Part shown: piece by piece, positions 1 through 64,000 of the stretch
How positions within the stretch are numbered: position 1 is the first letter of the stretch
How the letters are laid out: each line of letters starts with the position of its first letter
Source: an uncultured Verrucomicrobiae bacterium
Lineage (GTDB): Bacteria > Chlamydiota > Chlamydiia > Chlamydiales > Rhabdochlamydiaceae
Reading direction: 5' to 3'
Assembly: GCA_963818965.1 (NCBI GenBank)
Contig: CAWFUG010000011.1
Coordinates: forward strand, 32,001-96,000
Length of the DNA stretch: 64,000 bases
Program-made: the position numbers and the translations under genes
Notes under the pieces: generated by a model
Seen by the model: only the letters and a program-made list of their open reading frames with translations
Told to the model about the DNA's origin: nothing
Database searches by the model: none

Positions 1-972
1 GCCCTCCACCGCGATGGGACTGTTGTCCTCAGCGTTTCCCCTCCCGATTTCGAGGAAACCGACATCTATAAAAAACTCGGCTGCGATCCCCAGCTCGGAC
101 AACCAAAACTTGCGATCTCCAGCACGGATTGCTTAATCGTTCCTGAAGCGAATCGCCCTCCAAAAATGGTCGATAAGCTCGAGAATCTCAAAAAGATCGG
201 CGTCGGCGTATTGTCCCCTACAGCACAGGATGGGGAAACGCTATTTGTCCCTTTAAAAGAGGCACTCCACGCCGTGCGCACAGTGCGCGAACAGGAGCGG
301 TTTACCGCCCTTCCCCTCCCTTCAAAACCCCTCGCTGTTCTCATTCGAGATGAGATTCCCCAAGACTGGGCCCTTTTGGAAGAGATCAAGCCAACGCTTA
401 TCTTCCTCTCCCCTACCTCCAATCGCCTGCACTATAGTCGCCAATTTTTCGAGTGGTTGCAGACGCAAGGGATCCAGACACCTGTCATCTTAGGCTTCCA
501 CTACACCTGTTCTCGAGAGGATCTTCTGATCCAAGCGAGTGCAGAATACGGTGCTCTGCTGTGCGATGGCTTAGGCGATGGAATTTGGATCGACGGTCCC
601 TACGATAGGGAGTTTTTACGCCTTTTGAGCTTTAACATCTTGCAAGCTGCCCGCATGCGCAGTTCTAAAACAGATTTCATCTCCTGTCCGAGCTGCGGCC
701 GTACGCTGTTCGACTTGCAAGACGTCTCCAAGCGCATCCGAACCCGCACCGCCCACCTACCCGGCGTTAAAATCGCCATCATGGGCTGCATCGTCAATGG
801 CCCCGGAGAAATGGCAGATGCCCACTTCGGCTACGTCGGTTCCATGCCCGGCAAGATCGATCTCTACGTCGGAAAAACCTGCGTCGAAAAAGGGATCGAC
901 TTCTCTGAAGCCGATGACCGCCTCGTCGCCCTCATCAAGAAACACGACCGCTGGGTCGAGCCCGTCTCTTAA
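1..972 (+). CDS. ispG: 4-hydroxy-3-methylbut-2-en-1-yl diphosphate synthase (long chlamydial/plant type), 5'-truncated by window edge
   Basis: Frame open from base 1. C-terminal 4Fe-4S motifs ISCPSCGRT and IAIMGCIVNGPGEMADA; EYGALLCDGLGDG insert-domain motif. Confidence 0.95.
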   Translation, partial: ALHRDGTVVLSVSPPDFEETDIYKKLGCDPQLGQPKLAISSTDCLIVPEANRPPKMVDKLENLKKIGVGVLSPTAQDGETLFVPLKEALHAVRTVREQERFTALPLPSKPLAVLIRDEIPQDWALLEEIKPTLIFLSPTSNRLHYSRQFFEWLQTQGIQTPVILGFHYTCSREDLLIQASAEYGALLCDGLGDGIWIDGPYDREFLRLLSFNILQAARMRSSKTDFISCPSCGRTLFDLQDVSKRIRTRTAHLPGVKIAIMGCIVNGPGEMADAHFGYVGSMPGKIDLYVGKTCVEKGIDFSEADDRLVALIKKHDRWVEPVS

Positions 973-987
973 GTGAGGTTACCCAAG

Positions 988-1028
988 AGAGTCTCAAAAG
1001 TCGTCCTAGCACAGACTTTTGAGACTCT
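988..1028. repeat. 15-bp perfect inverted repeat downstream of ispG (hairpin, possible terminator or element relic)
   Basis: AGAGTCTCAAAAGTC (988-1002) pairs with GACTTTTGAGACTCT (1014-1028). Confidence 0.75.
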
Positions 1029-1114
1029 TCTGGTGTAAAATGGTTTCTCAAAATTTTCCCTTCAGTATTATACCCAAGTGTACGCTAACTTTCTAACAAC
1101 CTAAGAATCTTGGG

Positions 1115-1218
1115 AACTCTCTTCTTTTCCCTCCTCTCTGTGGTTTCCCCTCTCTGTGGTAATATTTTTTTCACCACAGAGAGGGGAAACCACAGAGAGG
1201 AGGGAAAAGAAGAGAGTT
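1115..1218. repeat. Long palindrome, ACCACAGAG family copy 1
   Basis: Perfect 46-bp arms (1115-1160 and 1173-1218) around a 12-nt loop. Core also found at 51808-51861, and a related hairpin at 48665-48715. Confidence 0.9.
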
Positions 1219-1240
1219 AAGTATAAAATGAGGTCTATTT

Positions 1241-2761
1241 ATGAACGATAAACGCTACGACAAGATTTTCCAACTCTCGCGCCATACAGCGCTTCTTAAT
1301 TCTGCGCAAGCCCTGCTCGATTGGGATCAGGAGACCTACATGCCCAAAGGGGCAATAGAAGGCCGTTCAGAACAGAAGGAATACCTCGCAGGGCTCATCC
1401 ACCGCTCCAAAACGAGTAAGAGCTTTGCCAAAGCACTCGATGCGCTGATCGACCTCAAAACGGGTGAGATCAAAGAAGACCGCCTCCCTCCGCCCCAAAT
1501 CGCAGCTCTGAGAGAATGGCGCCGGGACTACCTGCGCACCGTCAAGCTCCCCAACGCCTTCATCAAGCGCTTTGCGAAGACGACATCTACAGCAGCCCAT
1601 GTTTGGCAAACGGCAAAAGAACACAACGACTTCAAATCCTTCGCTCCCCACCTAAAAAAAATCGTCCTCTTGAGCAGAAAGCAAGCTGATCTCTTGGGAT
1701 TTAAAGAACACCCCTACGACGCCCTTCTCGATCTCTACGAACCAGAGATGACGACCTCCTTTCTCACTCCCCTCTTCTCCCAATTGCGCCTCTCCTTAAC
1801 GCAGTTGCTCAAAGAGATCGGAGGACAACCCGCCTTCGAAGAGGATTTCCTCTACCGCCACTGTCCCGGACACCAACAGATGACATTTGCCCACAAAGTG
1901 CTCCATCACATGGGCTTTCATCCAGCGACATCCCGCCTAGATACGGCGGCGCACCCCTTCTGCACGGGGATCCACCCCACCGATACACGCATGACGACGA
2001 AGATCCATCCTGAAAACATCCTCTTTAATCTCGGCGCTACGATGCACGAAGGAGGTCACGGCCTCTATCACAAAAACCTCCCTTCCGAGCACTTTGGCTC
2101 CCCCCTCTGTGAATCTGTCTCTTTGGGCATCGACGAGAGCCAATCCCGCTGGTGGGAAGTACTCATCGGACAGAACAAAGCCTTCTGGACCTATTTCTTC
2201 CCCCTCCTCCAACGAGAATTCCCGGAACAATTCTCCGCTGTGCCCTTTGATCCATTTTACTCAGCGCTCAACGCCGTAAAGCCTGGCTTCATTCGAATTG
2301 AAGCAGATGAAGTCTCTTATAACCTCCACGTAATCGTGCGTTTTGAGATCGAAAAAGGCTTGATGGACGGGTCCATCGACGTCAAAGACATCCCAGATAT
2401 TTGGAACGAAAAGATGCGCGAGTATTTAGGGATCTCTCCCCAGTTCGATGGGCAGGGGTGTCTACAAGATATCCACTGGTCACTCGGTTTTATCGGCTAC
2501 TTCCCGACCTACACACTCGGTAACCTCTATTCCGTGCAATTCTTCAATGCCTTTACAAAGGCCCATCCCCAATGGGAAGAAGAAGTCGCCCAGGGGTCGC
2601 TAGGATTCATCGAAAAATGGCTAAAAGAAAATATCCACCAGTATGGGAGGCAATACACCCCCCACGAGCTCTGCCAAAGAGTCACGGGGAGCACCCTCTC
2701 TGCAGAACCTTATGTGACGTACCTGACGAATAAATACAGAAAGTTATACGGGCTGAAATGA
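1241..2761 (+). CDS. Carboxypeptidase Taq (peptidase family M32)
   Basis: LLDWDQETYMP N-terminus, HPF, HEGGH zinc motif, DESQSR, IRIEADE, GCLQDIHW, GYFPTYTLG. Confidence 0.95.
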   Translation: MNDKRYDKIFQLSRHTALLNSAQALLDWDQETYMPKGAIEGRSEQKEYLAGLIHRSKTSKSFAKALDALIDLKTGEIKEDRLPPPQIAALREWRRDYLRTVKLPNAFIKRFAKTTSTAAHVWQTAKEHNDFKSFAPHLKKIVLLSRKQADLLGFKEHPYDALLDLYEPEMTTSFLTPLFSQLRLSLTQLLKEIGGQPAFEEDFLYRHCPGHQQMTFAHKVLHHMGFHPATSRLDTAAHPFCTGIHPTDTRMTTKIHPENILFNLGATMHEGGHGLYHKNLPSEHFGSPLCESVSLGIDESQSRWWEVLIGQNKAFWTYFFPLLQREFPEQFSAVPFDPFYSALNAVKPGFIRIEADEVSYNLHVIVRFEIEKGLMDGSIDVKDIPDIWNEKMREYLGISPQFDGQGCLQDIHWSLGFIGYFPTYTLGNLYSVQFFNAFTKAHPQWEEEVAQGSLGFIEKWLKENIHQYGRQYTPHELCQRVTGSTLSAEPYVTYLTNKYRKLYGLK

Positions 2762-2770
2762 GCATAAAGC

Positions 2771-2809
2771 ACAAAGCCCTGAGAAGCTTTAAGCTCCTCA
2801 GGGCTTTGT
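2771..2809. terminator. Hairpin between convergent genes, probable terminator
   Basis: ACAAAGCCCTGAG...CTCAGGGCTTTGT stem between the M32 and rpsI stop codons. Confidence 0.65.
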
Positions 2810-2832
2810 AGAAACAAACGCAATATGGAAAA

Positions 2833-3225
2833 TTAGCGCTTACAGAACTGGAAGCGTTTACGCGCACCAGCGAGACCGTATTTCTTACGCTCTCTCTTAC
2901 GCGGATCGCGGGTCAAGAACCCTAGAGCCTTGAGTTCAGGCCGACGCTCTTCACTTTCTTGAACGAGCGCTCGGGCAATCCCTAAACGAGCAGCCACTGC
3001 CTGTCCTTGGAGTCCACCCCCCGCTACGCGGATGAGAATGTCATATTGTTCCGGAGAAGAGACTTTCTGAAGGGGAGAGATGATCGTGTCTCTTTGCAAT
3101 TGGAGAGGAAAGTAGGTTTCGAACTTCTTCCCATTGACAGTTACCTGTCCTTTACCTGGGCGAAGGCGCACAGAAGCGACAGCAGTTTTTCTTCGACCTG
3201 TTCCGAGTTTTTCTTGAATTTTCAT
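2833..3225 (-). CDS. rpsI: 30S ribosomal protein S9
   Basis: [36 protein letters not shown]; directly downstream of rplM. Confidence 0.98.
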
Positions 3226-3240
3226 AATTTACTTCGTGGG

Positions 3241-3690
3241 TTAAATGTTCACTGGAAGAGGCGCTTGTGCCTGCATATCGTGCTCATCGCCAGCGTAGAT
3301 GCGCAGTTTCTTCATCTGAGCTTCTGACAGTCGTGTCTTCGGCATCATTCCCTTCACTGCATGGCGGATGATATAATCTGGTTTGCGGTGCAGCATCACT
3401 TCATAAGGCACTTCGCGCATCCCGCTCATCGCACCTGTGTGGTAGCGGTAGATCTTCTGCGCCTGTTTCGCACCCGTTACGACGATTTTTTCAGCGTTGA
3501 TGATCACTACGCCATCACCTGTATCGACATGAGGAGTGAAGCAAGTCTTGTGCTTCCCTCGTAAAATTTTCGCGACCTCAGCGGCAAAACGCCCTAAAGT
3601 CTTCCCAGAAGCATCTAAGAGAAACCACTTCCTCAAAGGATGGGTCTCTTCCTTAGTGATTAAGATCGTTGTGTTTTTCTTCTTCGTCAT
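3241..3690 (-). CDS. rplM: 50S ribosomal protein L13
   Basis: WFLLDASGKTLGR, LRGKHK..FTPHVDTGD, AVKGMMPK. Confidence 0.98.
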   Translation of the reverse strand: MTKKKNTTILITKEETHPLRKWFLLDASGKTLGRFAAEVAKILRGKHKTCFTPHVDTGDGVVIINAEKIVVTGAKQAQKIYRYHTGAMSGMREVPYEVMLHRKPDYIIRHAVKGMMPKTRLSEAQMKKLRIYAGDEHDMQAQAPLPVNI

Positions 3691-3849
3691 GGATAAATGC
3701 CTTGAATTCCCTGTAAAAATAAAGGACCAGTCTACTGTCTCATTCTTTTTTTGCCAAGCGTTTTTCGATGGAATGTTATGGAAAATGGGGGGTAGGGGGA
3801 GCTGTAAGGTTGCGTTGATGGTTCTGTTTTTTGTGAAATAAATTTTAAG

Positions 3850-3887
3850 AAAAAACCCACCTTCCTGAAAGGGAGGGTGGGTTTTTT
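3850..3887. terminator. Intrinsic terminator with A/T tails on both sides
   Basis: AAAAAACCCACCTTCC-TGAAA-GGGAGGGTGGGTTTTTT, downstream of the 97-aa ORF. Confidence 0.75.
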
Positions 3888-3915
3888 GAGACTGCTTACT
3901 GAGATTTAGGGAATC

Positions 3916-4209
3916 TTAATAACCCCTTGCCTGTAGCGCGCCCATTACTCTTGTAAAGACTGCGTCACTGGAAGGACCACCACGCAAAAGATTCACAAAT
4001 CTACTAAAAAGTGAAAAGAACCCTTTTGAATTTGGCTTCTGAACAAATGTTCTACCGCACAAACTTGTGACATCCTTTGCGTTACACTTATCAGGATTGC
4101 TTGCTAATTTTAGCCACTCATAGCGATCCGAATAACCTAAAGCTGCGAAATGCTCCGGTGTAATTTGTGGAATTTTCAGGCTATTCAAGTTCAGGCCATG
4201 TATCGTCAT
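3916..4209 (-). CDS. Small hypothetical protein (low GC)
   Basis: 97-aa ORF with GAGGTG ribosome-binding site, AT-rich upstream region and downstream terminator. Confidence 0.65.
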   Translation of the reverse strand: MTIHGLNLNSLKIPQITPEHFAALGYSDRYEWLKLASNPDKCNAKDVTSLCGRTFVQKPNSKGFFSLFSRFVNLLRGGPSSDAVFTRVMGALQARGY

Positions 4210-4694
4210 ATAGACACCTCGTTTAATATTGTTATCTAGCTTTATTATACATGAAATTTATTTTAAATTAACCAATTATTAATAAATTATTTAAAATCAA
4301 AAGAAATTAACCACTTAAACACCAGAAACTCATCCAAAAAAGACATTTTCATAAACTCTCTAACCCACTAAAAACCAATACAAAAGCTCAGTAATTAACC
4401 CCTCTTTCTACACATACTCATAAAAAATTTCCCCAAGTATAATAACTCAACCCCCTTACCCTTGTATCCCAATAACAACCAGCAACTTAAGAGCGAAATT
4501 GACACCCAAACCACTCAGCGTCAAAATATTATACACATAACATTCCCCGATTACCTTTCTTGCCTCCTCATCTTCCCCTTCCCACTCTTATACACCCCGC
4601 GCCACACACCCCCGTACCCCCTAAAATCCCCACTTGCCAAAAGCTCTTAGCTCAGCTAGAATTGCCCCTTTTAAAGTCTTAACTTGAAGTTATT

Positions 4695-6096
4695 ATGCAC
4701 CCATCTATGAATAGTAAGCCCCTACACAAGCGCGAACCGAAGACCTTTTTCCTAAGAACCTATGGTTGTCAGATGAATGAGCTCGACTCTGAGATCATGG
4801 TGGGCCAGCTGGAAAAACGGGGCCTCCAGAGGATCGATGATGAGACGGTGGCTGACCTCTTGTTGTTTAACACGTGCTCGATTCGGGACTTGGCAGAGAG
4901 GAAAGTGATGGGCAAGATCGGGAAATTGGGGACGGGTCGCGCGAACCGCCCGATCATCGGGGTCACGGGCTGCATGGCGATGGCCAAAAAGGAGACCCTT
5001 TTCCGCAAGCTCCCCCACATCGATTTCATCATCGGGACGAATAATATCAGCGACCTCAATGAGGTATTGAATGAGGTGCTCGAAACGGGAAAACAGACGA
5101 TCCGCACAGCAGATCAGTTCGAAGAAAACCTCGACTATCTGATCGCAAAAAGAGATGACACCGTCAAAGCTTATGTCTCGATCATCCGCGGCTGCGACAA
5201 ATACTGCACCTACTGCGTCGTCCCTTATACGCGGGGTCAAGAGGTCTCTCGCCCTCCCGATAGCATCGTCGAGGAGTGCTCTCGCCTAGTCCAACAGGGA
5301 TATAAGGAGATCACCCTCCTCGGCCAGAATGTGAACAGTTATGGCAAAGACCAGCCGGAATGGGGTTGTTTGTTTCACGACTTGCTCTATCGTCTCGATC
5401 GAATTCCAGGGCTCGAGCGGGTCCGGTTCATGACCTCTCATCCCGTAGACATCACGCGGGAGCTGATGCAGGCGATTCGGGATTTGCCCTCTGCTTGTGA
5501 ATTCGTCCACTTCCCCGTGCAGGCAGGCTCTGATCGGATCCTCAAGAAAATGCACCGGATTTACACGGTGGAACAGTACCTAGAAAAAGTGCAGCTCTTG
5601 AGAGAAATCGTACCCGATGTCTCCTTAGGAACCGACATCATCGTCGGGTTTCCCACGGAGACGGAAGAGGAGTTCGAACAGACCTACGCGATTTTTAAAC
5701 AGATCCGCTACTCTGTCGCATTCATCTTCGCCTATAGCGCGCGCAAAGGAACCCCTGCTTTTCGTTGGAAGGACGACATCCCAGAAGAAGTAAAGCAGGA
5801 GCGGCTGCAACGGCTCTTAGCGCTACACCAAGAGATCTGCACAGAGGAAAGGCAAACCCTTCTCGGTGCTCAGCTCGAGGTCTTGGTGGAAAGGCGCAAC
5901 CGAGATGAAAAACACCTCAAAGGGAGAACCCGCTGCTGGAAAAACGTGATCTTCTCCGGAGAGGATGCGCATGATCGGCACCCTGCAACAGGTGAAAGTG
6001 ACGGGATATAGCCATCAGACGCTGATCGGAGAGGTGGACCAACCAGGTCAGGTGGCCCCACAAGCTCAAAAATTAGATCTCATTGCGTCCGGTTAA
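4695..6096 (+). CDS. miaB: tRNA-2-methylthio-N6-dimethylallyladenosine synthase, with an apparent 1-nt frameshift near 5970 in the TRAM domain
   Basis: TYGCQMNELDSE, NTCSIR, radical-SAM GCDKYCTYCVVP. The TRAM C-terminus (IGTLQQVKVTGYSHQTLIGE) continues in the +1 frame to TAA at 6094-6096. Confidence 0.92.
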
Positions 6097-7268
6097 GAAA
6101 AAAGAAGGTTGTCTGGAGTAATTCCCTTGAGGAATTCTTCCATCGGGATGACTGGAAATCCGCGATAACTCTCTCTTCTTTTTCCAGGGATGACAAAGAA
6201 GCACGTTGCCTCTGGGTATTCTTCCTTAAAAGCGAGTAGGGCCCGCGCGTCATCGGGACCGAGGTTGGCACTGCGCTTGACTTCGATGGCCCAAAATCCC
6301 CTGGGCCCATAAATGATAAAATCTACTTCGAGCTTGGTTTGGGTGCGCCAGAAAGAAAGGGAGTGGGGTTCGGTTTGTGCGAGGGTCCACTGCCGGAGAT
6401 GTTGCGCGACTAATCCCTCTAGAGCCAATCCTTCGATCTCTTGTGAGCTATCCAGAATCCCCTGAGGGCGCAAAATCCGATAGACCCCAGCGTCAAAAAA
6501 GTAGAATTTGGGATGAGCGATCAATTTGCGTTTGGCGCGCCTTGTGAAAACAGGGAGGGTAAAAGCGAGAAGGAGGTCTTCGAGAATTTGGAGATAATTA
6601 TCCACTGTCGCGCGTTTGACACTCGATTCTCGGCTGATATCCGTCGTCGTCCATATCGAACCATGAGAAAAACTCGCTACTTCTAAAAAGCGGGAAAAAT
6701 CCCCGATTTGACGGACTAGCCCCTCTGCCTGCACTTCCTCTCTTAAGTAGAGATGGAGATAATCGAGGAGGCGCTGTCCTGGATCTGTTGATTCCCAGAT
6801 GAGGGGGATAAGCCCTGTTTTTAGAGCTTTCTCAAGAGAGAATTGCTCTTTTAATTCAGAGGCGAGGAAGGGCCCCATTTGTCGCAGCAGCGCTCTTCCC
6901 CCCAAAAGATCGCTGACAGATCGGCGCAATTTTCGAGAGCTGCTGCCCGTTAGGATGTATTGAATCCCCTTTCTTTTTTCAATGAGAGCGTGAATTTCAG
7001 GAAGGAGCCTCGGCACTCTCTGAATTTCATCTAAAATGAGAGTGGAACCCTCTGGTAAACCATCGGCGACATCTCGAATTTTTTCCGGATAGGCGCTAAA
7101 GCGCCGCTCCTCTTCCCCTAGCAACAGATCGATCCGTACCGCTTCTGGGTACTGATGGAGCAGCCAGGTCGATTTTCCCGTGCCTCGCGGTCCCAGCAGG
7201 AAATAGCTCCCTCGCGGTGGGTTCAGGATGCGGGGGATGTAATGTGAATGTGCTACCATAAGTAGCAT
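6093..7268 (-). CDS. AAA_14-family ATPase with DUF4143 C-terminal domain
   Basis: Walker A GPRGTGKS, Walker B ILDEIQ, LTGSSSRKL, PKFYFFDAG, FWRT..EVDF..AIEVK. Confidence 0.9.
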   Translation of the reverse strand: MLLMVAHSHYIPRILNPPRGSYFLLGPRGTGKSTWLLHQYPEAVRIDLLLGEEERRFSAYPEKIRDVADGLPEGSTLILDEIQRVPRLLPEIHALIEKRKGIQYILTGSSSRKLRRSVSDLLGGRALLRQMGPFLASELKEQFSLEKALKTGLIPLIWESTDPGQRLLDYLHLYLREEVQAEGLVRQIGDFSRFLEVASFSHGSIWTTTDISRESSVKRATVDNYLQILEDLLLAFTLPVFTRRAKRKLIAHPKFYFFDAGVYRILRPQGILDSSQEIEGLALEGLVAQHLRQWTLAQTEPHSLSFWRTQTKLEVDFIIYGPRGFWAIEVKRSANLGPDDARALLAFKEEYPEATCFFVIPGKRRESYRGFPVIPMEEFLKGITPDNLLFS

Positions 7269-7276
7269 AATACATT

Positions 7277-7305
7277 GAAAAATGCTATTTGCGATAGCAT
7301 TTTTC
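7277..7305. promoter_or_regulatory. Palindromic operator-like site upstream of the DUF4143 ATPase
   Basis: GAAAAATGCTAT-TTGCG-ATAGCATTTTTC, perfect 12-bp arms next to the start codon. Confidence 0.55.
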
Positions 7306-7447
7306 TAACACATTGTACATCCAACTCATTATGAGCACGTTATGCCGAAAAAACTTACACCTTCGACGCGCTGCTTTTAAAAAGTTTCTTAAATTTAAAT
7401 TAAAACCACACCTGGATACACTACAAACAAAAAAAGGAGTTTTTTTA

Positions 7448-8491
7448 ATGTCTTCCATTACTCAATATGACCCCGCTATCTTTAGCACTCCGGCGTTCGC
7501 CCCTTCCCTGATCCTTTTAGCGACGATCTGTCGAGCATTCTTAACCCTTGGATCGAGGAGGCTCCCCCAGAAGAGAAGGATGGGCGTCTAGAAGCGACTA
7601 GCCGGATTCGTAATGTGCGCCGCCGTCATTATAGAATAGGAGAAGGATGCCAATCGAGGTTCCCTTTACCTGAGTTTGAGTAATTTGAAGTTAAGTAAGC
7701 TCCCCTCGGGGTTATTCGCACTGATCGAAAACCTAACAGAAGGAGGATTAGTACAACTCAGCCTCTCTGGCAACCGGCTAACAGCCATACCCTCTGAAAT
7801 TCGTTTTTTACCTGCACTAAAAAACCTCCACCTCTCTGGCAACCAGCTAACGGATGTATCTTCTGAACTGATTGGTTTTTTACCTCAACTAGAGGTGCTC
7901 AATCTCTTCCAAAATCAACTAACGGATATCCCCCTTAAAATTTTCTCTTTATCTAAACTAGAGGAGCTCAGTCTTTCCACCAACGCGTTAACGAAGATAT
8001 CCTGTAAAATTGGGCGTTTATCTACACTAAAAAAGCTCTACCTCTCCGGCAATCAGCTAACGGAGATACCCCTTGCAATTAGCCGTTTATCTGCACTAGA
8101 AGATTTATCCTTTAACAATAACAAGTTAACAACTATCCCTCCTATAATTGGCTCTTTACATGCATTAAAAGAGATCAATGTGTCCGATAACCAGCTAACG
8201 GATGTGCCCTCTGAAATGGGTTCTTTACCTAAACTAAAAAAACTCTTTCTCCATAGGAACCTGCTAACGGATATCCCCCCTGAAATGATGCAATTACAAC
8301 ATTCATGCCAGGTAAATTTAACCGAGTGTCCACTCTCACTAACAGCTCGCGTTAGAATTCAAAAGGAAATATCAGCTGCAGGGTATAACGGACCGAAGGT
8401 TTTCCATCAACGGCCAACACCCAAAGAAGTTGTTGGGGTAGATCTTTTAATGAAGTACTGGTTCCTTTTGGCGCAAAATCAAAAAGCCTAA
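7448..8491 (+). pseudogene. Degraded IpaH/SspH-like leucine-rich-repeat effector (N-terminus frameshifted, truncated before a NEL-type domain)
   Basis: RBS AAGGAG before ATG 7448. A shifted frame gives WIEEAPPEEKDGRLEATSRI; a further shift and an in-frame TAG follow. About nine 23-aa LRRs, then GYNGPKVF..LMKYWF and a stop 6 nt before a MITE. Confidence 0.7.
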
Positions 8492-8496
8492 AGTTT

Positions 8497-8644
8497 TATA
8501 CCCCGCGCACTTGAGGAGGGTGCATTTGAGCGCGTCGATCGGAAGTGGGGGTTGTATTTCATCAATACTACCCCCACTTCCGATCGTCGAACCCGGGGGC
8601 TTATGTACCGCTCAAGTGCACCCTCCTCAAGCGTTCGGGGTATA
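8497..8644. mobile_element. Palindromic MITE family A (TA-flanked), divergent copy
   Basis: TATACCCCGCGCACTTGAGGAGGGTGCATTTGAGCG ... CGCTCAAGTGCACCCTCCTCAAGCGTTCGGGGTATA, inner stem GATCGGAAGTGGGGG/CCCCCACTTCCGATC; homologous to 16541 and 40308. Confidence 0.85.
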
Positions 8645-8660
8645 GCCAAATTTTCGTTAA

Positions 8661-8696
8661 AAAAAAAGCGCCTCCCTAGAGGGAAGCGCTTTTTTT
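8661..8696. terminator. Bidirectional intrinsic terminator
   Basis: AAAAAAAGCGCCTCCCT-AG-AGGGAAGCGCTTTTTTT. Confidence 0.75.
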
Positions 8697-8716
8697 GCAA
8701 AAGATCGTCTTCTAGC

Positions 8717-9283
8717 TTACTTGTTCTTGCTGAAGCGCGCGATCGCGAATCCCGCTAAGAACCAGCCGATGACGAAATCGAGCAAGTTGAGGAAGACGTA
8801 CCAAGAAGAGAATCCCCACCAAGTGAGATCAGGAACTTGACTTAAGATCCCGACTCCTAGGCCGAATAAAGTGACAAAGCCCACTTTTCTCTTAAAATCG
8901 TTGATCTTCGTCTGCATCAACATCCAAGTAATGATAAAGGCACCAATGATCTGAGTGATGATCGAGCCAATAAAGGGACCGATCGACATCTTTCCAAGGC
9001 CATCGACGCGAACTGAAGCGAACATGAAAGGTCCATGCTCGAGCATTTTCACTCCACGGCGCATCTCTTTATCTGTCGTATCATTATTGTACTTCATTGT
9101 ATTGGGAAGAATATACATCCCATCTCCAGAAGTATTATCTCTAATAACATCTGCTACTTGAGTCTCGTCTTTAAATTTCTTGAAACAGTGCTTGTGCATG
9201 GGTAATGCCATCCAGGACAATACGCTCCAGATGAAGACAATTAACCCACCAATTATAGAACATCTAACCAAAGTCTTAACCAT
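8717..9283 (-). CDS. Hypothetical membrane protein (about 4 TM)
   Basis: 188-aa ORF with four hydrophobic segments and a GMYILP loop motif. Confidence 0.8.
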   Translation of the reverse strand: MVKTLVRCSIIGGLIVFIWSVLSWMALPMHKHCFKKFKDETQVADVIRDNTSGDGMYILPNTMKYNNDTTDKEMRRGVKMLEHGPFMFASVRVDGLGKMSIGPFIGSIITQIIGAFIITWMLMQTKINDFKRKVGFVTLFGLGVGILSQVPDLTWWGFSSWYVFLNLLDFVIGWFLAGFAIARFSKNK

Positions 9284-9374
9284 AAAACCCTCTAGTTGCG
9301 TGGTAAAGCAATCTATTATTAGATATAAACAATTGGGAAATTATATTCAAAACATTTTTTTACGACGAGGGAGT

Positions 9375-13521
<4,147 letters not shown>

Positions 13522-13721
13522 GTCGGGTCCTCAAATATTTTGTTTGGGTATAACCCAAACCCTATATCTGTTCAAGCTCCGAACGTGAATAAAAAACTCA
13601 CCAGGAACAAGCCCTTAACTAACAGAAAATCAACACATTAAATAATTAAAATAAAAAACAATTAATTAAAGAACTGATTATGTTATAATAAATATACTCA
13701 CAACTTTAATTAAGGAATAAT

Positions 13722-14258
13722 ATGTTCTCAACAAATTACCAGGTATATGGCACTTTTTCTTCTCCCTCAGAAACGTTGCAAAAAGAGCTCATTCGAACCA
13801 CCGAATGCTCTAAACTGTCTAGATGTCTAGAAAACTCTCAGCTCATGGAAAACTTTGATTCCACACAGATCGATGCGATGCATCCCGCTCACCAGGCACT
13901 CTCCCAGTTAACGGCAGCAAGAGTCGAGACGTTCCAAGGGAACATGTCTGAAAAAGTAACACTCTGCTCCCAAGCAAGACGAGAAATCTTCAATGTTTTT
14001 TCGAACATCCCCCTAGAACAACGCGCTGAACTCCCTACCGCCCTATCGTACCATTTCTACATCGCTCTACTGGGGAAGATCAAGCAGGAAGCCCAAACCC
14101 TCGCCTCCTCTCAGACACCTGAACAACTCGCTAATTATCTGAAACAAGAGGTGCGCCTAGTTTCTCAGTTTTTGAGAAAAGACTGCGTATGGGGAAAAAT
14201 TGCACAAGAAAAAATAGAACAGCTGGGACATAAAATCGTGTCCTCATCAGCTCTCTAA
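13722..14258 (+). CDS. Hypothetical protein (possible secreted effector)
   Basis: 178-aa ORF with AAGGA RBS, AT-rich promoter region containing an IHF-like AATCAACACATTA, and a Ser/Thr-rich N-terminus. Confidence 0.7.
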   Translation: MFSTNYQVYGTFSSPSETLQKELIRTTECSKLSRCLENSQLMENFDSTQIDAMHPAHQALSQLTAARVETFQGNMSEKVTLCSQARREIFNVFSNIPLEQRAELPTALSYHFYIALLGKIKQEAQTLASSQTPEQLANYLKQEVRLVSQFLRKDCVWGKIAQEKIEQLGHKIVSSSAL

Positions 14259-15251
14259 TCGATCGATCCAAACCACTCCACGGGGGGCGAGCTCTAAGTG
14301 AAGGAGCTGGTCCTTTCCCACTTTTACCTTTTCGCGCTGCCCGACACGACACGACACCAAACCCTTGGGTAGCTTGAGCGTCACTGCCTGTGCTGTTTCA
14401 GAAGAAAGAGACACCTGGCGCAGACATTTCTTCGTCCACTCCATCGAAAGTCTTATCCCCGACCGCGTTCCTCCTCCCAGCCACCGGCCACAGTGAAATT
14501 CAGGAGGGACACAAGGCAACAGCAAAAGAACCCCTTCATCCTCCACAAAGAACAAAGAACGCACGATCTCTGCGCTTTCCGTCAAAAGCGCTAAAACAGA
14601 TCCCTTAAAGCTTCCCTGCTCCACAATCCCCTGAAATTCTGTGTCCTCTGCACGAGGCACGAACACCCCTTCAAATGCCGCCTGAAAAAACGTTCTAAAA
14701 AGAGAGACGATCTCTACCTTACGCCGCTCTACAACTGCTTGACGGCATGTATCCAAAAGCGCCCACATTCCCCCTACTCCCTCTCCTCGCTCCTGGGGCG
14801 AGCTCTGAGCGATGCGCAACCAGAGGGGAAAGAGCTCCTTTAAATCCAGACGCCCCTTGATTTTCTCCCACTCCTGCGCTTTATGCATCCCCAAAGAAAG
14901 CCTGTCTAAACAAGACGGGGGTACATATCCCTCTGAACACGGAACCAGAAGCGCGCGTTTTCCGCCCCCTTTTTCCCAATCGATCCAGATCCCTTGTTCC
15001 TCCGCAAAGAGCGCATACCGCATCCCCTCTCCCCATACGCGGATACGCCCGCGTTCGAGATCGAGCTCCGCCGTAAATCCCTTCACAGGTCCTTTGACCT
15101 CTAGATCAAAAAACAGGGTCTTTCCCCCTTCTTCAGAAAAAATCAGGCGCGTGGGGTAGATCTGCACTCTCCAAGGAGTCCCTGGAATCGGGAATAGAGA
15201 GCCTAAGCTGTGGGAAAAGGGACGGAGGCGCTCGGCGATGGTGATCTTCAT
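14247..15251 (-). CDS. Conserved chlamydial-type hypothetical protein
   Basis: 334-aa ORF overlapping the mtaB stop; motifs RPFSH, LSLGMHKAQEW, SMEWTKK; lies upstream of glgB. Confidence 0.75.
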   Translation of the reverse strand: MKITIAERLRPFSHSLGSLFPIPGTPWRVQIYPTRLIFSEEGGKTLFFDLEVKGPVKGFTAELDLERGRIRVWGEGMRYALFAEEQGIWIDWEKGGGKRALLVPCSEGYVPPSCLDRLSLGMHKAQEWEKIKGRLDLKELFPLWLRIAQSSPQERGEGVGGMWALLDTCRQAVVERRKVEIVSLFRTFFQAAFEGVFVPRAEDTEFQGIVEQGSFKGSVLALLTESAEIVRSLFFVEDEGVLLLLPCVPPEFHCGRWLGGGTRSGIRLSMEWTKKCLRQVSLSSETAQAVTLKLPKGLVSCRVGQREKVKVGKDQLLHLELAPRGVVWIDRLES

Positions 15252-16522
15252 GAGATGACCCTCCCGAACAGCCCTTCAGGGCGGTTTTCTATGAGCTCTA
15301 CAGCGACGAGTGTGTTGGGACTCAAATCCCCCTTAGGGACAAAGACCTGTAGGAAATTATCCGTATGCCCGCCGATTCTCTCGGGGAAATGAGACTCATC
15401 ATTTTCCAAGAGAACAGAACGCCTTTGCCCGAGGAACGATTCCCTCAAAGAGAACGCGTGTTCCTCTGCTGCGCGCAAGAGCCGCTGCTTCCGCTCTTGC
15501 ATCACTTCAGGACTCACCCGATTCGGATAGAGCGCAGCGCGCGTCCGCTCGCGGACGCTGAAGGGGAACATGTGGACCTTGGCAAAGCGCACCCGCCGCA
15601 TCACATCTAACGTGTCCTCAAAGTCTCGCTCGCTCTCTCCAGGAAAGCCCACAATGATATCAGTGGTCACCGTAAAATCGGGGCACGCTTTTTGTAAGCG
15701 CTCGATTGTCTCTAAAAAGATCTCCCGCGTGTACTTGCGATTCATCCGCTTTAATATGACGTTCGATCCCGCTTGGAGCACGATATGCATCGAAGGACAG
15801 GTTTTCTTCCCATTCAAGATCGCATCTGTCAGGTCTTCGTCGATCTCATCGGGATCGATCGAAGAGAGCCTGAGTCGCTCGAGCCCATCCAAACCATCGA
15901 CCTCTCGAATGAGTGTGGAAAGACGCACAGGAGGCTCTCCCTCTTTTGGAGCCCCATCGAAGTCTCCCACATTGATCCCCGTGATCACGACCTCTTTGTA
16001 GCCATTGGCGATCAATTGGCGGATCTCAGCGAGAATCTCTGAGACAGGACGCGAGCGAGAACGGCCGCGGACATAGGGGATGATGCAATAGGTACAAAAG
16101 GAATTACACCCATCCTGAACTTTTACAAAAGCTCGCGTATGCGCTTCGAACCTCTGAATGGAAAATTCGGGGATCTCTTCATCGGGAAGGGCGAGCGACA
16201 GGAGGTTCTCCTTATCGCGATTGGAGACGACAAGACTCACACCGGTAATTTTATCGATTGTCTCTGGAGAGCGCTCAGCGAGACAGCCTGTGACGATGAG
16301 CTTCGCACCGGGGTATTTGCGCGCTAGCTGGCGAATCTGGTGCCTACTGGAACTATCGGCAGAATCTGTAACCGTGCAGGTATTGACGATGCAGATCTCT
16401 GCATCTTCTCCTTCTCGGGCTTCTTGAAACCCCATCTGGAGGAGCTGATCTACATAAGCTTGGGATTCGTACTGATTCGTCCGACACCCCAGCGTGACGA
16501 CTTTAAATTTTCGGTTTGACAC
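15248..16522 (-). CDS. mtaB: Threonylcarbamoyladenosine tRNA methylthiotransferase
   Basis: TLGCRTNQYES, VNTCTVT, KVQDGCNSFCTYCIIP, VHMFPFS.R. True start probably GTG at 16522; the longer ORF start lies inside a MITE. Confidence 0.93.
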   Translation of the reverse strand: MSNRKFKVVTLGCRTNQYESQAYVDQLLQMGFQEAREGEDAEICIVNTCTVTDSADSSSRHQIRQLARKYPGAKLIVTGCLAERSPETIDKITGVSLVVSNRDKENLLSLALPDEEIPEFSIQRFEAHTRAFVKVQDGCNSFCTYCIIPYVRGRSRSRPVSEILAEIRQLIANGYKEVVITGINVGDFDGAPKEGEPPVRLSTLIREVDGLDGLERLRLSSIDPDEIDEDLTDAILNGKKTCPSMHIVLQAGSNVILKRMNRKYTREIFLETIERLQKACPDFTVTTDIIVGFPGESERDFEDTLDVMRRVRFAKVHMFPFSVRERTRAALYPNRVSPEVMQERKQRLLRAAEEHAFSLRESFLGQRRSVLLENDESHFPERIGGHTDNFLQVFVPKGDLSPNTLVAVELIENRPEGLFGRVIS

Positions 16523-16540
16523 GATCTTGACTTTGCTAGC

Positions 16541-16706
16541 TATACCCCGCGCGCTTAGGAATGGCGCATTTGAGCGCGTCAAAGCCCCGGGATTCTACGA
16601 TCGAAGAGGGGGCCTGTATTTCTTCAATACTGGCCCCCTCTTCGATCGTAGAATCGCGGGAGCTTTCACGCAGCTCAAATGCGCCATTCCTAAGCGCGCG
16701 GGGTAT
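16541..16706. mobile_element. Palindromic MITE family A
   Basis: ATACCCCGCGCGCTTAGGAATGGCGCATTTGAGC / GCTCAAATGCGCCATTCCTAAGCGCGCGGGGTAT terminal arms plus a long inner stem; nearly identical to 40308-40476. Confidence 0.9.
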
Positions 16707-16781
16707 CAGGTCTTCTAGAATATGTCATCCCAAAGATTCCTGGAAAGCGGAAACCTCGACTTTATACATTCCTAACCGTGA

Positions 16782-17051
16782 CCGATACCGTTACTGGGGG
16801 CAACGGGGTGCAGCCCAAAGGAGATTGGGGAAATCAAGCCCTGGTATAATAAGCGATTTAAAGCTTGGATTTTCAGACATAAGAAGTACCCAAATGTTGA
16901 GTATGTCGGAGAATCTTCTAAAGAAACACTAAAAAATTATCCGCTTTATTTACGGGATTTTATCGAAGAAAGGCTCAACAATAATCTTGCACCCCATATC
17001 GAAAAAGTGACGAAAGGTCATGGGGGCAAGGGAAAGCGACAAAAAAAATGA
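16782..17051 (+). pseudogene. Start-less reading frame resembling a HicB-like antitoxin/DNA-binding protein fragment
   Basis: Frame not in the ORF track: EIGEIKPWYNKRFKAWIFRHKKYPNVEYVGESSKETLKNYPLYLRDFIEERLNNNL...KGHGGKGK*. Preceded by TGA at 16779 and no suitable upstream ATG. Confidence 0.4.
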
Positions 17052-17116
17052 TATAACGATATGAACGATAAAGAATGTTTCGAAACAACTTAGTTATAGA
17101 GAACTAAAAAACCCAC

Positions 17117-17154
17117 ATCATTCTTATCATTATATCCTTCCTATCATTTCCTTG
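17117..17154 (-). repeat. Isolated internal module of MITE family B
   Basis: Reverse complement CAAGGAAATGATAGGAAGGATATAATGATAAGAATGAT matches 55920-55957 and about 60767-60804. Confidence 0.7.
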
Positions 17155-17242
17155 CCGCTCGCTCGCCAAAACCTTTATACCCAAGTATACTTAAGATCGT
17201 GAGTTTCGGCCACAATAAGAACTCGAGGATGATTCTAAGCTC

Positions 17243-17590
17243 TTATTTTCCGTGGTGTCCACCGCCGCCATGATGCCCACCGCCATGGTGGTCTCCCCCA
17301 TGATGATCATGATGGTCATGATGGTCGTGGTGATCATGATGATCGTGGTGATGATCATGGTGGTGATGGTGGTGGTAGTAGTTGAAATCGACCTCATTAT
17401 CGAACCAAACGCCATAGTAGAAACCAGGACCGACCCAAATCACGTTATCGTCACCCCCGCCCGCTTCGATGAAAACTGCCCCTTCTTCAGGTGGGATGTC
17501 TGGTTGGCCCGTCGGTTGCTTGGAACCATCCTTGTTTGCGCCGCAGGAAAAAAGAAGGCCCAAAACGAGAACCAATGGGAAAATCGACAT
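17243..17590 (-). CDS. Putative lipoprotein with His/Asp/Gly-rich tail
   Basis: Signal peptide with lipobox-like LLFSC; VWVGPGFYYGVWFD; C-terminal poly-His/HHD/HHGGG repeats. Confidence 0.75.
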   Translation of the reverse strand: MSIFPLVLVLGLLFSCGANKDGSKQPTGQPDIPPEEGAVFIEAGGGDDNVIWVGPGFYYGVWFDNEVDFNYYHHHHHHDHHHDHHDHHDHHDHHDHHGGDHHGGGHHGGGGHHGK

Positions 17591-17666
17591 AAAAAACCTC
17601 GTGTTTATAAAACCCGAGTTAACCGAATTCAGCCAATTCGAGTAAAGTAAAAATTTAACAAGAAAT

Positions 17667-18872
17667 TTAATAGGAGCGCAGGGCCTGCGCGATGGGCATG
17701 CGCGCGACTTTTATAGCGGCAAGGCTTGAGGCGACAAGTGCCGAAGTGACGCTAAGGACCAGGGTCGAGACCAACATCGTCGGCGTGAATGCGAAAGCGA
17801 GCACCGCCTCGCGCGTTGAACCGGGTCCCGGTGGCATTAAAATCCCCTTGGCAAAGATCCCTTTGGCGACGAGATAAGTGAGGCCGACACCGATCAGACA
17901 CCCGAAAAAGCCAAGAAGCGCCCCTTCACAGAGGATCAGCTTCATGATATCTAAACGAGATTCCCCGTTGGCGCGTAAATTACCGATCTCTTGCTTTCTC
18001 TCTAGAATCGATGTGGAGATGGTATTGAAGATGCCTAAGAGAACGATCGAGATGATGATCAATTGAACCACGTGAAATTGGGCATTTAACCAATCGACTG
18101 AGTTCTGGTAATAGACTTTATCGAGCTCTGCAAAAGACGCCGCTTCTATCTGAGGAAATTTTTGTCGCATCGCTTCTACGATCGCATCCCAATGCTCATG
18201 ACTGACCAACCCGACGGATACAGACTCGACTTTATCTGTGCGCAAGAGTTCTTGAGCCTTTTCGAGCTGGATGCGGAAAAAGCGATTATCGTAATCCGCC
18301 TTTCCCGTATGAAAAATCCCCGTCACTTTTAGTTTGGTCTTCTGGATGCTCCCATCGGTCGCCTTCGTGTAGAGCTCGAGTTGATCTCCCGGTTTGACAT
18401 TCAGAGCTTTGGCAAGTCCTTTGCCGAGCAAAATTCCATTTTTTTCTTTCCCGAGATTAGCTCCCTCTTCCACATTCAAACCGTCGAAGAAATCGTCCTC
18501 TTGGCTTGCCAAGATGCCCTGTCCTTGTCCTGTGACCGATACCTTTTTATGCATGAGCATCGCTGGAATCGAAAGGCGGGGGAACACCGATTGGACCCCT
18601 TCTTGATCGAGCAAGAAAAACTCTAAGCTCTCCCAATTGGCAATCCAGTGATTCCAAGGCTTTTCATAGACGGTATCGCGGTATCCCTTTTCGTTGAGCT
18701 GACCATTGCCGTAATGCGCGTGGATCATATTCTCGCGGTAATTACCCAAAACACCGTGGATAAATCCTTGGAAAGCAAAGAGCGCACCGGCGCCAAGACC
18801 TACTGTTAATAGAATGGCAATGGTCCTGCGGAAATTGCGAAATAGATTTCTGATGCTTAAAGATAAGATCAT
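17667..18872 (-). CDS. ABC transporter permease, FtsX/MacB (LolE-like) family
   Basis: RNLFRNFRRT N-terminus, large periplasmic loop, SILERKQEIGNLRANG motif, 4 TM. Confidence 0.9.
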   Translation of the reverse strand: MILSLSIRNLFRNFRRTIAILLTVGLGAGALFAFQGFIHGVLGNYRENMIHAHYGNGQLNEKGYRDTVYEKPWNHWIANWESLEFFLLDQEGVQSVFPRLSIPAMLMHKKVSVTGQGQGILASQEDDFFDGLNVEEGANLGKEKNGILLGKGLAKALNVKPGDQLELYTKATDGSIQKTKLKVTGIFHTGKADYDNRFFRIQLEKAQELLRTDKVESVSVGLVSHEHWDAIVEAMRQKFPQIEAASFAELDKVYYQNSVDWLNAQFHVVQLIIISIVLLGIFNTISTSILERKQEIGNLRANGESRLDIMKLILCEGALLGFFGCLIGVGLTYLVAKGIFAKGILMPPGPGSTREAVLAFAFTPTMLVSTLVLSVTSALVASSLAAIKVARMPIAQALRSY

Positions 18873-19552
18873 CTCGCCTCCAATCGCCCATCTCTTAGAT
18901 GGAAGTCTTTTTCTGAATAGGCGAGAACCTGTGGATCGTGCGTGGTCAGAATCACCGTCACTTTTTTGTCGCGGACGAGTTTGAGCAGTAGATCCATGAT
19001 CCCTCGGCCTGTCTTTTGATCGAGGCTCGCTGTCGGCTCATCTGCGATGATCACTTCAGGATGTTTTGCAAGAGCCCGCGCGATTGCAACCCGCTGCTTC
19101 TGTCCTCCGCTTAACTCTCCCGGCTTCTTTTTACGGTGATCCCAAAGGCCGACGACTTCTAAAGAATACTTCACCCGCTCTGCGATCTCTTTTTTGGATA
19201 GCCCTTGTCGTTTTAAAAAGTATTCGACATTTTCCTCTGTCGAAAGAACGGGGATCAAATGAAATTGTTGAAAGATGAATCCAATTTTTACTTTGCGGAT
19301 CTCGTTTTTTCGTTTTTGAGTCATCGTCAGGAAATTCTCCCCTTCAAAGAGGATCTCTCCCCCTTGCAGAGGTTCGATCAATCCCAATAAATTCAATAAA
19401 GTCGATTTACCGGAACCTGAGGGACCTGAAAAAGTGACCAAAGAATAGCGCTGGATCTCCAGACTCAAATCAGAAAGCGCTACCACCTTCTGCGAACCCA
19501 AAACATAGCTGAATGCGATGCCTTTTAAAGAATATAGAATATCGGAATCCAC
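18869..19552 (-). CDS. ABC transporter ATP-binding protein (LolD/MacB-like)
   Basis: [31 protein letters not shown]. Confidence 0.93.
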
Positions 19553-19611
19553 TTTCCCCTTAGATTAATAACCACTTTTTTATCAGATTATAACTAAACA
19601 GGTAATTAAAC

Positions 19612-21111
19612 TCACGGTAAAACTTTATTGAAAACAGACTCAACTTCCCCTTCGAAAATTTCAATATGTAGAGTCTCTGGCTTCCCTTCTCCATTCAAAC
19701 AAAAGCTCGCATAGGTGCCTGAATCGGTCACAAAAGGCCAAGAGAATAAAAAAGAATCTCGATTGTAGTGTTTGAGCATCCACTTCGTTTTTCGCGGTCC
19801 AATCTCAATCTGTAGCCCCTCTCCTGCGACAGTTACGACGAGTTTGCCATAGATGGAGTTTTGATAGACTCCTGTGTATGCGTTTAAAGACAAAGCGGGA
19901 AGGATCACTTTCGGCGGAACTACTTTTTTAGATCTACCCTCTTTTTGTGCATCGAGTAATTTTTGCGTCCAATCGACAGAGGGTTTTTCAAAATAGAGAT
20001 CGAAGAATTTCCAAGTGAGGGCTTCTGCGACCACCGTATCCCGCGTATTGCACAAGACGACAATCCCTAAGCGCTCTTCTGGAATCACCGCCATGTTGTT
20101 GTTGACGTTCAATGTCGCCCCATTGTGCCAGATGATCGGATAAGGAGAATAGTCGCGTGAGATCCATCCTAAGCAGTAATAGTTCGGAATCCCATTGAGG
20201 TTTGCAGCGAAGATATGAGGGCGGTGTGTACGAGAGAGATTCTCTTTCGAGATCACTTGTTTGCCCTGATAGCGGCCTAAATCTGCCTGAAGTGTGATCC
20301 ACTTGGCCATATCTAAAATCGTAGAATTAACACCTCCTGATGCCGCATAGATGTAGATCCAATCCCTACTTTCAAAATTCTCAGGCAAAGTGACTACTTG
20401 ACCATCGGAGAGGCGCACATGCCACCCTGCACGCTGAGAATTCTTCAAATAGCCTTGTAAATCGCAGCTAGAGGCATTCATCCCCAGCGGATTAAAGAGC
20501 TCTTCGTGGATCAGCGTCTCCCACGACTTTCCTGTGATCTGATGGAGCACCTTAGCACCGACGGCAAAAAAGACATTTTGGTAGGCGAACTGTGAGCGAA
20601 AACTCGACACAGGAGGATAGAAGCGCAAGTGGTCGATGATAGAATCGATCGGAATCCCCAAAAGAGGCTGAAAATCCCCTTCACGCGGCAAGAGACCACT
20701 TCTCTGCGCATAGAGATCTTCGATCTCAAATGCCCGTGTGACCCATGGATCGTACATCATAAAAGAGGGCAAGTGATCCACCACGGGATCTTCCCACTTC
20801 AGCCACTTCCGATCGACGCCCACAGCTGTCAGCGCTGTCGTAAACGATTTACTCATCGATCCGATCTGAAAGAGCGTGTCTGTCGTCACTGGATCTGGAG
20901 CATTGAGATCCCGCTTTCCAAACCCCTTCACATAAACGACTTTGCCATCCTTCACAATGGCCACCGCCATCCCCACCGCCTGACACTTTTGCCGCGAGCT
21001 TTCTGCGTACTGCTCGAATTCCTCGAGCAAACCGCTCCACTCTCGCGCATAGACAAACGAAGAAAACAGAGAAAAGACACAACAAATGATTTTCGCCCTA
21101 AACATCGCCAC
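19612..21111 (-). CDS. Secreted serine hydrolase (beta-lactamase/AmpC-like family, DUF3471-like C-terminus)
   Basis: Signal peptide; FQIGSMSKSFT (SxxK), FAYQN (YxN), HNG; C-terminal YTGVYQNSIYG. Confidence 0.9.
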   Translation of the reverse strand: MAMFRAKIICCVFSLFSSFVYAREWSGLLEEFEQYAESSRQKCQAVGMAVAIVKDGKVVYVKGFGKRDLNAPDPVTTDTLFQIGSMSKSFTTALTAVGVDRKWLKWEDPVVDHLPSFMMYDPWVTRAFEIEDLYAQRSGLLPREGDFQPLLGIPIDSIIDHLRFYPPVSSFRSQFAYQNVFFAVGAKVLHQITGKSWETLIHEELFNPLGMNASSCDLQGYLKNSQRAGWHVRLSDGQVVTLPENFESRDWIYIYAASGGVNSTILDMAKWITLQADLGRYQGKQVISKENLSRTHRPHIFAANLNGIPNYYCLGWISRDYSPYPIIWHNGATLNVNNNMAVIPEERLGIVVLCNTRDTVVAEALTWKFFDLYFEKPSVDWTQKLLDAQKEGRSKKVVPPKVILPALSLNAYTGVYQNSIYGKLVVTVAGEGLQIEIGPRKTKWMLKHYNRDSFLFSWPFVTDSGTYASFCLNGEGKPETLHIEIFEGEVESVFNKVLP

Positions 21112-21248
21112 TCCTAATTCGTATCGATATTTTTTGTTTAAAATAAAAAAAATAATAAATCAATAAAAACCAACGCGATCGACTTGTAAATAATTTAAAT
21201 TTAACTAATATAAAAATTAGACGTGTGAATTAAAAAAAGAGCAGTGTT

Positions 21249-24200
21249 ATGCATCCTCCGATGAGAAGTTCCCAAGAGATCCAAGCGCAATTGCACTCGA
21301 TCGAAGCACACTGCGAACAGGTTCAGCAAAAGTATGAAAAATCGGTGCGCGACCCCTCCGAGGAGGGAAGGACTCAGGCTCTTTTACGCAATAAGCTCAG
21401 TTCTGATCTGGATGGATTACGAGAAATGCGCGATCTATTTCTAAAGGGAAGGGTCAAATGCTCCAAAGAAGACGCAGAGGAGACCATCGCCCTATTCAAT
21501 CGCGTCGCTACCTTTGTTAATAAGGCGCTGCCTCAAACCGGCGTGGAAGCGCTGCCTGAAGCGGAAGTCTTGGATCTGCAGTTCTCCCCCTCCTTCCAGC
21601 AGCTTTCTGAAGTAGAGAAAGAATTCATTTCTGGGTTGACTCCCAAAAATTTGGGCCATCTCATTGGCGATTCCTTCATCCTAGGGATGACCGATCGTTG
21701 GGGGGGGCGCCTAGAGGGAAATACCATGACAGGGGCTCTAAAATTCCTCCTCAATGCGATCGAGTATCTACCCACGAAATACCCTGAAAAATTCGCGGGT
21801 AAGGAAGCGGAGCTCGCCCAAGCAAAGCAGCTTTTTTCCCAACTGCTTGAATCGTCAGATCGTTTGGAGAGGATCGAACAAGAAACAGACCCTGATAAAC
21901 AGGAGCGGCAATTTTCAGAATTCGTCTCCCAAACACGTGATCAATTGAGCCATTTAAAAGAGGGGGAGACACTGCTACTGCCGTGGGGATGGTCCGATCC
22001 CTCTAAGATCGGCCATGCCATGCTCCTCTCTTGTACGAGAAGGAATGGGGAGCTGTGGATCGAGGCGACGAATACGGGCTCTGGAACGGAATTTCACGAG
22101 GTTCCTCAAGAAGCAGGATTCCGCATTAATACGGTTTGTCACTACCGCATTCCCGCTGAAAAAGAGGAAGATTTCTACGATGGGACTTTATCTGCGTTAT
22201 TTGAACCGAGAATTCTCGGAGGATTGACTGAGCACGACAGTGTCATGGATATGAATGAGCGCTATAGCGCAGAAGAGCTCTACCTCATGCTCGAGCCGTA
22301 TCGTTCACAGCCTTGGGGCAAATACCCCCAGACAGAATCACTCAGAGGAGAGCAACAAAGTGGGACCTGTTCGTTACGCTGTTATTTCGATTGTTTTGGC
22401 AGAATGACCTCTAGCGATTTTCGTAAAGAATTTAAGTTTTTATGGGAGCAAGAGGTCGTCTCTCAGTTGCTACAATATGGAGATCACTTTGTAGCGAGCG
22501 ATCCCGTCTATGTCCTCTACTTGAATCGGATGAATCCCAATCTCTTCCGACACCTCGATAAATTGCGCAAACAGGGACTTCCCGAAACGGAAAGCCTCCC
22601 TCTTTTGGAAAAATTTGAAAGACAACAAAAAGAGATCGAGGCCCTCACTTTCCCCTCCGAAGAACAGGGGGTAACGCTCTCCACTAGATTCGAGCCTCGA
22701 TGGCCAGGGACCTACATGAGAGAACTTTGGGAAAGCGGCAGGAAGCGTCTCGTGGAAGGAGAAAGACCTTCGGAGTCTCAAAGTCAAGAAATGCCAGAAG
22801 GCGTGCCTCCACTGCTGCAAGCGGAGCAACTCGCCACTTTACCTCCCGAACAACTCTTAGAGATATTAGACGCCTCTGCTTTATTTTTTAGTGAAGAAGA
22901 TCCCCTGCTCGATGAAATAAAGTCTAGTGGAACCCAATGGAAATTCTTAGAATGCACCATTCCAAGGGATTTTTTCCTCGGAGAGCAATGCAGACAGATC
23001 GCTCGACTCTTCACAGATCCCGCCCTCGAAAATCAAAGACGCGTCTTTTTGGAACAGCTCAAAGACTCCCCTGAATTAGTGGATGCCTTTTTAGAGCGAT
23101 TCTCAAAACTCTCCGGCATGATGACACAACCGATCCTACAAATGGATCTCCGTTATCCCCTAGCTCTCGAAGGGTTGCGCCTTGCCATTTACGATCTAGC
23201 AGTCCTAAGAGATGACCAACAGGGCCTTCAAGGCACCCAGAGAATCGATCACTATGCTCTTCACTTCGAAATGGATTTGAAAAAGGTCTCTCTCTCTGCC
23301 TATACTTTCAATACCCCCCAGGCAGAACGGGAGTATCGACACTTACAAGCCGCTTACGCGCAACGCTTCCCCGATCCTAAGCAGCCGCGGCTATGCCATT
23401 TTACAGAATGGGAAACGTCTACAAACAAGGGGCGGGGTGGTAGCTCTTTGTCCATTCCTTACAGCAATCGAGTTCCAGATTTTCAATACGCAGCCCGTTG
23501 GATTACGAGCCTAAAAGAGGAAGATCAGGACAAAGCCCATCAAGACTATCTAAAAGCGATCAAAAAAGGCTACGGTTCGAGCGCTAAAGAGGAGGAATGG
23601 CGGGTCTGTTGGATGGTAGCACATGGCAAACTCCCTTTAAGCTATCGCGCTCTTCTAACCGCTTCTCTAGGAGCGACTCGGGTTGCTCCTACTTCTGATA
23701 AAGAGTTATCTTCATTTCCGAATGCATTATCGGTAACAGTGGATCTCTCCACAGTTTTTCTGGAGATCGTTTCAACGGATAAAGAAAACCCAAACTATCT
23801 TTCACTCATGCAAAGCGCTGAGCTCACTCCCACTGAAAATGCGCTGATCCATTTCCCTGGCATGGGTAGCGATAAAAACTCCATTCCCTTACATCCTCAA
23901 AAACAAAACGAAGGGACTTTAAAACACGATCCGAAGTTAAGAGAAATCATAGCGATCTTATCTGTAGAGCACCCGCTCCAGCTGACGATGGCTCTCGACT
24001 TCTACCGTCAGTCACCCGAGCTGCTCTTGCAGACAGAACACCGCATTCTCTTCGAATCCTTGTTCTTCGCTCCGACAAAGCTCTCAGAGGCACTAAAAAA
24101 AAATCCCGCCCAAGCTCAAGAAATCACCCGCTTTTTTGAAGAGCTCTCCACCCTCTTGACGCTGAAAAAAATCGCCCTCACCGATCCCCAAGAAATCCTC

Positions 24201-27200
24201 TCTCTCCACGCCTTTATCCTCGAACAAAAAGTACACGCTTACCAAATTCTCGAAGCTTCTAATCCCACAGAAAAAAAACTCCCCAGAGTAAGAGCAGAAA
24301 TCGAAACTCTCTTAAACCACGAGCTCAGCAGCGAACCTGAGATCGGTGTGCGCCTAATGTTCGCCTACATCGGTACTTTTACTCCTGCGCTCCCTTCCGA
24401 CCACTGGAGTCCTGAAGAGATCCCCCTCATTCTCAATCGCTTTCACGAAGCGCTACGCCTTCTTTCGATGTCAGAAGCGCCAAAGAACCTAGGCACCACT
24501 TCCTATCTGCGCGCAGCGGGCCTGATCCTCGAACAGCAGGAGACAATTGAGAGATTCATCGCTTCGAGTCAGAGCAGGGCTTGGGTAGAATCGCTGGTCC
24601 CAGGCCAAAGCGTCACTGAGTGGAGCATCACATCTTTTCCTATCCTAAGTGTCCAAACGCCTCAAACGTCACAGGAGCCACAATCCATCGATCTTTTGAC
24701 GGGTAAAAACCTCACCTCTAAAACCGATAACACAGGACTCATTCCCGCTGATGTCGCTCGTGACAAAAGCTATAGGGCTATTTTTCAAAATAAGAGGGTT
24801 CCCGCAACCCATTTAGGAGATCACTATCTCGTCAAACACTCTACGGGAACTTACAAAGTTTGGCCCCACATGGGGATCGAAAAGGAGATCGAAGGAAAAC
24901 GACACTTACTTCTGCCTCCCAAAAAATTGGGAATCGAATTTTTCCCCCATGTGGATGAATGGCAACTTTGGTTAGATATCGAAACAGAGCCTCCCAAGGT
25001 CCTCATCCTCGATCAAAAGACACAAAAAACCCTGGGATCGATCGATGAAAAGGGGTTTGTTAATCTCGATGGTCCTCCTACTACTACCAACCACTACAGC
25101 AACACCGCTCCTTGGGAACACCCCCTCATAGAAAAAGCCAGTCATTTTTTATGGACGAGAAAGATTAACAGTGAACTAGAGGTAACAGATAAAATTCAAT
25201 TCGGTCTAATCGATGCAGAAGGCTCTGAGCTAGAGTTTACCAAAATCGATAATAAATGGTGTCTAGCAAAAGATCCCAGCTATTTCATCGCTGAAGATCA
25301 AACGCTCATCGGCCTACCCCTCCACCAAAACTACCTCATTTTACAAAATTCCCAAGGCCGTAAAGTGGCCATCCTCCCAGAACTACCTGCAAAACGGCTT
25401 CTTCAATCGAAAAAAGAGGCAGAAGAACAGTACGGATCACAAGCTCTCGCGGCGCCCCACTTCCTGATGCTCGATCTGACCCAAGAGAATCGCATCGCGG
25501 ATCAAAGCACGACCTATCAGAGCTGTTTTGCTGCCTACCAGCTGATGATGGCAGCCAAAAAACCTCAGGATTACGCCGCAGTACTCGAGCGGCTCAAAGG
25601 AGCTCATGAATTTCGCCCCTATACAGAAAAAGAACTACAGGTGTTGGGATGGATCATCTTTTCTAATGAGGAAAAAGTCAATGACGACCCAGAAGCTGCA
25701 GCTTTAAGACTCTACGCAGCTTTTTTAATTCACGATAATCTGCTCCATTATCCTCCTCCGCCCAGAAAAGAGCCTTCGCCCGAAGAAGAAGAAGAAACGA
25801 GTGAACGGGGGTCTCTATCGATCTTAGCCATAGATGCTGATGAAAAAACATGGGCTCAGTATCTAAGAGATCCCACCTCTCTCGATTTGCACGGAAAAAA
25901 GCTGGGGAGCATTTATTTAAGTTATTTGAGAAAGAGAAATAACATCCCCACAGATCTAAAGATCGAAAGGAACATCGCTGCCCACGATCTCGAACAATGG
26001 GGCTTTTCCCCATCCCTTAGAACCTTAAAGCTAGGGAGCAAGCTCCCCCCTTCAGACAAATTCCCATTGGACGAGCGTTCCCACGTGGAGCAATACTCCA
26101 CTTTTCCCTTTTATTACTCGCCCTCCCAGAACCCTCCCCCTTTTGTCACGCGACTAGACGAACGCTTTCGATCGCAAAAAAACTCTTACTTCGCCCACTT
26201 CTACCAACTCGCCCAGTCCCCCCAGATAGAGGACCGAAAAAAAGTCGTCCAATTTTTACAAAAAGCGCGATTTGAAAAAAAATCTGAGAACCGATTTTTG
26301 TGTGCCATCCTCGTCGCGGCCCTAGAAGCACAGGACGCAACCTCTCCACAACAAGAAGAAGCCAAGAAACTCTTAGAAGCATTCGAGCAATACTCTTTGA
26401 AGGGATCCACTTCGGAAGAAGGCCCCCGTGGAGCATCACAGAATTACCACTTCGCTGGACAGCATCAATTTTTGCACGATCCATCCTACACTCTAAATGC
26501 AGCCTACCGAATCTTTTACAACAAATATACAGCCCAAACAGAAGCGTTTGAAAAACACCCTTCCCAACGCATCCTGCTCCCGCCCCCTCAATCACTCCCG
26601 ACTCCCCTACCCACAGCCCCCCGTCAGAGAGATTTTTACCACCCCGCCAATCGCACTCTATTTGCCCCTTTTCAAGCATTGGGAGAAAAGTATTTCACGG
26701 AAAAACCGGTAAGCGATGCGACACCGCCTCAGTCGTTTCCCGAGCTGACCCCTGAGGTTCAAGCACTCAATGAAGAGTACGCGATCGGGTACCAAAAAAA
26801 CCTCCGCGAAAAAACAGCGGCATTAAAAGATACCCCTCAAGCAGTGCGTGCGGGGCTCTTAAAAGAAAAAGAGGCCATTGAACGGGGGCACAACGCCGAT
26901 GAAAAAAAACTCGAGCGCCTGGGTCAAGAGATCCTCTCTTTGGGCAATAAAGAGCTTAAAACATCTGTCCGTGGGCGCGCCAAAACAGGGGGTGCTAAGA
27001 AAAATACCCTCTCTTTAGACGATTTCATTTTGCTCGCCTCCAAAGGCGACTCTAAAGCCATAAAGAAGGCGACAGGCCTAAAAAGTCCCGCGGAACAGCA
27101 GCTGCTGGTGACGACAATTGGAAAGTACTTAGAAGTGGAGATGCGTCTAAGACATAGCAAAGAAATCCTCAAAGGGCTCGATGCGTTGGCTGAAGCAGAT

Positions 27201-30200
27201 GAAGGGGATTGTCTTTCAGAATTGAACCACCTGCAAGGGCTTTTACAAACGGGTTCTGCCTTTGTCAACAGAGACTCCCTCGCCCAATTGACCTTCCAAC
27301 ACTTTATCGATTTGAACTTTCGCGAAGACCAGGTCGAAGATCTCGATAAAATCATTGCAGAAGGGAGCGATATCTTCGCGCAGCGGGCGACAGGAGCTGG
27401 TAAGACGCTCGTGTTATCCAATATGCTCGCCTATTACAAAGCCGATGGCTACCACCTCTCCATCCACGTCTCGCCGACCTATCAATTCGCCTCTCAGATC
27501 TACGAGATGAGCGGTCGAACGCAAAAAGCCTTAGGCCAAAAAGCGCATGCCCTGGTCTTCCGTGATTCTCCCGAATACTTTAATGTCGCGAGCTTACAGC
27601 GTCTGAATAACGAGCTCAATCAGGTGATCGCAGAGGGAGAGTACTTCAATACGACCCAGACGACGCTGCGGACATTGCGCACCGCATACGTCTCCTCTGC
27701 ACTCGAGTATTATACGAACACTTCATTGACAGAGGAGGCTCGACAAGAGCTCTTCTCTAAAATGAGACTGATCTGCGATATCAATGCCAAGATCCGCTCG
27801 CGCGGCATTTTGACCTTTGACGAAGTGCACGATGCGCAAAATCCCAAAGTGATCCTCAATAAGGGAGTCGGCGAAATTTCCTACATCGACAGCATCCACA
27901 CAGAACTCATCGCCACTCTCCTTACACTCGGTTTTGAAAGAAGAGAGGGGCAAGGAAAAGCTCTGCTTTCCTTCACAGAAACCCATCAAATCCAAACCAC
28001 TAAAGAAGAGAAAGAACAACTGACACAAACGATGGTGGACCATATTACCACCGATCCCGATTGGCTAAAAAAGTTCGACTGTGAAGATTTATCTCGTGAA
28101 GAGAAAGGAGCTCTTAGGGAATTTCTCTCAAAAGAAGAGGCTCCTATGCCTGCATTTCTGCAGAAGAGGATCGCCTCCTTCGAGCGCAAGGGGGGAATCA
28201 TGACCTCGTTAGATCATCTCCTTCTCTGTAGGCAGTTGATCGCAGGTCATTGGATTTTTGAGTCTCTTTCCCAATCGGTCTATGAAAACTACCAGTTGAT
28301 TTACGAGGAAGGGAAATTGCCCATCGCAGTTCCTTGCGTTTCCCACTTAAAAGCTTCGAAAAATTCAGAATTTAGTGATCCGTACCGAATGTGTGTCAAT
28401 ACCCTCATTGCCTACCGGGCAGAAGGGATCACCCTAGAGCAAACGAAAGAATTAGTCGCAGACTTACGCATCCAAGCGCTCAAAGAATTTGAACAAAAAT
28501 CAGAAGAAAATCCCGATTTTAGACTCGAAGATACAGAGAGCTTTTCCCAGTTTGCGCTCTTGATGAAAAGAGTCCGTGGACCGGGTAATCTCGCAGAGAT
28601 CAACCTCAACGACCGCGCCACTCTGGAAAAAATTCAGCGCGCCCTTAAGGGAAATTCGCACGCGGCGGTTTCAGTGCTTTCAGGATACATTACAGCGCGC
28701 GTTCTAAACAAAAAGAAGCTGCTCGGCGAACAGACCTCTTGTAACGGGATGAATACCTCTACCATGGGAAAAAACAGCAACGGGTTCTCGGCCACCATCG
28801 ACAACAAACATATCGCTCCCGTCATGGATTACACAGGTCGGATGACCGCGATCGCCCTGGAACCGGGCGTTTACGGACAGCGCATCGACACCTTAATCGA
28901 AAAACACCCCGATGTCTACATCATGGGAAATAGCCCCGACGACCTATTTGAAGACGTCTATCACAAATTGCCAGAAGAGAAGCGGGAACGGGTGAGGGCT
29001 GTTATCGACGTGGGCTGTCACTTCCGCGGCGTGCCCAACAGGGAAGTCGCAGAGTCGATGTGCCGAGCGTTCAAAGGTTCTCCTGTGGAAGGTGTCATCT
29101 TTTACGACACAGAGACAGACCGTGCCTACTACATGCAAAAATCCAACCCCAGCCACATCCAACTCATTAACTCCCTGGAAACAAAATCAGTGGATGGAGT
29201 CGAAATCTTCGCAGATATCGGCGTCCCTGTCGATAACGTCGCCGTCTACTTTAGCCACGATAAAATCACCGGAACCAATATCCCCCTGATGAAAAATGCG
29301 GTCGCCCTTTCCACATTTACAAATGAGACCAAATTCTTCAGTCAAATGCAAGGCGATGGCCGCATGCGCAAACTAACCGAAGAGCAAGAGATCATTACCG
29401 CTGTCTCTCAAGATTCTCTCATGGAAATCAGCCAGTTACTTGACAATCCCGACATTGAAGATCTTCCCGTCGCAAAAGTAGACAACCGCACATTCATTCA
29501 AGCTCTCATTCTCTTCGCGTATTGCCTCCAAATCAAAGGGCGTAAAGAGGAGACCTTCCTCCTCGGCATGCAAAATCTACAGAACTGCGTCCAGCAATAC
29601 CTGCTCGATAAAATCTACGAAAATCCCTATCTAGAAGCCACTGTATTCACCCACTGTGCCGATCTCTTCAAAGAAAATATCGCCATCGACTTCGTCCGCG
29701 ATTACGGCTTCCCCAAAACCACCGCCAAAATGAGAGATCATCTCGATCTCACTGTGAAAAAGCTCCTCTCAAACTTAGCTTCTCTTCCCCTCCCCCCAGA
29801 AGAGGTCGCGCAACTCCGCGCGACATTGGAGACCATGAAAGAGGCTCTCCTCCCCGATCTCGAAAAAGAGATCGAAGTCAATGAAGGGGAACTAGATCCT
29901 AAAAAACCAGCAGAGATGCCTCATTCCCGAGACGGGACCATGGAGCAGATCCAAGAGAAAAAATCGATTCAACACAAAAATAACTTGGCCATCCAAGAAT
30001 GGGTCCAAGAGAGCTCTTCCGAGTATAAAGAGCCCACAGAAAGGCTCTCCGTAACCTGGCAACAACTCTACGCTCCCGACTTTGGCCAACCTACAACGCT
30101 CATTGAAGAAGAAAAGCCTATTACTCCCTTACTTATAGACGAGGCAGAAGTTGAATACGCTAAGGAGGCATTCTTTTCCTTTCTCGGAAGGCTTCGAGGG

Positions 30201-31211
30201 AAAAGAGAAAACATTCTGAAGGAGCTTGAAAAAGAGATCGGCTTAAGTGAGGAGACTCCGGCCACAGCCTCGATGCTACAAAAAGCGATGGAGATCGTTT
30301 TAAAATACTGCACCCCTGAACAAGCAGTTTCGCTAGATGCATGGATGGCACCCTACTCTCCACGTCCCTCCGAAGAAGAGGATAAAGAAGGGGTAACTAC
30401 GCTCTTTTCATTTCTCAATAAGTATCCAGAGATAGGAAAAGAGGCTAAACCCCAACTTAATGACGAATTTGAATTGGGGCCAGACAATTTCTTCTCCCCT
30501 GGGATGCTGCCAAGAGCCCTAGAGATCATTCTACCCTATTGTAACTCTGAAGAAGCAGCTGAGCTCCAAGCGCTCATGGCGCCCCACCTTTCTACAAAAG
30601 AGAGTCAAGAAGTACCCCCTTTCTCTATCCAGCCTCTCAATGCCGCATTGGGACAACGGTTCCCTAAGCTATGGAGCTCTGATCTCTTTTCCGATGACCT
30701 ACTCGCCTCCCAGAATTTCCTCTCAACAGCAGATCAAGAGATGAACTTATTCGATGATTTGGAAAAACCGCTATTCCAGGTCCTTCTCATCCAAGATAAG
30801 CCAGGCGATCAAAATAAACTCCTCTTACTCTCCGCAGAAGACGCAAAACAGGTCGCGACCATTTTCCAGGAGGAAAAGGAGACACTACCAACTGGCAGGC
30901 AAATGTGGCTCCTGCGACCCCAAGGGAATTTAGCGTGGCCTGGCCCCTCCCCCTATAATAAACAAGACCTCTTGAACCAGCCCGAGGTCGCTCGTTTGCT
31001 CCTCCAGGCGAATTTTTTCTCAGGGAACCTCGCCTTCCTCGAGACCCCCTTTGGTCAAAAGGAATTAGCCGCCTGGCTTAAAGAAGTCAAAGACCCCCAG
31101 CTCGCCCAATCGATCTTCGAAAATGCAATCCTAAAAGCACACCCTCAAGAAGGGTATCCCTTTTCTAAAACCCAGCAAATGCTCAGAACGTTCTCTGAAG
31201 AGGTTAAATGA
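21249..31211 (+). CDS. Giant 3320-aa protein: N-terminal putative cysteine-peptidase motif plus DUF3638/DUF3645 helicase-like module
   Basis: GW..GHAM..NTGSG..QQSGTCS; TGAGKT, DEVH, AVPC..SEFSDP, VIDVG, YFSHDKITGTNI, QGDGRMRKL. Confidence 0.8.
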   Translation: MHPPMRSSQEIQAQLHSIEAHCEQVQQKYEKSVRDPSEEGRTQALLRNKLSSDLDGLREMRDLFLKGRVKCSKEDAEETIALFNRVATFVNKALPQTGVEALPEAEVLDLQFSPSFQQLSEVEKEFISGLTPKNLGHLIGDSFILGMTDRWGGRLEGNTMTGALKFLLNAIEYLPTKYPEKFAGKEAELAQAKQLFSQLLESSDRLERIEQETDPDKQERQFSEFVSQTRDQLSHLKEGETLLLPWGWSDPSKIGHAMLLSCTRRNGELWIEATNTGSGTEFHEVPQEAGFRINTVCHYRIPAEKEEDFYDGTLSALFEPRILGGLTEHDSVMDMNERYSAEELYLMLEPYRSQPWGKYPQTESLRGEQQSGTCSLRCYFDCFGRMTSSDFRKEFKFLWEQEVVSQLLQYGDHFVASDPVYVLYLNRMNPNLFRHLDKLRKQGLPETESLPLLEKFERQQKEIEALTFPSEEQGVTLSTRFEPRWPGTYMRELWESGRKRLVEGERPSESQSQEMPEGVPPLLQAEQLATLPPEQLLEILDASALFFSEEDPLLDEIKSSGTQWKFLECTIPRDFFLGEQCRQIARLFTDPALENQRRVFLEQLKDSPELVDAFLERFSKLSGMMTQPILQMDLRYPLALEGLRLAIYDLAVLRDDQQGLQGTQRIDHYALHFEMDLKKVSLSAYTFNTPQAEREYRHLQAAYAQRFPDPKQPRLCHFTEWETSTNKGRGGSSLSIPYSNRVPDFQYAARWITSLKEEDQDKAHQDYLKAIKKGYGSSAKEEEWRVCWMVAHGKLPLSYRALLTASLGATRVAPTSDKELSSFPNALSVTVDLSTVFLEIVSTDKENPNYLSLMQSAELTPTENALIHFPGMGSDKNSIPLHPQKQNEGTLKHDPKLREIIAILSVEHPLQLTMALDFYRQSPELLLQTEHRILFESLFFAPTKLSEALKKNPAQAQEITRFFEELSTLLTLKKIALTDPQEILSLHAFILEQKVHAYQILEASNPTEKKLPRVRAEIETLLNHELSSEPEIGVRLMFAYIGTFTPALPSDHWSPEEIPLILNRFHEALRLLSMSEAPKNLGTTSYLRAAGLILEQQETIERFIASSQSRAWVESLVPGQSVTEWSITSFPILSVQTPQTSQEPQSIDLLTGKNLTSKTDNTGLIPADVARDKSYRAIFQNKRVPATHLGDHYLVKHSTGTYKVWPHMGIEKEIEGKRHLLLPPKKLGIEFFPHVDEWQLWLDIETEPPKVLILDQKTQKTLGSIDEKGFVNLDGPPTTTNHYSNTAPWEHPLIEKASHFLWTRKINSELEVTDKIQFGLIDAEGSELEFTKIDNKWCLAKDPSYFIAEDQTLIGLPLHQNYLILQNSQGRKVAILPELPAKRLLQSKKEAEEQYGSQALAAPHFLMLDLTQENRIADQSTTYQSCFAAYQLMMAAKKPQDYAAVLERLKGAHEFRPYTEKELQVLGWIIFSNEEKVNDDPEAAALRLYAAFLIHDNLLHYPPPPRKEPSPEEEEETSERGSLSILAIDADEKTWAQYLRDPTSLDLHGKKLGSIYLSYLRKRNNIPTDLKIERNIAAHDLEQWGFSPSLRTLKLGSKLPPSDKFPLDERSHVEQYSTFPFYYSPSQNPPPFVTRLDERFRSQKNSYFAHFYQLAQSPQIEDRKKVVQFLQKARFEKKSENRFLCAILVAALEAQDATSPQQEEAKKLLEAFEQYSLKGSTSEEGPRGASQNYHFAGQHQFLHDPSYTLNAAYRIFYNKYTAQTEAFEKHPSQRILLPPPQSLPTPLPTAPRQRDFYHPANRTLFAPFQALGEKYFTEKPVSDATPPQSFPELTPEVQALNEEYAIGYQKNLREKTAALKDTPQAVRAGLLKEKEAIERGHNADEKKLERLGQEILSLGNKELKTSVRGRAKTGGAKKNTLSLDDFILLASKGDSKAIKKATGLKSPAEQQLLVTTIGKYLEVEMRLRHSKEILKGLDALAEADEGDCLSELNHLQGLLQTGSAFVNRDSLAQLTFQHFIDLNFREDQVEDLDKIIAEGSDIFAQRATGAGKTLVLSNMLAYYKADGYHLSIHVSPTYQFASQIYEMSGRTQKALGQKAHALVFRDSPEYFNVASLQRLNNELNQVIAEGEYFNTTQTTLRTLRTAYVSSALEYYTNTSLTEEARQELFSKMRLICDINAKIRSRGILTFDEVHDAQNPKVILNKGVGEISYIDSIHTELIATLLTLGFERREGQGKALLSFTETHQIQTTKEEKEQLTQTMVDHITTDPDWLKKFDCEDLSREEKGALREFLSKEEAPMPAFLQKRIASFERKGGIMTSLDHLLLCRQLIAGHWIFESLSQSVYENYQLIYEEGKLPIAVPCVSHLKASKNSEFSDPYRMCVNTLIAYRAEGITLEQTKELVADLRIQALKEFEQKSEENPDFRLEDTESFSQFALLMKRVRGPGNLAEINLNDRATLEKIQRALKGNSHAAVSVLSGYITARVLNKKKLLGEQTSCNGMNTSTMGKNSNGFSATIDNKHIAPVMDYTGRMTAIALEPGVYGQRIDTLIEKHPDVYIMGNSPDDLFEDVYHKLPEEKRERVRAVIDVGCHFRGVPNREVAESMCRAFKGSPVEGVIFYDTETDRAYYMQKSNPSHIQLINSLETKSVDGVEIFADIGVPVDNVAVYFSHDKITGTNIPLMKNAVALSTFTNETKFFSQMQGDGRMRKLTEEQEIITAVSQDSLMEISQLLDNPDIEDLPVAKVDNRTFIQALILFAYCLQIKGRKEETFLLGMQNLQNCVQQYLLDKIYENPYLEATVFTHCADLFKENIAIDFVRDYGFPKTTAKMRDHLDLTVKKLLSNLASLPLPPEEVAQLRATLETMKEALLPDLEKEIEVNEGELDPKKPAEMPHSRDGTMEQIQEKKSIQHKNNLAIQEWVQESSSEYKEPTERLSVTWQQLYAPDFGQPTTLIEEEKPITPLLIDEAEVEYAKEAFFSFLGRLRGKRENILKELEKEIGLSEETPATASMLQKAMEIVLKYCTPEQAVSLDAWMAPYSPRPSEEEDKEGVTTLFSFLNKYPEIGKEAKPQLNDEFELGPDNFFSPGMLPRALEIILPYCNSEEAAELQALMAPHLSTKESQEVPPFSIQPLNAALGQRFPKLWSSDLFSDDLLASQNFLSTADQEMNLFDDLEKPLFQVLLIQDKPGDQNKLLLLSAEDAKQVATIFQEEKETLPTGRQMWLLRPQGNLAWPGPSPYNKQDLLNQPEVARLLLQANFFSGNLAFLETPFGQKELAAWLKEVKDPQLAQSIFENAILKAHPQEGYPFSKTQQMLRTFSEEVK

Positions 31212-32593
31212 TCCGCTTTCTCCTCCTTCTCCTCCTCTGCACGAGCGCTGCGCCACTCTTAACCCAAGGCACGCGAAAACCCCCAGAGAAAGTCGCATTC
31301 ACTCAAGAAGAGATCGCCACCTCACACAAGATCGCGCACGTCATCGTCATCATGCAAGAGAACTGGTCCTTCGACTCCCTCTATGGAAAGTTCCCCGGAG
31401 CTGAAGGGATTGCTCAAGCAAGCCCTGAGAGCATGCGACAGCTCGATCGCAACGGGACGCCCTTTTCCTTTCTCCCTCCCTGCTCTTACGGCAAAGGGAA
31501 AAAAACCTGTCCTGACATCCCCGCTCGTCTGCCCAATGCCCCCTTCGACTTAGAGCCCTACATATCCCTGACAAAAAACACCGTCGACCCCGTGCACCGG
31601 TTTTACAACGAGCTGTGTCAAATCAACGGCGGTAAGATGAATGGATTTGCCGCCTGGGGAAATACGGGAGGCTTTGTGATGAGCTATTACGACATTTCAA
31701 AGACGCGAATGGGACAACTCGCCAAGCAATACACGCTCTGCGATCACTTTTTCCACTCCTGTTATGGCTCGTCGATGTGCGGAGCCCTGATGCTCTTTAG
31801 CGCACAAATCCCTAAATGGCCTAATCCCCCTCAAAAGCTCATCATCGACACCACAGAAGAAGGGATCATGAGCTTCAAAGGCAAAGTGACAAAAGAGGGA
31901 TACGCCGTCGAAGATTTCCAACCCTACTACCCACCCTATCGTAAAAACACTCCCCCGAATGAACGGCTCCCCCCGCAAACCTTCCTTACGATCGGCGATT
32001 TACTCGATGCAAAAAAAATTTCCTGGGGCTGGTATGCAGAAGGATGGGACGATGCGCTCGCAGGAAAGGACTCTCATGATTTCCCCTGTCACCACCAAGC
32101 ACCGAGCTATTTTCCCCAATTCGCCCCAAATACGGCAGGCAGAAAAGCCCACCTGTTCGACCTAAGAGAATTCCACCTGCAGCTCCAGCGCAATGAACTC
32201 CCCGCCGTCTGTTTCATCCGCTCTCTCGACTCTCACAGCGAACACCCTGGCGAAGGCTCTCTTTTAGAAGGACTCAACTGGTGCGCCGATCTCATCGAAA
32301 CGATCCAAAAAAGCCCTGCCTGGGATACCTGTGTGATCGTCGTCACCTATGACGAAAATGGAGGCCGTTGGGACCACGTCGCCCCTCCCATTGTCGATGC
32401 GTTCGGCCCCGGCACCCGCATCCCCACCCTCATCATCTCCCCTTTTGCCAAAAAAGGATTTGTCGATAAGACCACCTACGAGACCGTCTCCATCCTCAAA
32501 TTCATCGAAGAGCGGTGGGGCCTCCCCTCCCTCTCCCCCCGTGACGCCAACGCCAACAACCTTCTCAACGCATTCGACTTCTCTAAAGAATAG
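31208..32593 (+). CDS. Secreted phosphoesterase (AcpA acid phosphatase / phospholipase C family)
   Basis: Signal peptide; HVIVIMQENWSFDSLYG, DPVHRFY, YTLCDHFF, SEHPG, TYDENGGRWDHVAPP, GPGTRIP; ATGA overlap with the giant gene. Confidence 0.9.
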   Translation: MIRFLLLLLLCTSAAPLLTQGTRKPPEKVAFTQEEIATSHKIAHVIVIMQENWSFDSLYGKFPGAEGIAQASPESMRQLDRNGTPFSFLPPCSYGKGKKTCPDIPARLPNAPFDLEPYISLTKNTVDPVHRFYNELCQINGGKMNGFAAWGNTGGFVMSYYDISKTRMGQLAKQYTLCDHFFHSCYGSSMCGALMLFSAQIPKWPNPPQKLIIDTTEEGIMSFKGKVTKEGYAVEDFQPYYPPYRKNTPPNERLPPQTFLTIGDLLDAKKISWGWYAEGWDDALAGKDSHDFPCHHQAPSYFPQFAPNTAGRKAHLFDLREFHLQLQRNELPAVCFIRSLDSHSEHPGEGSLLEGLNWCADLIETIQKSPAWDTCVIVVTYDENGGRWDHVAPPIVDAFGPGTRIPTLIISPFAKKGFVDKTTYETVSILKFIEERWGLPSLSPRDANANNLLNAFDFSKE

Positions 32594-32614
32594 CGAATAT
32601 GCTATACTCTTCCT

Positions 32615-33826
32615 ATGCAAACTCAAAAAAGAATTGTCATTATCGGAGGCGGTGCCTCGGGGATTTTCGCAGCAGCCCTCTGTGCGGAAAAGATTCCCAA
32701 TAGCCACATCTCTGTCTTAGAAAAGACGCGACAACTGCTCGCGAAGGTGCGCATTTCAGGCGGAGGCCGCTGCAATGTCACCCACGCACAGTTCGACCCA
32801 AAACTCCTGAGTGGTTTTTATCCGAGAGGGCATAAAGAATTGCTCGGTCCCTTCCACCACTTCCAACCCAAAGACACCATCGCCTGGTTCCAATCGAAAG
32901 GAGTCGCTCTTAAAACAGAAGAAGATGGGAGAATTTTCCCCACGACAGACCGCTCAGAGACCATCATCGACTGCCTCCTCCACGCCGCTCAGTCCAAGGG
33001 CGTAGAGATCCAATGCGAGACGAGCCTTCAATCGATACAAAAAAATAAGGAGGGATTCCTCCTCACCACTCAAAAACAAGAAATCTTAGAATGCGACGCC
33101 CTCATCCTCGCTACAGGAAGCTCTTCTCAAGGCCATGTTCTCGCCGCCTCTCTAGGCCATACGATCGTGCCCTCCGTCCCCTCTCTCTTCACCTTTAACG
33201 TCCCCACATCTGCTCTTCTCGATCTCTCGGGCATCGCCCTCTCCGACGTCCAGCTCACCCTAAAGGGAACGCATTTTAAACAAAGAGGCAACCTGCTCCT
33301 CACCCATTTCGGCTTCAGCGGCCCTGCAGCTCTTAAACTCTCCGCCTGGGCAGCCCGAGAGCTTCACGCATGCCACTATGAGACATCACTTCAGATCAAC
33401 TGGATCCCCGAATACACAAGCGATAGAGCCCTCGCCACCCTAAAAGCCTTAAACCCCTGTAAAACCCTCTACGCGCAAAACCACTTCTCCCTTCCAGCAC
33501 AACTCTGGAAACGCCTGCTCACACTCGCCGCCATCCCAGAATCCACACCCCTCAACCACATCTCCCACGCCAAACTCCACACCCTCGCCAACCAGCTAAC
33601 GGCAGACACCTATGCGATCAAAGGAAAAACCGCCTACAAGCACGAGTTCGTCACCTGCGGCGGCGTTTCCCTAAAAGAGGTCGATTTCAAGACAATGCAA
33701 AGCCGCCTCGTCCCCTCCCTCTTTTTCGTAGGCGAGATCTTAGACATCGACGGCGTTACCGGCGGCTTCAATTTCCAAAACGCTTGGACCACCGCCTTCC
33801 TCGCTGCCGAAGCCCTAAAATTTTAA
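32615..33826 (+). CDS. HI0933/YhiN-family flavoprotein (NAD(P)/FAD-dependent oxidoreductase)
   Basis: IIGGGASG, KVRISGGGRCNVT, LLTHFGFSGPA, VTCGGV, GEILDIDGVTGGFNFQ. Confidence 0.93.
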   Translation: MQTQKRIVIIGGGASGIFAAALCAEKIPNSHISVLEKTRQLLAKVRISGGGRCNVTHAQFDPKLLSGFYPRGHKELLGPFHHFQPKDTIAWFQSKGVALKTEEDGRIFPTTDRSETIIDCLLHAAQSKGVEIQCETSLQSIQKNKEGFLLTTQKQEILECDALILATGSSSQGHVLAASLGHTIVPSVPSLFTFNVPTSALLDLSGIALSDVQLTLKGTHFKQRGNLLLTHFGFSGPAALKLSAWAARELHACHYETSLQINWIPEYTSDRALATLKALNPCKTLYAQNHFSLPAQLWKRLLTLAAIPESTPLNHISHAKLHTLANQLTADTYAIKGKTAYKHEFVTCGGVSLKEVDFKTMQSRLVPSLFFVGEILDIDGVTGGFNFQNAWTTAFLAAEALKF

Positions 33827-33827
33827 T

Positions 33828-34160
33828 CTATGCCCCAGGAGGTGCGTCCTCTTTCTCCAGAGCAACTGGCTCTTCCCGCTCTTCCTCTGGTGCCTTCTTA
33901 GAATTGATCTTATTTACGGAAATAGTCATCTCGTGCTTAAAGCAACACTTGTAAATCGCTTTAAATATTTTTTCGAGCCTAGTCCCAATCGCTTCAAAAA
34001 ACCGAGACAGACCATCAGAGACCGTATCCGCACTGACCGTAATCGTCGAAGGGGTATCGGCAATGCCCCCTCTTTTTACATTGAGCTTTACATTCTGTGG
34101 TTCCTCTGTCGTTGTCACTTTTGGACTTGGCCCGACGCCACTTACATCTGGATAACCCAT
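33828..34160 (-). CDS. Small hypothetical protein
   Basis: 110-aa ORF filling the gap convergently, GGGGG RBS-like sequence, Pro/Ser/Thr-rich N-terminus. Confidence 0.55.
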   Translation of the reverse strand: MGYPDVSGVGPSPKVTTTEEPQNVKLNVKRGGIADTPSTITVSADTVSDGLSRFFEAIGTRLEKIFKAIYKCCFKHEMTISVNKINSKKAPEEEREEPVALEKEDAPPGA

Positions 34161-34259
34161 ATAACCCCCACACGTTAAAAAATTCGTTCGATGGGAGGAG
34201 ATTCTAATTAAACAGGAGTTAATTTAACATCGTTTTTCTGCAAAAAGGAGCCCAAAAAA

Positions 34260-34562
34260 TTGGACCCACGCGTCAAACAAAGAGAAGAGGGGATCGTCAT
34301 CTCCATCAAAGTCATTCCCAAAGCCGCTCGTAGCGCCATCGTCGGTTGGGAGAATGAGCTACTAAAGGTGCGCCTAAAAGCTGTCCCCGAAAAGGGGGAA
34401 GCCAACCGAGAGCTCATCGCCTTCCTCGCTACCACCCTCCACTGTCCCAAATCCCACCTCACCCTCCTCTCTGGCGAAACGAGCCGCCACAAAAAAGTGC
34501 TCATCACCCATATGGATGAAGAAACGTTCTTGAGTAAAATTTTTCCAAAAAACGAAGCTTAA
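34260..34562 (+). CDS. DUF167 (YggU/UPF0235) protein
   Basis: KVIPKA, LKVRLKAVPEKGEANRELI, SGETSRHK. Confidence 0.9.
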   Translation: MDPRVKQREEGIVISIKVIPKAARSAIVGWENELLKVRLKAVPEKGEANRELIAFLATTLHCPKSHLTLLSGETSRHKKVLITHMDEETFLSKIFPKNEA

Positions 34563-34636
34563 AGAACCACTACTTTTTCCATTGCAAAATCACAACCTAT
34601 GCGCTACGATTTCCCTTCTTTTTCCAGGAGGACACA

Positions 34637-35257
34637 GTGAATAAAACAGTCGGCATTTATCTATCGGGCAGCATCAAAAAGGGACACGAAAACCCGCAAG
34701 AGTCCTTTTGGACAGAAAGTGATATGACTCTACTGCGCAACAGCTTCCAGGAACATCAGGTTCTTTTTTTAAATCCCGCTTTTCGAACAGATGATCTCAC
34801 GGACCAACACTCTATATTCGGAAGAGACATGACACAGGTCTTTTGCTCTCACGTGGTTTTAGTCGATGCGCGCGATCGGAGAGGTCTCGGCGTAGGCGCT
34901 GAGATGATGTGGGCAAAAATCAACAAAATCCCCCTCGTCTCTTGGGCACCCAAAGAATCTCATTACAACAAAAGTAAAGCCACCCTTCTAGGAGTGTCTG
35001 TAGATAATTTCATCCACCCCTTTGTCTCTGGGCTCAGCGATCAGATCGTCGAGACTCTCGAAGAAGCGGCTATGTGGATTGAGAAAATGCTCTTAGATCC
35101 GTCCCTCGAAATTAAGGGAATCGAGCACATTCAAGCTGCCATGGCCTATTACCAAGAAAACCAATTGCCCACCGATTTGCCCATGCGCGAAATTTTAAGC
35201 TGCAATGCCCTCCAGCAGCGCTTCAAAAGACCTCTTCCGGAAGTCGCCCTGAATTAA
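34637..35257 (+). CDS. Nucleoside 2-deoxyribosyltransferase-like fold protein
   Basis: IYLSGSI..LNP..GRD..V....D......GVGAEMMWA pattern typical of the NDT/Rcl superfamily; AGGAGG RBS. Confidence 0.6.
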   Translation: MNKTVGIYLSGSIKKGHENPQESFWTESDMTLLRNSFQEHQVLFLNPAFRTDDLTDQHSIFGRDMTQVFCSHVVLVDARDRRGLGVGAEMMWAKINKIPLVSWAPKESHYNKSKATLLGVSVDNFIHPFVSGLSDQIVETLEEAAMWIEKMLLDPSLEIKGIEHIQAAMAYYQENQLPTDLPMREILSCNALQQRFKRPLPEVALN

Positions 35258-35267
35258 AGGAGAAAAA

Positions 35268-35603
35268 ATGAAAAAGTTTTTGGCCCTAGCTTGTCTATCC
35301 TTGAGTCAGATCCAAGCAGTAGAACACGAAGTCCAATTCGAAAACGATCGAGTCTTTGTTTCCAAGGTAGTCATAGGACCCAAAGAAGAGATCGGTCTCC
35401 ACCGCGATGCCTTACCCCAAATCGTCTTTGGAGTCAAAGGCGGGACAATCACGCGCTTAGAAGCAGACGGCAGAGAAGTCGCCGTTGCCTTTCCAACCGG
35501 CGCGTCTGTCTATCGCCCTGTCGATCCAGAAGGCGAGATGCATAGGAGCGTAAATAAATCAGACGCCCCGATCGAACTCCTCATCATCCAGCTGAAAAAA
35601 TAG
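35268..35603 (+). CDS. Secreted cupin-domain protein
   Basis: Signal peptide; FENDRV, LHRD, MHRSVN..ELLIIQLK cupin motifs. Confidence 0.75.
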   Translation: MKKFLALACLSLSQIQAVEHEVQFENDRVFVSKVVIGPKEEIGLHRDALPQIVFGVKGGTITRLEADGREVAVAFPTGASVYRPVDPEGEMHRSVNKSDAPIELLIIQLKK

Positions 35604-35658
35604 ACAACTTTTGTCCAGCAGTCTGTTGGACAATTTTTAATCTCGCAAACTGAAAAAA

Positions 35659-36777
35659 ATGAAACGAGCCCTAATAAAGTTACTCTTGTTTCCTGTTGTT
35701 GCAATACAGGGTTACGCATATGAGCTTCAAAAAGACTGGCCCGAAGTTCCAGAAATCGAACAACGTTTCATTGACAATCCCTGCGATACCCATCATCAGA
35801 TTGAAGTGTTCACTCTCAAACCGAGAGGAACAGGCCCCTTTCCAGTCGTTTTTTTATTGCACGGCCATCAACCTCCCGACCATAGCACGGGAGGGAAACA
35901 ACTCATCGAGTTAGGTTACCTTCATCCTTTTGTAAGAGAGGGTGTGATAGCCGTTGCTATTTCCATCCCAGGATTTGGCCATTCTGATGGGGATAGAGAT
36001 TTTTCAGGACCTAATTCTCAAAAGGTCGTTGCAGCTGTAGTTGACCATTTTATGCAATTTCCCTTTGTGGATCCCCAAAAAATGGGAATTTACGGGATCA
36101 GTAAAGGAGCCACTCTTGCTAGCATGGTCCACAAGTACACTCCCACCCTTTTACTACAAATTTTGGAAGCGGGTTGGTATGACCTGACCACTTGTAGTTC
36201 CTTAATGCCCGATTATCTCGAGAAAATTAAAGAAAACATAGTCATCGAAACCGGTGGATCAAAGGACAGCTTAATAGAGAGATCCGCAATCTACAATACC
36301 CAACACATCCACTGCAAAACGTTAATTCTTTTGGGCGAATTTGACGATCGAAGGACCCTCCCCTCTTCTGTCGCATTACATGACAAGCTCATTTCAGAAG
36401 AAAAAGACAGCCAACTCATCATCTACCCAAATGAACTCCATTGTTTGTCAGAAGACAAATGGAGTGCGGTTATTTCCTTTGTTAGAAAACAGTTCTTTGG
36501 CCTCTATGGCATTGGAATTAATCTTTCGCTGATCATGCCTGCCATTCACGTGGCAAAAATTCACCCCAACTCCCCTGCCGCCTTATCAAAAGCACTCCAT
36601 GTGGGGGATGTCATCCTGCGTATTTCCCCCAATAACGATGAGGAAGAAATCGACGTATTGCGCATGCCCATCCCTCAAGTGGCAGCACTGATTTTGGGAA
36701 AGAAAGGGACTGCCGTTCGTCTTCATGTCCAGCACTTCGATAAAACTCATGAAGATATCGTGATCGAGAGAGGATGA
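35659..36777 (+). CDS. Alpha/beta hydrolase (S9 peptidase-like) with C-terminal PDZ domain
   Basis: Signal peptide; LLHGH, GISKG nucleophile elbow, GEFDDR, YPNELH; PDZ GIGI..SPAA..LHVGDVI..GKKGTAVRL. Confidence 0.85.
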   Translation: MKRALIKLLLFPVVAIQGYAYELQKDWPEVPEIEQRFIDNPCDTHHQIEVFTLKPRGTGPFPVVFLLHGHQPPDHSTGGKQLIELGYLHPFVREGVIAVAISIPGFGHSDGDRDFSGPNSQKVVAAVVDHFMQFPFVDPQKMGIYGISKGATLASMVHKYTPTLLLQILEAGWYDLTTCSSLMPDYLEKIKENIVIETGGSKDSLIERSAIYNTQHIHCKTLILLGEFDDRRTLPSSVALHDKLISEEKDSQLIIYPNELHCLSEDKWSAVISFVRKQFFGLYGIGINLSLIMPAIHVAKIHPNSPAALSKALHVGDVILRISPNNDEEEIDVLRMPIPQVAALILGKKGTAVRLHVQHFDKTHEDIVIERG

Positions 36778-36916
36778 AAAAAGTTCTGATGGGAAAATTG
36801 AACTAGATACGAGTACAGCTTCTACCGTGAAGACTCTGGACGTAACAGTTGCATACAACTCTATCCCATGCTATCCTCGCTGGCCGAAGGCCAAATCCCT
36901 CTCCCAAAGAAAACCT

Positions 36917-37897
36917 ATGTCAGACGTGATCCAAGTTACCGACCTGTGCAAGAATTTTGTCGTCCGTCAAAATTTTCCTGGGATTTGGGGCGCCTTTAAG
37001 GGACTTTTCTGCGGGAAAAACCTCCCCCTACCCGCGATCAAGAGCTTATCTTTTTCCATCGCACAAGGGGAACGCGTTGCCTTCATCGGACCGAATGGCG
37101 CTGGAAAGTCGACGACGATTAAAATGCTGACCGGCATCCTCCACCCTTCCTCTGGGAAGATCGAGGTGTTAGGACTCGTTCCTTGGAAAGACCGGCACAA
37201 GCTGGGCTATCGCATCGGAACTGTTTTCGGACAGCGCACGCAGCTATGGTACCACTTGCCTCCTGCCGACACCTTCGATTTGTTGGCGAAAATCTACGAA
37301 ATCGAACACGGTGTTTATCAAAAACGGCTGAAAGAACTCATAGAAGTCTTCGAAATCACTCCCTTTCTCCACAAACCCGTCCGCCAGCTCTCTTTGGGAG
37401 AACGGATGCGCTGCGAACTCGTCGCATCTCTCCTGCACAACCCCTCCATTCTCTTTCTCGATGAGCCCACCATCGGTCTAGATATCAATGCCAAATTAAA
37501 GATTCGGGCCCTGCTTAATAAGTTGTCTCACGACTATGGAACCACCCTCTTTTTAACCTCCCATGACACAGCGGACATCGAACAGGTCTGCGAGCGCGTC
37601 ATCGTTTTGGATCAAGGCACGATCATTCGAGATAGTTCCCTCAAAGAGCTGAAGAGAACGTATACCAAAAAGAAAATCCTCACCCTCATCACAGATGTCG
37701 AAAAAATCTCCTTGAACTTGCCGGGGGTGAAGATCTTAGAAAATGATCATTACCAGTTCATCTGCGAGGTCGATGTGACAGAGACTCCTATCGACCACGT
37801 CATTCAAGAGGCCTTAAAACGCACAGGCATCAAAGACATCACCATCGAAGATCCTTCCATGGAAGAGATCATCCGCACACTCTACGCACAGGAGTGA
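36917..37897 (+). CDS. ABC exporter ATP-binding protein
   Basis: GPNGAGKSTT, VFGQRTQLW, LSLGERMR, FLDEPTIGLD; probable ATG at 36917. Confidence 0.93.
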   Translation: MSDVIQVTDLCKNFVVRQNFPGIWGAFKGLFCGKNLPLPAIKSLSFSIAQGERVAFIGPNGAGKSTTIKMLTGILHPSSGKIEVLGLVPWKDRHKLGYRIGTVFGQRTQLWYHLPPADTFDLLAKIYEIEHGVYQKRLKELIEVFEITPFLHKPVRQLSLGERMRCELVASLLHNPSILFLDEPTIGLDINAKLKIRALLNKLSHDYGTTLFLTSHDTADIEQVCERVIVLDQGTIIRDSSLKELKRTYTKKKILTLITDVEKISLNLPGVKILENDHYQFICEVDVTETPIDHVIQEALKRTGIKDITIEDPSMEEIIRTLYAQE

Positions 37898-38679
37898 AGA
37901 TGGGAAAATACCTGAAGATCTTCAGCCTAGCCGTGATCCATAGCCTTAAGAACTACAAAGCCCTGATCGGCTTGAGCATTTTTCTCATCACCTGCCTCAT
38001 CATCTTCGCCCACATTTGGAAAATCGCTGCCACTAAAACAGGAGCCATCGCCTTCCATCCCGATCAACTGCTCTGGTACATCGCTCTGAACGAATGGGTC
38101 CTCATCTCTTTTCCCGACATCCAAGAAGATATGGAACAAGATTTGCGCAGCGGCAGACTGGCGTATCTCCTCCCCCGACCGATCTCCTACCTAGCCTCTG
38201 TCTTTTGCGAAGGTCTCGGCATCCTGTGCACCAACCTCTTTGTATTGGGAATCGTGACATTTTGTTTTACCTGGATCCGCATTGGCGACGTCCCCTTCCA
38301 GCTGAGCGCCCTTCCCCTCATCATAGCCCTAGGTTTCCTCGCCGGCTGCGTGGGACTCCTTTTCCAGATGCTCATCGGATTATCGGCCTTTTGGTTGCAA
38401 CAGGTCGGCCCTTTTCATTGGATATGGGAAAAACTCCTACTCACCTTAGGCGGGCTCATGCTTCCGCTCGCCATCTACCCCCTGTGGCTACAAAAAATTG
38501 CCTACCTCACACCCTTTCCCGCCATTTTGGGTCAGAGAAGCGCCCTTGCCATCGATTTCAATCTCTCCGACGCCCTTCAGATAATGAACACTCTAATCCT
38601 CTGGGGACTTCTGGCATTCTTTGGCCTCATCCTCCTCTACCGCAGAGGCCTTCGCATTGTAAATGTAGCAGGAGGCTAG
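37894..38679 (+). CDS. ABC-2 family exporter permease
   Basis: About 6 TM; DLRSGRLAYLLPRP; overlaps the ATPase stop. Confidence 0.88.
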   Translation: MKMGKYLKIFSLAVIHSLKNYKALIGLSIFLITCLIIFAHIWKIAATKTGAIAFHPDQLLWYIALNEWVLISFPDIQEDMEQDLRSGRLAYLLPRPISYLASVFCEGLGILCTNLFVLGIVTFCFTWIRIGDVPFQLSALPLIIALGFLAGCVGLLFQMLIGLSAFWLQQVGPFHWIWEKLLLTLGGLMLPLAIYPLWLQKIAYLTPFPAILGQRSALAIDFNLSDALQIMNTLILWGLLAFFGLILLYRRGLRIVNVAGG

Positions 38680-39462
38680 ATGAACACACTTAAGTTCTTC
38701 GCAGCTCTTCTGCGCACCAGCATCCGCGCTTCGATCAGCGTCCGCGGCGCTTTTCTCTTAGAATCAGCACTGATGATCGCAAACAATCTGATCTTCGTAC
38801 TCATGTGGTGGATTTTTTTTAGGCAATTTCGAGAAATCGGCGGCTGGACACTGAAGGACATGATCGCTCTAAACGCGATTGGAATGGGAGCCTATGGCCT
38901 CATGCTCATCTGTTTCGGTGGAGTCAAGCAACTCTCTAGGATCCTCCTCAATGGCGATCTCGATCCCTTCATGACACAACCTAAAAACTTGCTGCTCCAC
39001 CTCATTTGCTCTAGATCCCTTTCCAGGGGATGGGGACTTTTGATGACAACCGCTATTCTGCTCATTTCAACCCACCTAACGAGCCCCTTCACACTCTTCT
39101 TAGTTGCCCTCAGTATGATCTGCGGCTGCTTGGTCTTTACCTCTATCGGAATCATGGCCCATAGCCTAGTCTTCTGGCTAGGTCCCGTAGAAAGCGTCTC
39201 CAGAAAGTACTGCGATTCCCTCATCATCTTCGTCCTCTACCCTTCCAACATCTACTCCGGCATCCTGCAATTCCTGATGTTCACCCTCATCCCCGCCGGC
39301 ATCATCGGCTACATCCCCGTCGAATTACTGCGCCATTTCTCCTGGCCCAACCTAGCCATCCTCATCGGCAGCTCCGCCGCCTTTTTCGCTCTGGCGTTTA
39401 CCGTTTTCTCCCTAGGCCTAAAAAGATACGAATCGGGCAACCAGTTCGGCATGCGCCTCTGA
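38680..39462 (+). CDS. ABC-2 family exporter permease
   Basis: About 6 TM; NGDLDPFMTQP, YPSNIY, GLKRYESG. Confidence 0.88.
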   Translation: MNTLKFFAALLRTSIRASISVRGAFLLESALMIANNLIFVLMWWIFFRQFREIGGWTLKDMIALNAIGMGAYGLMLICFGGVKQLSRILLNGDLDPFMTQPKNLLLHLICSRSLSRGWGLLMTTAILLISTHLTSPFTLFLVALSMICGCLVFTSIGIMAHSLVFWLGPVESVSRKYCDSLIIFVLYPSNIYSGILQFLMFTLIPAGIIGYIPVELLRHFSWPNLAILIGSSAAFFALAFTVFSLGLKRYESGNQFGMRL

Positions 39463-39578
39463 CTATAGAAAATTTCCTTTAAATCTATAATAGTTCTCTG
39501 TAAATTGGACGCGAAATTCATGTTTGGGCTTACCTGAACTTCAAGATATATACTCAATGACATGCAAAAAAACAGGCC

Positions 39579-39607
39579 TTGACAAAGCACATAGATATAT
39601 GTACACT
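39579..39607 (+). promoter_or_regulatory. Sigma66/sigma70-type promoter of hicAB with an internal palindrome
   Basis: TTGACA-N17-TACACT; the spacer contains ACATA..TATGT, a possible autorepression operator. Confidence 0.65.
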
Positions 39608-39622
39608 TAAGGAAAGTGGGAG

Positions 39623-39805
39623 ATGAAAAAAGCGGATCTTGAAAAGCAACTCTCCAAATACGGCTGGAAATTTGCTCGCCATGGGGGGAACCATGATATA
39701 TGGACAAATGGAGAGAAGCACGAGGCTATTCCTAGACATCGAGAGATTAAAGAATACACTGCGAAGAAAATACTAAAAACAGCCCAAGACAACCCTCCTA
39801 AATAA
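39623..39805 (+). CDS. hicA: HicA-family toxin (mRNA interferase)
   Basis: 60 aa; GW...RHGGNHDIW....IPRHREI. Confidence 0.9.
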   Translation: MKKADLEKQLSKYGWKFARHGGNHDIWTNGEKHEAIPRHREIKEYTAKKILKTAQDNPPK

Positions 39806-39820
39806 CTCATAGGATTTTTA

Positions 39821-40249
39821 ATGGAATTAGAAGGAAGAGTTTGGAAAGATGGAAGATGGTGGATTATCGAAGTTCCTTGTCTGAATATCACAACTCAAGG
39901 AAAAACGAAAAAAAATGCATTTGTAATGATTCAAGATGCTGTGCTCGAACTTATGACAAGTTATTTCAACAATCTGAATGAAAAATTCGAAATATCTGTT
40001 CATGAATACAACGGAGATTGCTTCGGGTTGACTTCCAATAATAACAATCTTCTTCTGTCGTTTCTTCTCATAAGACAAAGAGAAGAGAGCGGCTTGAGTA
40101 TTCGTGAAGTAGCTAAACGTCTTTCAGCTAAGAGTCCAAATACCTATGCCCAGTATGAAAAAGGCAAAATCAGTTTTTCAATAGATCAATACGAAAAACT
40201 CATACACGCCATTAATCCCAGCCGAACCACGGTTTTAAGAGTGGTATAA
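39821..40249 (+). CDS. hicB: HicB-family antitoxin with C-terminal Xre HTH
   Basis: EVPCLNITTQGKT..A..MIQDA N-domain; REESGLSIREVAKRL..YAQYEKG HTH; follows hicA. Confidence 0.88.
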   Translation: MELEGRVWKDGRWWIIEVPCLNITTQGKTKKNAFVMIQDAVLELMTSYFNNLNEKFEISVHEYNGDCFGLTSNNNNLLLSFLLIRQREESGLSIREVAKRLSAKSPNTYAQYEKGKISFSIDQYEKLIHAINPSRTTVLRVV

Positions 40250-40273
40250 AGCCTGAGTCAAGGTCTAAAAAAC

Positions 40274-40303
40274 AACCATTTTGGTGACGTCACCAAAATG
40301 GTT
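40274..40303. repeat. Perfect 30-bp palindrome
   Basis: AACCATTTTGGTGACGTCACCAAAATGGTT. Confidence 0.9.
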
Positions 40304-40307
40304 AGGT

Positions 40308-40476
40308 TATACCCCGCGCGCTTAGGAATGGTGCATTTGAGCGCGTCAAAGCCCCGCGATTCCACGATCGAAGAGGGGGTCTGTATTTTTCTTCAATACA
40401 GGCCCCCTCTTCGATCGTGGAATCGCGGGAGCTGATCAAAGGCTCAAATGCACCATTCCTAAGCGCGCGGGGTATA
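40308..40476. mobile_element. Palindromic MITE family A
   Basis: TATACCCCGCGCGCTTAGGAATGGTGCATTTGAGC ... GCTCAAATGCACCATTCCTAAGCGCGCGGGGTATA, TA at both ends. Confidence 0.9.
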
Positions 40477-40502
40477 GACTCCGGAAGCAAAAAAGAAGTC
40501 CC

Positions 40503-40613
40503 CGCACAGAGCATGGGCAGAAAATTGTCGTATCGCTGATACGACAATTGAGCTGGACTCATTTTATTGCCCTAATCCCCATCAAGCACGACATGAAGAG
40601 CGAATATTGCGAA
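40503..40613 (+). pseudogene. DUF1016 (YhcG-like) N-terminal domain relic
   Basis: Translates RTEHGQKIVVSLIRQLSWTHFIALIPIKHDMKSEYCE, the LSWTHF hallmark; no start codon or nuclease domain. Confidence 0.75.
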
Positions 40614-40743
40614 AGGACTCAGCTGCTCTATCAGAGTGCAGGTAAGATGTTTTTCTCAAAAAAATTGCTGCACTACCACTTGTATTATTTTGCTCAAAAA
40701 AGTACTATCTCCGTGAATCTACAACACGTAAGAAGGAGTAAAG

Positions 40744-41037
40744 ATGAAAAGTCTACTTGTTTTAGGGTTAGCTCTCAGTACGTTTGCTTTTGGAAATGAA
40801 TCCACGTATTCAGACGGAAAAATGGTTGAAGGGAAATATTATCCTCATCTTGAAGCAATTCATGTAAAGCAAAGCGGTATCTTTGTCGACTTTGAGGGGG
40901 AAGAACATCGAGTTGATGGACTGCATTCCGATGGACGAGGTATTTATGTTGTACGCATGCCCGTTAATGAATGGAGATGCTCAAAGGGTCATGCCAATCC
41001 ACCATGGGCTGAGCGTTGCTTAACTTGCCGTGAATAA
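40744..41037 (+). CDS. Small secreted protein with C-terminal Cys/His (zinc-ribbon-like) motif
   Basis: Signal peptide; WRCSKGHANPPWAERCLTC; AAGGAG RBS. Confidence 0.7.
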   Translation: MKSLLVLGLALSTFAFGNESTYSDGKMVEGKYYPHLEAIHVKQSGIFVDFEGEEHRVDGLHSDGRGIYVVRMPVNEWRCSKGHANPPWAERCLTCRE

Positions 41038-41910
41038 ATGAGTTCTAGAGCTTATAAAACAACCCTGCTGGCGGGATCGATTTTGTTGATCGCCGCCAGC
41101 ACTCTATGTTTTTTTAGTTGCAAGTTTTCAAGAGCTCCTGTCGCTGCTTGCGATCAAGAAGCTATTGAGAGTTTTTTTAGAAGAGTATTTGTACGGGATG
41201 GCTTCGGATATACCTTCTTTGGAAATAAGCCCGCCTCCTGCATTGGGTATTTTGATCCCATTCCTATCGACAATTGGGACAGAACTCAAGCGAATAACAT
41301 TATAAAGGAGGGCTGGGAATCTTGGAAACATAGATTGCAAAAAATTAAGATTCGAGACTACCTCTTTATAGAAGAGATATCTGAAACCGATCCTAGTTTG
41401 AAAGTTATAACCTGCGTGAACAAACGAGCTTTTGTTAAGACTGTTGATACCTATCGCGAATTATTTGAACGAGTACTACAAAGAGAGATAACTGGGATAC
41501 AACTTCTGAAAGAGTTGGAGGATCATCGAGAAGGATTATTTGATGTTGTACACCATCATGAAGGGCTCTATGGCATTTTGTTAGGTTATGGGAAAGAAAA
41601 TGCCTTCTTATTCCAAAGACGTATGAATCTTAACATTTACAACCCTTGTCCTACCTTTTCTCTATGCGAAATTCATGGAAAAGAAGCCTCTTCTCTTGAA
41701 GAAGAGACCCACTTCCTGAAAAATTTAGATACAGTTGCGGAAGACACTCCCTTATCCCCCATTTCACTCCCTGTATTCATAGGCATCAAAGAGTCTGATG
41801 AAAGTCAAAGACTCATACAGCATTATCGCTCTGTCCGTAAAGAGCTCACACAAGTCTTGTATAGCGACAATTTTATGGATAAGATCGTACATCAGCTCAG
41901 TTCTGGATAG
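41038..41910 (+). CDS. Hypothetical exported protein
   Basis: 290 aa abutting the previous ORF; N-terminal hydrophobic segment; GYTFFGNKP and GILLGYGKENA motifs. Confidence 0.75.
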   Translation: MSSRAYKTTLLAGSILLIAASTLCFFSCKFSRAPVAACDQEAIESFFRRVFVRDGFGYTFFGNKPASCIGYFDPIPIDNWDRTQANNIIKEGWESWKHRLQKIKIRDYLFIEEISETDPSLKVITCVNKRAFVKTVDTYRELFERVLQREITGIQLLKELEDHREGLFDVVHHHEGLYGILLGYGKENAFLFQRRMNLNIYNPCPTFSLCEIHGKEASSLEEETHFLKNLDTVAEDTPLSPISLPVFIGIKESDESQRLIQHYRSVRKELTQVLYSDNFMDKIVHQLSSG

Positions 41911-41964
41911 ACCGAGAGCTGAATATTGGCAACTGGAAAGAAGCATTAGGATTTTCAATGGAAT

Positions 41965-41987
41965 TATACCCCGCGCGCTTAGGAATG
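41965..41987. mobile_element. Solo terminal arm of MITE family A
   Basis: TATACCCCGCGCGCTTAGGAATG identical to the family A left end; overlaps the monooxygenase stop codon. Confidence 0.8.
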
Positions 41988-43151
41988 AGAGCGCATCGTG
42001 CGAAAATACTCAGCTGCACTCTCAGATTCCTGAACTGCAATTCTCACCCTGGCAAACATCTCCCTTTCAAATTGCTCTGTCAATCTTGGCCAGTCGATAG
42101 GTTTTGGAGAAGCAGCGAGTAGAGCTGATAAGACTCTGGCATCTTCGAGCACATTATTCCCACCGAGCGCTCGTTCTGGAGGCATGGCATGAGCGGAATC
42201 ACCTATCAGAGTCACTCTGCCCGTTGGAACCATAGGAAATTGGTCAGAGTTAGGGAATTGAGTCGTGCGTATGAACCAAGGCGCCATGATCGCTTCCGCT
42301 GGAGTATCGTGTACCAGTTTTTGCAAGTTCTCGTGCCAAGGTTCACTTCTCATCAAATACTTACAGCGCTCCAAGATGCGCATGCGCGATTCCACTCCTT
42401 GATCAAACTGATACCAAGGAGCACTGTGGTCTTTTATTTCTTCTGAAATTGCCCAGAAAATCGCAGGGCTTCTATCCTGCCTTTCTGAAAAGCAGACACC
42501 CATGTAATGGGAATTAACTCCCTGAAAACGGACGAATCCCGTTTTGTTTAGAGGAAGAAGCGCATCCCACTCTGGAGTCCGATCCATCTGTCCTCCCAAG
42601 AGGACACGATTGCTATCGACCCCCTTTGGAATCGATCCCAGGCCATTTTGGTATACTAATGGCAAAAGCTCTCTCACGGTTGATGTTGCCCCATCACATC
42701 CAACAAGCAAATCGCCCGTAGCAGATGAGCCATCTTCAAAATGAGCGATCACTCGATCGCCCTTATCTTCGAACAGGACGAGACGCTTGTTCCATTCTAT
42801 GTCGATCCCTTCCTGCAAAAGATTCCTGAGCTCTGAACGAAGAAACTGAACGGCGGCATCTTGGCCCTGTGAAACACTGAAAAAAGGTTCCATTTTTTCA
42901 TTCGTACAAGTAAATCCATCACCCACATCAGCCACCTTGGCCCTAGACAACCGACTCATTTTTTCAGGCGTTAGGAGTGCCGTTAATGCGCTCATTCCCA
43001 GCGAGCGAATTGAAATCCGATACCCTTGAGAGCGACTCGTAGGGCTCTCATCCCTTTCAAAAAGGGAGACATCGAACCCAGCCTTGACAAGGCCCTGAGC
43101 CAAAGCCAAACCACCGAGTCCCGCTCCGATAATCAATATTCGATTGCGCAT
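41979..43151 (-). CDS. FAD-dependent monooxygenase (class A flavoprotein)
   Basis: IIGAGLGGL, DLLVGCDG, RVTLIGDSAHAMPP..GGN..LEDA. Confidence 0.92.
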   Translation of the reverse strand: MRNRILIIGAGLGGLALAQGLVKAGFDVSLFERDESPTSRSQGYRISIRSLGMSALTALLTPEKMSRLSRAKVADVGDGFTCTNEKMEPFFSVSQGQDAAVQFLRSELRNLLQEGIDIEWNKRLVLFEDKGDRVIAHFEDGSSATGDLLVGCDGATSTVRELLPLVYQNGLGSIPKGVDSNRVLLGGQMDRTPEWDALLPLNKTGFVRFQGVNSHYMGVCFSERQDRSPAIFWAISEEIKDHSAPWYQFDQGVESRMRILERCKYLMRSEPWHENLQKLVHDTPAEAIMAPWFIRTTQFPNSDQFPMVPTGRVTLIGDSAHAMPPERALGGNNVLEDARVLSALLAASPKPIDWPRLTEQFEREMFARVRIAVQESESAAEYFRTMRSHS

Positions 43152-43152
43152 T

Positions 43153-43674
43153 TCAGTCTCCTTTCTCGTGACTTAGCCATTTCATTTCTGCTTCAAGATG
43201 AGAGATCCCGTATCTCAATGCCTTGAGGCGCGTTATTTTCTGGGGAAAATCCGCTATATTCTCTAGTCTCTCTTCGATTTTTTTATATTCTTCGTGCATC
43301 TTTTCCACTTTTTCGAATCTTTCCTGAAATAGCCGGATCATCTCGCTTCGATCGGTTACGAAAAAGAGTTTGAGAAGAAACTCATTACGTGGGGTTTCCT
43401 CACCTGTCGGACTTTCGAACCAAGTCTTAAATTCCATCCGTCCCATCTCTGTAATAGAAAAGATCTCTTTCTTTTTCTTTCCCACATAGACAACTTTGGA
43501 AAGCGCTTTTCCTTCTTCAGCCAAAACCCTTAACATCGGATAAATTGTCGAATCCGATTCGCGCCAGAAATAAACGGTCGATCGACCCATCAGAGATTTG
43601 ATTTCATATCCAGAACTAGGACCATCGAGGAGGATCCCCAAAATAGCGTATCGTGTTTTATTGACCAACTTCAT
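43153..43674 (-). CDS. PadR-family transcriptional regulator
   Basis: YAILGIL..SGYEI..YFWRESDSTIYPML, ITEMGR, EFLLKLFF. Confidence 0.92.
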   Translation of the reverse strand: MKLVNKTRYAILGILLDGPSSGYEIKSLMGRSTVYFWRESDSTIYPMLRVLAEEGKALSKVVYVGKKKKEIFSITEMGRMEFKTWFESPTGEETPRNEFLLKLFFVTDRSEMIRLFQERFEKVEKMHEEYKKIEERLENIADFPQKITRLKALRYGISHLEAEMKWLSHEKGD

Positions 43675-43817
43675 GAAAAATACCCAGTTTCTAGGTATAT
43701 TACCTGAAATGGCGACTTTTCAGAAAGGCGAATCATTTTTTTAGAAAACAGATACAGGGATGTATCCCTGGATGAATGAAAATTTGAAACGGGGAATCGG
43801 AACGTTTCCAAATTTAA

Positions 43818-43965
43818 AAGATTGTCGCCACATTGTGGCGACAATTGGCCATTGAATGTGGTAATGGATTCAATGACAAAAACTTAAGGCGCATGATGTA
43901 GTTTGCCGAAGTTTTTGACGAACAGATTGTCGTATCGCTGATACGACAATTGAGCTGGACTCATT
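43818..43965 (+). pseudogene. DUF1016 (YhcG-like) N-terminal domain relic with in-frame stop
   Basis: KIVATLWRQLAIECGNGFNDKNLRRMM*FAEVFDEQIVVSLIRQLSWTH; TAG at 43899. Confidence 0.8.
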
Positions 43966-44081
43966 GTATGGTTCCATCTCTCCCTCCCTATACAAACACG
44001 CTCTATTTCTCTCTATTCGCCTTAAGCGAATAGAGAGGTACGGGGGCGCGGGGGATGATAAACCCCCGAAAAAGCGCGTAT

Positions 44082-44708
44082 TCACTTAACGCCGAAGAGC
44101 ACCTCTTTAGAGGTCACGAGCTTCCCACCGGCGGCGGTAATTGCGGCGAAGCTGAGCGCTTCGTCGTGGGGCTGCAGATTGATCGCCCGACAGGCATCTA
44201 CAACTACGCTTACCTGAAAACCTAATTGCAGGGCATCTAGCGAGGAATAGAGGACGCAGTACTCGGTGACGAGACCTGCGATATAGAGCTCAGTCACGTG
44301 GTAGAGCTTTAAGAAAGTGTCGACCCCGGTCGAAGCGTGCTTTTGGTTGTCGAAAAAAGCGCTATAGCTATCGATCTCTTTGTTTGTTCCCTTTAAAAAG
44401 CAGCGATTGATCTTGTCCTGGTCTAGACTAGCGGATAGCTCAGCGCCCTTGGTGCCATTTACGCAATGGACAGGCCACAGGATCTGTTCCCCACCGCCCA
44501 CTTGAATCACGTCCCCTATTTTTTTACCCAGATGAGAAGCGGCAAAGCTGACATGGTCGGCGGGATGGTAATCTTGGGTGGCGACGATGATCTCAAAACC
44601 GGGGATCAGAGTATTGACGATGGGGATGATTTCATCTCCTTGGGGCACGGCGAGGGCGCCGCCGAGGAGAAAATCGTTTTGTAAATCGACGATGAGAAGT
44701 GCTTTCAC
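44082..44708 (-). CDS. pncA: Nicotinamidase/pyrazinamidase
   Basis: [33 protein letters not shown]....[14 protein letters not shown]. Confidence 0.95.
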
Positions 44709-46180
44709 GGGGAGTCTTTGGGTTTCAGGTCTTCGATGAGCCGCAGTTTGGTTTCATAGAGCGATTTTTCTAGGCCGACGAAATAGGGTTGGGGGAAGAG
44801 AAACCGGCGGATGGCGGGGTGAAATTGCCCTAGCTCTTGCAACGTCCTCTCGCGGATCTGTTGGAGGGGAAGATTGGGGTAGACCCGCTTTCCCTCTCTA
44901 AATACGGGGATGAGTAGGTCTTTATATTGAGCGTGCGAAGAGAGTGTCTTGGATCGGGCTGGATCGAGAGGATCAATGATCTGTGGGTTAGCAGGGAGAT
45001 CTGTGTGGATATCGAAGATCATGTCACCGAGATTGCCTCTCTCATCGGAGTAGCGACGCACCTGCAAGATCCCTGGATTTGTGACTTTGAGCATCTGCTC
45101 AGAGATTTTAACTTTGTATTGCCACTTCCCCTCTTGATCTTTTAAAGCGGAGAGTTTGTAAACACCATCGAGAGCAGGCTGATCTTTTCCCGTGACGAGA
45201 TTTGTGCCTACGCCCCAGAGGTCGATCTTCGCCCCTTGGTGCTTAAGGTCGCTGATGATGAGCTCATCGAGTTCATTGCTCGCCATGATTTTCGCCTTGG
45301 GAAAACCGGCTTCATCGAGAAGTTTGCGGATCTCAATACTCAAATGCGCTAAATCCCCTGAATCGAGACGGACGCCGAACATCTCTACGCCCCGCTTGCG
45401 CATCCGCCGAGCGGTCTCAATCGCCTTTTTAACCCCACCGATCGTATCGTAAGTGTCGACTAAAAAAATGCAATTGTGAGGCATCACATCGGCATATGCA
45501 TCGAAAGAGTCTTCCTCATCATCGAAGGCCATGATCCAACTGTGCGCATGCGTTCCTCGAACGGGAATGCCGTAGACTTTTCCGGCGAGGACATTTGAAG
45601 TGGAGTCGCAACCGCCGATGAAAGCCGCGCGGCTGGCGGCTAGCGCGCCATCGATCCCTTGCGCTCGACGCATGCCGAATTCGACGACGGGATCAGGTCT
45701 TGCGGCAAAACAGATCCGAGCCGCTTTCGTCGCAATCAGCGACTGAAAATTGATGATGTTGAGAAGAGCGCTCTCTAACAGCTGCGCATGGAGCATCGGT
45801 CCCCTCACGCGTAGAAGCGGCTCTTGTGGACAGATGGGAGTCCCTTCAGGAACCGCATCGATATCGCAGCGCAATTTTAAGGTGCTCAAGTAATCCAAAA
45901 AAGCGCGCTCGAAAAGAGGACTCCCATCCTCTGTTTTGAGCTGCTCGAGATAAGCTAAATCGCTTGGCTCATAGTGAAAGTTTTCCAAAAAATCGAGCGC
46001 AGTCCCCAACCCTGCGGCAATCGCAAATCCCCCGTTGAAGGGTTTTCTTCTGAAGAAGAGGTGAAAGACTGCCTCTCGCTCCGCCATCCCCTTTTTCCAG
46101 TAGCCATAGGCCATGGTCAATTCATAGAGATCTGTGAGGAGGGTAAGGGAATCGCGGTAGATCGAGTTATGTGTTTGCAT
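44705..46180 (-). CDS. pncB: Nicotinate phosphoribosyltransferase
   Basis: [49 protein letters not shown]; overlaps the pncA start. Confidence 0.95.
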
Positions 46181-46541
46181 TGGGCTTGGGTTTAGCTTCT
46201 GGGTGCTCTTTTAGGATTTCTTCTCGGCGATTTTTAAGCGCGTCGATGTATTTTTGATTTTTGGCCATTTGCTCTTTATCCATATCTGCTTTTTCAAAAG
46301 CGCGCTTGGCCTCCTGCGTCATCCCCTGCTGAAATTGCCAACGAGAGCCCGCATCATTCCAACGCGTCATGGAGCGCTTAAGCCGTATCTGTTCATCATC
46401 CATCCGTCTAAGCTCTGTGTCGATCTCTGAAAGCTCTGTCTTCCAGTCTTGGTTTGCAAGTCTTTGCAAAAACGGAATCTCCTCAGAGTATAAAGAAAAA
46501 ACAGTAAAAAAACAACCCAAACTTAAAAACAATAGATGCAT
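46167..46541 (-). CDS. Hypothetical exported coiled-coil protein
   Basis: Probable ATG at 46541, signal-like N-terminus, charged helical body; overlaps the pncB start. Confidence 0.65.
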
Positions 46542-46638
46542 TAGACCTCTCTTTCTTTTTTCAGAGTAAGAAGTTGACCAAAGGATTGCAAGAAGATATA
46601 TACCCAAGTGGACTCAATTGAGATAGACAAGGTGTAAA

Positions 46639-47574
46639 ATGGAGCATTCCCACGAAGGGTGTCAGGGGCACGGTGCGCATGTGCAGGGAAAGGCGCTCTA
46701 TCGCGCGCTCTGGATCGCTGCTTTTTTTATGCTCATCGAAGTGATCAGCGGAATCATCGCCAACAGCTTAGCTCTGATTAGCGATGCGGCTCATTTATTC
46801 ACCGATGTCGGAGCCTTGGGGCTCGGACTCATCGTCGTCAAAATCGCCCATCTCCCGCGGACCCCCAAGATGAGCTATGGTTACCAGCGCGCTGAAATCT
46901 TAGGCGCTTTAGGCAGTTCCCTCGCTCTCTGGGCGCTCTGCGGCGTGCTGATTTACGAAGCAATCACTCGCCTCATCCACCCGCAACCAGTCGCAGGGCC
47001 GATCGTCTTCGTCGTCGCAGTCATCGGGCTCATCGCTAACATCGTCATGATACGGATTTTGCACCCTTCTCAGGGACATAGTTTAAATATGCGCGCCGCT
47101 TACCTACATGTGTTAGGAGATCTGTTGGGCAGTGTCGGTGTACTTTTGAGCGGACTGCTCCTCTGGCTGACACACTGGTACCCTATCGACCCTTTGATCA
47201 CTCTCCTCTTCTCCCTCGGCATCCTCTATGGATCTGGAAAAGTGATCAAGCATACCGTCTCTATTTTAATGGAGTCTGCACCCGCCCATATCGACCCGAC
47301 CGCCGTCCAAAGCGACCTCTCAGCGATCCCAGGAGTGAAGGAAGTCCACGACCTGCACATCTGGTCGATCTCCGCTAAAAAAGTAGCCCTGAGCGCCCAT
47401 ATCGTAGCTGCAGACACCCACCGCGCGCTGCGCGAGGCGCATCTGATCATCGAAAAAAAATATAAAATTTCCCATATGACCTTGCAAATGGAAGACCCGG
47501 AGCACTTTGAGCCCCACTACTGCTACGATTGCGAAAATTTAGGCGCTCCAAAAGTAGAGCATGGGATAGAATGA
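46639..47574 (+). CDS. Cation diffusion facilitator (CzcD/ZitB-like)
   Basis: SLALISDAAHLFTD, SYGYQRAEIL, NMRAAYLHVLGD, VHDLHIWS. Confidence 0.95.
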   Translation: MEHSHEGCQGHGAHVQGKALYRALWIAAFFMLIEVISGIIANSLALISDAAHLFTDVGALGLGLIVVKIAHLPRTPKMSYGYQRAEILGALGSSLALWALCGVLIYEAITRLIHPQPVAGPIVFVVAVIGLIANIVMIRILHPSQGHSLNMRAAYLHVLGDLLGSVGVLLSGLLLWLTHWYPIDPLITLLFSLGILYGSGKVIKHTVSILMESAPAHIDPTAVQSDLSAIPGVKEVHDLHIWSISAKKVALSAHIVAADTHRALREAHLIIEKKYKISHMTLQMEDPEHFEPHYCYDCENLGAPKVEHGIE

Positions 47575-48326
47575 GTGTAGGATTTATGACCAAAAGATTT
47601 TTTTTCTTTATTTTCGTGACACTGGTGGGTTTTTCTCTAACTGCGTTTGCAGAAGAGGGGTACCCCAGCTTCCAGGAGAAGTTCGCTTCGGCCAAAGAGG
47701 GGGACTACAGCGTCACAGCATTAGAGGGGCATTATTGCCTACTCCTCATTCGCGCCCTCACGCCGACACGACTCCTGTTAGAGGAGGTCACGGTGCCTGA
47801 GCGACAGATCGATTTAAAAAAGCAGAACTGGCAGAAATGGCTCAATCAGAAGGCTCCAGGGCACACCTCGTGGACCCTCTACACAATCGATCGAAAGGCA
47901 AATCGGCTCATCGACTGCTTTTCCTACAGCAAAAATGGATGGATCGTCTTAGGCGAAGGAGAGCAGTTCTTCTGCAAACTCCTCAGCCTCCCCCTAAAAC
48001 CTGTGTCTAAAGAAGCCCGCAAGAAAATCGGTTCTAATACTTCCAGCGAAGAGGCCGATCATCGCCCTCTGTGGAGTCCGCCTGTCGTGATCGAAGGCAA
48101 GAAAATCGCAAAACCGAGCATCGACGTCTTCTCTGCACAGTGGCCACAAGACTCCTCTCCCCTTTCCCGCTGCACCCTCGAGCTCTATTTTAACAGCCAA
48201 GACCCCGCATTTCCCTTCCCCTACTGGATCGAGGTTAAGACACCTCACTACACATTCAAGGTGCGCAGCGTCGATTCAGGCCACGGGCTCCGCTCCCCCA
48301 TGCAGAGGTTGCAGATCTCCCCATAA
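47571..48326 (+). CDS. Hypothetical exported protein
   Basis: Probable ATG overlapping the CDF stop; signal peptide ending AFA; long ORF. Confidence 0.75.
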   Translation: MSVGFMTKRFFFFIFVTLVGFSLTAFAEEGYPSFQEKFASAKEGDYSVTALEGHYCLLLIRALTPTRLLLEEVTVPERQIDLKKQNWQKWLNQKAPGHTSWTLYTIDRKANRLIDCFSYSKNGWIVLGEGEQFFCKLLSLPLKPVSKEARKKIGSNTSSEEADHRPLWSPPVVIEGKKIAKPSIDVFSAQWPQDSSPLSRCTLELYFNSQDPAFPFPYWIEVKTPHYTFKVRSVDSGHGLRSPMQRLQISP

Positions 48327-48631
48327 AAAGTTTCAGTCGATTTCTGGGTTCTTTTGAGTCCACTTGGGTGGCCAAAATAATCCCGAAAAGCGACGAAAAA
48401 GTTTACTGGGAGAGGTTCTTATGAACAAACTTTCCCCAATAAGTATTTACAGAAGCTGGTAGCGGTTAAAAGCACTGGGGAGATAGGTTGTAAATATCTA
48501 ATAACCAGCATCTTACAAAACACTAAGAGAGAAGGGTTTCTTACGGTTCTAAGTCGCTGAAGCTGACGGTCTTCTCATCGAAAAGCGACCACTTATGAAC
48601 AGGTTTTCCACAATGCGAGTGAGTCTCAGTA

Positions 48632-48715
48632 AGAAGCTTGGTGTTTCACCACAGAAGCTTGGTATTTCACCACAGAGAGAAAATAGATATAAAAAAATTT
48701 CTCTCTGTGGTGAAA
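48632..48715. repeat. Tandem 21-bp repeat plus ACCACAGAG-family hairpin
   Basis: AGAAGCTTGGT(G/A)TTTCACCAC twice, then TTTCACCACAGAGAGAAA...TTTCTCTCTGTGGTGAAA. Confidence 0.75.
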
Positions 48716-48746
48716 CTGCATCTATTCAGAACGGAATGATGGGGAA

Positions 48747-50309
48747 CTAAATCGTATTTAAGGGCTGAGGTACGCCTTCTTCAGGCGCTGAGAGGGGCTG
48801 TTTTGTAGTCGTAACCGCTTTGAACTGTTTCCCGAGCGATACGACCGAGTAGATCCAGGCGAGCAACACGACGAACAAGAGCCCTGCGATATAGGGCGTA
48901 GAGAGCGTGACGCTACCGAGCAAGATGATAAAGCCTTGGTAGGTCAGAGAAGAGCCTGATTTCCCGATTCCTGATCCCAAGCCGTCGATGGCAGCCTTCC
49001 CTTTTAATTTCGACTCAGGGGAAAGGGGCAAGAAGGCGAGTTCCTTTGTCGCATCGAAGACCGAGTATTTACCTGCTTTACTCACACAATTTTGCATAGA
49101 ACCGCAGTAGACAGTCATTGCCAAAGGGGTCACGCCAAAAAGGGCAGAGGAGACGGCAAACAGGGCATCTTGGCAGAACATAAAGGTGAAAAAGCCAATC
49201 GCCATGATGGTCATGAGCAATGGGGTGATAATCGCCGTAAACGTCCATCCGAGACGCGTGACCATGATGGAGAAGAAAACCCCTCCGATGGTCGCAAAGA
49301 TCCCAATCCCAATGGTGATCTTACTCATGTGCTCGATCATCTCATTGGGGTCGGAAAAAAACCGCTTTAACTGTTCTTTCCACAAGACGTCTGTGAAGTT
49401 AATACTGATGTTATAGCCTAAGACGATGATCGCTAGAGGGACGAGATAGGGAGAGCGGACGATGTACTTGATGCTCTCTCTCAAAGAAAGTTTACTCTTC
49501 TTGGATTCTGGAGAATCCCCTGCTACGGGCTCTTTCTTCTCTTCTTTGGGGAGCACGTAGCGATTGATCCACCAATAAAAACCCATCGCCAAAACTCCAA
49601 CAATAGAGACGACTAACACCAACTGGCAGAGAGTCTGTCCCCAAGGATCGGTCACCGAAGAAAGGAAGGAGAGAGCCATCGGCTGGCTGAAAAATAGAGC
49701 TAAGCTTCCCCCTACAATCGGAGCGAAATTAGAGCCGATGTTCAATAAGCCATAGGTTCGCTTGGCCTCATTGACCTGGGTGACATCGTTGGCAAAACCC
49801 CAATAGAGCACAGTGAGGACAAGCACAGCCCAAAGCTCTGAGATCACGTAAAATGTCGTAAACGTCCAGTTGCGTAAAAGAGCGATGAGCCCTTGAAATC
49901 CCTTAGGCAAAACAGAGGTTAAAAATTCTCCTAACCGGTCGAAATGGAGAGCCTCGCTGTTGGGATAGAGGACGAAGGCGAATAAGAGAAAATAGCTGAT
50001 AAAACTAGAAAGGAGGATATAAAAGGCGCTTTCCTTGCTGAAATAACGTCTGAGACGGGTGTAGACCCATGTCGCGATAAAGACACCGGGTAACATCCCC
50101 CAGACCTTGATAAAGGGGATCACTTCAGCGCCTGAGTGTTTCGCTGTCAAAATAATCGTATCTTTGAGATTGCGTAAGATCCCATAACAGATGCAAAGCA
50201 GAAAAAGCAGAAGGAGCATAGAAAGAACTTTTTTAACTTCCGTCCGATGGACGGGCCAAAAAACCGACCGAAGAAGACTAAATTGATCTTTTTTCTGCAC
50301 AGAAGCCAT
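48747..50309 (-). CDS. Nucleotide transport protein, TLC/Npt (ATP/ADP translocase) family
   Basis: FWPVH..E.KK, LRNLKD, AEVIPFIKVW, SELW, YWGFAND, KYSVFDATKELAFLPL, KGKAAID, GKSG; probable ATG at 50309. Confidence 0.95.
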   Translation of the reverse strand: MASVQKKDQFSLLRSVFWPVHRTEVKKVLSMLLLLFLLCICYGILRNLKDTIILTAKHSGAEVIPFIKVWGMLPGVFIATWVYTRLRRYFSKESAFYILLSSFISYFLLFAFVLYPNSEALHFDRLGEFLTSVLPKGFQGLIALLRNWTFTTFYVISELWAVLVLTVLYWGFANDVTQVNEAKRTYGLLNIGSNFAPIVGGSLALFFSQPMALSFLSSVTDPWGQTLCQLVLVVSIVGVLAMGFYWWINRYVLPKEEKKEPVAGDSPESKKSKLSLRESIKYIVRSPYLVPLAIIVLGYNISINFTDVLWKEQLKRFFSDPNEMIEHMSKITIGIGIFATIGGVFFSIMVTRLGWTFTAIITPLLMTIMAIGFFTFMFCQDALFAVSSALFGVTPLAMTVYCGSMQNCVSKAGKYSVFDATKELAFLPLSPESKLKGKAAIDGLGSGIGKSGSSLTYQGFIILLGSVTLSTPYIAGLLFVVLLAWIYSVVSLGKQFKAVTTTKQPLSAPEEGVPQPLNTI

Positions 50310-50457
50310 ATGTTCATCCCAAACCTCCCTAGAGTAGCTTTCCATTCGATTTTTCACAAGGGAAATATTTTTTTTGACAAATTTAGGGAAATTCGATTAT
50401 TAAGTCCCCAGTGAACACCCAACCTGGCTCAAGGTTAGGGTATATCTTGGAGTCATC

Positions 50458-51786
50458 ATGTCGATAGCAGAACAATCGGCCCCTACAGAAGCTGTATCTT
50501 GGATCCGCACCCTCGCGGCTCCGCTGCTTTTAATTGCGGTTTGTCCCGCCCTCGTCATGCTCGTTTGGTTCACAAATGCCCATTTGGGCGGATCGACCGA
50601 TACCTTATTCTCCCTCTTTTCTCAAAAAGGAATTTTTGCGACGATCTATTCGATTTGGGCCCCTGTCTTTTTCGGCACTGCAAAAGCGTGGAAAATTTTG
50701 GCGGCATTTGCCGGCTTCGAGCTTTTATTGATGAAGGTTCTCCCTGGCAGAAAATTCCACGGACCCGTTACTCCCAAAGGGAATATCCCCGCCTATAAGG
50801 CCAATGGAGTCTCCGCTTTTTTGAGCACGCTCTTTCTCTTTTACTTTGCGACCCACTCGCTTAAGCTCTTTTCCGCCACTCTGATCTACGACAACTTCGG
50901 CGGTCTTCTCGGTGCTCTCAATATCTTCAGCCTCATCTTCTGTCTCTTCCTCTATTTCAAAGGCAGATACAAACCCTCCAGCACAGATGCAGTCAGCTCG
51001 CGCGGGCCGCTGGCCGATTATTTTTGGGGGATGGAGCTCTACCCTCGCCTCTTTGGCTGGGATGTCAAAATGTTTACAAACTGCCGTTTCGGCATGATGG
51101 GATGGGGTCTCATCCTCCTTTCCTTTGCTGCAAAACAACAAGAGCTCTATGGATTATCCAATTCGATGATCATCGCTGTGACCCTACAGCTCGCCTACAT
51201 TCTAAAATTTTTTTGGTGGGAAACCGGATATCTGCGTTCGATGGACATCATGTACGACCGCGCCGGCTTCTGCATTTGCTGGGGCTGTCTCGTCTGGCTG
51301 CCTGCGATCTACACCTCCCCTACCCTCTACCTTGTGAACCATCCCAATCACCTGCAACCACTCCTCGCTGCCGGCATCTTCCTCATCGGGATCAGTTGTA
51401 TTCTCGTCAATTACCTAGCCGATCGACAAAGGCAATACGTCCGTCTGAAAAATGGAGACTGCACGATCTGGAGAAAAAAACCCGACCTTATCTTCGCCAA
51501 TTACAAAACCGACTGGGGCGAAGAAAAACAGAACCTGCTGCTCGTCTCTGGCTGGTGGGGAATCTCTCGGCACTTCCATTACATCCCTGAACTCCTCGGC
51601 GCCGTCTGTTGGAGCATTCCCGCTCTTTTCACTCACTACATCCCTTATTTCCATTTGACCTTTCTCGTCCTTCTCCTCATGGACCGCACCTACCGTCGGG
51701 AAAAGCAATGCGCGACGAAATACGGCAAAGACTGGGAAAAATACTGCGAACGGGTCCCCTTTCGCTTCATCCCTTTCCTGTATTAA
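50458..51786 (+). CDS. Sterol reductase (ERG4/ERG24 family, 7-dehydrocholesterol-reductase-like)
   Basis: YKANG, FWGMELYPR, DVKMFTNCRFGMMGW, MDIMYDRAGF, LLVSGWWGISRHFHY, KYGKDWEKYCERVPFRFIP. Confidence 0.93.
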   Translation: MSIAEQSAPTEAVSWIRTLAAPLLLIAVCPALVMLVWFTNAHLGGSTDTLFSLFSQKGIFATIYSIWAPVFFGTAKAWKILAAFAGFELLLMKVLPGRKFHGPVTPKGNIPAYKANGVSAFLSTLFLFYFATHSLKLFSATLIYDNFGGLLGALNIFSLIFCLFLYFKGRYKPSSTDAVSSRGPLADYFWGMELYPRLFGWDVKMFTNCRFGMMGWGLILLSFAAKQQELYGLSNSMIIAVTLQLAYILKFFWWETGYLRSMDIMYDRAGFCICWGCLVWLPAIYTSPTLYLVNHPNHLQPLLAAGIFLIGISCILVNYLADRQRQYVRLKNGDCTIWRKKPDLIFANYKTDWGEEKQNLLLVSGWWGISRHFHYIPELLGAVCWSIPALFTHYIPYFHLTFLVLLLMDRTYRREKQCATKYGKDWEKYCERVPFRFIPFLY

Positions 51787-51807
51787 AAAGTCGTTTTCCT
51801 CTAAACC

Positions 51808-51861
51808 GTGGTTTCCCCTCTCTGTGGTGAAAATTTTTTAACCACAGAGAGGGGAAACCAC
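51808..51861. repeat. Palindrome, ACCACAGAG family copy 2
   Basis: GTGGTTTCCCCTCTCTGTGGT-N12-ACCACAGAGAGGGGAAACCAC, arms identical to the core of 1115-1218. Confidence 0.88.
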
Positions 51862-51925
51862 AGAGAGGAAAGAGATTGGGTTTTCCCTTGCGTTTATTCA
51901 GGTTTGCTTCCTACAATTGTCCTTT

Positions 51926-52648
51926 ATGTTTTTCCGTTTCTTAATCAAAATTTTTGCAAGTTTGCTCATGTGCGCCTCTTCCCCTCTACCGGCTCAAGAA
52001 AAAGAGCCACGACCTCTCGCTCTCATTCTCCTCGGCCCTCCAGGATCGGGTAAAGGAACACAGGCTACTCTCCTCAAGGAAGCCTTGCACCTGCCCCACA
52101 TTTCGACGGGAGATCTCTTGCGCGAGCACATCCGTCGCGATACAGAGCTCGGAAGAGAAGCGAAGACGTTCATGGACAAAGGACAACTGGTCCCCGACCC
52201 ATTGATTTTGAATATGTTCTTCGAGAGAATCGAAGCGCCCGACTGTCACAAGGGATATATCCTCGACGGCGTTCCACGCACTCTTCCTCAAGCAGAGAGC
52301 GTCCAGTCCCATCTCGAAAAAAAGGCAAAAATCGTCGTCGTCAACCTCTCGTTGAACGATGACAAGGTGATCGAAAGACTGGCCAACCGCCTCACTTGCG
52401 AAAAATGTGGGACGTCCTATCACCTTCTCTATTCTCCTCCTAAGCATAAAGGAATCTGCGATCGCTGCTCGGGGAAACTCATCCAGCGTTCCGATGACAC
52501 AGAAACAGTCATCCGCGAACGGCTCAACGTCTACCGGAAACAAACAGAGCCACTCATCGCTTTTTATACGCATCTGGGATTGCTGCACACTATCCCCTGC
52601 GATCAGCCCAAAGAAAAGATTTACGCCACACTCATCGCCTTCTTGTAA
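51926..52648 (+). CDS. adk: Adenylate kinase with N-terminal extension
   Basis: LLGPPGSGKGTQA, HISTGDLLR, GQLVPD, ILDGVPRT, Cys4 zinc LID (CEKC..CDRC), QRSDD. Confidence 0.93.
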   Translation: MFFRFLIKIFASLLMCASSPLPAQEKEPRPLALILLGPPGSGKGTQATLLKEALHLPHISTGDLLREHIRRDTELGREAKTFMDKGQLVPDPLILNMFFERIEAPDCHKGYILDGVPRTLPQAESVQSHLEKKAKIVVVNLSLNDDKVIERLANRLTCEKCGTSYHLLYSPPKHKGICDRCSGKLIQRSDDTETVIRERLNVYRKQTEPLIAFYTHLGLLHTIPCDQPKEKIYATLIAFL

Positions 52649-52695
52649 ATAAATCAGGGTCTGCTAAGATCAATTTTTAAATGTGATTTTAGGAG

Positions 52696-53847
52696 ATGAA
52701 GATGAAGACCGGCCTTGTGCTCTCGATTCTATCCACACTGTTCTCTCTTTCCGCCTATGAGGATGGCAACCCAGCAAATCCCAACCAGCTGGGCTATCTC
52801 GAAGCCTCTATCGATGATCTCAAAAAACAGATGGCAGATCTCAAAGAACAGTGTCAAGAGCAGGCGATCTATCCCCCTGCAGGACCTGCTGTCAGCAGCG
52901 GCGCAAGCATATTCATCACAGGAGATCTCCTCTGTTGGAAGGCGAATGAGAATGGGCTCGGTTACGTGCTCAAAACTAAAGTCGTCGATCCAGTCAATGG
53001 AATCTTAGGCAATGGGATCATTGCGACGCCCCACTTCGATTGGGATACGGGATTTCGCGTGGGCCTCGGATGGAACATGGGACACGATGACTGGGATGCT
53101 TATCTCTCTTGGACACGACTGCACACCGCAGCACACAGCCACCGACACGATAACGATGGCCGTTTCCTGTTCCCCGTCTTTGCAGACGCTTCCTTTGCAG
53201 AAAATCCCACACTAAAAGCGACTGCACATTTAAAACTGCACCTCAACGTCATCGATTTGGGACTAGGCCGCAGCTTCTACATCGGCAAACACCTCTCCGT
53301 ACGTCCCCATGCAGGAATCGAAAATGTCTGGATTTCGCAACACTATGGCACAGACTATCGCGGCGTCGCCGCTTTTAATCTCAATCCTGAATCGGATAGG
53401 GACCGCAATAACATCTCCTTCCGCAATCACTTTTGGGGCATCGGCGCGCGCTTTGGTGCGAACACAGAATGGGAACTGCGGTGGGGCTTTAGCTTTTATG
53501 GAGATATCGCCTGGGCTCTTCTCTACGGCAATTTCAACCTCAAGCGGACGAGCGAATTGGATCAAACTGCCCTAGTCCCGCCCGCCCATCGTAGAGCTCA
53601 TACCGATGAAAAATTCGCTCAAGCAAAAGCTGCGTTAGAATGCGCCCTCGGCTTTCAGTGGGATTGCATGTTCGCTCACGACAGATTTCACTTAGGAGCA
53701 AAAATCGGTTGGGAACAACACATCTACTTCGGACAAAATCAGATCTTTACCCCCGTCGCCTCTCCTAATCTGCCCGGCAAAATTGTCGGCGTGGACGACG
53801 ATCTGACCTTCCAGGGCTTTACCTTCTCGCTGCGTTTTGATCTATGA
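52696..53847 (+). CDS. Lpg1974/MOMP-like outer-membrane beta-barrel protein
   Basis: Signal peptide, coiled coil, FDWDTGFRVGLG, FWGIGARFG, IGWEQHIYFGQNQ, DLTFQGFTFSLRFDL terminus. Confidence 0.85.
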   Translation: MKMKTGLVLSILSTLFSLSAYEDGNPANPNQLGYLEASIDDLKKQMADLKEQCQEQAIYPPAGPAVSSGASIFITGDLLCWKANENGLGYVLKTKVVDPVNGILGNGIIATPHFDWDTGFRVGLGWNMGHDDWDAYLSWTRLHTAAHSHRHDNDGRFLFPVFADASFAENPTLKATAHLKLHLNVIDLGLGRSFYIGKHLSVRPHAGIENVWISQHYGTDYRGVAAFNLNPESDRDRNNISFRNHFWGIGARFGANTEWELRWGFSFYGDIAWALLYGNFNLKRTSELDQTALVPPAHRRAHTDEKFAQAKAALECALGFQWDCMFAHDRFHLGAKIGWEQHIYFGQNQIFTPVASPNLPGKIVGVDDDLTFQGFTFSLRFDL

Positions 53848-54747
53848 GACTTTCTTCATGCGGCTATGGTAGACTTGAATGAGACCGCCGAGGCACACGA
53901 GAACAGCGCCGACTATTGAAAGGAGATTGGGTAATTGATGAAAGATCAGCCAATCGAGAAACCCGGAAGAAATGAGAGAGAGATACAAAAAAGGCGCAAG
54001 ACTAGAGGCTTTTCCGTGCTTATAAGCCAATCCTCTAAGTGACTGATTAAAAATACTCGCAAGTCCTAGAGCGATTGCATTCAAATAAATCCAAGAAGCG
54101 CCAGCGCTCTCTAGCATCGGATGCTCTACGAGGAATTCTCCTGAACACAAATAGACGACTCCACTGGCAACGGCGCTCAAGAAAAAGAAATAAAACAGGC
54201 TCGAAGACTGATTCTCATTCCGCGCCTGGTGTCCATAGAGCACTTGGGAGCCCGCCTGTCCTAAAATAGCGAATAAACCCGCCACACTCAAGCTCCCGAT
54301 CAATTCCCGATCAGGCTGTAAAATACACAAGACTCCGACAAATGAAATGAAGATGCTGATCATCGCTTTAAAGCTAAAGCGCATCTTAAAAAAGAACCAT
54401 TCGAGGATGGGCAGCAAGAGAGGCGCTGTGTTTTGAAGCACCGTCGCATCGAGTACAGAAGCATGCAACAAATAATAAAAGAGCGAATACTGATAGACTA
54501 AAGTGCACGCTGCGCGCAAGAACTGTAATTTCAAGTTTTTTACGATGAAGAGATCGTGAACCGTATGACGCCAAAGCAGAAAGGGAAGCAAGAGAATGAA
54601 GGGCACGGCGAATCGGAAAAAGACCAACAGAAAAAATGGGAGATTTGCAGTCCCAAACTTCCCAAAGAGAGTAAATACGGACAGCATGACCGCAGAAGCG
54701 GTCATGTAGAGCGCCCCTCGCTCAAACTCCCGTAAGCTTTGACGCAT
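53842..54747 (-). CDS. DMT/EamA-family transporter
   Basis: About 10 TM in two EamA repeats; ATVLQNTAPL, ASSLAPFLY. Confidence 0.9.
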   Translation of the reverse strand: MRQSLREFERGALYMTASAVMLSVFTLFGKFGTANLPFFLLVFFRFAVPFILLLPFLLWRHTVHDLFIVKNLKLQFLRAACTLVYQYSLFYYLLHASVLDATVLQNTAPLLLPILEWFFFKMRFSFKAMISIFISFVGVLCILQPDRELIGSLSVAGLFAILGQAGSQVLYGHQARNENQSSSLFYFFFLSAVASGVVYLCSGEFLVEHPMLESAGASWIYLNAIALGLASIFNQSLRGLAYKHGKASSLAPFLYLSLISSGFLDWLIFHQLPNLLSIVGAVLVCLGGLIQVYHSRMKKVS

Positions 54748-54751
54748 CAGA

Positions 54752-55759
54752 TCACTTCCCTGTCATCGCCGTTAAAATGCGGCGCTTGCCCGAAAATACA
54801 GCCCGCCCATGCATAGCGAGGACATTATCTAAAATCAATACATCCCCTCTTTGCCAAGGGAAATAAACGGTATGCGCATCGAGCACATCGAAGATGTGGT
54901 AGAGATCTCTTTTCGGAATCCGCGATCCATCGCCAAAAAACACTTCGTGTAATTTCATGTGCTTGCGACAATAAAACGCCTTCACTGCTAAGTATTTCCA
55001 CATCCCTAAAAACTTCCGATTGAAATCGTAGAGATGCGCCTGATTAAACCACACCTTTTCTTGTGTCGTTGGATGGATTAAAGTCGCAGGGCGCGTCTGT
55101 GCGATCTGGATCCAGTCATTTTGATTCCATTGGAATTCAAACTCATTCTCCAGACACTTCATCTCGACCTCTTTTTTATCATCTGTTTCAAAGACATCGA
55201 GCCACGTCTTGTGCGAACGCTGCATGCTATTGATGAAATCCATCAATTTACTCTTGTGGTAGTAACAAGAGAGGTACTTCAATCCCTTTTCCTCAAAACG
55301 CGCCCTGACAGCCGGATCGATCGCCTGGTAGACCTTCCGCGCATCGGCGATGATCGTCTCTCCGCCAACAACCGGAGGGGTCTCGCAGTAAAAATAGATG
55401 TGCTGCGGATAATTTTTGACGAAAGAGAGCTCGTTGTGCAGAGGCAATTTAAAGTGAGCGGGAGCCTCTGTCGACGTATAAACGCCTTCTGTGATTTTCG
55501 TCCGCGGACTATCTCCCCCGATGTAGCTGATGAAATTCCCAAAATCCAGCGTCCGGATCACCGTCTCAAAATCCAGCGCATTTTCCACTGGAAAATTGCG
55601 CAAGAGAATCGCGCCCCCTTCCAGCAATTGCCGCTGAATCTCCCCTTTTTCCGCCTTCACCCATTCCAAAAACTCCCCTAGACTAAAGTCCTCCCCCTCT
55701 GGCTGAATGACAAGTGGAAACTGCTCTTTCGTGATAAAATTTGAGACGACCTGACCCAT
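54752..55759 (-). CDS. TauD/TfdA-family Fe(II)/2-oxoglutarate dioxygenase (SyrP-like)
   Basis: GAILLRNF, VYTSTE, LHNELSF (HxE), GGET.IAD, WFNQAHL, WQRGDVLILDNVLAMHGR. Confidence 0.92.
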   Translation of the reverse strand: MGQVVSNFITKEQFPLVIQPEGEDFSLGEFLEWVKAEKGEIQRQLLEGGAILLRNFPVENALDFETVIRTLDFGNFISYIGGDSPRTKITEGVYTSTEAPAHFKLPLHNELSFVKNYPQHIYFYCETPPVVGGETIIADARKVYQAIDPAVRARFEEKGLKYLSCYYHKSKLMDFINSMQRSHKTWLDVFETDDKKEVEMKCLENEFEFQWNQNDWIQIAQTRPATLIHPTTQEKVWFNQAHLYDFNRKFLGMWKYLAVKAFYCRKHMKLHEVFFGDGSRIPKRDLYHIFDVLDAHTVYFPWQRGDVLILDNVLAMHGRAVFSGKRRILTAMTGK

Positions 55760-55887
55760 AAATACTGCCCCCTAAAAACTCAATGCTATAGCAGGGATGA
55801 GTCGGTTCGTCAATCAGAGTTTATAAAGTTTTTTATTTAAAATGATGTGCGCTCCCCTTGCAGGAGCAGAGGGGGTAGGTTGGGCGC

Positions 55888-56104
55888 CAGGATACCTGCA
55901 AAGTCGTTTAGGGCGAGTACAAGGAAATGATAGGAAGGATAAAATGATATGAATGATAGGGATTGGCGCACATCCAAAGAGCACCTATTCAGCCCCCTCG
56001 GGGACTGAATAGGTGCTCTTTGGATGTGCGCTTTCATCGCTTGCGCGAAAAAAAACCTTCCATCATTTCCTTTCCCCACCTCGACGGACTTTGCAGGTGT
56101 CCTG
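55888..56104. mobile_element. MITE family B copy 1 with 10-bp target-site duplication
   Basis: TIRs CAGGATACCTGCAAAGTC / GACTTTGCAGGTGTCCTG; flanked by direct GGTTGGGCGC (55878-55887 and 56105-56114); inner hairpin GCACCTATTCAG..CTGAATAGGTGC. Confidence 0.9.
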
Positions 56105-58375
56105 GGTTGGGCGCAGTATAGAAGCTGATGGAGGACGAGTAGGTGAAGGCTGGGGGGCACATTTTTCTAGGACCCGACGTTCCGATGAATGCAATTCTCG
56201 ATCGGTGAAGGAAACGAGGGTCGATGCCTGAAAAGCGATATCGCGTGCAAGAGCGAAATTTCCCTTGTTTTCTGCACAACGGATCATATTTATGAGGGTA
56301 CTGAGCCAATCGCTATTTTTGTCTTGCTCCTCAATAGCCATTTTGCAACAGAGTTCAGCGATTTGGAGAACCTGTTCAGAAGCTGCTTGTTTTTCCGCTA
56401 GTGCAGCACCGAGACATCCGATTGCTATTGATTTTTTTCCGTTTGTAGACATTCTTTTAGCACAGAGGACAGCGATATCGACCACTTGATCAAAACAATC
56501 TTTCTCAGCAAATGCGTAACCCATGGCCTCAAAAAGTCTCGCATTGTCAGGAGACCCCTCAAAAACGATACCAGTGGGTAATGAAAACGCTCTATAAATG
56601 CCCGAAGCCGCTGAATCAATATGCAGATCTATTAACCGAGCACCAATCGAGCGAAGAGCCTTGTTTCTTTCTGGGAAGTCACCAAAGATCTGTCGAACAA
56701 CTTTTCTTTTTTCAGGAAAGTCTTGCAAGAGCATTTTAAGATCCTTTTCCCTTTCGTTGCCATCTACAAAGAGCGTTTCGAAACACACCGCTGCGATTGT
56801 CCAACAATCCGACTCGCTCCAACCCTTTTTTTCTGCTGCAATGACTGCTGTGCAATAAATTTCAGCAAATTTAACAAGCCGTACCATAGCGGCTTCTTTC
56901 TTCATTAATTGATCGTATATCCTTCCGGGACTATCCTCTAAATTTTCAGATACTCCCCCTTTCGTACATTGTTGGCGCAACAGCTGGCTTTCTTGAGAAG
57001 AAAGAAATCCTTCAATTTCCATAGAGGCCTCCGGAAGCAACCGCATGGATTCTTCTAATAAAGGCTCAATGGTCGCGTACCTTTCGTAAGCCTCTCCACA
57101 CACATCTTCCCAGATATCCTTCAATTCCCTGATCCCCTCACTAAACCACTCTCGTCCCAAAGGATTGTCTCTTCGGATCACATACTGCGCCAGAATAAGT
57201 GTATCTGTATCTGCAATCGTATGCGTATCTTCAATCTCATTGAAATCGATCTGCTTTTCTTCTGTTAAAAAGCGCTGAAATTCCTCTGATGTTTCAGAAC
57301 ACTCCCGAAATACAGCGAAAATCCGGATGAGGAGATTGAGATCGTAGTCCATCTCTGCATCCTTTTCGATGATTTCTTTGATACCATTCGTTCGATCGAA
57401 CTTGAGCCAAGCCTCCCAAAGGCAGTTGGCTTTTACTGTAAGATCAGAAGATTCCAATAGAGGATGGTTCTTCTGCAAAATGAAATAAATAGTACCGAGA
57501 ACAGCCGCCTCAAAGCTCGTACGCGAACAAGAACGAGCCCATTGATCTAATAAAGGCAAATAGACTGCGTGCTGCCTTTCTTGAAAAAAATCGATGAGCT
57601 CCTTAATAGATAGGGTCTTCATTTCATCCGTCAATTGATACAAACGCACACCAGAATACAGCCCAGATTCCTTCCCTCGATTCCCAATAGCAATTTGATC
57701 TTGATAAAGGGTAACACTGATCCAATGCATATCATCACACACATTACTCCCCGTATCTGAGAAGAGGACCATTCTTCCTCCCCACTTTTCCTGGACTTCT
57801 TGGAAACTCAAATCCTTAAAATCTTTCGAACAAGAAGTACAATGAGTGTCATTCACAACTGTTAAAAACTCTTCGGTGCAACCAGTATCCCACAACGGCT
57901 CCTCTACAGATTCTTTAAAAAACGCTTCCAAAGAACGGCAAAGATAGGGAATCAGATAATCGTGATGCGTCACATGATCTACCCCTGGATCAAAAGACAC
58001 GCCGTCGATTTTGTAGTCCCCTTCAATTTCATAACGGTGCAGCGCATCGCACTTCATCGCGATGAATCTCTTTGTAAACCCTGCTTCTCGCTGCGCGATG
58101 AAAGGAGTTAAATCTTTACGCCCATGGTCTAAAGCATACAGGTAAGGCGTATAGTCAGCGATTGGAATCAACCGACTTCCCTGCACCTTCACCCGAAGAG
58201 AGATCGTCCTCGCCAACCCATACCAGAGCTTAGAGACAGCCGAGAAGTTTTTAAAAAGCTCTATTTTGATGAGTCCAGCGTCGTCTTCTCCCCGCATATG
58301 CTCAAAGGAGGAGCGGAAGAAATCAAAAACCTCACCAACGAACTGCTTATCATTAAATCGATCTATTGACGACAT
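56063..58375 (-). CDS. F-box-like / cysteine-peptidase-like / helical-repeat protein, paralog 1
   Basis: 770 aa; FKNFSAVSKLW; HWIS..GNRG..QWARSCSRTS; C-terminal PERNKALRSIG-type repeats; stop lies inside MITE B. Confidence 0.75.
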   Translation of the reverse strand: MSSIDRFNDKQFVGEVFDFFRSSFEHMRGEDDAGLIKIELFKNFSAVSKLWYGLARTISLRVKVQGSRLIPIADYTPYLYALDHGRKDLTPFIAQREAGFTKRFIAMKCDALHRYEIEGDYKIDGVSFDPGVDHVTHHDYLIPYLCRSLEAFFKESVEEPLWDTGCTEEFLTVVNDTHCTSCSKDFKDLSFQEVQEKWGGRMVLFSDTGSNVCDDMHWISVTLYQDQIAIGNRGKESGLYSGVRLYQLTDEMKTLSIKELIDFFQERQHAVYLPLLDQWARSCSRTSFEAAVLGTIYFILQKNHPLLESSDLTVKANCLWEAWLKFDRTNGIKEIIEKDAEMDYDLNLLIRIFAVFRECSETSEEFQRFLTEEKQIDFNEIEDTHTIADTDTLILAQYVIRRDNPLGREWFSEGIRELKDIWEDVCGEAYERYATIEPLLEESMRLLPEASMEIEGFLSSQESQLLRQQCTKGGVSENLEDSPGRIYDQLMKKEAAMVRLVKFAEIYCTAVIAAEKKGWSESDCWTIAAVCFETLFVDGNEREKDLKMLLQDFPEKRKVVRQIFGDFPERNKALRSIGARLIDLHIDSAASGIYRAFSLPTGIVFEGSPDNARLFEAMGYAFAEKDCFDQVVDIAVLCAKRMSTNGKKSIAIGCLGAALAEKQAASEQVLQIAELCCKMAIEEQDKNSDWLSTLINMIRCAENKGNFALARDIAFQASTLVSFTDRELHSSERRVLEKCAPQPSPTRPPSASILRPTQDTCKVRRGGERK

Positions 58376-58416
58376 CTTATTTAACCGGTTAATTTTTACT
58401 ACATTTAAATAATATA

Positions 58417-58445
58417 ATTATACTTCGTTTTTAGGTTTTCGTCAA
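58417..58445 (-). promoter_or_regulatory. Sigma66/sigma70-type promoter of paralog 1
   Basis: Minus strand TTGACG-N17-TATAAT; homologous site upstream of paralog 2. Confidence 0.75.
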
Positions 58446-58475
58446 TTAATAATTTATTTTTTAAAAAAGCAGTTA

Positions 58476-58503
58476 TTTAAGAGCCTGTTTACAGGCTCTT
58501 AAA
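58476..58503. repeat. Short palindrome at the junction between paralogs
   Basis: TTTAAGAGCCTGT-TT-ACAGGCTCTTAAA, immediately after the paralog 2 stop codon. Confidence 0.75.
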
Positions 58504-60618
58504 CTAGAGATAGCCGTAGGGCTTCGGATTGCATAAATACAGTATCTGATTTTGAATCGAGCCGGGGATATCGGCAGTGGTCCGGGGAATCCCAGCCAAT
58601 GCTTGAAGGGCGATATCGCTTCCGAGATCAGAGTCCGCTTTCGAGGCCATAAGGGCGAGGACCTCCAGCCAAATTTGTAGATCCTCTTGGTTAGCCGTTT
58701 GGCCACAGATCTCAGAGATCAGCTGATCTATCTGAAGGGCTTGTTTCGAGGCTCCCTGTGTTTCCGCTAACGCGACACCAATCGCGCCTATTCCTGCTGC
58801 ACTTACTGAAGATTTAGAAATCCTCTTCGCACAGATGATAGCTATCTCGAGAGCTTGATCAAAAAAGGCTCCCTTGGCAAATGCACAACCAATTCTCGCC
58901 AAAATGATCCCTGCCTCTTCTGGATATTGAAAAGCTCTGCCAGAAGGGAGCATTTTCTGTCTTTTAGTCAATTCAAGATACTCTGAATCGATGTACAGTT
59001 GGATTAATTTAGCCCCCATCGAACGAAGGGCTTCGGTTCTTTCTGGGAAATCTTCGAATAGCATTTCAGAACACACGCATGCGATGATCAAACAACAGAA
59101 CTCGCCCCAACGCTTTTTGTCTGCTTCAACGACTGTTTTACAATAGGCCTTAGCAAATTTGGCATCGGACAGATCTAGATTCAGATACTGTCTGCGCAAC
59201 CGCCTGCTTTCTCGAGTAGAGAGAAGGGGGTCCACCTGTTTAATAAATCGCCGGATCCGTTCAATAGAGGCATTCGAAAGCACATGCAGCGATTCCTCTA
59301 CAGACGGTTGAATCGCTCGGTAATTGCAGATCTCTTGCCATACCGTTTGCTTTTGCTCTCTGCTTTTTTTCTCCAATCTCTCGATTTCCTCACAAAACCA
59401 CTTTCGTCCCAGAGCACTGTTTCTTTGCATCGCGTAGTGCGCAGGCAGCCCTTCATACCCATCTACAGTCTCATTGAACACGCTCCAATTGATTTGTTTT
59501 TCTTCTCTTAGAGACCGATAAAATGCCTCTGCCGTTTCAGCACAGTCCTGAAATACAGCGAGAACCCGGATGAGGAGATGGGGGTCGTAGCCCATCTCTG
59601 TATCTTTTTCCATGATCCCCTTTAGACCCACTGTCCGATCGAACTTGAGCCATGCCTCCCAAATGCCGTTAGCTTTTACTGCAAGAGCAGAAGATCCCAA
59701 AGCGGGATGCTTCTTCTGTAAAATCAAATAAATACCCCCGAGAAAAGCCGCCTCAAAGCTCGTACGCGAACAAGAACCGCTCCATTGCGGTACTAAAGGC
59801 AAATAAGCTGTGGGGCGCCTCGCTTGAAAAAAATCGATCAACTTCTCAATAGAAAAGGTCTTCATTTCATCCGTCAGTCGATACACACGCACTCCAGGAT
59901 ACCGTCCAGCCCCCTGTCCTCGATTCCCAATCGCAATTTGATCTTGGGAAAGGACAAAACTGATCCAATGACTACGGTTACAGATATTGCTTGCACTATC
60001 TGAGAAGAGAATCATTCTCTCTCCCCACTTCTCCTGCAATTCCAGTAAGGTCAAGTCCTTAAAATCTTCTGAGCAAGAAGTACAATGCGTGTCATTCACA
60101 ACTCTTAAGAGCTCTTTGCTGCAAGTCGTATCCCACAACGGTTCCTCTACAAACCCTTTAAAAAACGCTTCCCAAGAACGGCAAAGATGGGGAATTAGAT
60201 AATCGTGATGTGTCACATGATCCACTCCCGGCCCAAAAGACACCCCGTCGACTTTGTAGTCTCCCTCGATTTCGTAACGGTGTAGAGCATCGCACTTCAT
60301 CGCGATAAATCTCTTTGTAAACCCCGCCTCGTGCTGCGCGATGAAAGAAATCAAGTCCTTACGCCCATGGTCCAAAGCGTACAGGTAAGGCGTATAGTCA
60401 ACGCTTGGAATCAACCGACTTCCCTGCACCCTTACCCGAAGAGAGATCGTCAGCGCAAACTCAGACCAGAGCTTAGAGACCACCGAGAAGTTTTTAAAGA
60501 GTTCAATTTTGACGAGTCCAGAATCATCCTTTCCTTGCATGTGCTCGAAGGAGGAGCGGAAGAAATCAAAAAACTCACCAACAAATTGTTTGCTATTGAA
60601 TCGATCTATTGACGACAT
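58504..60618 (-). CDS. F-box-like / cysteine-peptidase-like / helical-repeat protein, paralog 2
   Basis: 704 aa; N-terminal ~370 aa closely similar to paralog 1; HWIS..GNRGQG..PQWSGSCSRTS. Confidence 0.75.
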   Translation of the reverse strand: MSSIDRFNSKQFVGEFFDFFRSSFEHMQGKDDSGLVKIELFKNFSVVSKLWSEFALTISLRVRVQGSRLIPSVDYTPYLYALDHGRKDLISFIAQHEAGFTKRFIAMKCDALHRYEIEGDYKVDGVSFGPGVDHVTHHDYLIPHLCRSWEAFFKGFVEEPLWDTTCSKELLRVVNDTHCTSCSEDFKDLTLLELQEKWGERMILFSDSASNICNRSHWISFVLSQDQIAIGNRGQGAGRYPGVRVYRLTDEMKTFSIEKLIDFFQARRPTAYLPLVPQWSGSCSRTSFEAAFLGGIYLILQKKHPALGSSALAVKANGIWEAWLKFDRTVGLKGIMEKDTEMGYDPHLLIRVLAVFQDCAETAEAFYRSLREEKQINWSVFNETVDGYEGLPAHYAMQRNSALGRKWFCEEIERLEKKSREQKQTVWQEICNYRAIQPSVEESLHVLSNASIERIRRFIKQVDPLLSTRESRRLRRQYLNLDLSDAKFAKAYCKTVVEADKKRWGEFCCLIIACVCSEMLFEDFPERTEALRSMGAKLIQLYIDSEYLELTKRQKMLPSGRAFQYPEEAGIILARIGCAFAKGAFFDQALEIAIICAKRISKSSVSAAGIGAIGVALAETQGASKQALQIDQLISEICGQTANQEDLQIWLEVLALMASKADSDLGSDIALQALAGIPRTTADIPGSIQNQILYLCNPKPYGYL

Positions 60619-60666
60619 ATTATTACAATTGTTAATTTTTAACTTTATTTAATTAACGTAAATGCA

Positions 60667-60694
60667 ATCATACTCGTTTTTTATTTTACGTCAA
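60667..60694 (-). promoter_or_regulatory. Sigma66/sigma70-type promoter of paralog 2
   Basis: Minus strand TTGACG-N16-TATGAT in the duplicated upstream region. Confidence 0.6.
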
Positions 60695-60734
60695 TTGATG
60701 TTTTATTTTTAAATACATTAAGCGAGTGGAGTAT

Positions 60735-60926
60735 CAGGACACTTGCAAAGTCCATCGAGGCCGGGAAAGGAAATGATAGAAAGGATAAAATGATAGGAAT
60801 GATGGAAGAATTTTTTTTTCGCGCAAGCGATGAAAGCGCATACCCAAAAAGCACCTATTCAGCCCCCTCAAGTGGGCTGAATAGGTGCTTTTTGGGCTCG
60901 CCCTAAACGACTTTGCAGGTGTCCTA
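60735..60926. mobile_element. MITE family B copy 2 (inverted relative to copy 1)
   Basis: TIRs CAGGACACTTGCAAAGTC / GACTTTGCAGGTGTCCTA; imperfect 10-bp TSD AGTGGAGTAT / AGTGGGGTGT; same inner hairpin. Confidence 0.88.
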
Positions 60927-61002
60927 AGTGGGGTGTAAAACAGAACACGCCACCACCCCCTTGCGAAAGTATCAAGGAGGAGGTGGGTGGTGGCGCACGC
61001 AG

Positions 61003-62943
61003 CTAGAGAAGCTCAGGTCCAAGTCTCACAAAGGATAGCTGGAGCTCGAAATTCTTCAAATCTATAGACCTAGCTACATCATCCTGTCCCAACTTGTTCG
61101 CTACATGAGCCATATGGCGCAGGGCGCCTATCCAATCTTCGAGATTTTCTTTAGTAGCCGATTCGCAACAGAGTTGAGTAATGGTGGCAACAAGATGACG
61201 ATACCCGTTCCTAATCAATTCGCCCCCGATGCCCCCAATCGCCTGTGCCTTTTCAGGAATATCAGAAACTGTTGTAGAACAAAGTATGGCCACATCAAAA
61301 GCAAGCGGATGGCTAAGGTTAGTCGATGCGCAGCCGAGCGCTTTAAAAGCCTCTGCTTTTTCTGGAAGATCCTTAGGAAGTGTGTCAGCGCAGAGTTCAG
61401 CAATGCGATGAGCAGCAGTCTGAGTCCTGATACCATCGATAGAACAGTCCTGCTTCAACAGTTCGACACCGATGGTTGCAAGAGTCTGCGCCTTCCTCCA
61501 AGGCTCCTCAGAACTCATTGTGGCATATATTTCAGCTAGCGGAATAGCTGTAATAAAATTTCCCACTTCGGCCTCTGCAATAGCCAATCTTGAGATCTCC
61601 TCACGATGACCCATGTTCTCTATAATCTTTTTGGAAACCAGCGCTATGATCTCAGAGCTCAATCGAGGATATCCACATTCGACTGCCCAATTGGCATCAT
61701 CAATCGTCGAGACTATCTCTTGAAGAACGTGGCCCCAATTTTCCATATCTTCTTCAATAGCCATTGTCACACAGAGTTCGACGAGCTGAAGAATGTGCTC
61801 GAAGGCTTCTGCTTTGACCAACTCGCCGCCGATTCGACTGGCGGTGGCTACTCTCTCTGCAAGTATAGAATCGATTTTGGAACAGAGAACAACCGTCGCA
61901 ACTGCTTCGTCAAAAGCTCCTTTTGCAGCAAATTCACTACTAATGGATCCGATAACACGCGCTTTCTCCCCAAGGATCCCCTCAGAGCCTATTTTGGAAT
62001 AGAGCTCCATTATTTGAAAAACAGCAGGAAAATCGTCTCTCTTCATTAATTGGAGAGCAATCTCTTTAAACGCATCGCTATCGATAGGCCAATCAGGAAC
62101 TATTTCAGAATAGATTGTAACCAACTGTAGAGCTAGGGTAGAATCGCCTTTTTCAGATTCTTCACGAGCTTGCAATAGTATATTTTCTAATATACCAGGC
62201 AGATTTGTTCTTGAAATATAGGGGTTAGTATCGAGAAGAGCATTGAGACTCTTCTGGTCCTTTTGGGCTCCCTCTTGCGAAAGCGGGGTGTATTTTATAA
62301 TGAAATTTAAGAAGCGCGCTAAATTGTTATCTTTGCTGAAGTCTGAAAATTCAAAAAAAGCCGCGATCTCTTCCGCGCTTAAGTCTCGTAATAATCCCGC
62401 AACCTCTACTTGCGCTAGATCCTCGAGCATTTCTACTTGAGCGAGATCCTCCACGTCTTTTCTATCAGGCAAAATGCCCTTTAATATTTGCTCGATAATC
62501 TCTTTGCCTTCAGAAGTGATGTTGGGGTGAACTGCAAAATGCTCTCTCAGGAGCCCCAACGTTTTTCTTAAAGGTTCAAAGCGCTTACTGATTGCAGCAT
62601 TTTTCTCATTAAGCGTTAATCGATCCAAGCCGTTGTTCCAGTGACGACAGACAAGGTGGGTAATCACTCTCTCTCGAGGACCCAAAAAGGAAAGAAGATG
62701 CAAAAAAGTATCTGATCTGAGCGTACGGAAGGGGGATGTGTTGCTTTGTCCTCTAGCGATAGAATCAAATAATTCCTCAACACCTTTGACCAAGTGAAAT
62801 GTGGCGACGTGTTGGTTTAATCCTTTGCCAACAAAGGCCACAGCTCGTTGGGAGTCCTGATCTAAGTAAGACAGAATCTGACAAGCTAGCTGTTGATATA
62901 CGGGAAGGTTAGGCTCTGAACCTAAGCGGTGTAATGTAGACAT
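61003..62943 (-). CDS. Tandem F-box-like protein with helical (TPR-like) repeats
   Basis: LACQILSYLD..VAFVGK and LRSDTFLHLLSFLG..HLVCRHW F-box-like motifs; PEKAEAFKALG and PEKAQAIGGIG repeats; AGGAG RBS. Confidence 0.75.
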   Translation of the reverse strand: MSTLHRLGSEPNLPVYQQLACQILSYLDQDSQRAVAFVGKGLNQHVATFHLVKGVEELFDSIARGQSNTSPFRTLRSDTFLHLLSFLGPRERVITHLVCRHWNNGLDRLTLNEKNAAISKRFEPLRKTLGLLREHFAVHPNITSEGKEIIEQILKGILPDRKDVEDLAQVEMLEDLAQVEVAGLLRDLSAEEIAAFFEFSDFSKDNNLARFLNFIIKYTPLSQEGAQKDQKSLNALLDTNPYISRTNLPGILENILLQAREESEKGDSTLALQLVTIYSEIVPDWPIDSDAFKEIALQLMKRDDFPAVFQIMELYSKIGSEGILGEKARVIGSISSEFAAKGAFDEAVATVVLCSKIDSILAERVATASRIGGELVKAEAFEHILQLVELCVTMAIEEDMENWGHVLQEIVSTIDDANWAVECGYPRLSSEIIALVSKKIIENMGHREEISRLAIAEAEVGNFITAIPLAEIYATMSSEEPWRKAQTLATIGVELLKQDCSIDGIRTQTAAHRIAELCADTLPKDLPEKAEAFKALGCASTNLSHPLAFDVAILCSTTVSDIPEKAQAIGGIGGELIRNGYRHLVATITQLCCESATKENLEDWIGALRHMAHVANKLGQDDVARSIDLKNFELQLSFVRLGPELL

Positions 62944-63018
62944 TTTAGTCTCCTGATTATTTCTTATAATAAAATCAATAAGTACGTTTCTTTAAACGAC
63001 TACGCAAAGCGTCTAAAT

Positions 63019-64000
63019 CTAAGAACGCAGCTGAGACAGCTGCTCCTTGATCAACTTCTCTACTCGCTCATCCCACCCCCGCTTCGCTTCGGATAACATC
63101 TTTTCAAGGGCAGCTTTTGAATTAGAACAGAGTTTCACCATTTGATTCACGCGTTGGAATCCTGCGAATCCTTTGATGAAGGCACAGCCGATATTTCCCA
63201 TCATCTCAGCTTTCTCTGGAATGTGATCAGAGACTGTATCGGCACAGAGTGTAACTACCTCAGTAGCCTCTTCCCATAACTCTTGCTCCATCAGCACCTG
63301 GGCAATGGAGTCAAAGAGTTTTACCTTTTCGGAGGAATCCTTAGGCAGGCTTGCGGCACAGAGTTGAGTGACTTCCAAAACCGCTGGGACAGACAGGGAG
63401 AGACAACCGCCGAAAAAACTTTTCCATCGATTCTTGGGGTTTCCAAAACCTTCTTCGCGGGTAAAGACAGCTGCGATGGTTTTCGCAACCACTTCAGTTA
63501 CTTTTACAGGCTCAGCAGAGTGCATTTTGATGTATTCTTTCACTAAGGGGAAAGCCGTTAACCAGCGCCCTTGGACTCCCTCTTTAATAGCTAATGGGGC
63601 GAGGTCTTTTCTATCTCCCATTTTTTCTGTGATCTTTGCAGCAACCAATGCGGCGATCTCAGACCTAAGAGCGTCGCTCTCCTGGACATTGTATGCCATG
63701 ATCTTATAAAGAACCTCTGCCCAAACGTCCATATTTTCTTCAATAGCCAAGGTGCAGCAGAGTTCAACCAGCTCGAGAAATTGCTTCTTAGCTCCGACGT
63801 TACTTAATCTTTCAGAAGCCAGAAAGACATACTCTGCCCTCTTGCTGATTGCAACATCTTCGTTTAAAATCACTTGCAATGGTTGAAGACATTCAATAAA
63901 AAATCCTGCATTAATTATTCCAGAGAAACTCGCATAAAGCGTGTATAATTTCTCCTCCATCGAATCACTACCGTGCTCAAAATACAATGTCGCCCACTCC
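63019..64000 (-). CDS. Helical-repeat protein related to the adjacent array, 5'-truncated by window edge
   Basis: Frame open to the window end; ELCCTLAIEENMDVW and PEKAEMMGNIG match repeats in 61003-62943. Confidence 0.75.
   Translation of the reverse strand, partial: EWATLYFEHGSDSMEEKLYTLYASFSGIINAGFFIECLQPLQVILNEDVAISKRAEYVFLASERLSNVGAKKQFLELVELCCTLAIEENMDVWAEVLYKIMAYNVQESDALRSEIAALVAAKITEKMGDRKDLAPLAIKEGVQGRWLTAFPLVKEYIKMHSAEPVKVTEVVAKTIAAVFTREEGFGNPKNRWKSFFGGCLSLSVPAVLEVTQLCAASLPKDSSEKVKLFDSIAQVLMEQELWEEATEVVTLCADTVSDHIPEKAEMMGNIGCAFIKGFAGFQRVNQMVKLCSNSKAALEKMLSEAKRGWDERVEKLIKEQLSQLRS

Follow-up and report, generated by a model that had tools for sequence, protein, structure and literature searches.

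Described giants, effectors and polypeptide motors

Giant proteins with the order DUF6606-DUF3638-DUF3645 (PF20255, PF12340, PF12359) are catalogued from fungi, protists, microsporidia and Klosneuvirinae, and are ~3,000-4,000 aa long. DUF3638-type genes have been reported as a large gene family of microsporidia (PMC5423893), as a polymorphic effector candidate of Plasmodiophora (10.64898/2026.10.14.759018), in Tetrahymena, where the mechanism is undefined (PMC12615304), and as a table row for Aspergillus (PMC6237848); the available portions of these four papers give neither a function nor a bacterial form. In searches of the openly available papers, we found nothing that ties the DUF3638/DUF3645 family to SecA or AnkH, although an additional file of PMC3482391 could list members; the main text of PMC11696984 contains neither "SecA" nor "helicase".

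Part of the protein described here resembles two Legionella effectors of ~450 aa that have no motor, LegA15/AnkD (7kj6, 7xql, 7ew8) and AnkH/LegA3 (6mca). AnkH acts on 7SK snRNP, and its motifs rGHa, D/NRg and GNCS have been described together with the layout of its triad on the secondary structure; tests in vitro revealed no protease activity for it, and triad mutants had a partial growth defect, the triad being termed essential in that paper's discussion (PMC6712400). For LegA15, an H268-N290-C361 triad was proposed (Chung 2021, as cited in PMC9757750), and a Cys361-dependent GTPase activity was reported, in which H268A had little effect, Gln356 lies five residues ahead of Cys361, and Arg291, Lys367 and Arg408 are the basic residues of the GTP pocket (PMC9757750).

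The other relevant comparison is with SecA, which grips its substrate, in the form of a beta-strand, between the connecting strands and a loop of the PPXD, mostly through main-chain bonds, and which contacts nucleotide through Q85, K106, D207/E208, D492, Q521, R525 and R528 (PMC9926265). There are precedents for SecA-like modules in giant proteins, namely the Amoebophilus effectors among conflict proteins (PMC3482391) and giants of Omnitrophota and actinobacteria (10.1101/2023.11.21.568195).

The chlamydial gene and its family

The gene lies in a window of 64,000 nucleotides, the whole stretch of DNA that was analysed, and is a single stop-free frame of 9.96 kb encoding an intact protein of 3,320 aa (Table 1). 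Every motif that the original prediction had quoted was found where it had been placed. The GC content (0.483) is genome-like, and the gene is single copy in the source genome by tblastn. DNA reads from four runs (short contigs, thin coverage) differ from the ORF at 28 positions, 16 synonymous and 12 not, with no stop. A promoter and terminator scan of 21050-21300 found none, and the protein has no signal-like or transmembrane hydrophobic stretch (maximum 19-residue hydropathy 1.32). The window also encodes a TLC translocase and a CT021 family protein, which makes its content chlamydial. Searched as a whole, the protein matched DEAD alone in Pfam, at an E-value of 1e-4 that falls under the cut-off, and nothing in NCBIfam; PDB sequence searches with the whole protein, head profiles and a motor profile returned nothing under E 0.01. 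Because the relatives are full-length and collinear, we reject an artefact or a fused ORF. The chlamydial copy is real, intact and catalytically complete by sequence, and otherwise an ordinary family member.

Table 1. Features of the giant ORF, with nucleotide positions in the window
Feature	Position (nt)	Strand	Basis
Complete ORF, 3,320 aa	21249..31211	+	Frame and motif scan
Variable N-terminal leader, aa 1-119	21249..21605	+	Comparison with relatives
AnkH/LegA15-type cysteine-protease-like head, aa 120-470	21606..22658	+	Predicted model, Foldseek, conservation
Head motifs GW; GHAM; NTGSG; QQSGTCS	21987; 22011; 22071; 22353	+	
Head residues His256; Asn275; Gln369; Cys374	22014; 22071; 22353; 22368	+	
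Middle body, aa 471-1989	22659..27215	+	No Pfam match; collinear in bacterial relatives
SecA-type SF2 ATPase motor (DUF3638/DUF3645 family), aa 1990-2790, with Q2028	27216..29618	+	Predicted model, conservation
Walker A (TGAGKT)	27390-27407	+	
DEVH	27819-27830	+	
Insert of ~290 aa, Walker B to motif III, beta-strands at entry and exit	27855..28742	+	Secondary structure of the model
DUF3645-like motif inside the insert	28278-28382	+	
AVPC; SEFSDP	28326; 28365	+	
QN-plus-motif III block, in register with SecA's equivalent block	28734..28802	+	Family PSSM
Motif V (YFSHDKITGTNI, from 29247)	29247-29282	+	
QxxxRxR (QGDGRMRKL, from 29349), long helix after	29349-29369	+	
C-terminal region, aa 2791-3320: a helical segment, a linker rich in Glu/Gln and a conserved terminal domain	29619..31208	+	

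The original prediction had assigned the protein to DUF3638/DUF3645. Taken by itself, the chlamydial protein matches neither PF12340 nor PF12359 (whole protein at E<=0.01, motor alone at E<=0.1). For its relatives, we took 60 loci with long open frames from the upper part of the match table and built alignments of the head (43 rows) and motor (61 rows); at E<=0.1, DUF3638 is matched by 53/61 of the aligned motors and DUF3645 by 16/61. The chlamydial protein is therefore a divergent relative of the catalogued family, and the assignment holds through the relatives while failing for the protein itself.

The relationship extends to eukaryotes and giant viruses. Fungal DUF6606-DUF3638-DUF3645 proteins match the motor to E 8.5e-82, and a protein from the haptophyte Prymnesium carries both motor and head (head homology probability 96.8); its head lacks the His-Asn-Cys triad that is intact in the chlamydial copy. 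Klosneuvirinae DUF3638 models superpose on the motor model with TM 0.56-0.66 (E 2e-24 to 2e-19), the viral presence resting on this fold-library comparison. Segments are collinear among bacterial relatives, and for a stretch of the middle body, as for the tail, the correspondence reaches fungi: aa ~1140-1245 is shared with fungal DUF3638 proteins (hhalign probability 87.6, E 3.5e-6), and the terminal-domain pattern aligns with fungal members in a tail alignment of 199 proteins (median 440 aa). For the fungal DUF6606, there was no PF20255 match in 43 heads and no significant hhalign match between the head and nine fungal N-termini (shallow profile), and Atlas look-alikes overlap weakly, at <0.9. 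In a midpoint-rooted tree with long branches, the fungi cluster with the haptophyte (SH-aLRT 89), apart from the main groups of bacteria. The triad label changes 12 times on the tree, compared with 28 for shuffles (85 rows), where "no triad" includes rows without a head and one N-truncated entry.

Motor matches were found in 133/401 genomes of the phylum by a motor-region search, and in 194/401 by a motor profile at E<=1e-10 that was built from the same 401-genome sample, with about two candidates scored per genome. The same profile matched 13/300 genomes in the class of Legionella nautarum (one genome unscored). Names of relatives include Chlamydiales, Parachlamydia and Neochlamydia, and a cultured symbiont of amoebae, Parachlamydia sp. 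AcF125, has the gene. One family of the phylum, mostly a single genus with 1.0-1.3-Mb genomes and presumably that of Chlamydia, had matches in 0/30 genomes, and the one genome of the same genus as the source (89% complete) also had none. A head profile retrieved 4,118 clusters at 50% identity, and among the best 150 of these, 106/106 new proteins of >2,500 aa also carry the motor. The survey of the architecture that had been suggested thus spans Chlamydiota and the class of Legionella as well as fungi, one haptophyte and giant viruses, and the description of such proteins as known mostly from fungi and protists was an understatement, as roughly every second phylum genome in the sample has the family. 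The chlamydial protein is a bacterial variant of the catalogued family; as had been stated, we found no characterised function for this architecture in the literature covered.

The motor and the head

The predicted model of the motor (pLDDT 90.1) contains two RecA folds and ends in a long helix, and two strands connect it to an insert of ~290 residues; the region has the Q-motif, Walker A, DExx and motifs III, V and VI of SF2 ATPases. In 74 motor alignments, E2192, Q2701, R2705 and R2707 never vary, while D2191 is kept in 73/74 and K2052 in 72/74. Among 58 loci selected by their motor, which come from related, non-independent genomes and give descriptive counts with no test, six motor residues are kept in 57, and the exception has Glu at the Walker B Asp. 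The prediction of an intact SF2-type ATPase was sound, and we consider it highly probable that the motor hydrolyses ATP.

The solved structures nearest to this model are those of SecA. Since the model ends before aa 2791, the region of SecA's wing and two-helix finger lies outside the comparison. In Foldseek the top four matches are SecA (E 1e-7 to 2e-6). In a wide structure search the top three are SecA/SecA2 (Z 18.3, 17.2 and 16.7), with FANCM at 16.3, and in a second comparison the top 19 chains are all SecA, the best scoring Z 19.4 versus 17.2 for eIF4A1. The identity to SecA is 8-13%, and the Z margin over helicases, ~2, is modest. More telling is the number of aligned residues, which is 523 (6itc), 514 (5eul) and 522 (3dl8) for SecY-engaged SecA with a closed clamp, ~400 for other SecA, and ~340 for DEAD-box and RIG-I helicases. 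The ~120 extra residues may correspond to the PPXD in its closed position, and the ~290-aa insert would then be the counterpart of SecA's PPXD clamp. It is in the predicted model only that a PPXD-type clamp is seen, set into NBD1 by way of two strands, and the DUF3645-like motif falls, by eye, in register with the PPXD loops.

The SecA/SecA2 structures (3jv2, 6itc, 5eul, 2fsf, 4uaq) share with the model a pair of RecA folds, an insert where the PPXD is placed and the long helix that follows, and the residues that bind nucleotide in SecA have counterparts at Q2028, K2052, D2191/E2192, position 2677, Q2701, R2705 and R2707. Position 2677, the counterpart of D492, is Asp in 171/208 family members and Asn in the chlamydial copy. 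The QN-motif III block also matches: a PSSM of this block, which was picked after the match had been seen, puts SecA at the top of the 1,397 ORFs of the source genome (19.1 bits, next 13.5). The other seven of eight PSSM blocks do not put SecA first, and the clamp-loop block ranks SecA 161, at the wrong position. Alignment of the motor with SecA by hhalign was not significant (probability ~2), with other SF2 proteins of the source genome scoring higher (best 57); the SecA model PF07517 finds only the ordinary SecA in that genome; and the intercalating Arg327 of SecA has no Arg counterpart in the by-eye register. The family also differs from SecA in a motif VI, QxxxRxR, that is one residue shorter, in the ~290-aa size of its insert, and in being set in a chain of 3,320 aa.

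Because the nearest solved folds are SecA, including forms with a closed polypeptide clamp, we favour protein over nucleic acid as the substrate and consider it probable; the net charge of the motor core, -23, is in keeping with this. This departs from the earlier label "helicase-like". The reading closest to that label, in which a deubiquitinase is joined to a helicase or translocase for nucleic acids and the whole is aimed at host ribonucleoprotein or chromatin, is unlikely. It is in keeping with the presence of every SF2 motif, with the FANCM, RIG-I and DEAD-box folds that come after SecA at Z 15-17, with the action of AnkH on 7SK snRNP (PMC6712400), with the appearance of NEDP1, XopD and RavZ at Z 4.5-5.0 in comparisons with the head, with an otubain-like extension in one relative, and with the UniRef label "ubiquitinyl hydrolase 1" on eukaryotic members. 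However, the ~340 residues that align with helicases miss the insert, in contrast to the 514-523 aligned with closed-clamp SecA; the scores of true clan CE enzymes are only a third to a quarter as high as those of AnkH/LegA15; and the eukaryotic proteins labelled as hydrolases lack the His-Asn-Cys set.

Somewhat less probable still is that the SecA-like motor threads its own giant chain, or a cargo, over a membrane, with the head as an autoprocessing protease that frees an N-terminal cargo. The resemblance of the model to SecY-engaged SecA and the variable N-terminal extensions are compatible with this, and export of the protein itself was proposed for the domains resembling SecA in Omnitrophota giants (10.1101/2023.11.21.568195). 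Those giants are described as matching Pfam models for SecA and as containing numerous transmembrane segments (10.1101/2023.11.21.568195), whereas the chlamydial family shows neither feature. Transmembrane segments are absent from the chlamydial protein and from 156/208 family members; the source genome has a separate, ordinary SecA; the same motor is kept in fungi and giant viruses; heads with an intact triad also stand alone; and only ~119 residues precede the head in the chlamydial copy.

The head is more variable than the motor. In the 58 motor-selected loci, the triad is kept in 36, and 18 have a head without it. Since the motor residues are near-constant and the triad is often lost, we regard the motor as the family core and the head as an accessory; loss of the triad in 18/58 loci and in the haptophyte indicates that cutting is not needed for the core job of the family. 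Head matches occur in 72/150 genomes, with up to 14 in one genome. Among 20 short head ORFs (434-813 aa) that were picked from short-frame matches, 19 are closed and stand-alone, with H-N-C present and no part of the giant body. Of 25 N-terminal extensions over ~230 aa that were scanned, eight have ankyrin repeats, as found in LegA15 and AnkH, one an otubain-like match and one DnaJ; the chlamydial copy has no ankyrin repeats. A prediction of the head-motor complex scored 0.00, which is evidence neither way, and we regard coupling between head and motor as an even question.

In the head model (pLDDT 91.7), the His begins a strand, the Asn closes the strand that follows, and the Cys is at the start of a helix. 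Seven Foldseek matches are under E 0.001, all of them LegA15/AnkD or AnkH (E 1e-5 to 4e-4). A wide structure search gave Z 17.2 and 16.4 for AnkH/LegA15 and then dropped to 6.4; LegA15 is the best fold match overall (Z 18.0), and the Legionella structures align over 255-273 residues with rmsd 3.7-4.1 and Z 16.4-18.0. The predicted head has this fold, with His, Asn/Asp and Cys on elements equivalent to those of the published layout (PMC6712400), and its motifs GHA, NTG and SGTCS parallel AnkH's rGHa, D/NRg and GNCS. By sequence, the similarity is elusive: identity to LegA15 and AnkH is 11-16%, the head profile reaches neither, and in five genomes of Legionella's class it found giant proteins only, without recovering AnkH. 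The Foldseek check that the original prediction had proposed led to LegA15/AnkD and AnkH for the head, and to SecA first for the motor.

The permuted papain-like order His-Asn-Gln-Cys that had been predicted is supported by the fold model and by conservation in 183 aligned heads, a set partly chosen with the head profile itself: H256 is kept in 164/183, N275 in 172/183, Q369 in 163/183 and C374 in 162/183, about nine in ten for each, and the His is invariant across a 23-row head set. Conservation in homologues, the lack of which had been named among the results that would overturn the prediction, thus holds for the head triad as for the motor residues. The same His-Asn/Asp-Gln-Cys order occurs on the Ulp1-like core of clan CE proteins, where the fold match is weak (NEDP1, XopD, RavZ and poxvirus I7L, Z 4.2-5.0, 149-209 residues aligned), and no Pfam peptidase match was found in 43 heads. 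In the ESM Atlas, the head finds hypothetical clusters at 0.90-0.93 with low recognition and a YopJ-type cluster at 0.79, which is a lead only.

Because true clan CE deubiquitinases reach only Z 4-5, compared with 16-18 for LegA15/AnkH, "deubiquitinase" stays one option. "Protease or deubiquitinase" was too specific for a head whose family is that of AnkH, with no protease activity in vitro, and LegA15, a reported GTPase, and a ubiquitin-like substrate in particular seems rather unlikely. It is improbable that the head is instead a LegA15-like GTPase or nucleotide switch that regulates the motor. Its best fold match is reported to hydrolyse GTP through Cys361, and the spacing of Gln356 and Cys361 in LegA15 equals that of Gln369 and Cys374 here (PMC9757750). 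On the other hand, with offsets counted from the triad, no superposition being used, and the Arg291 and Lys367 positions covered, Lys or Arg is found in just 9/157 and 2/157 triad-bearing heads respectively, and the invariant His of the 23-row set contrasts with the little effect of H268A in LegA15 (PMC9757750). Given the conserved triad, the AnkH/LegA15 fold and the rarity of the GTP-pocket basic residues, the head is very likely a Cys enzyme, and we expect with good confidence that it is active.

Probable host delivery and a possible mechanism

The contig of the source genome that carries the gene also carries type III export genes, whose names we take from the Pfam FHIPEP match and from general knowledge of such systems. 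N-termini that are rich in S/N/T/P and poor in hydrophobic residues suit type III signals. The N-termini of 55 relatives have an S/N/T/P fraction of 0.304, compared with 0.226 in 220 neighbouring ORFs, and fewer hydrophobics, where starts were taken as first ATGs and the control ORFs include spurious frames; the N-terminus of the chlamydial copy has no such enrichment (0.20). Over 63 loci we saw no recurring partner, chaperone or immunity gene, the largest shared cluster being ABC ATPases in six, so nothing was seen of the partners that the suggested "toxin system" would imply. The spread over Chlamydiota, Legionella, fungi, a haptophyte and Klosneuvirinae, the ankyrin extensions, the type III secretion genes and the N-terminal bias of the family together make a putative host direction of the family likely, and we judge delivery into the host to be likely as well. 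That the protein instead stays in the bacterium or acts on other microbes or viruses is improbable: an unremarkable N-terminus, a length of 3,320 aa that is long for needle export, and a patchy distribution with one same-genus genome lacking a match would fit it, yet there is no conserved neighbour, chaperone or immunity gene, the appendages are of eukaryote type, and the only solved relatives of the head are translocated effectors.

Our best reading, to which we give somewhat less than even odds, is of a host-directed, ATP-driven machine that grips polypeptides and carries a Cys enzyme. As a giant, soluble effector made by an environmental chlamydia, the protein would enter the host cytosol and work on host proteins. 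Its SecA-type motor would grip an extended polypeptide as a beta-strand, held between the PPXD-like insert and the pair of connecting strands, and ATP would ratchet the gripped chain, making the motor an unfoldase or extractor that works without a SecY channel. The head would be an active enzyme with a Cys-His-Asn triad, belonging to the AnkH/LegA15 branch of a clan-CE-like fold, and could then cut or modify the handled protein, by peptide or isopeptide cleavage or by acyl transfer. The constant function of the family would be that of the motor, with the head as an accessory that members may lose or use by itself.

A broader proposal is more tentative, and we hold it as a possibility on the doubtful side. 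The DUF3638/DUF3645 giants may be an unrecognised, channel-free offshoot of SecA, ATP-driven single-chain unfoldases or extractors that eukaryotes and giant viruses have in common with intracellular bacteria; roughly one in two environmental chlamydiae would deliver such a giant, whose active AnkH/LegA15-type head cuts or de-conjugates the host protein being pulled through a SecA-type clamp, and AnkH, LegA15 and the stand-alone heads would be the same enzyme minus the motor. If so, these giants would parallel the AAA+ protease or segregase machines, as monomeric proteins of the SF2 class. If the motor moves polypeptides, it would represent a second family of SF2 protein translocases beside SecA, and thousands of giant proteins would gain a testable job. 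The triad chemistry of AnkH and LegA15 is under dispute, and both gain a large set of relatives in which the triad is present or lost. Found in 194/401 genomes of the phylum, the family would be one of the most widespread candidates for large effectors in environmental chlamydiae.

Genes around the giant gene and elsewhere in the window

The start of the acid phosphatase gene overlaps the stop of the giant gene by 4 nt, and when we compared other loci we did not find an AcpA-type phosphatase as a repeated neighbour of the giant gene's relatives. The serine hydrolase gene is divergently oriented relative to the giant gene, and its product scored far below all cut-offs of the beta-lactamase models. 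Elsewhere, the ERG4/ERG24 gene is flanked by the translocase gene and an adenylate kinase gene. The leucine-rich-repeat protein is effector-like. Two of the three consecutive ORFs gave no Pfam or NCBIfam matches and the third gave a weak F-box-like match; this row is possibly an effector cluster.

Features discussed, in window coordinates unless a locus is named
Feature	Position	Strand	Match
Leucine-rich-repeat protein, 271 aa	7676-8491	+	
Serine hydrolase, beta-lactamase fold, with DUF3471	19612-21111	-	
AcpA-type acid phosphatase	31208-32593	+	TIGR03397, 372 bits, above cut-off
TLC ATP/ADP translocase	48747-50357		
ERG4/ERG24 sterol reductase family	50458-51786	+	
Three consecutive ORFs, 646-770 aa	56063-62943	-	
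SecA of the source genome	L091:1486-4440		

Architecture of the giant relatives and of ordinary SecA

In the source genome's own SecA the PPXD region is long, with about 250 aa from motif II to the QN block. Among the giant relatives, N-terminal extensions gave below-cut-off matches, otubain-like in L060:1322-3961 (E 7.5e-5) and DnaJ-like in L070:15267-16292 (E 1e-5). Loci L052 and L071/L056 hold giant paralogues in tandem within single genomes, some having lost the triad. The 3,461-aa relative P0195 has a rearranged architecture: its motor lies at aa 739-1135 and beyond, and a head could not be detected.

Stand-alone heads

Heads also occur without the giant body, as proteins of 434-813 aa that carry His-Asn-Gln-Cys (L143-L162). 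A Pfam match is absent in 19 of these 20, and one contains MORN repeats. We regard them as a candidate chlamydial effector family, so far without a name.
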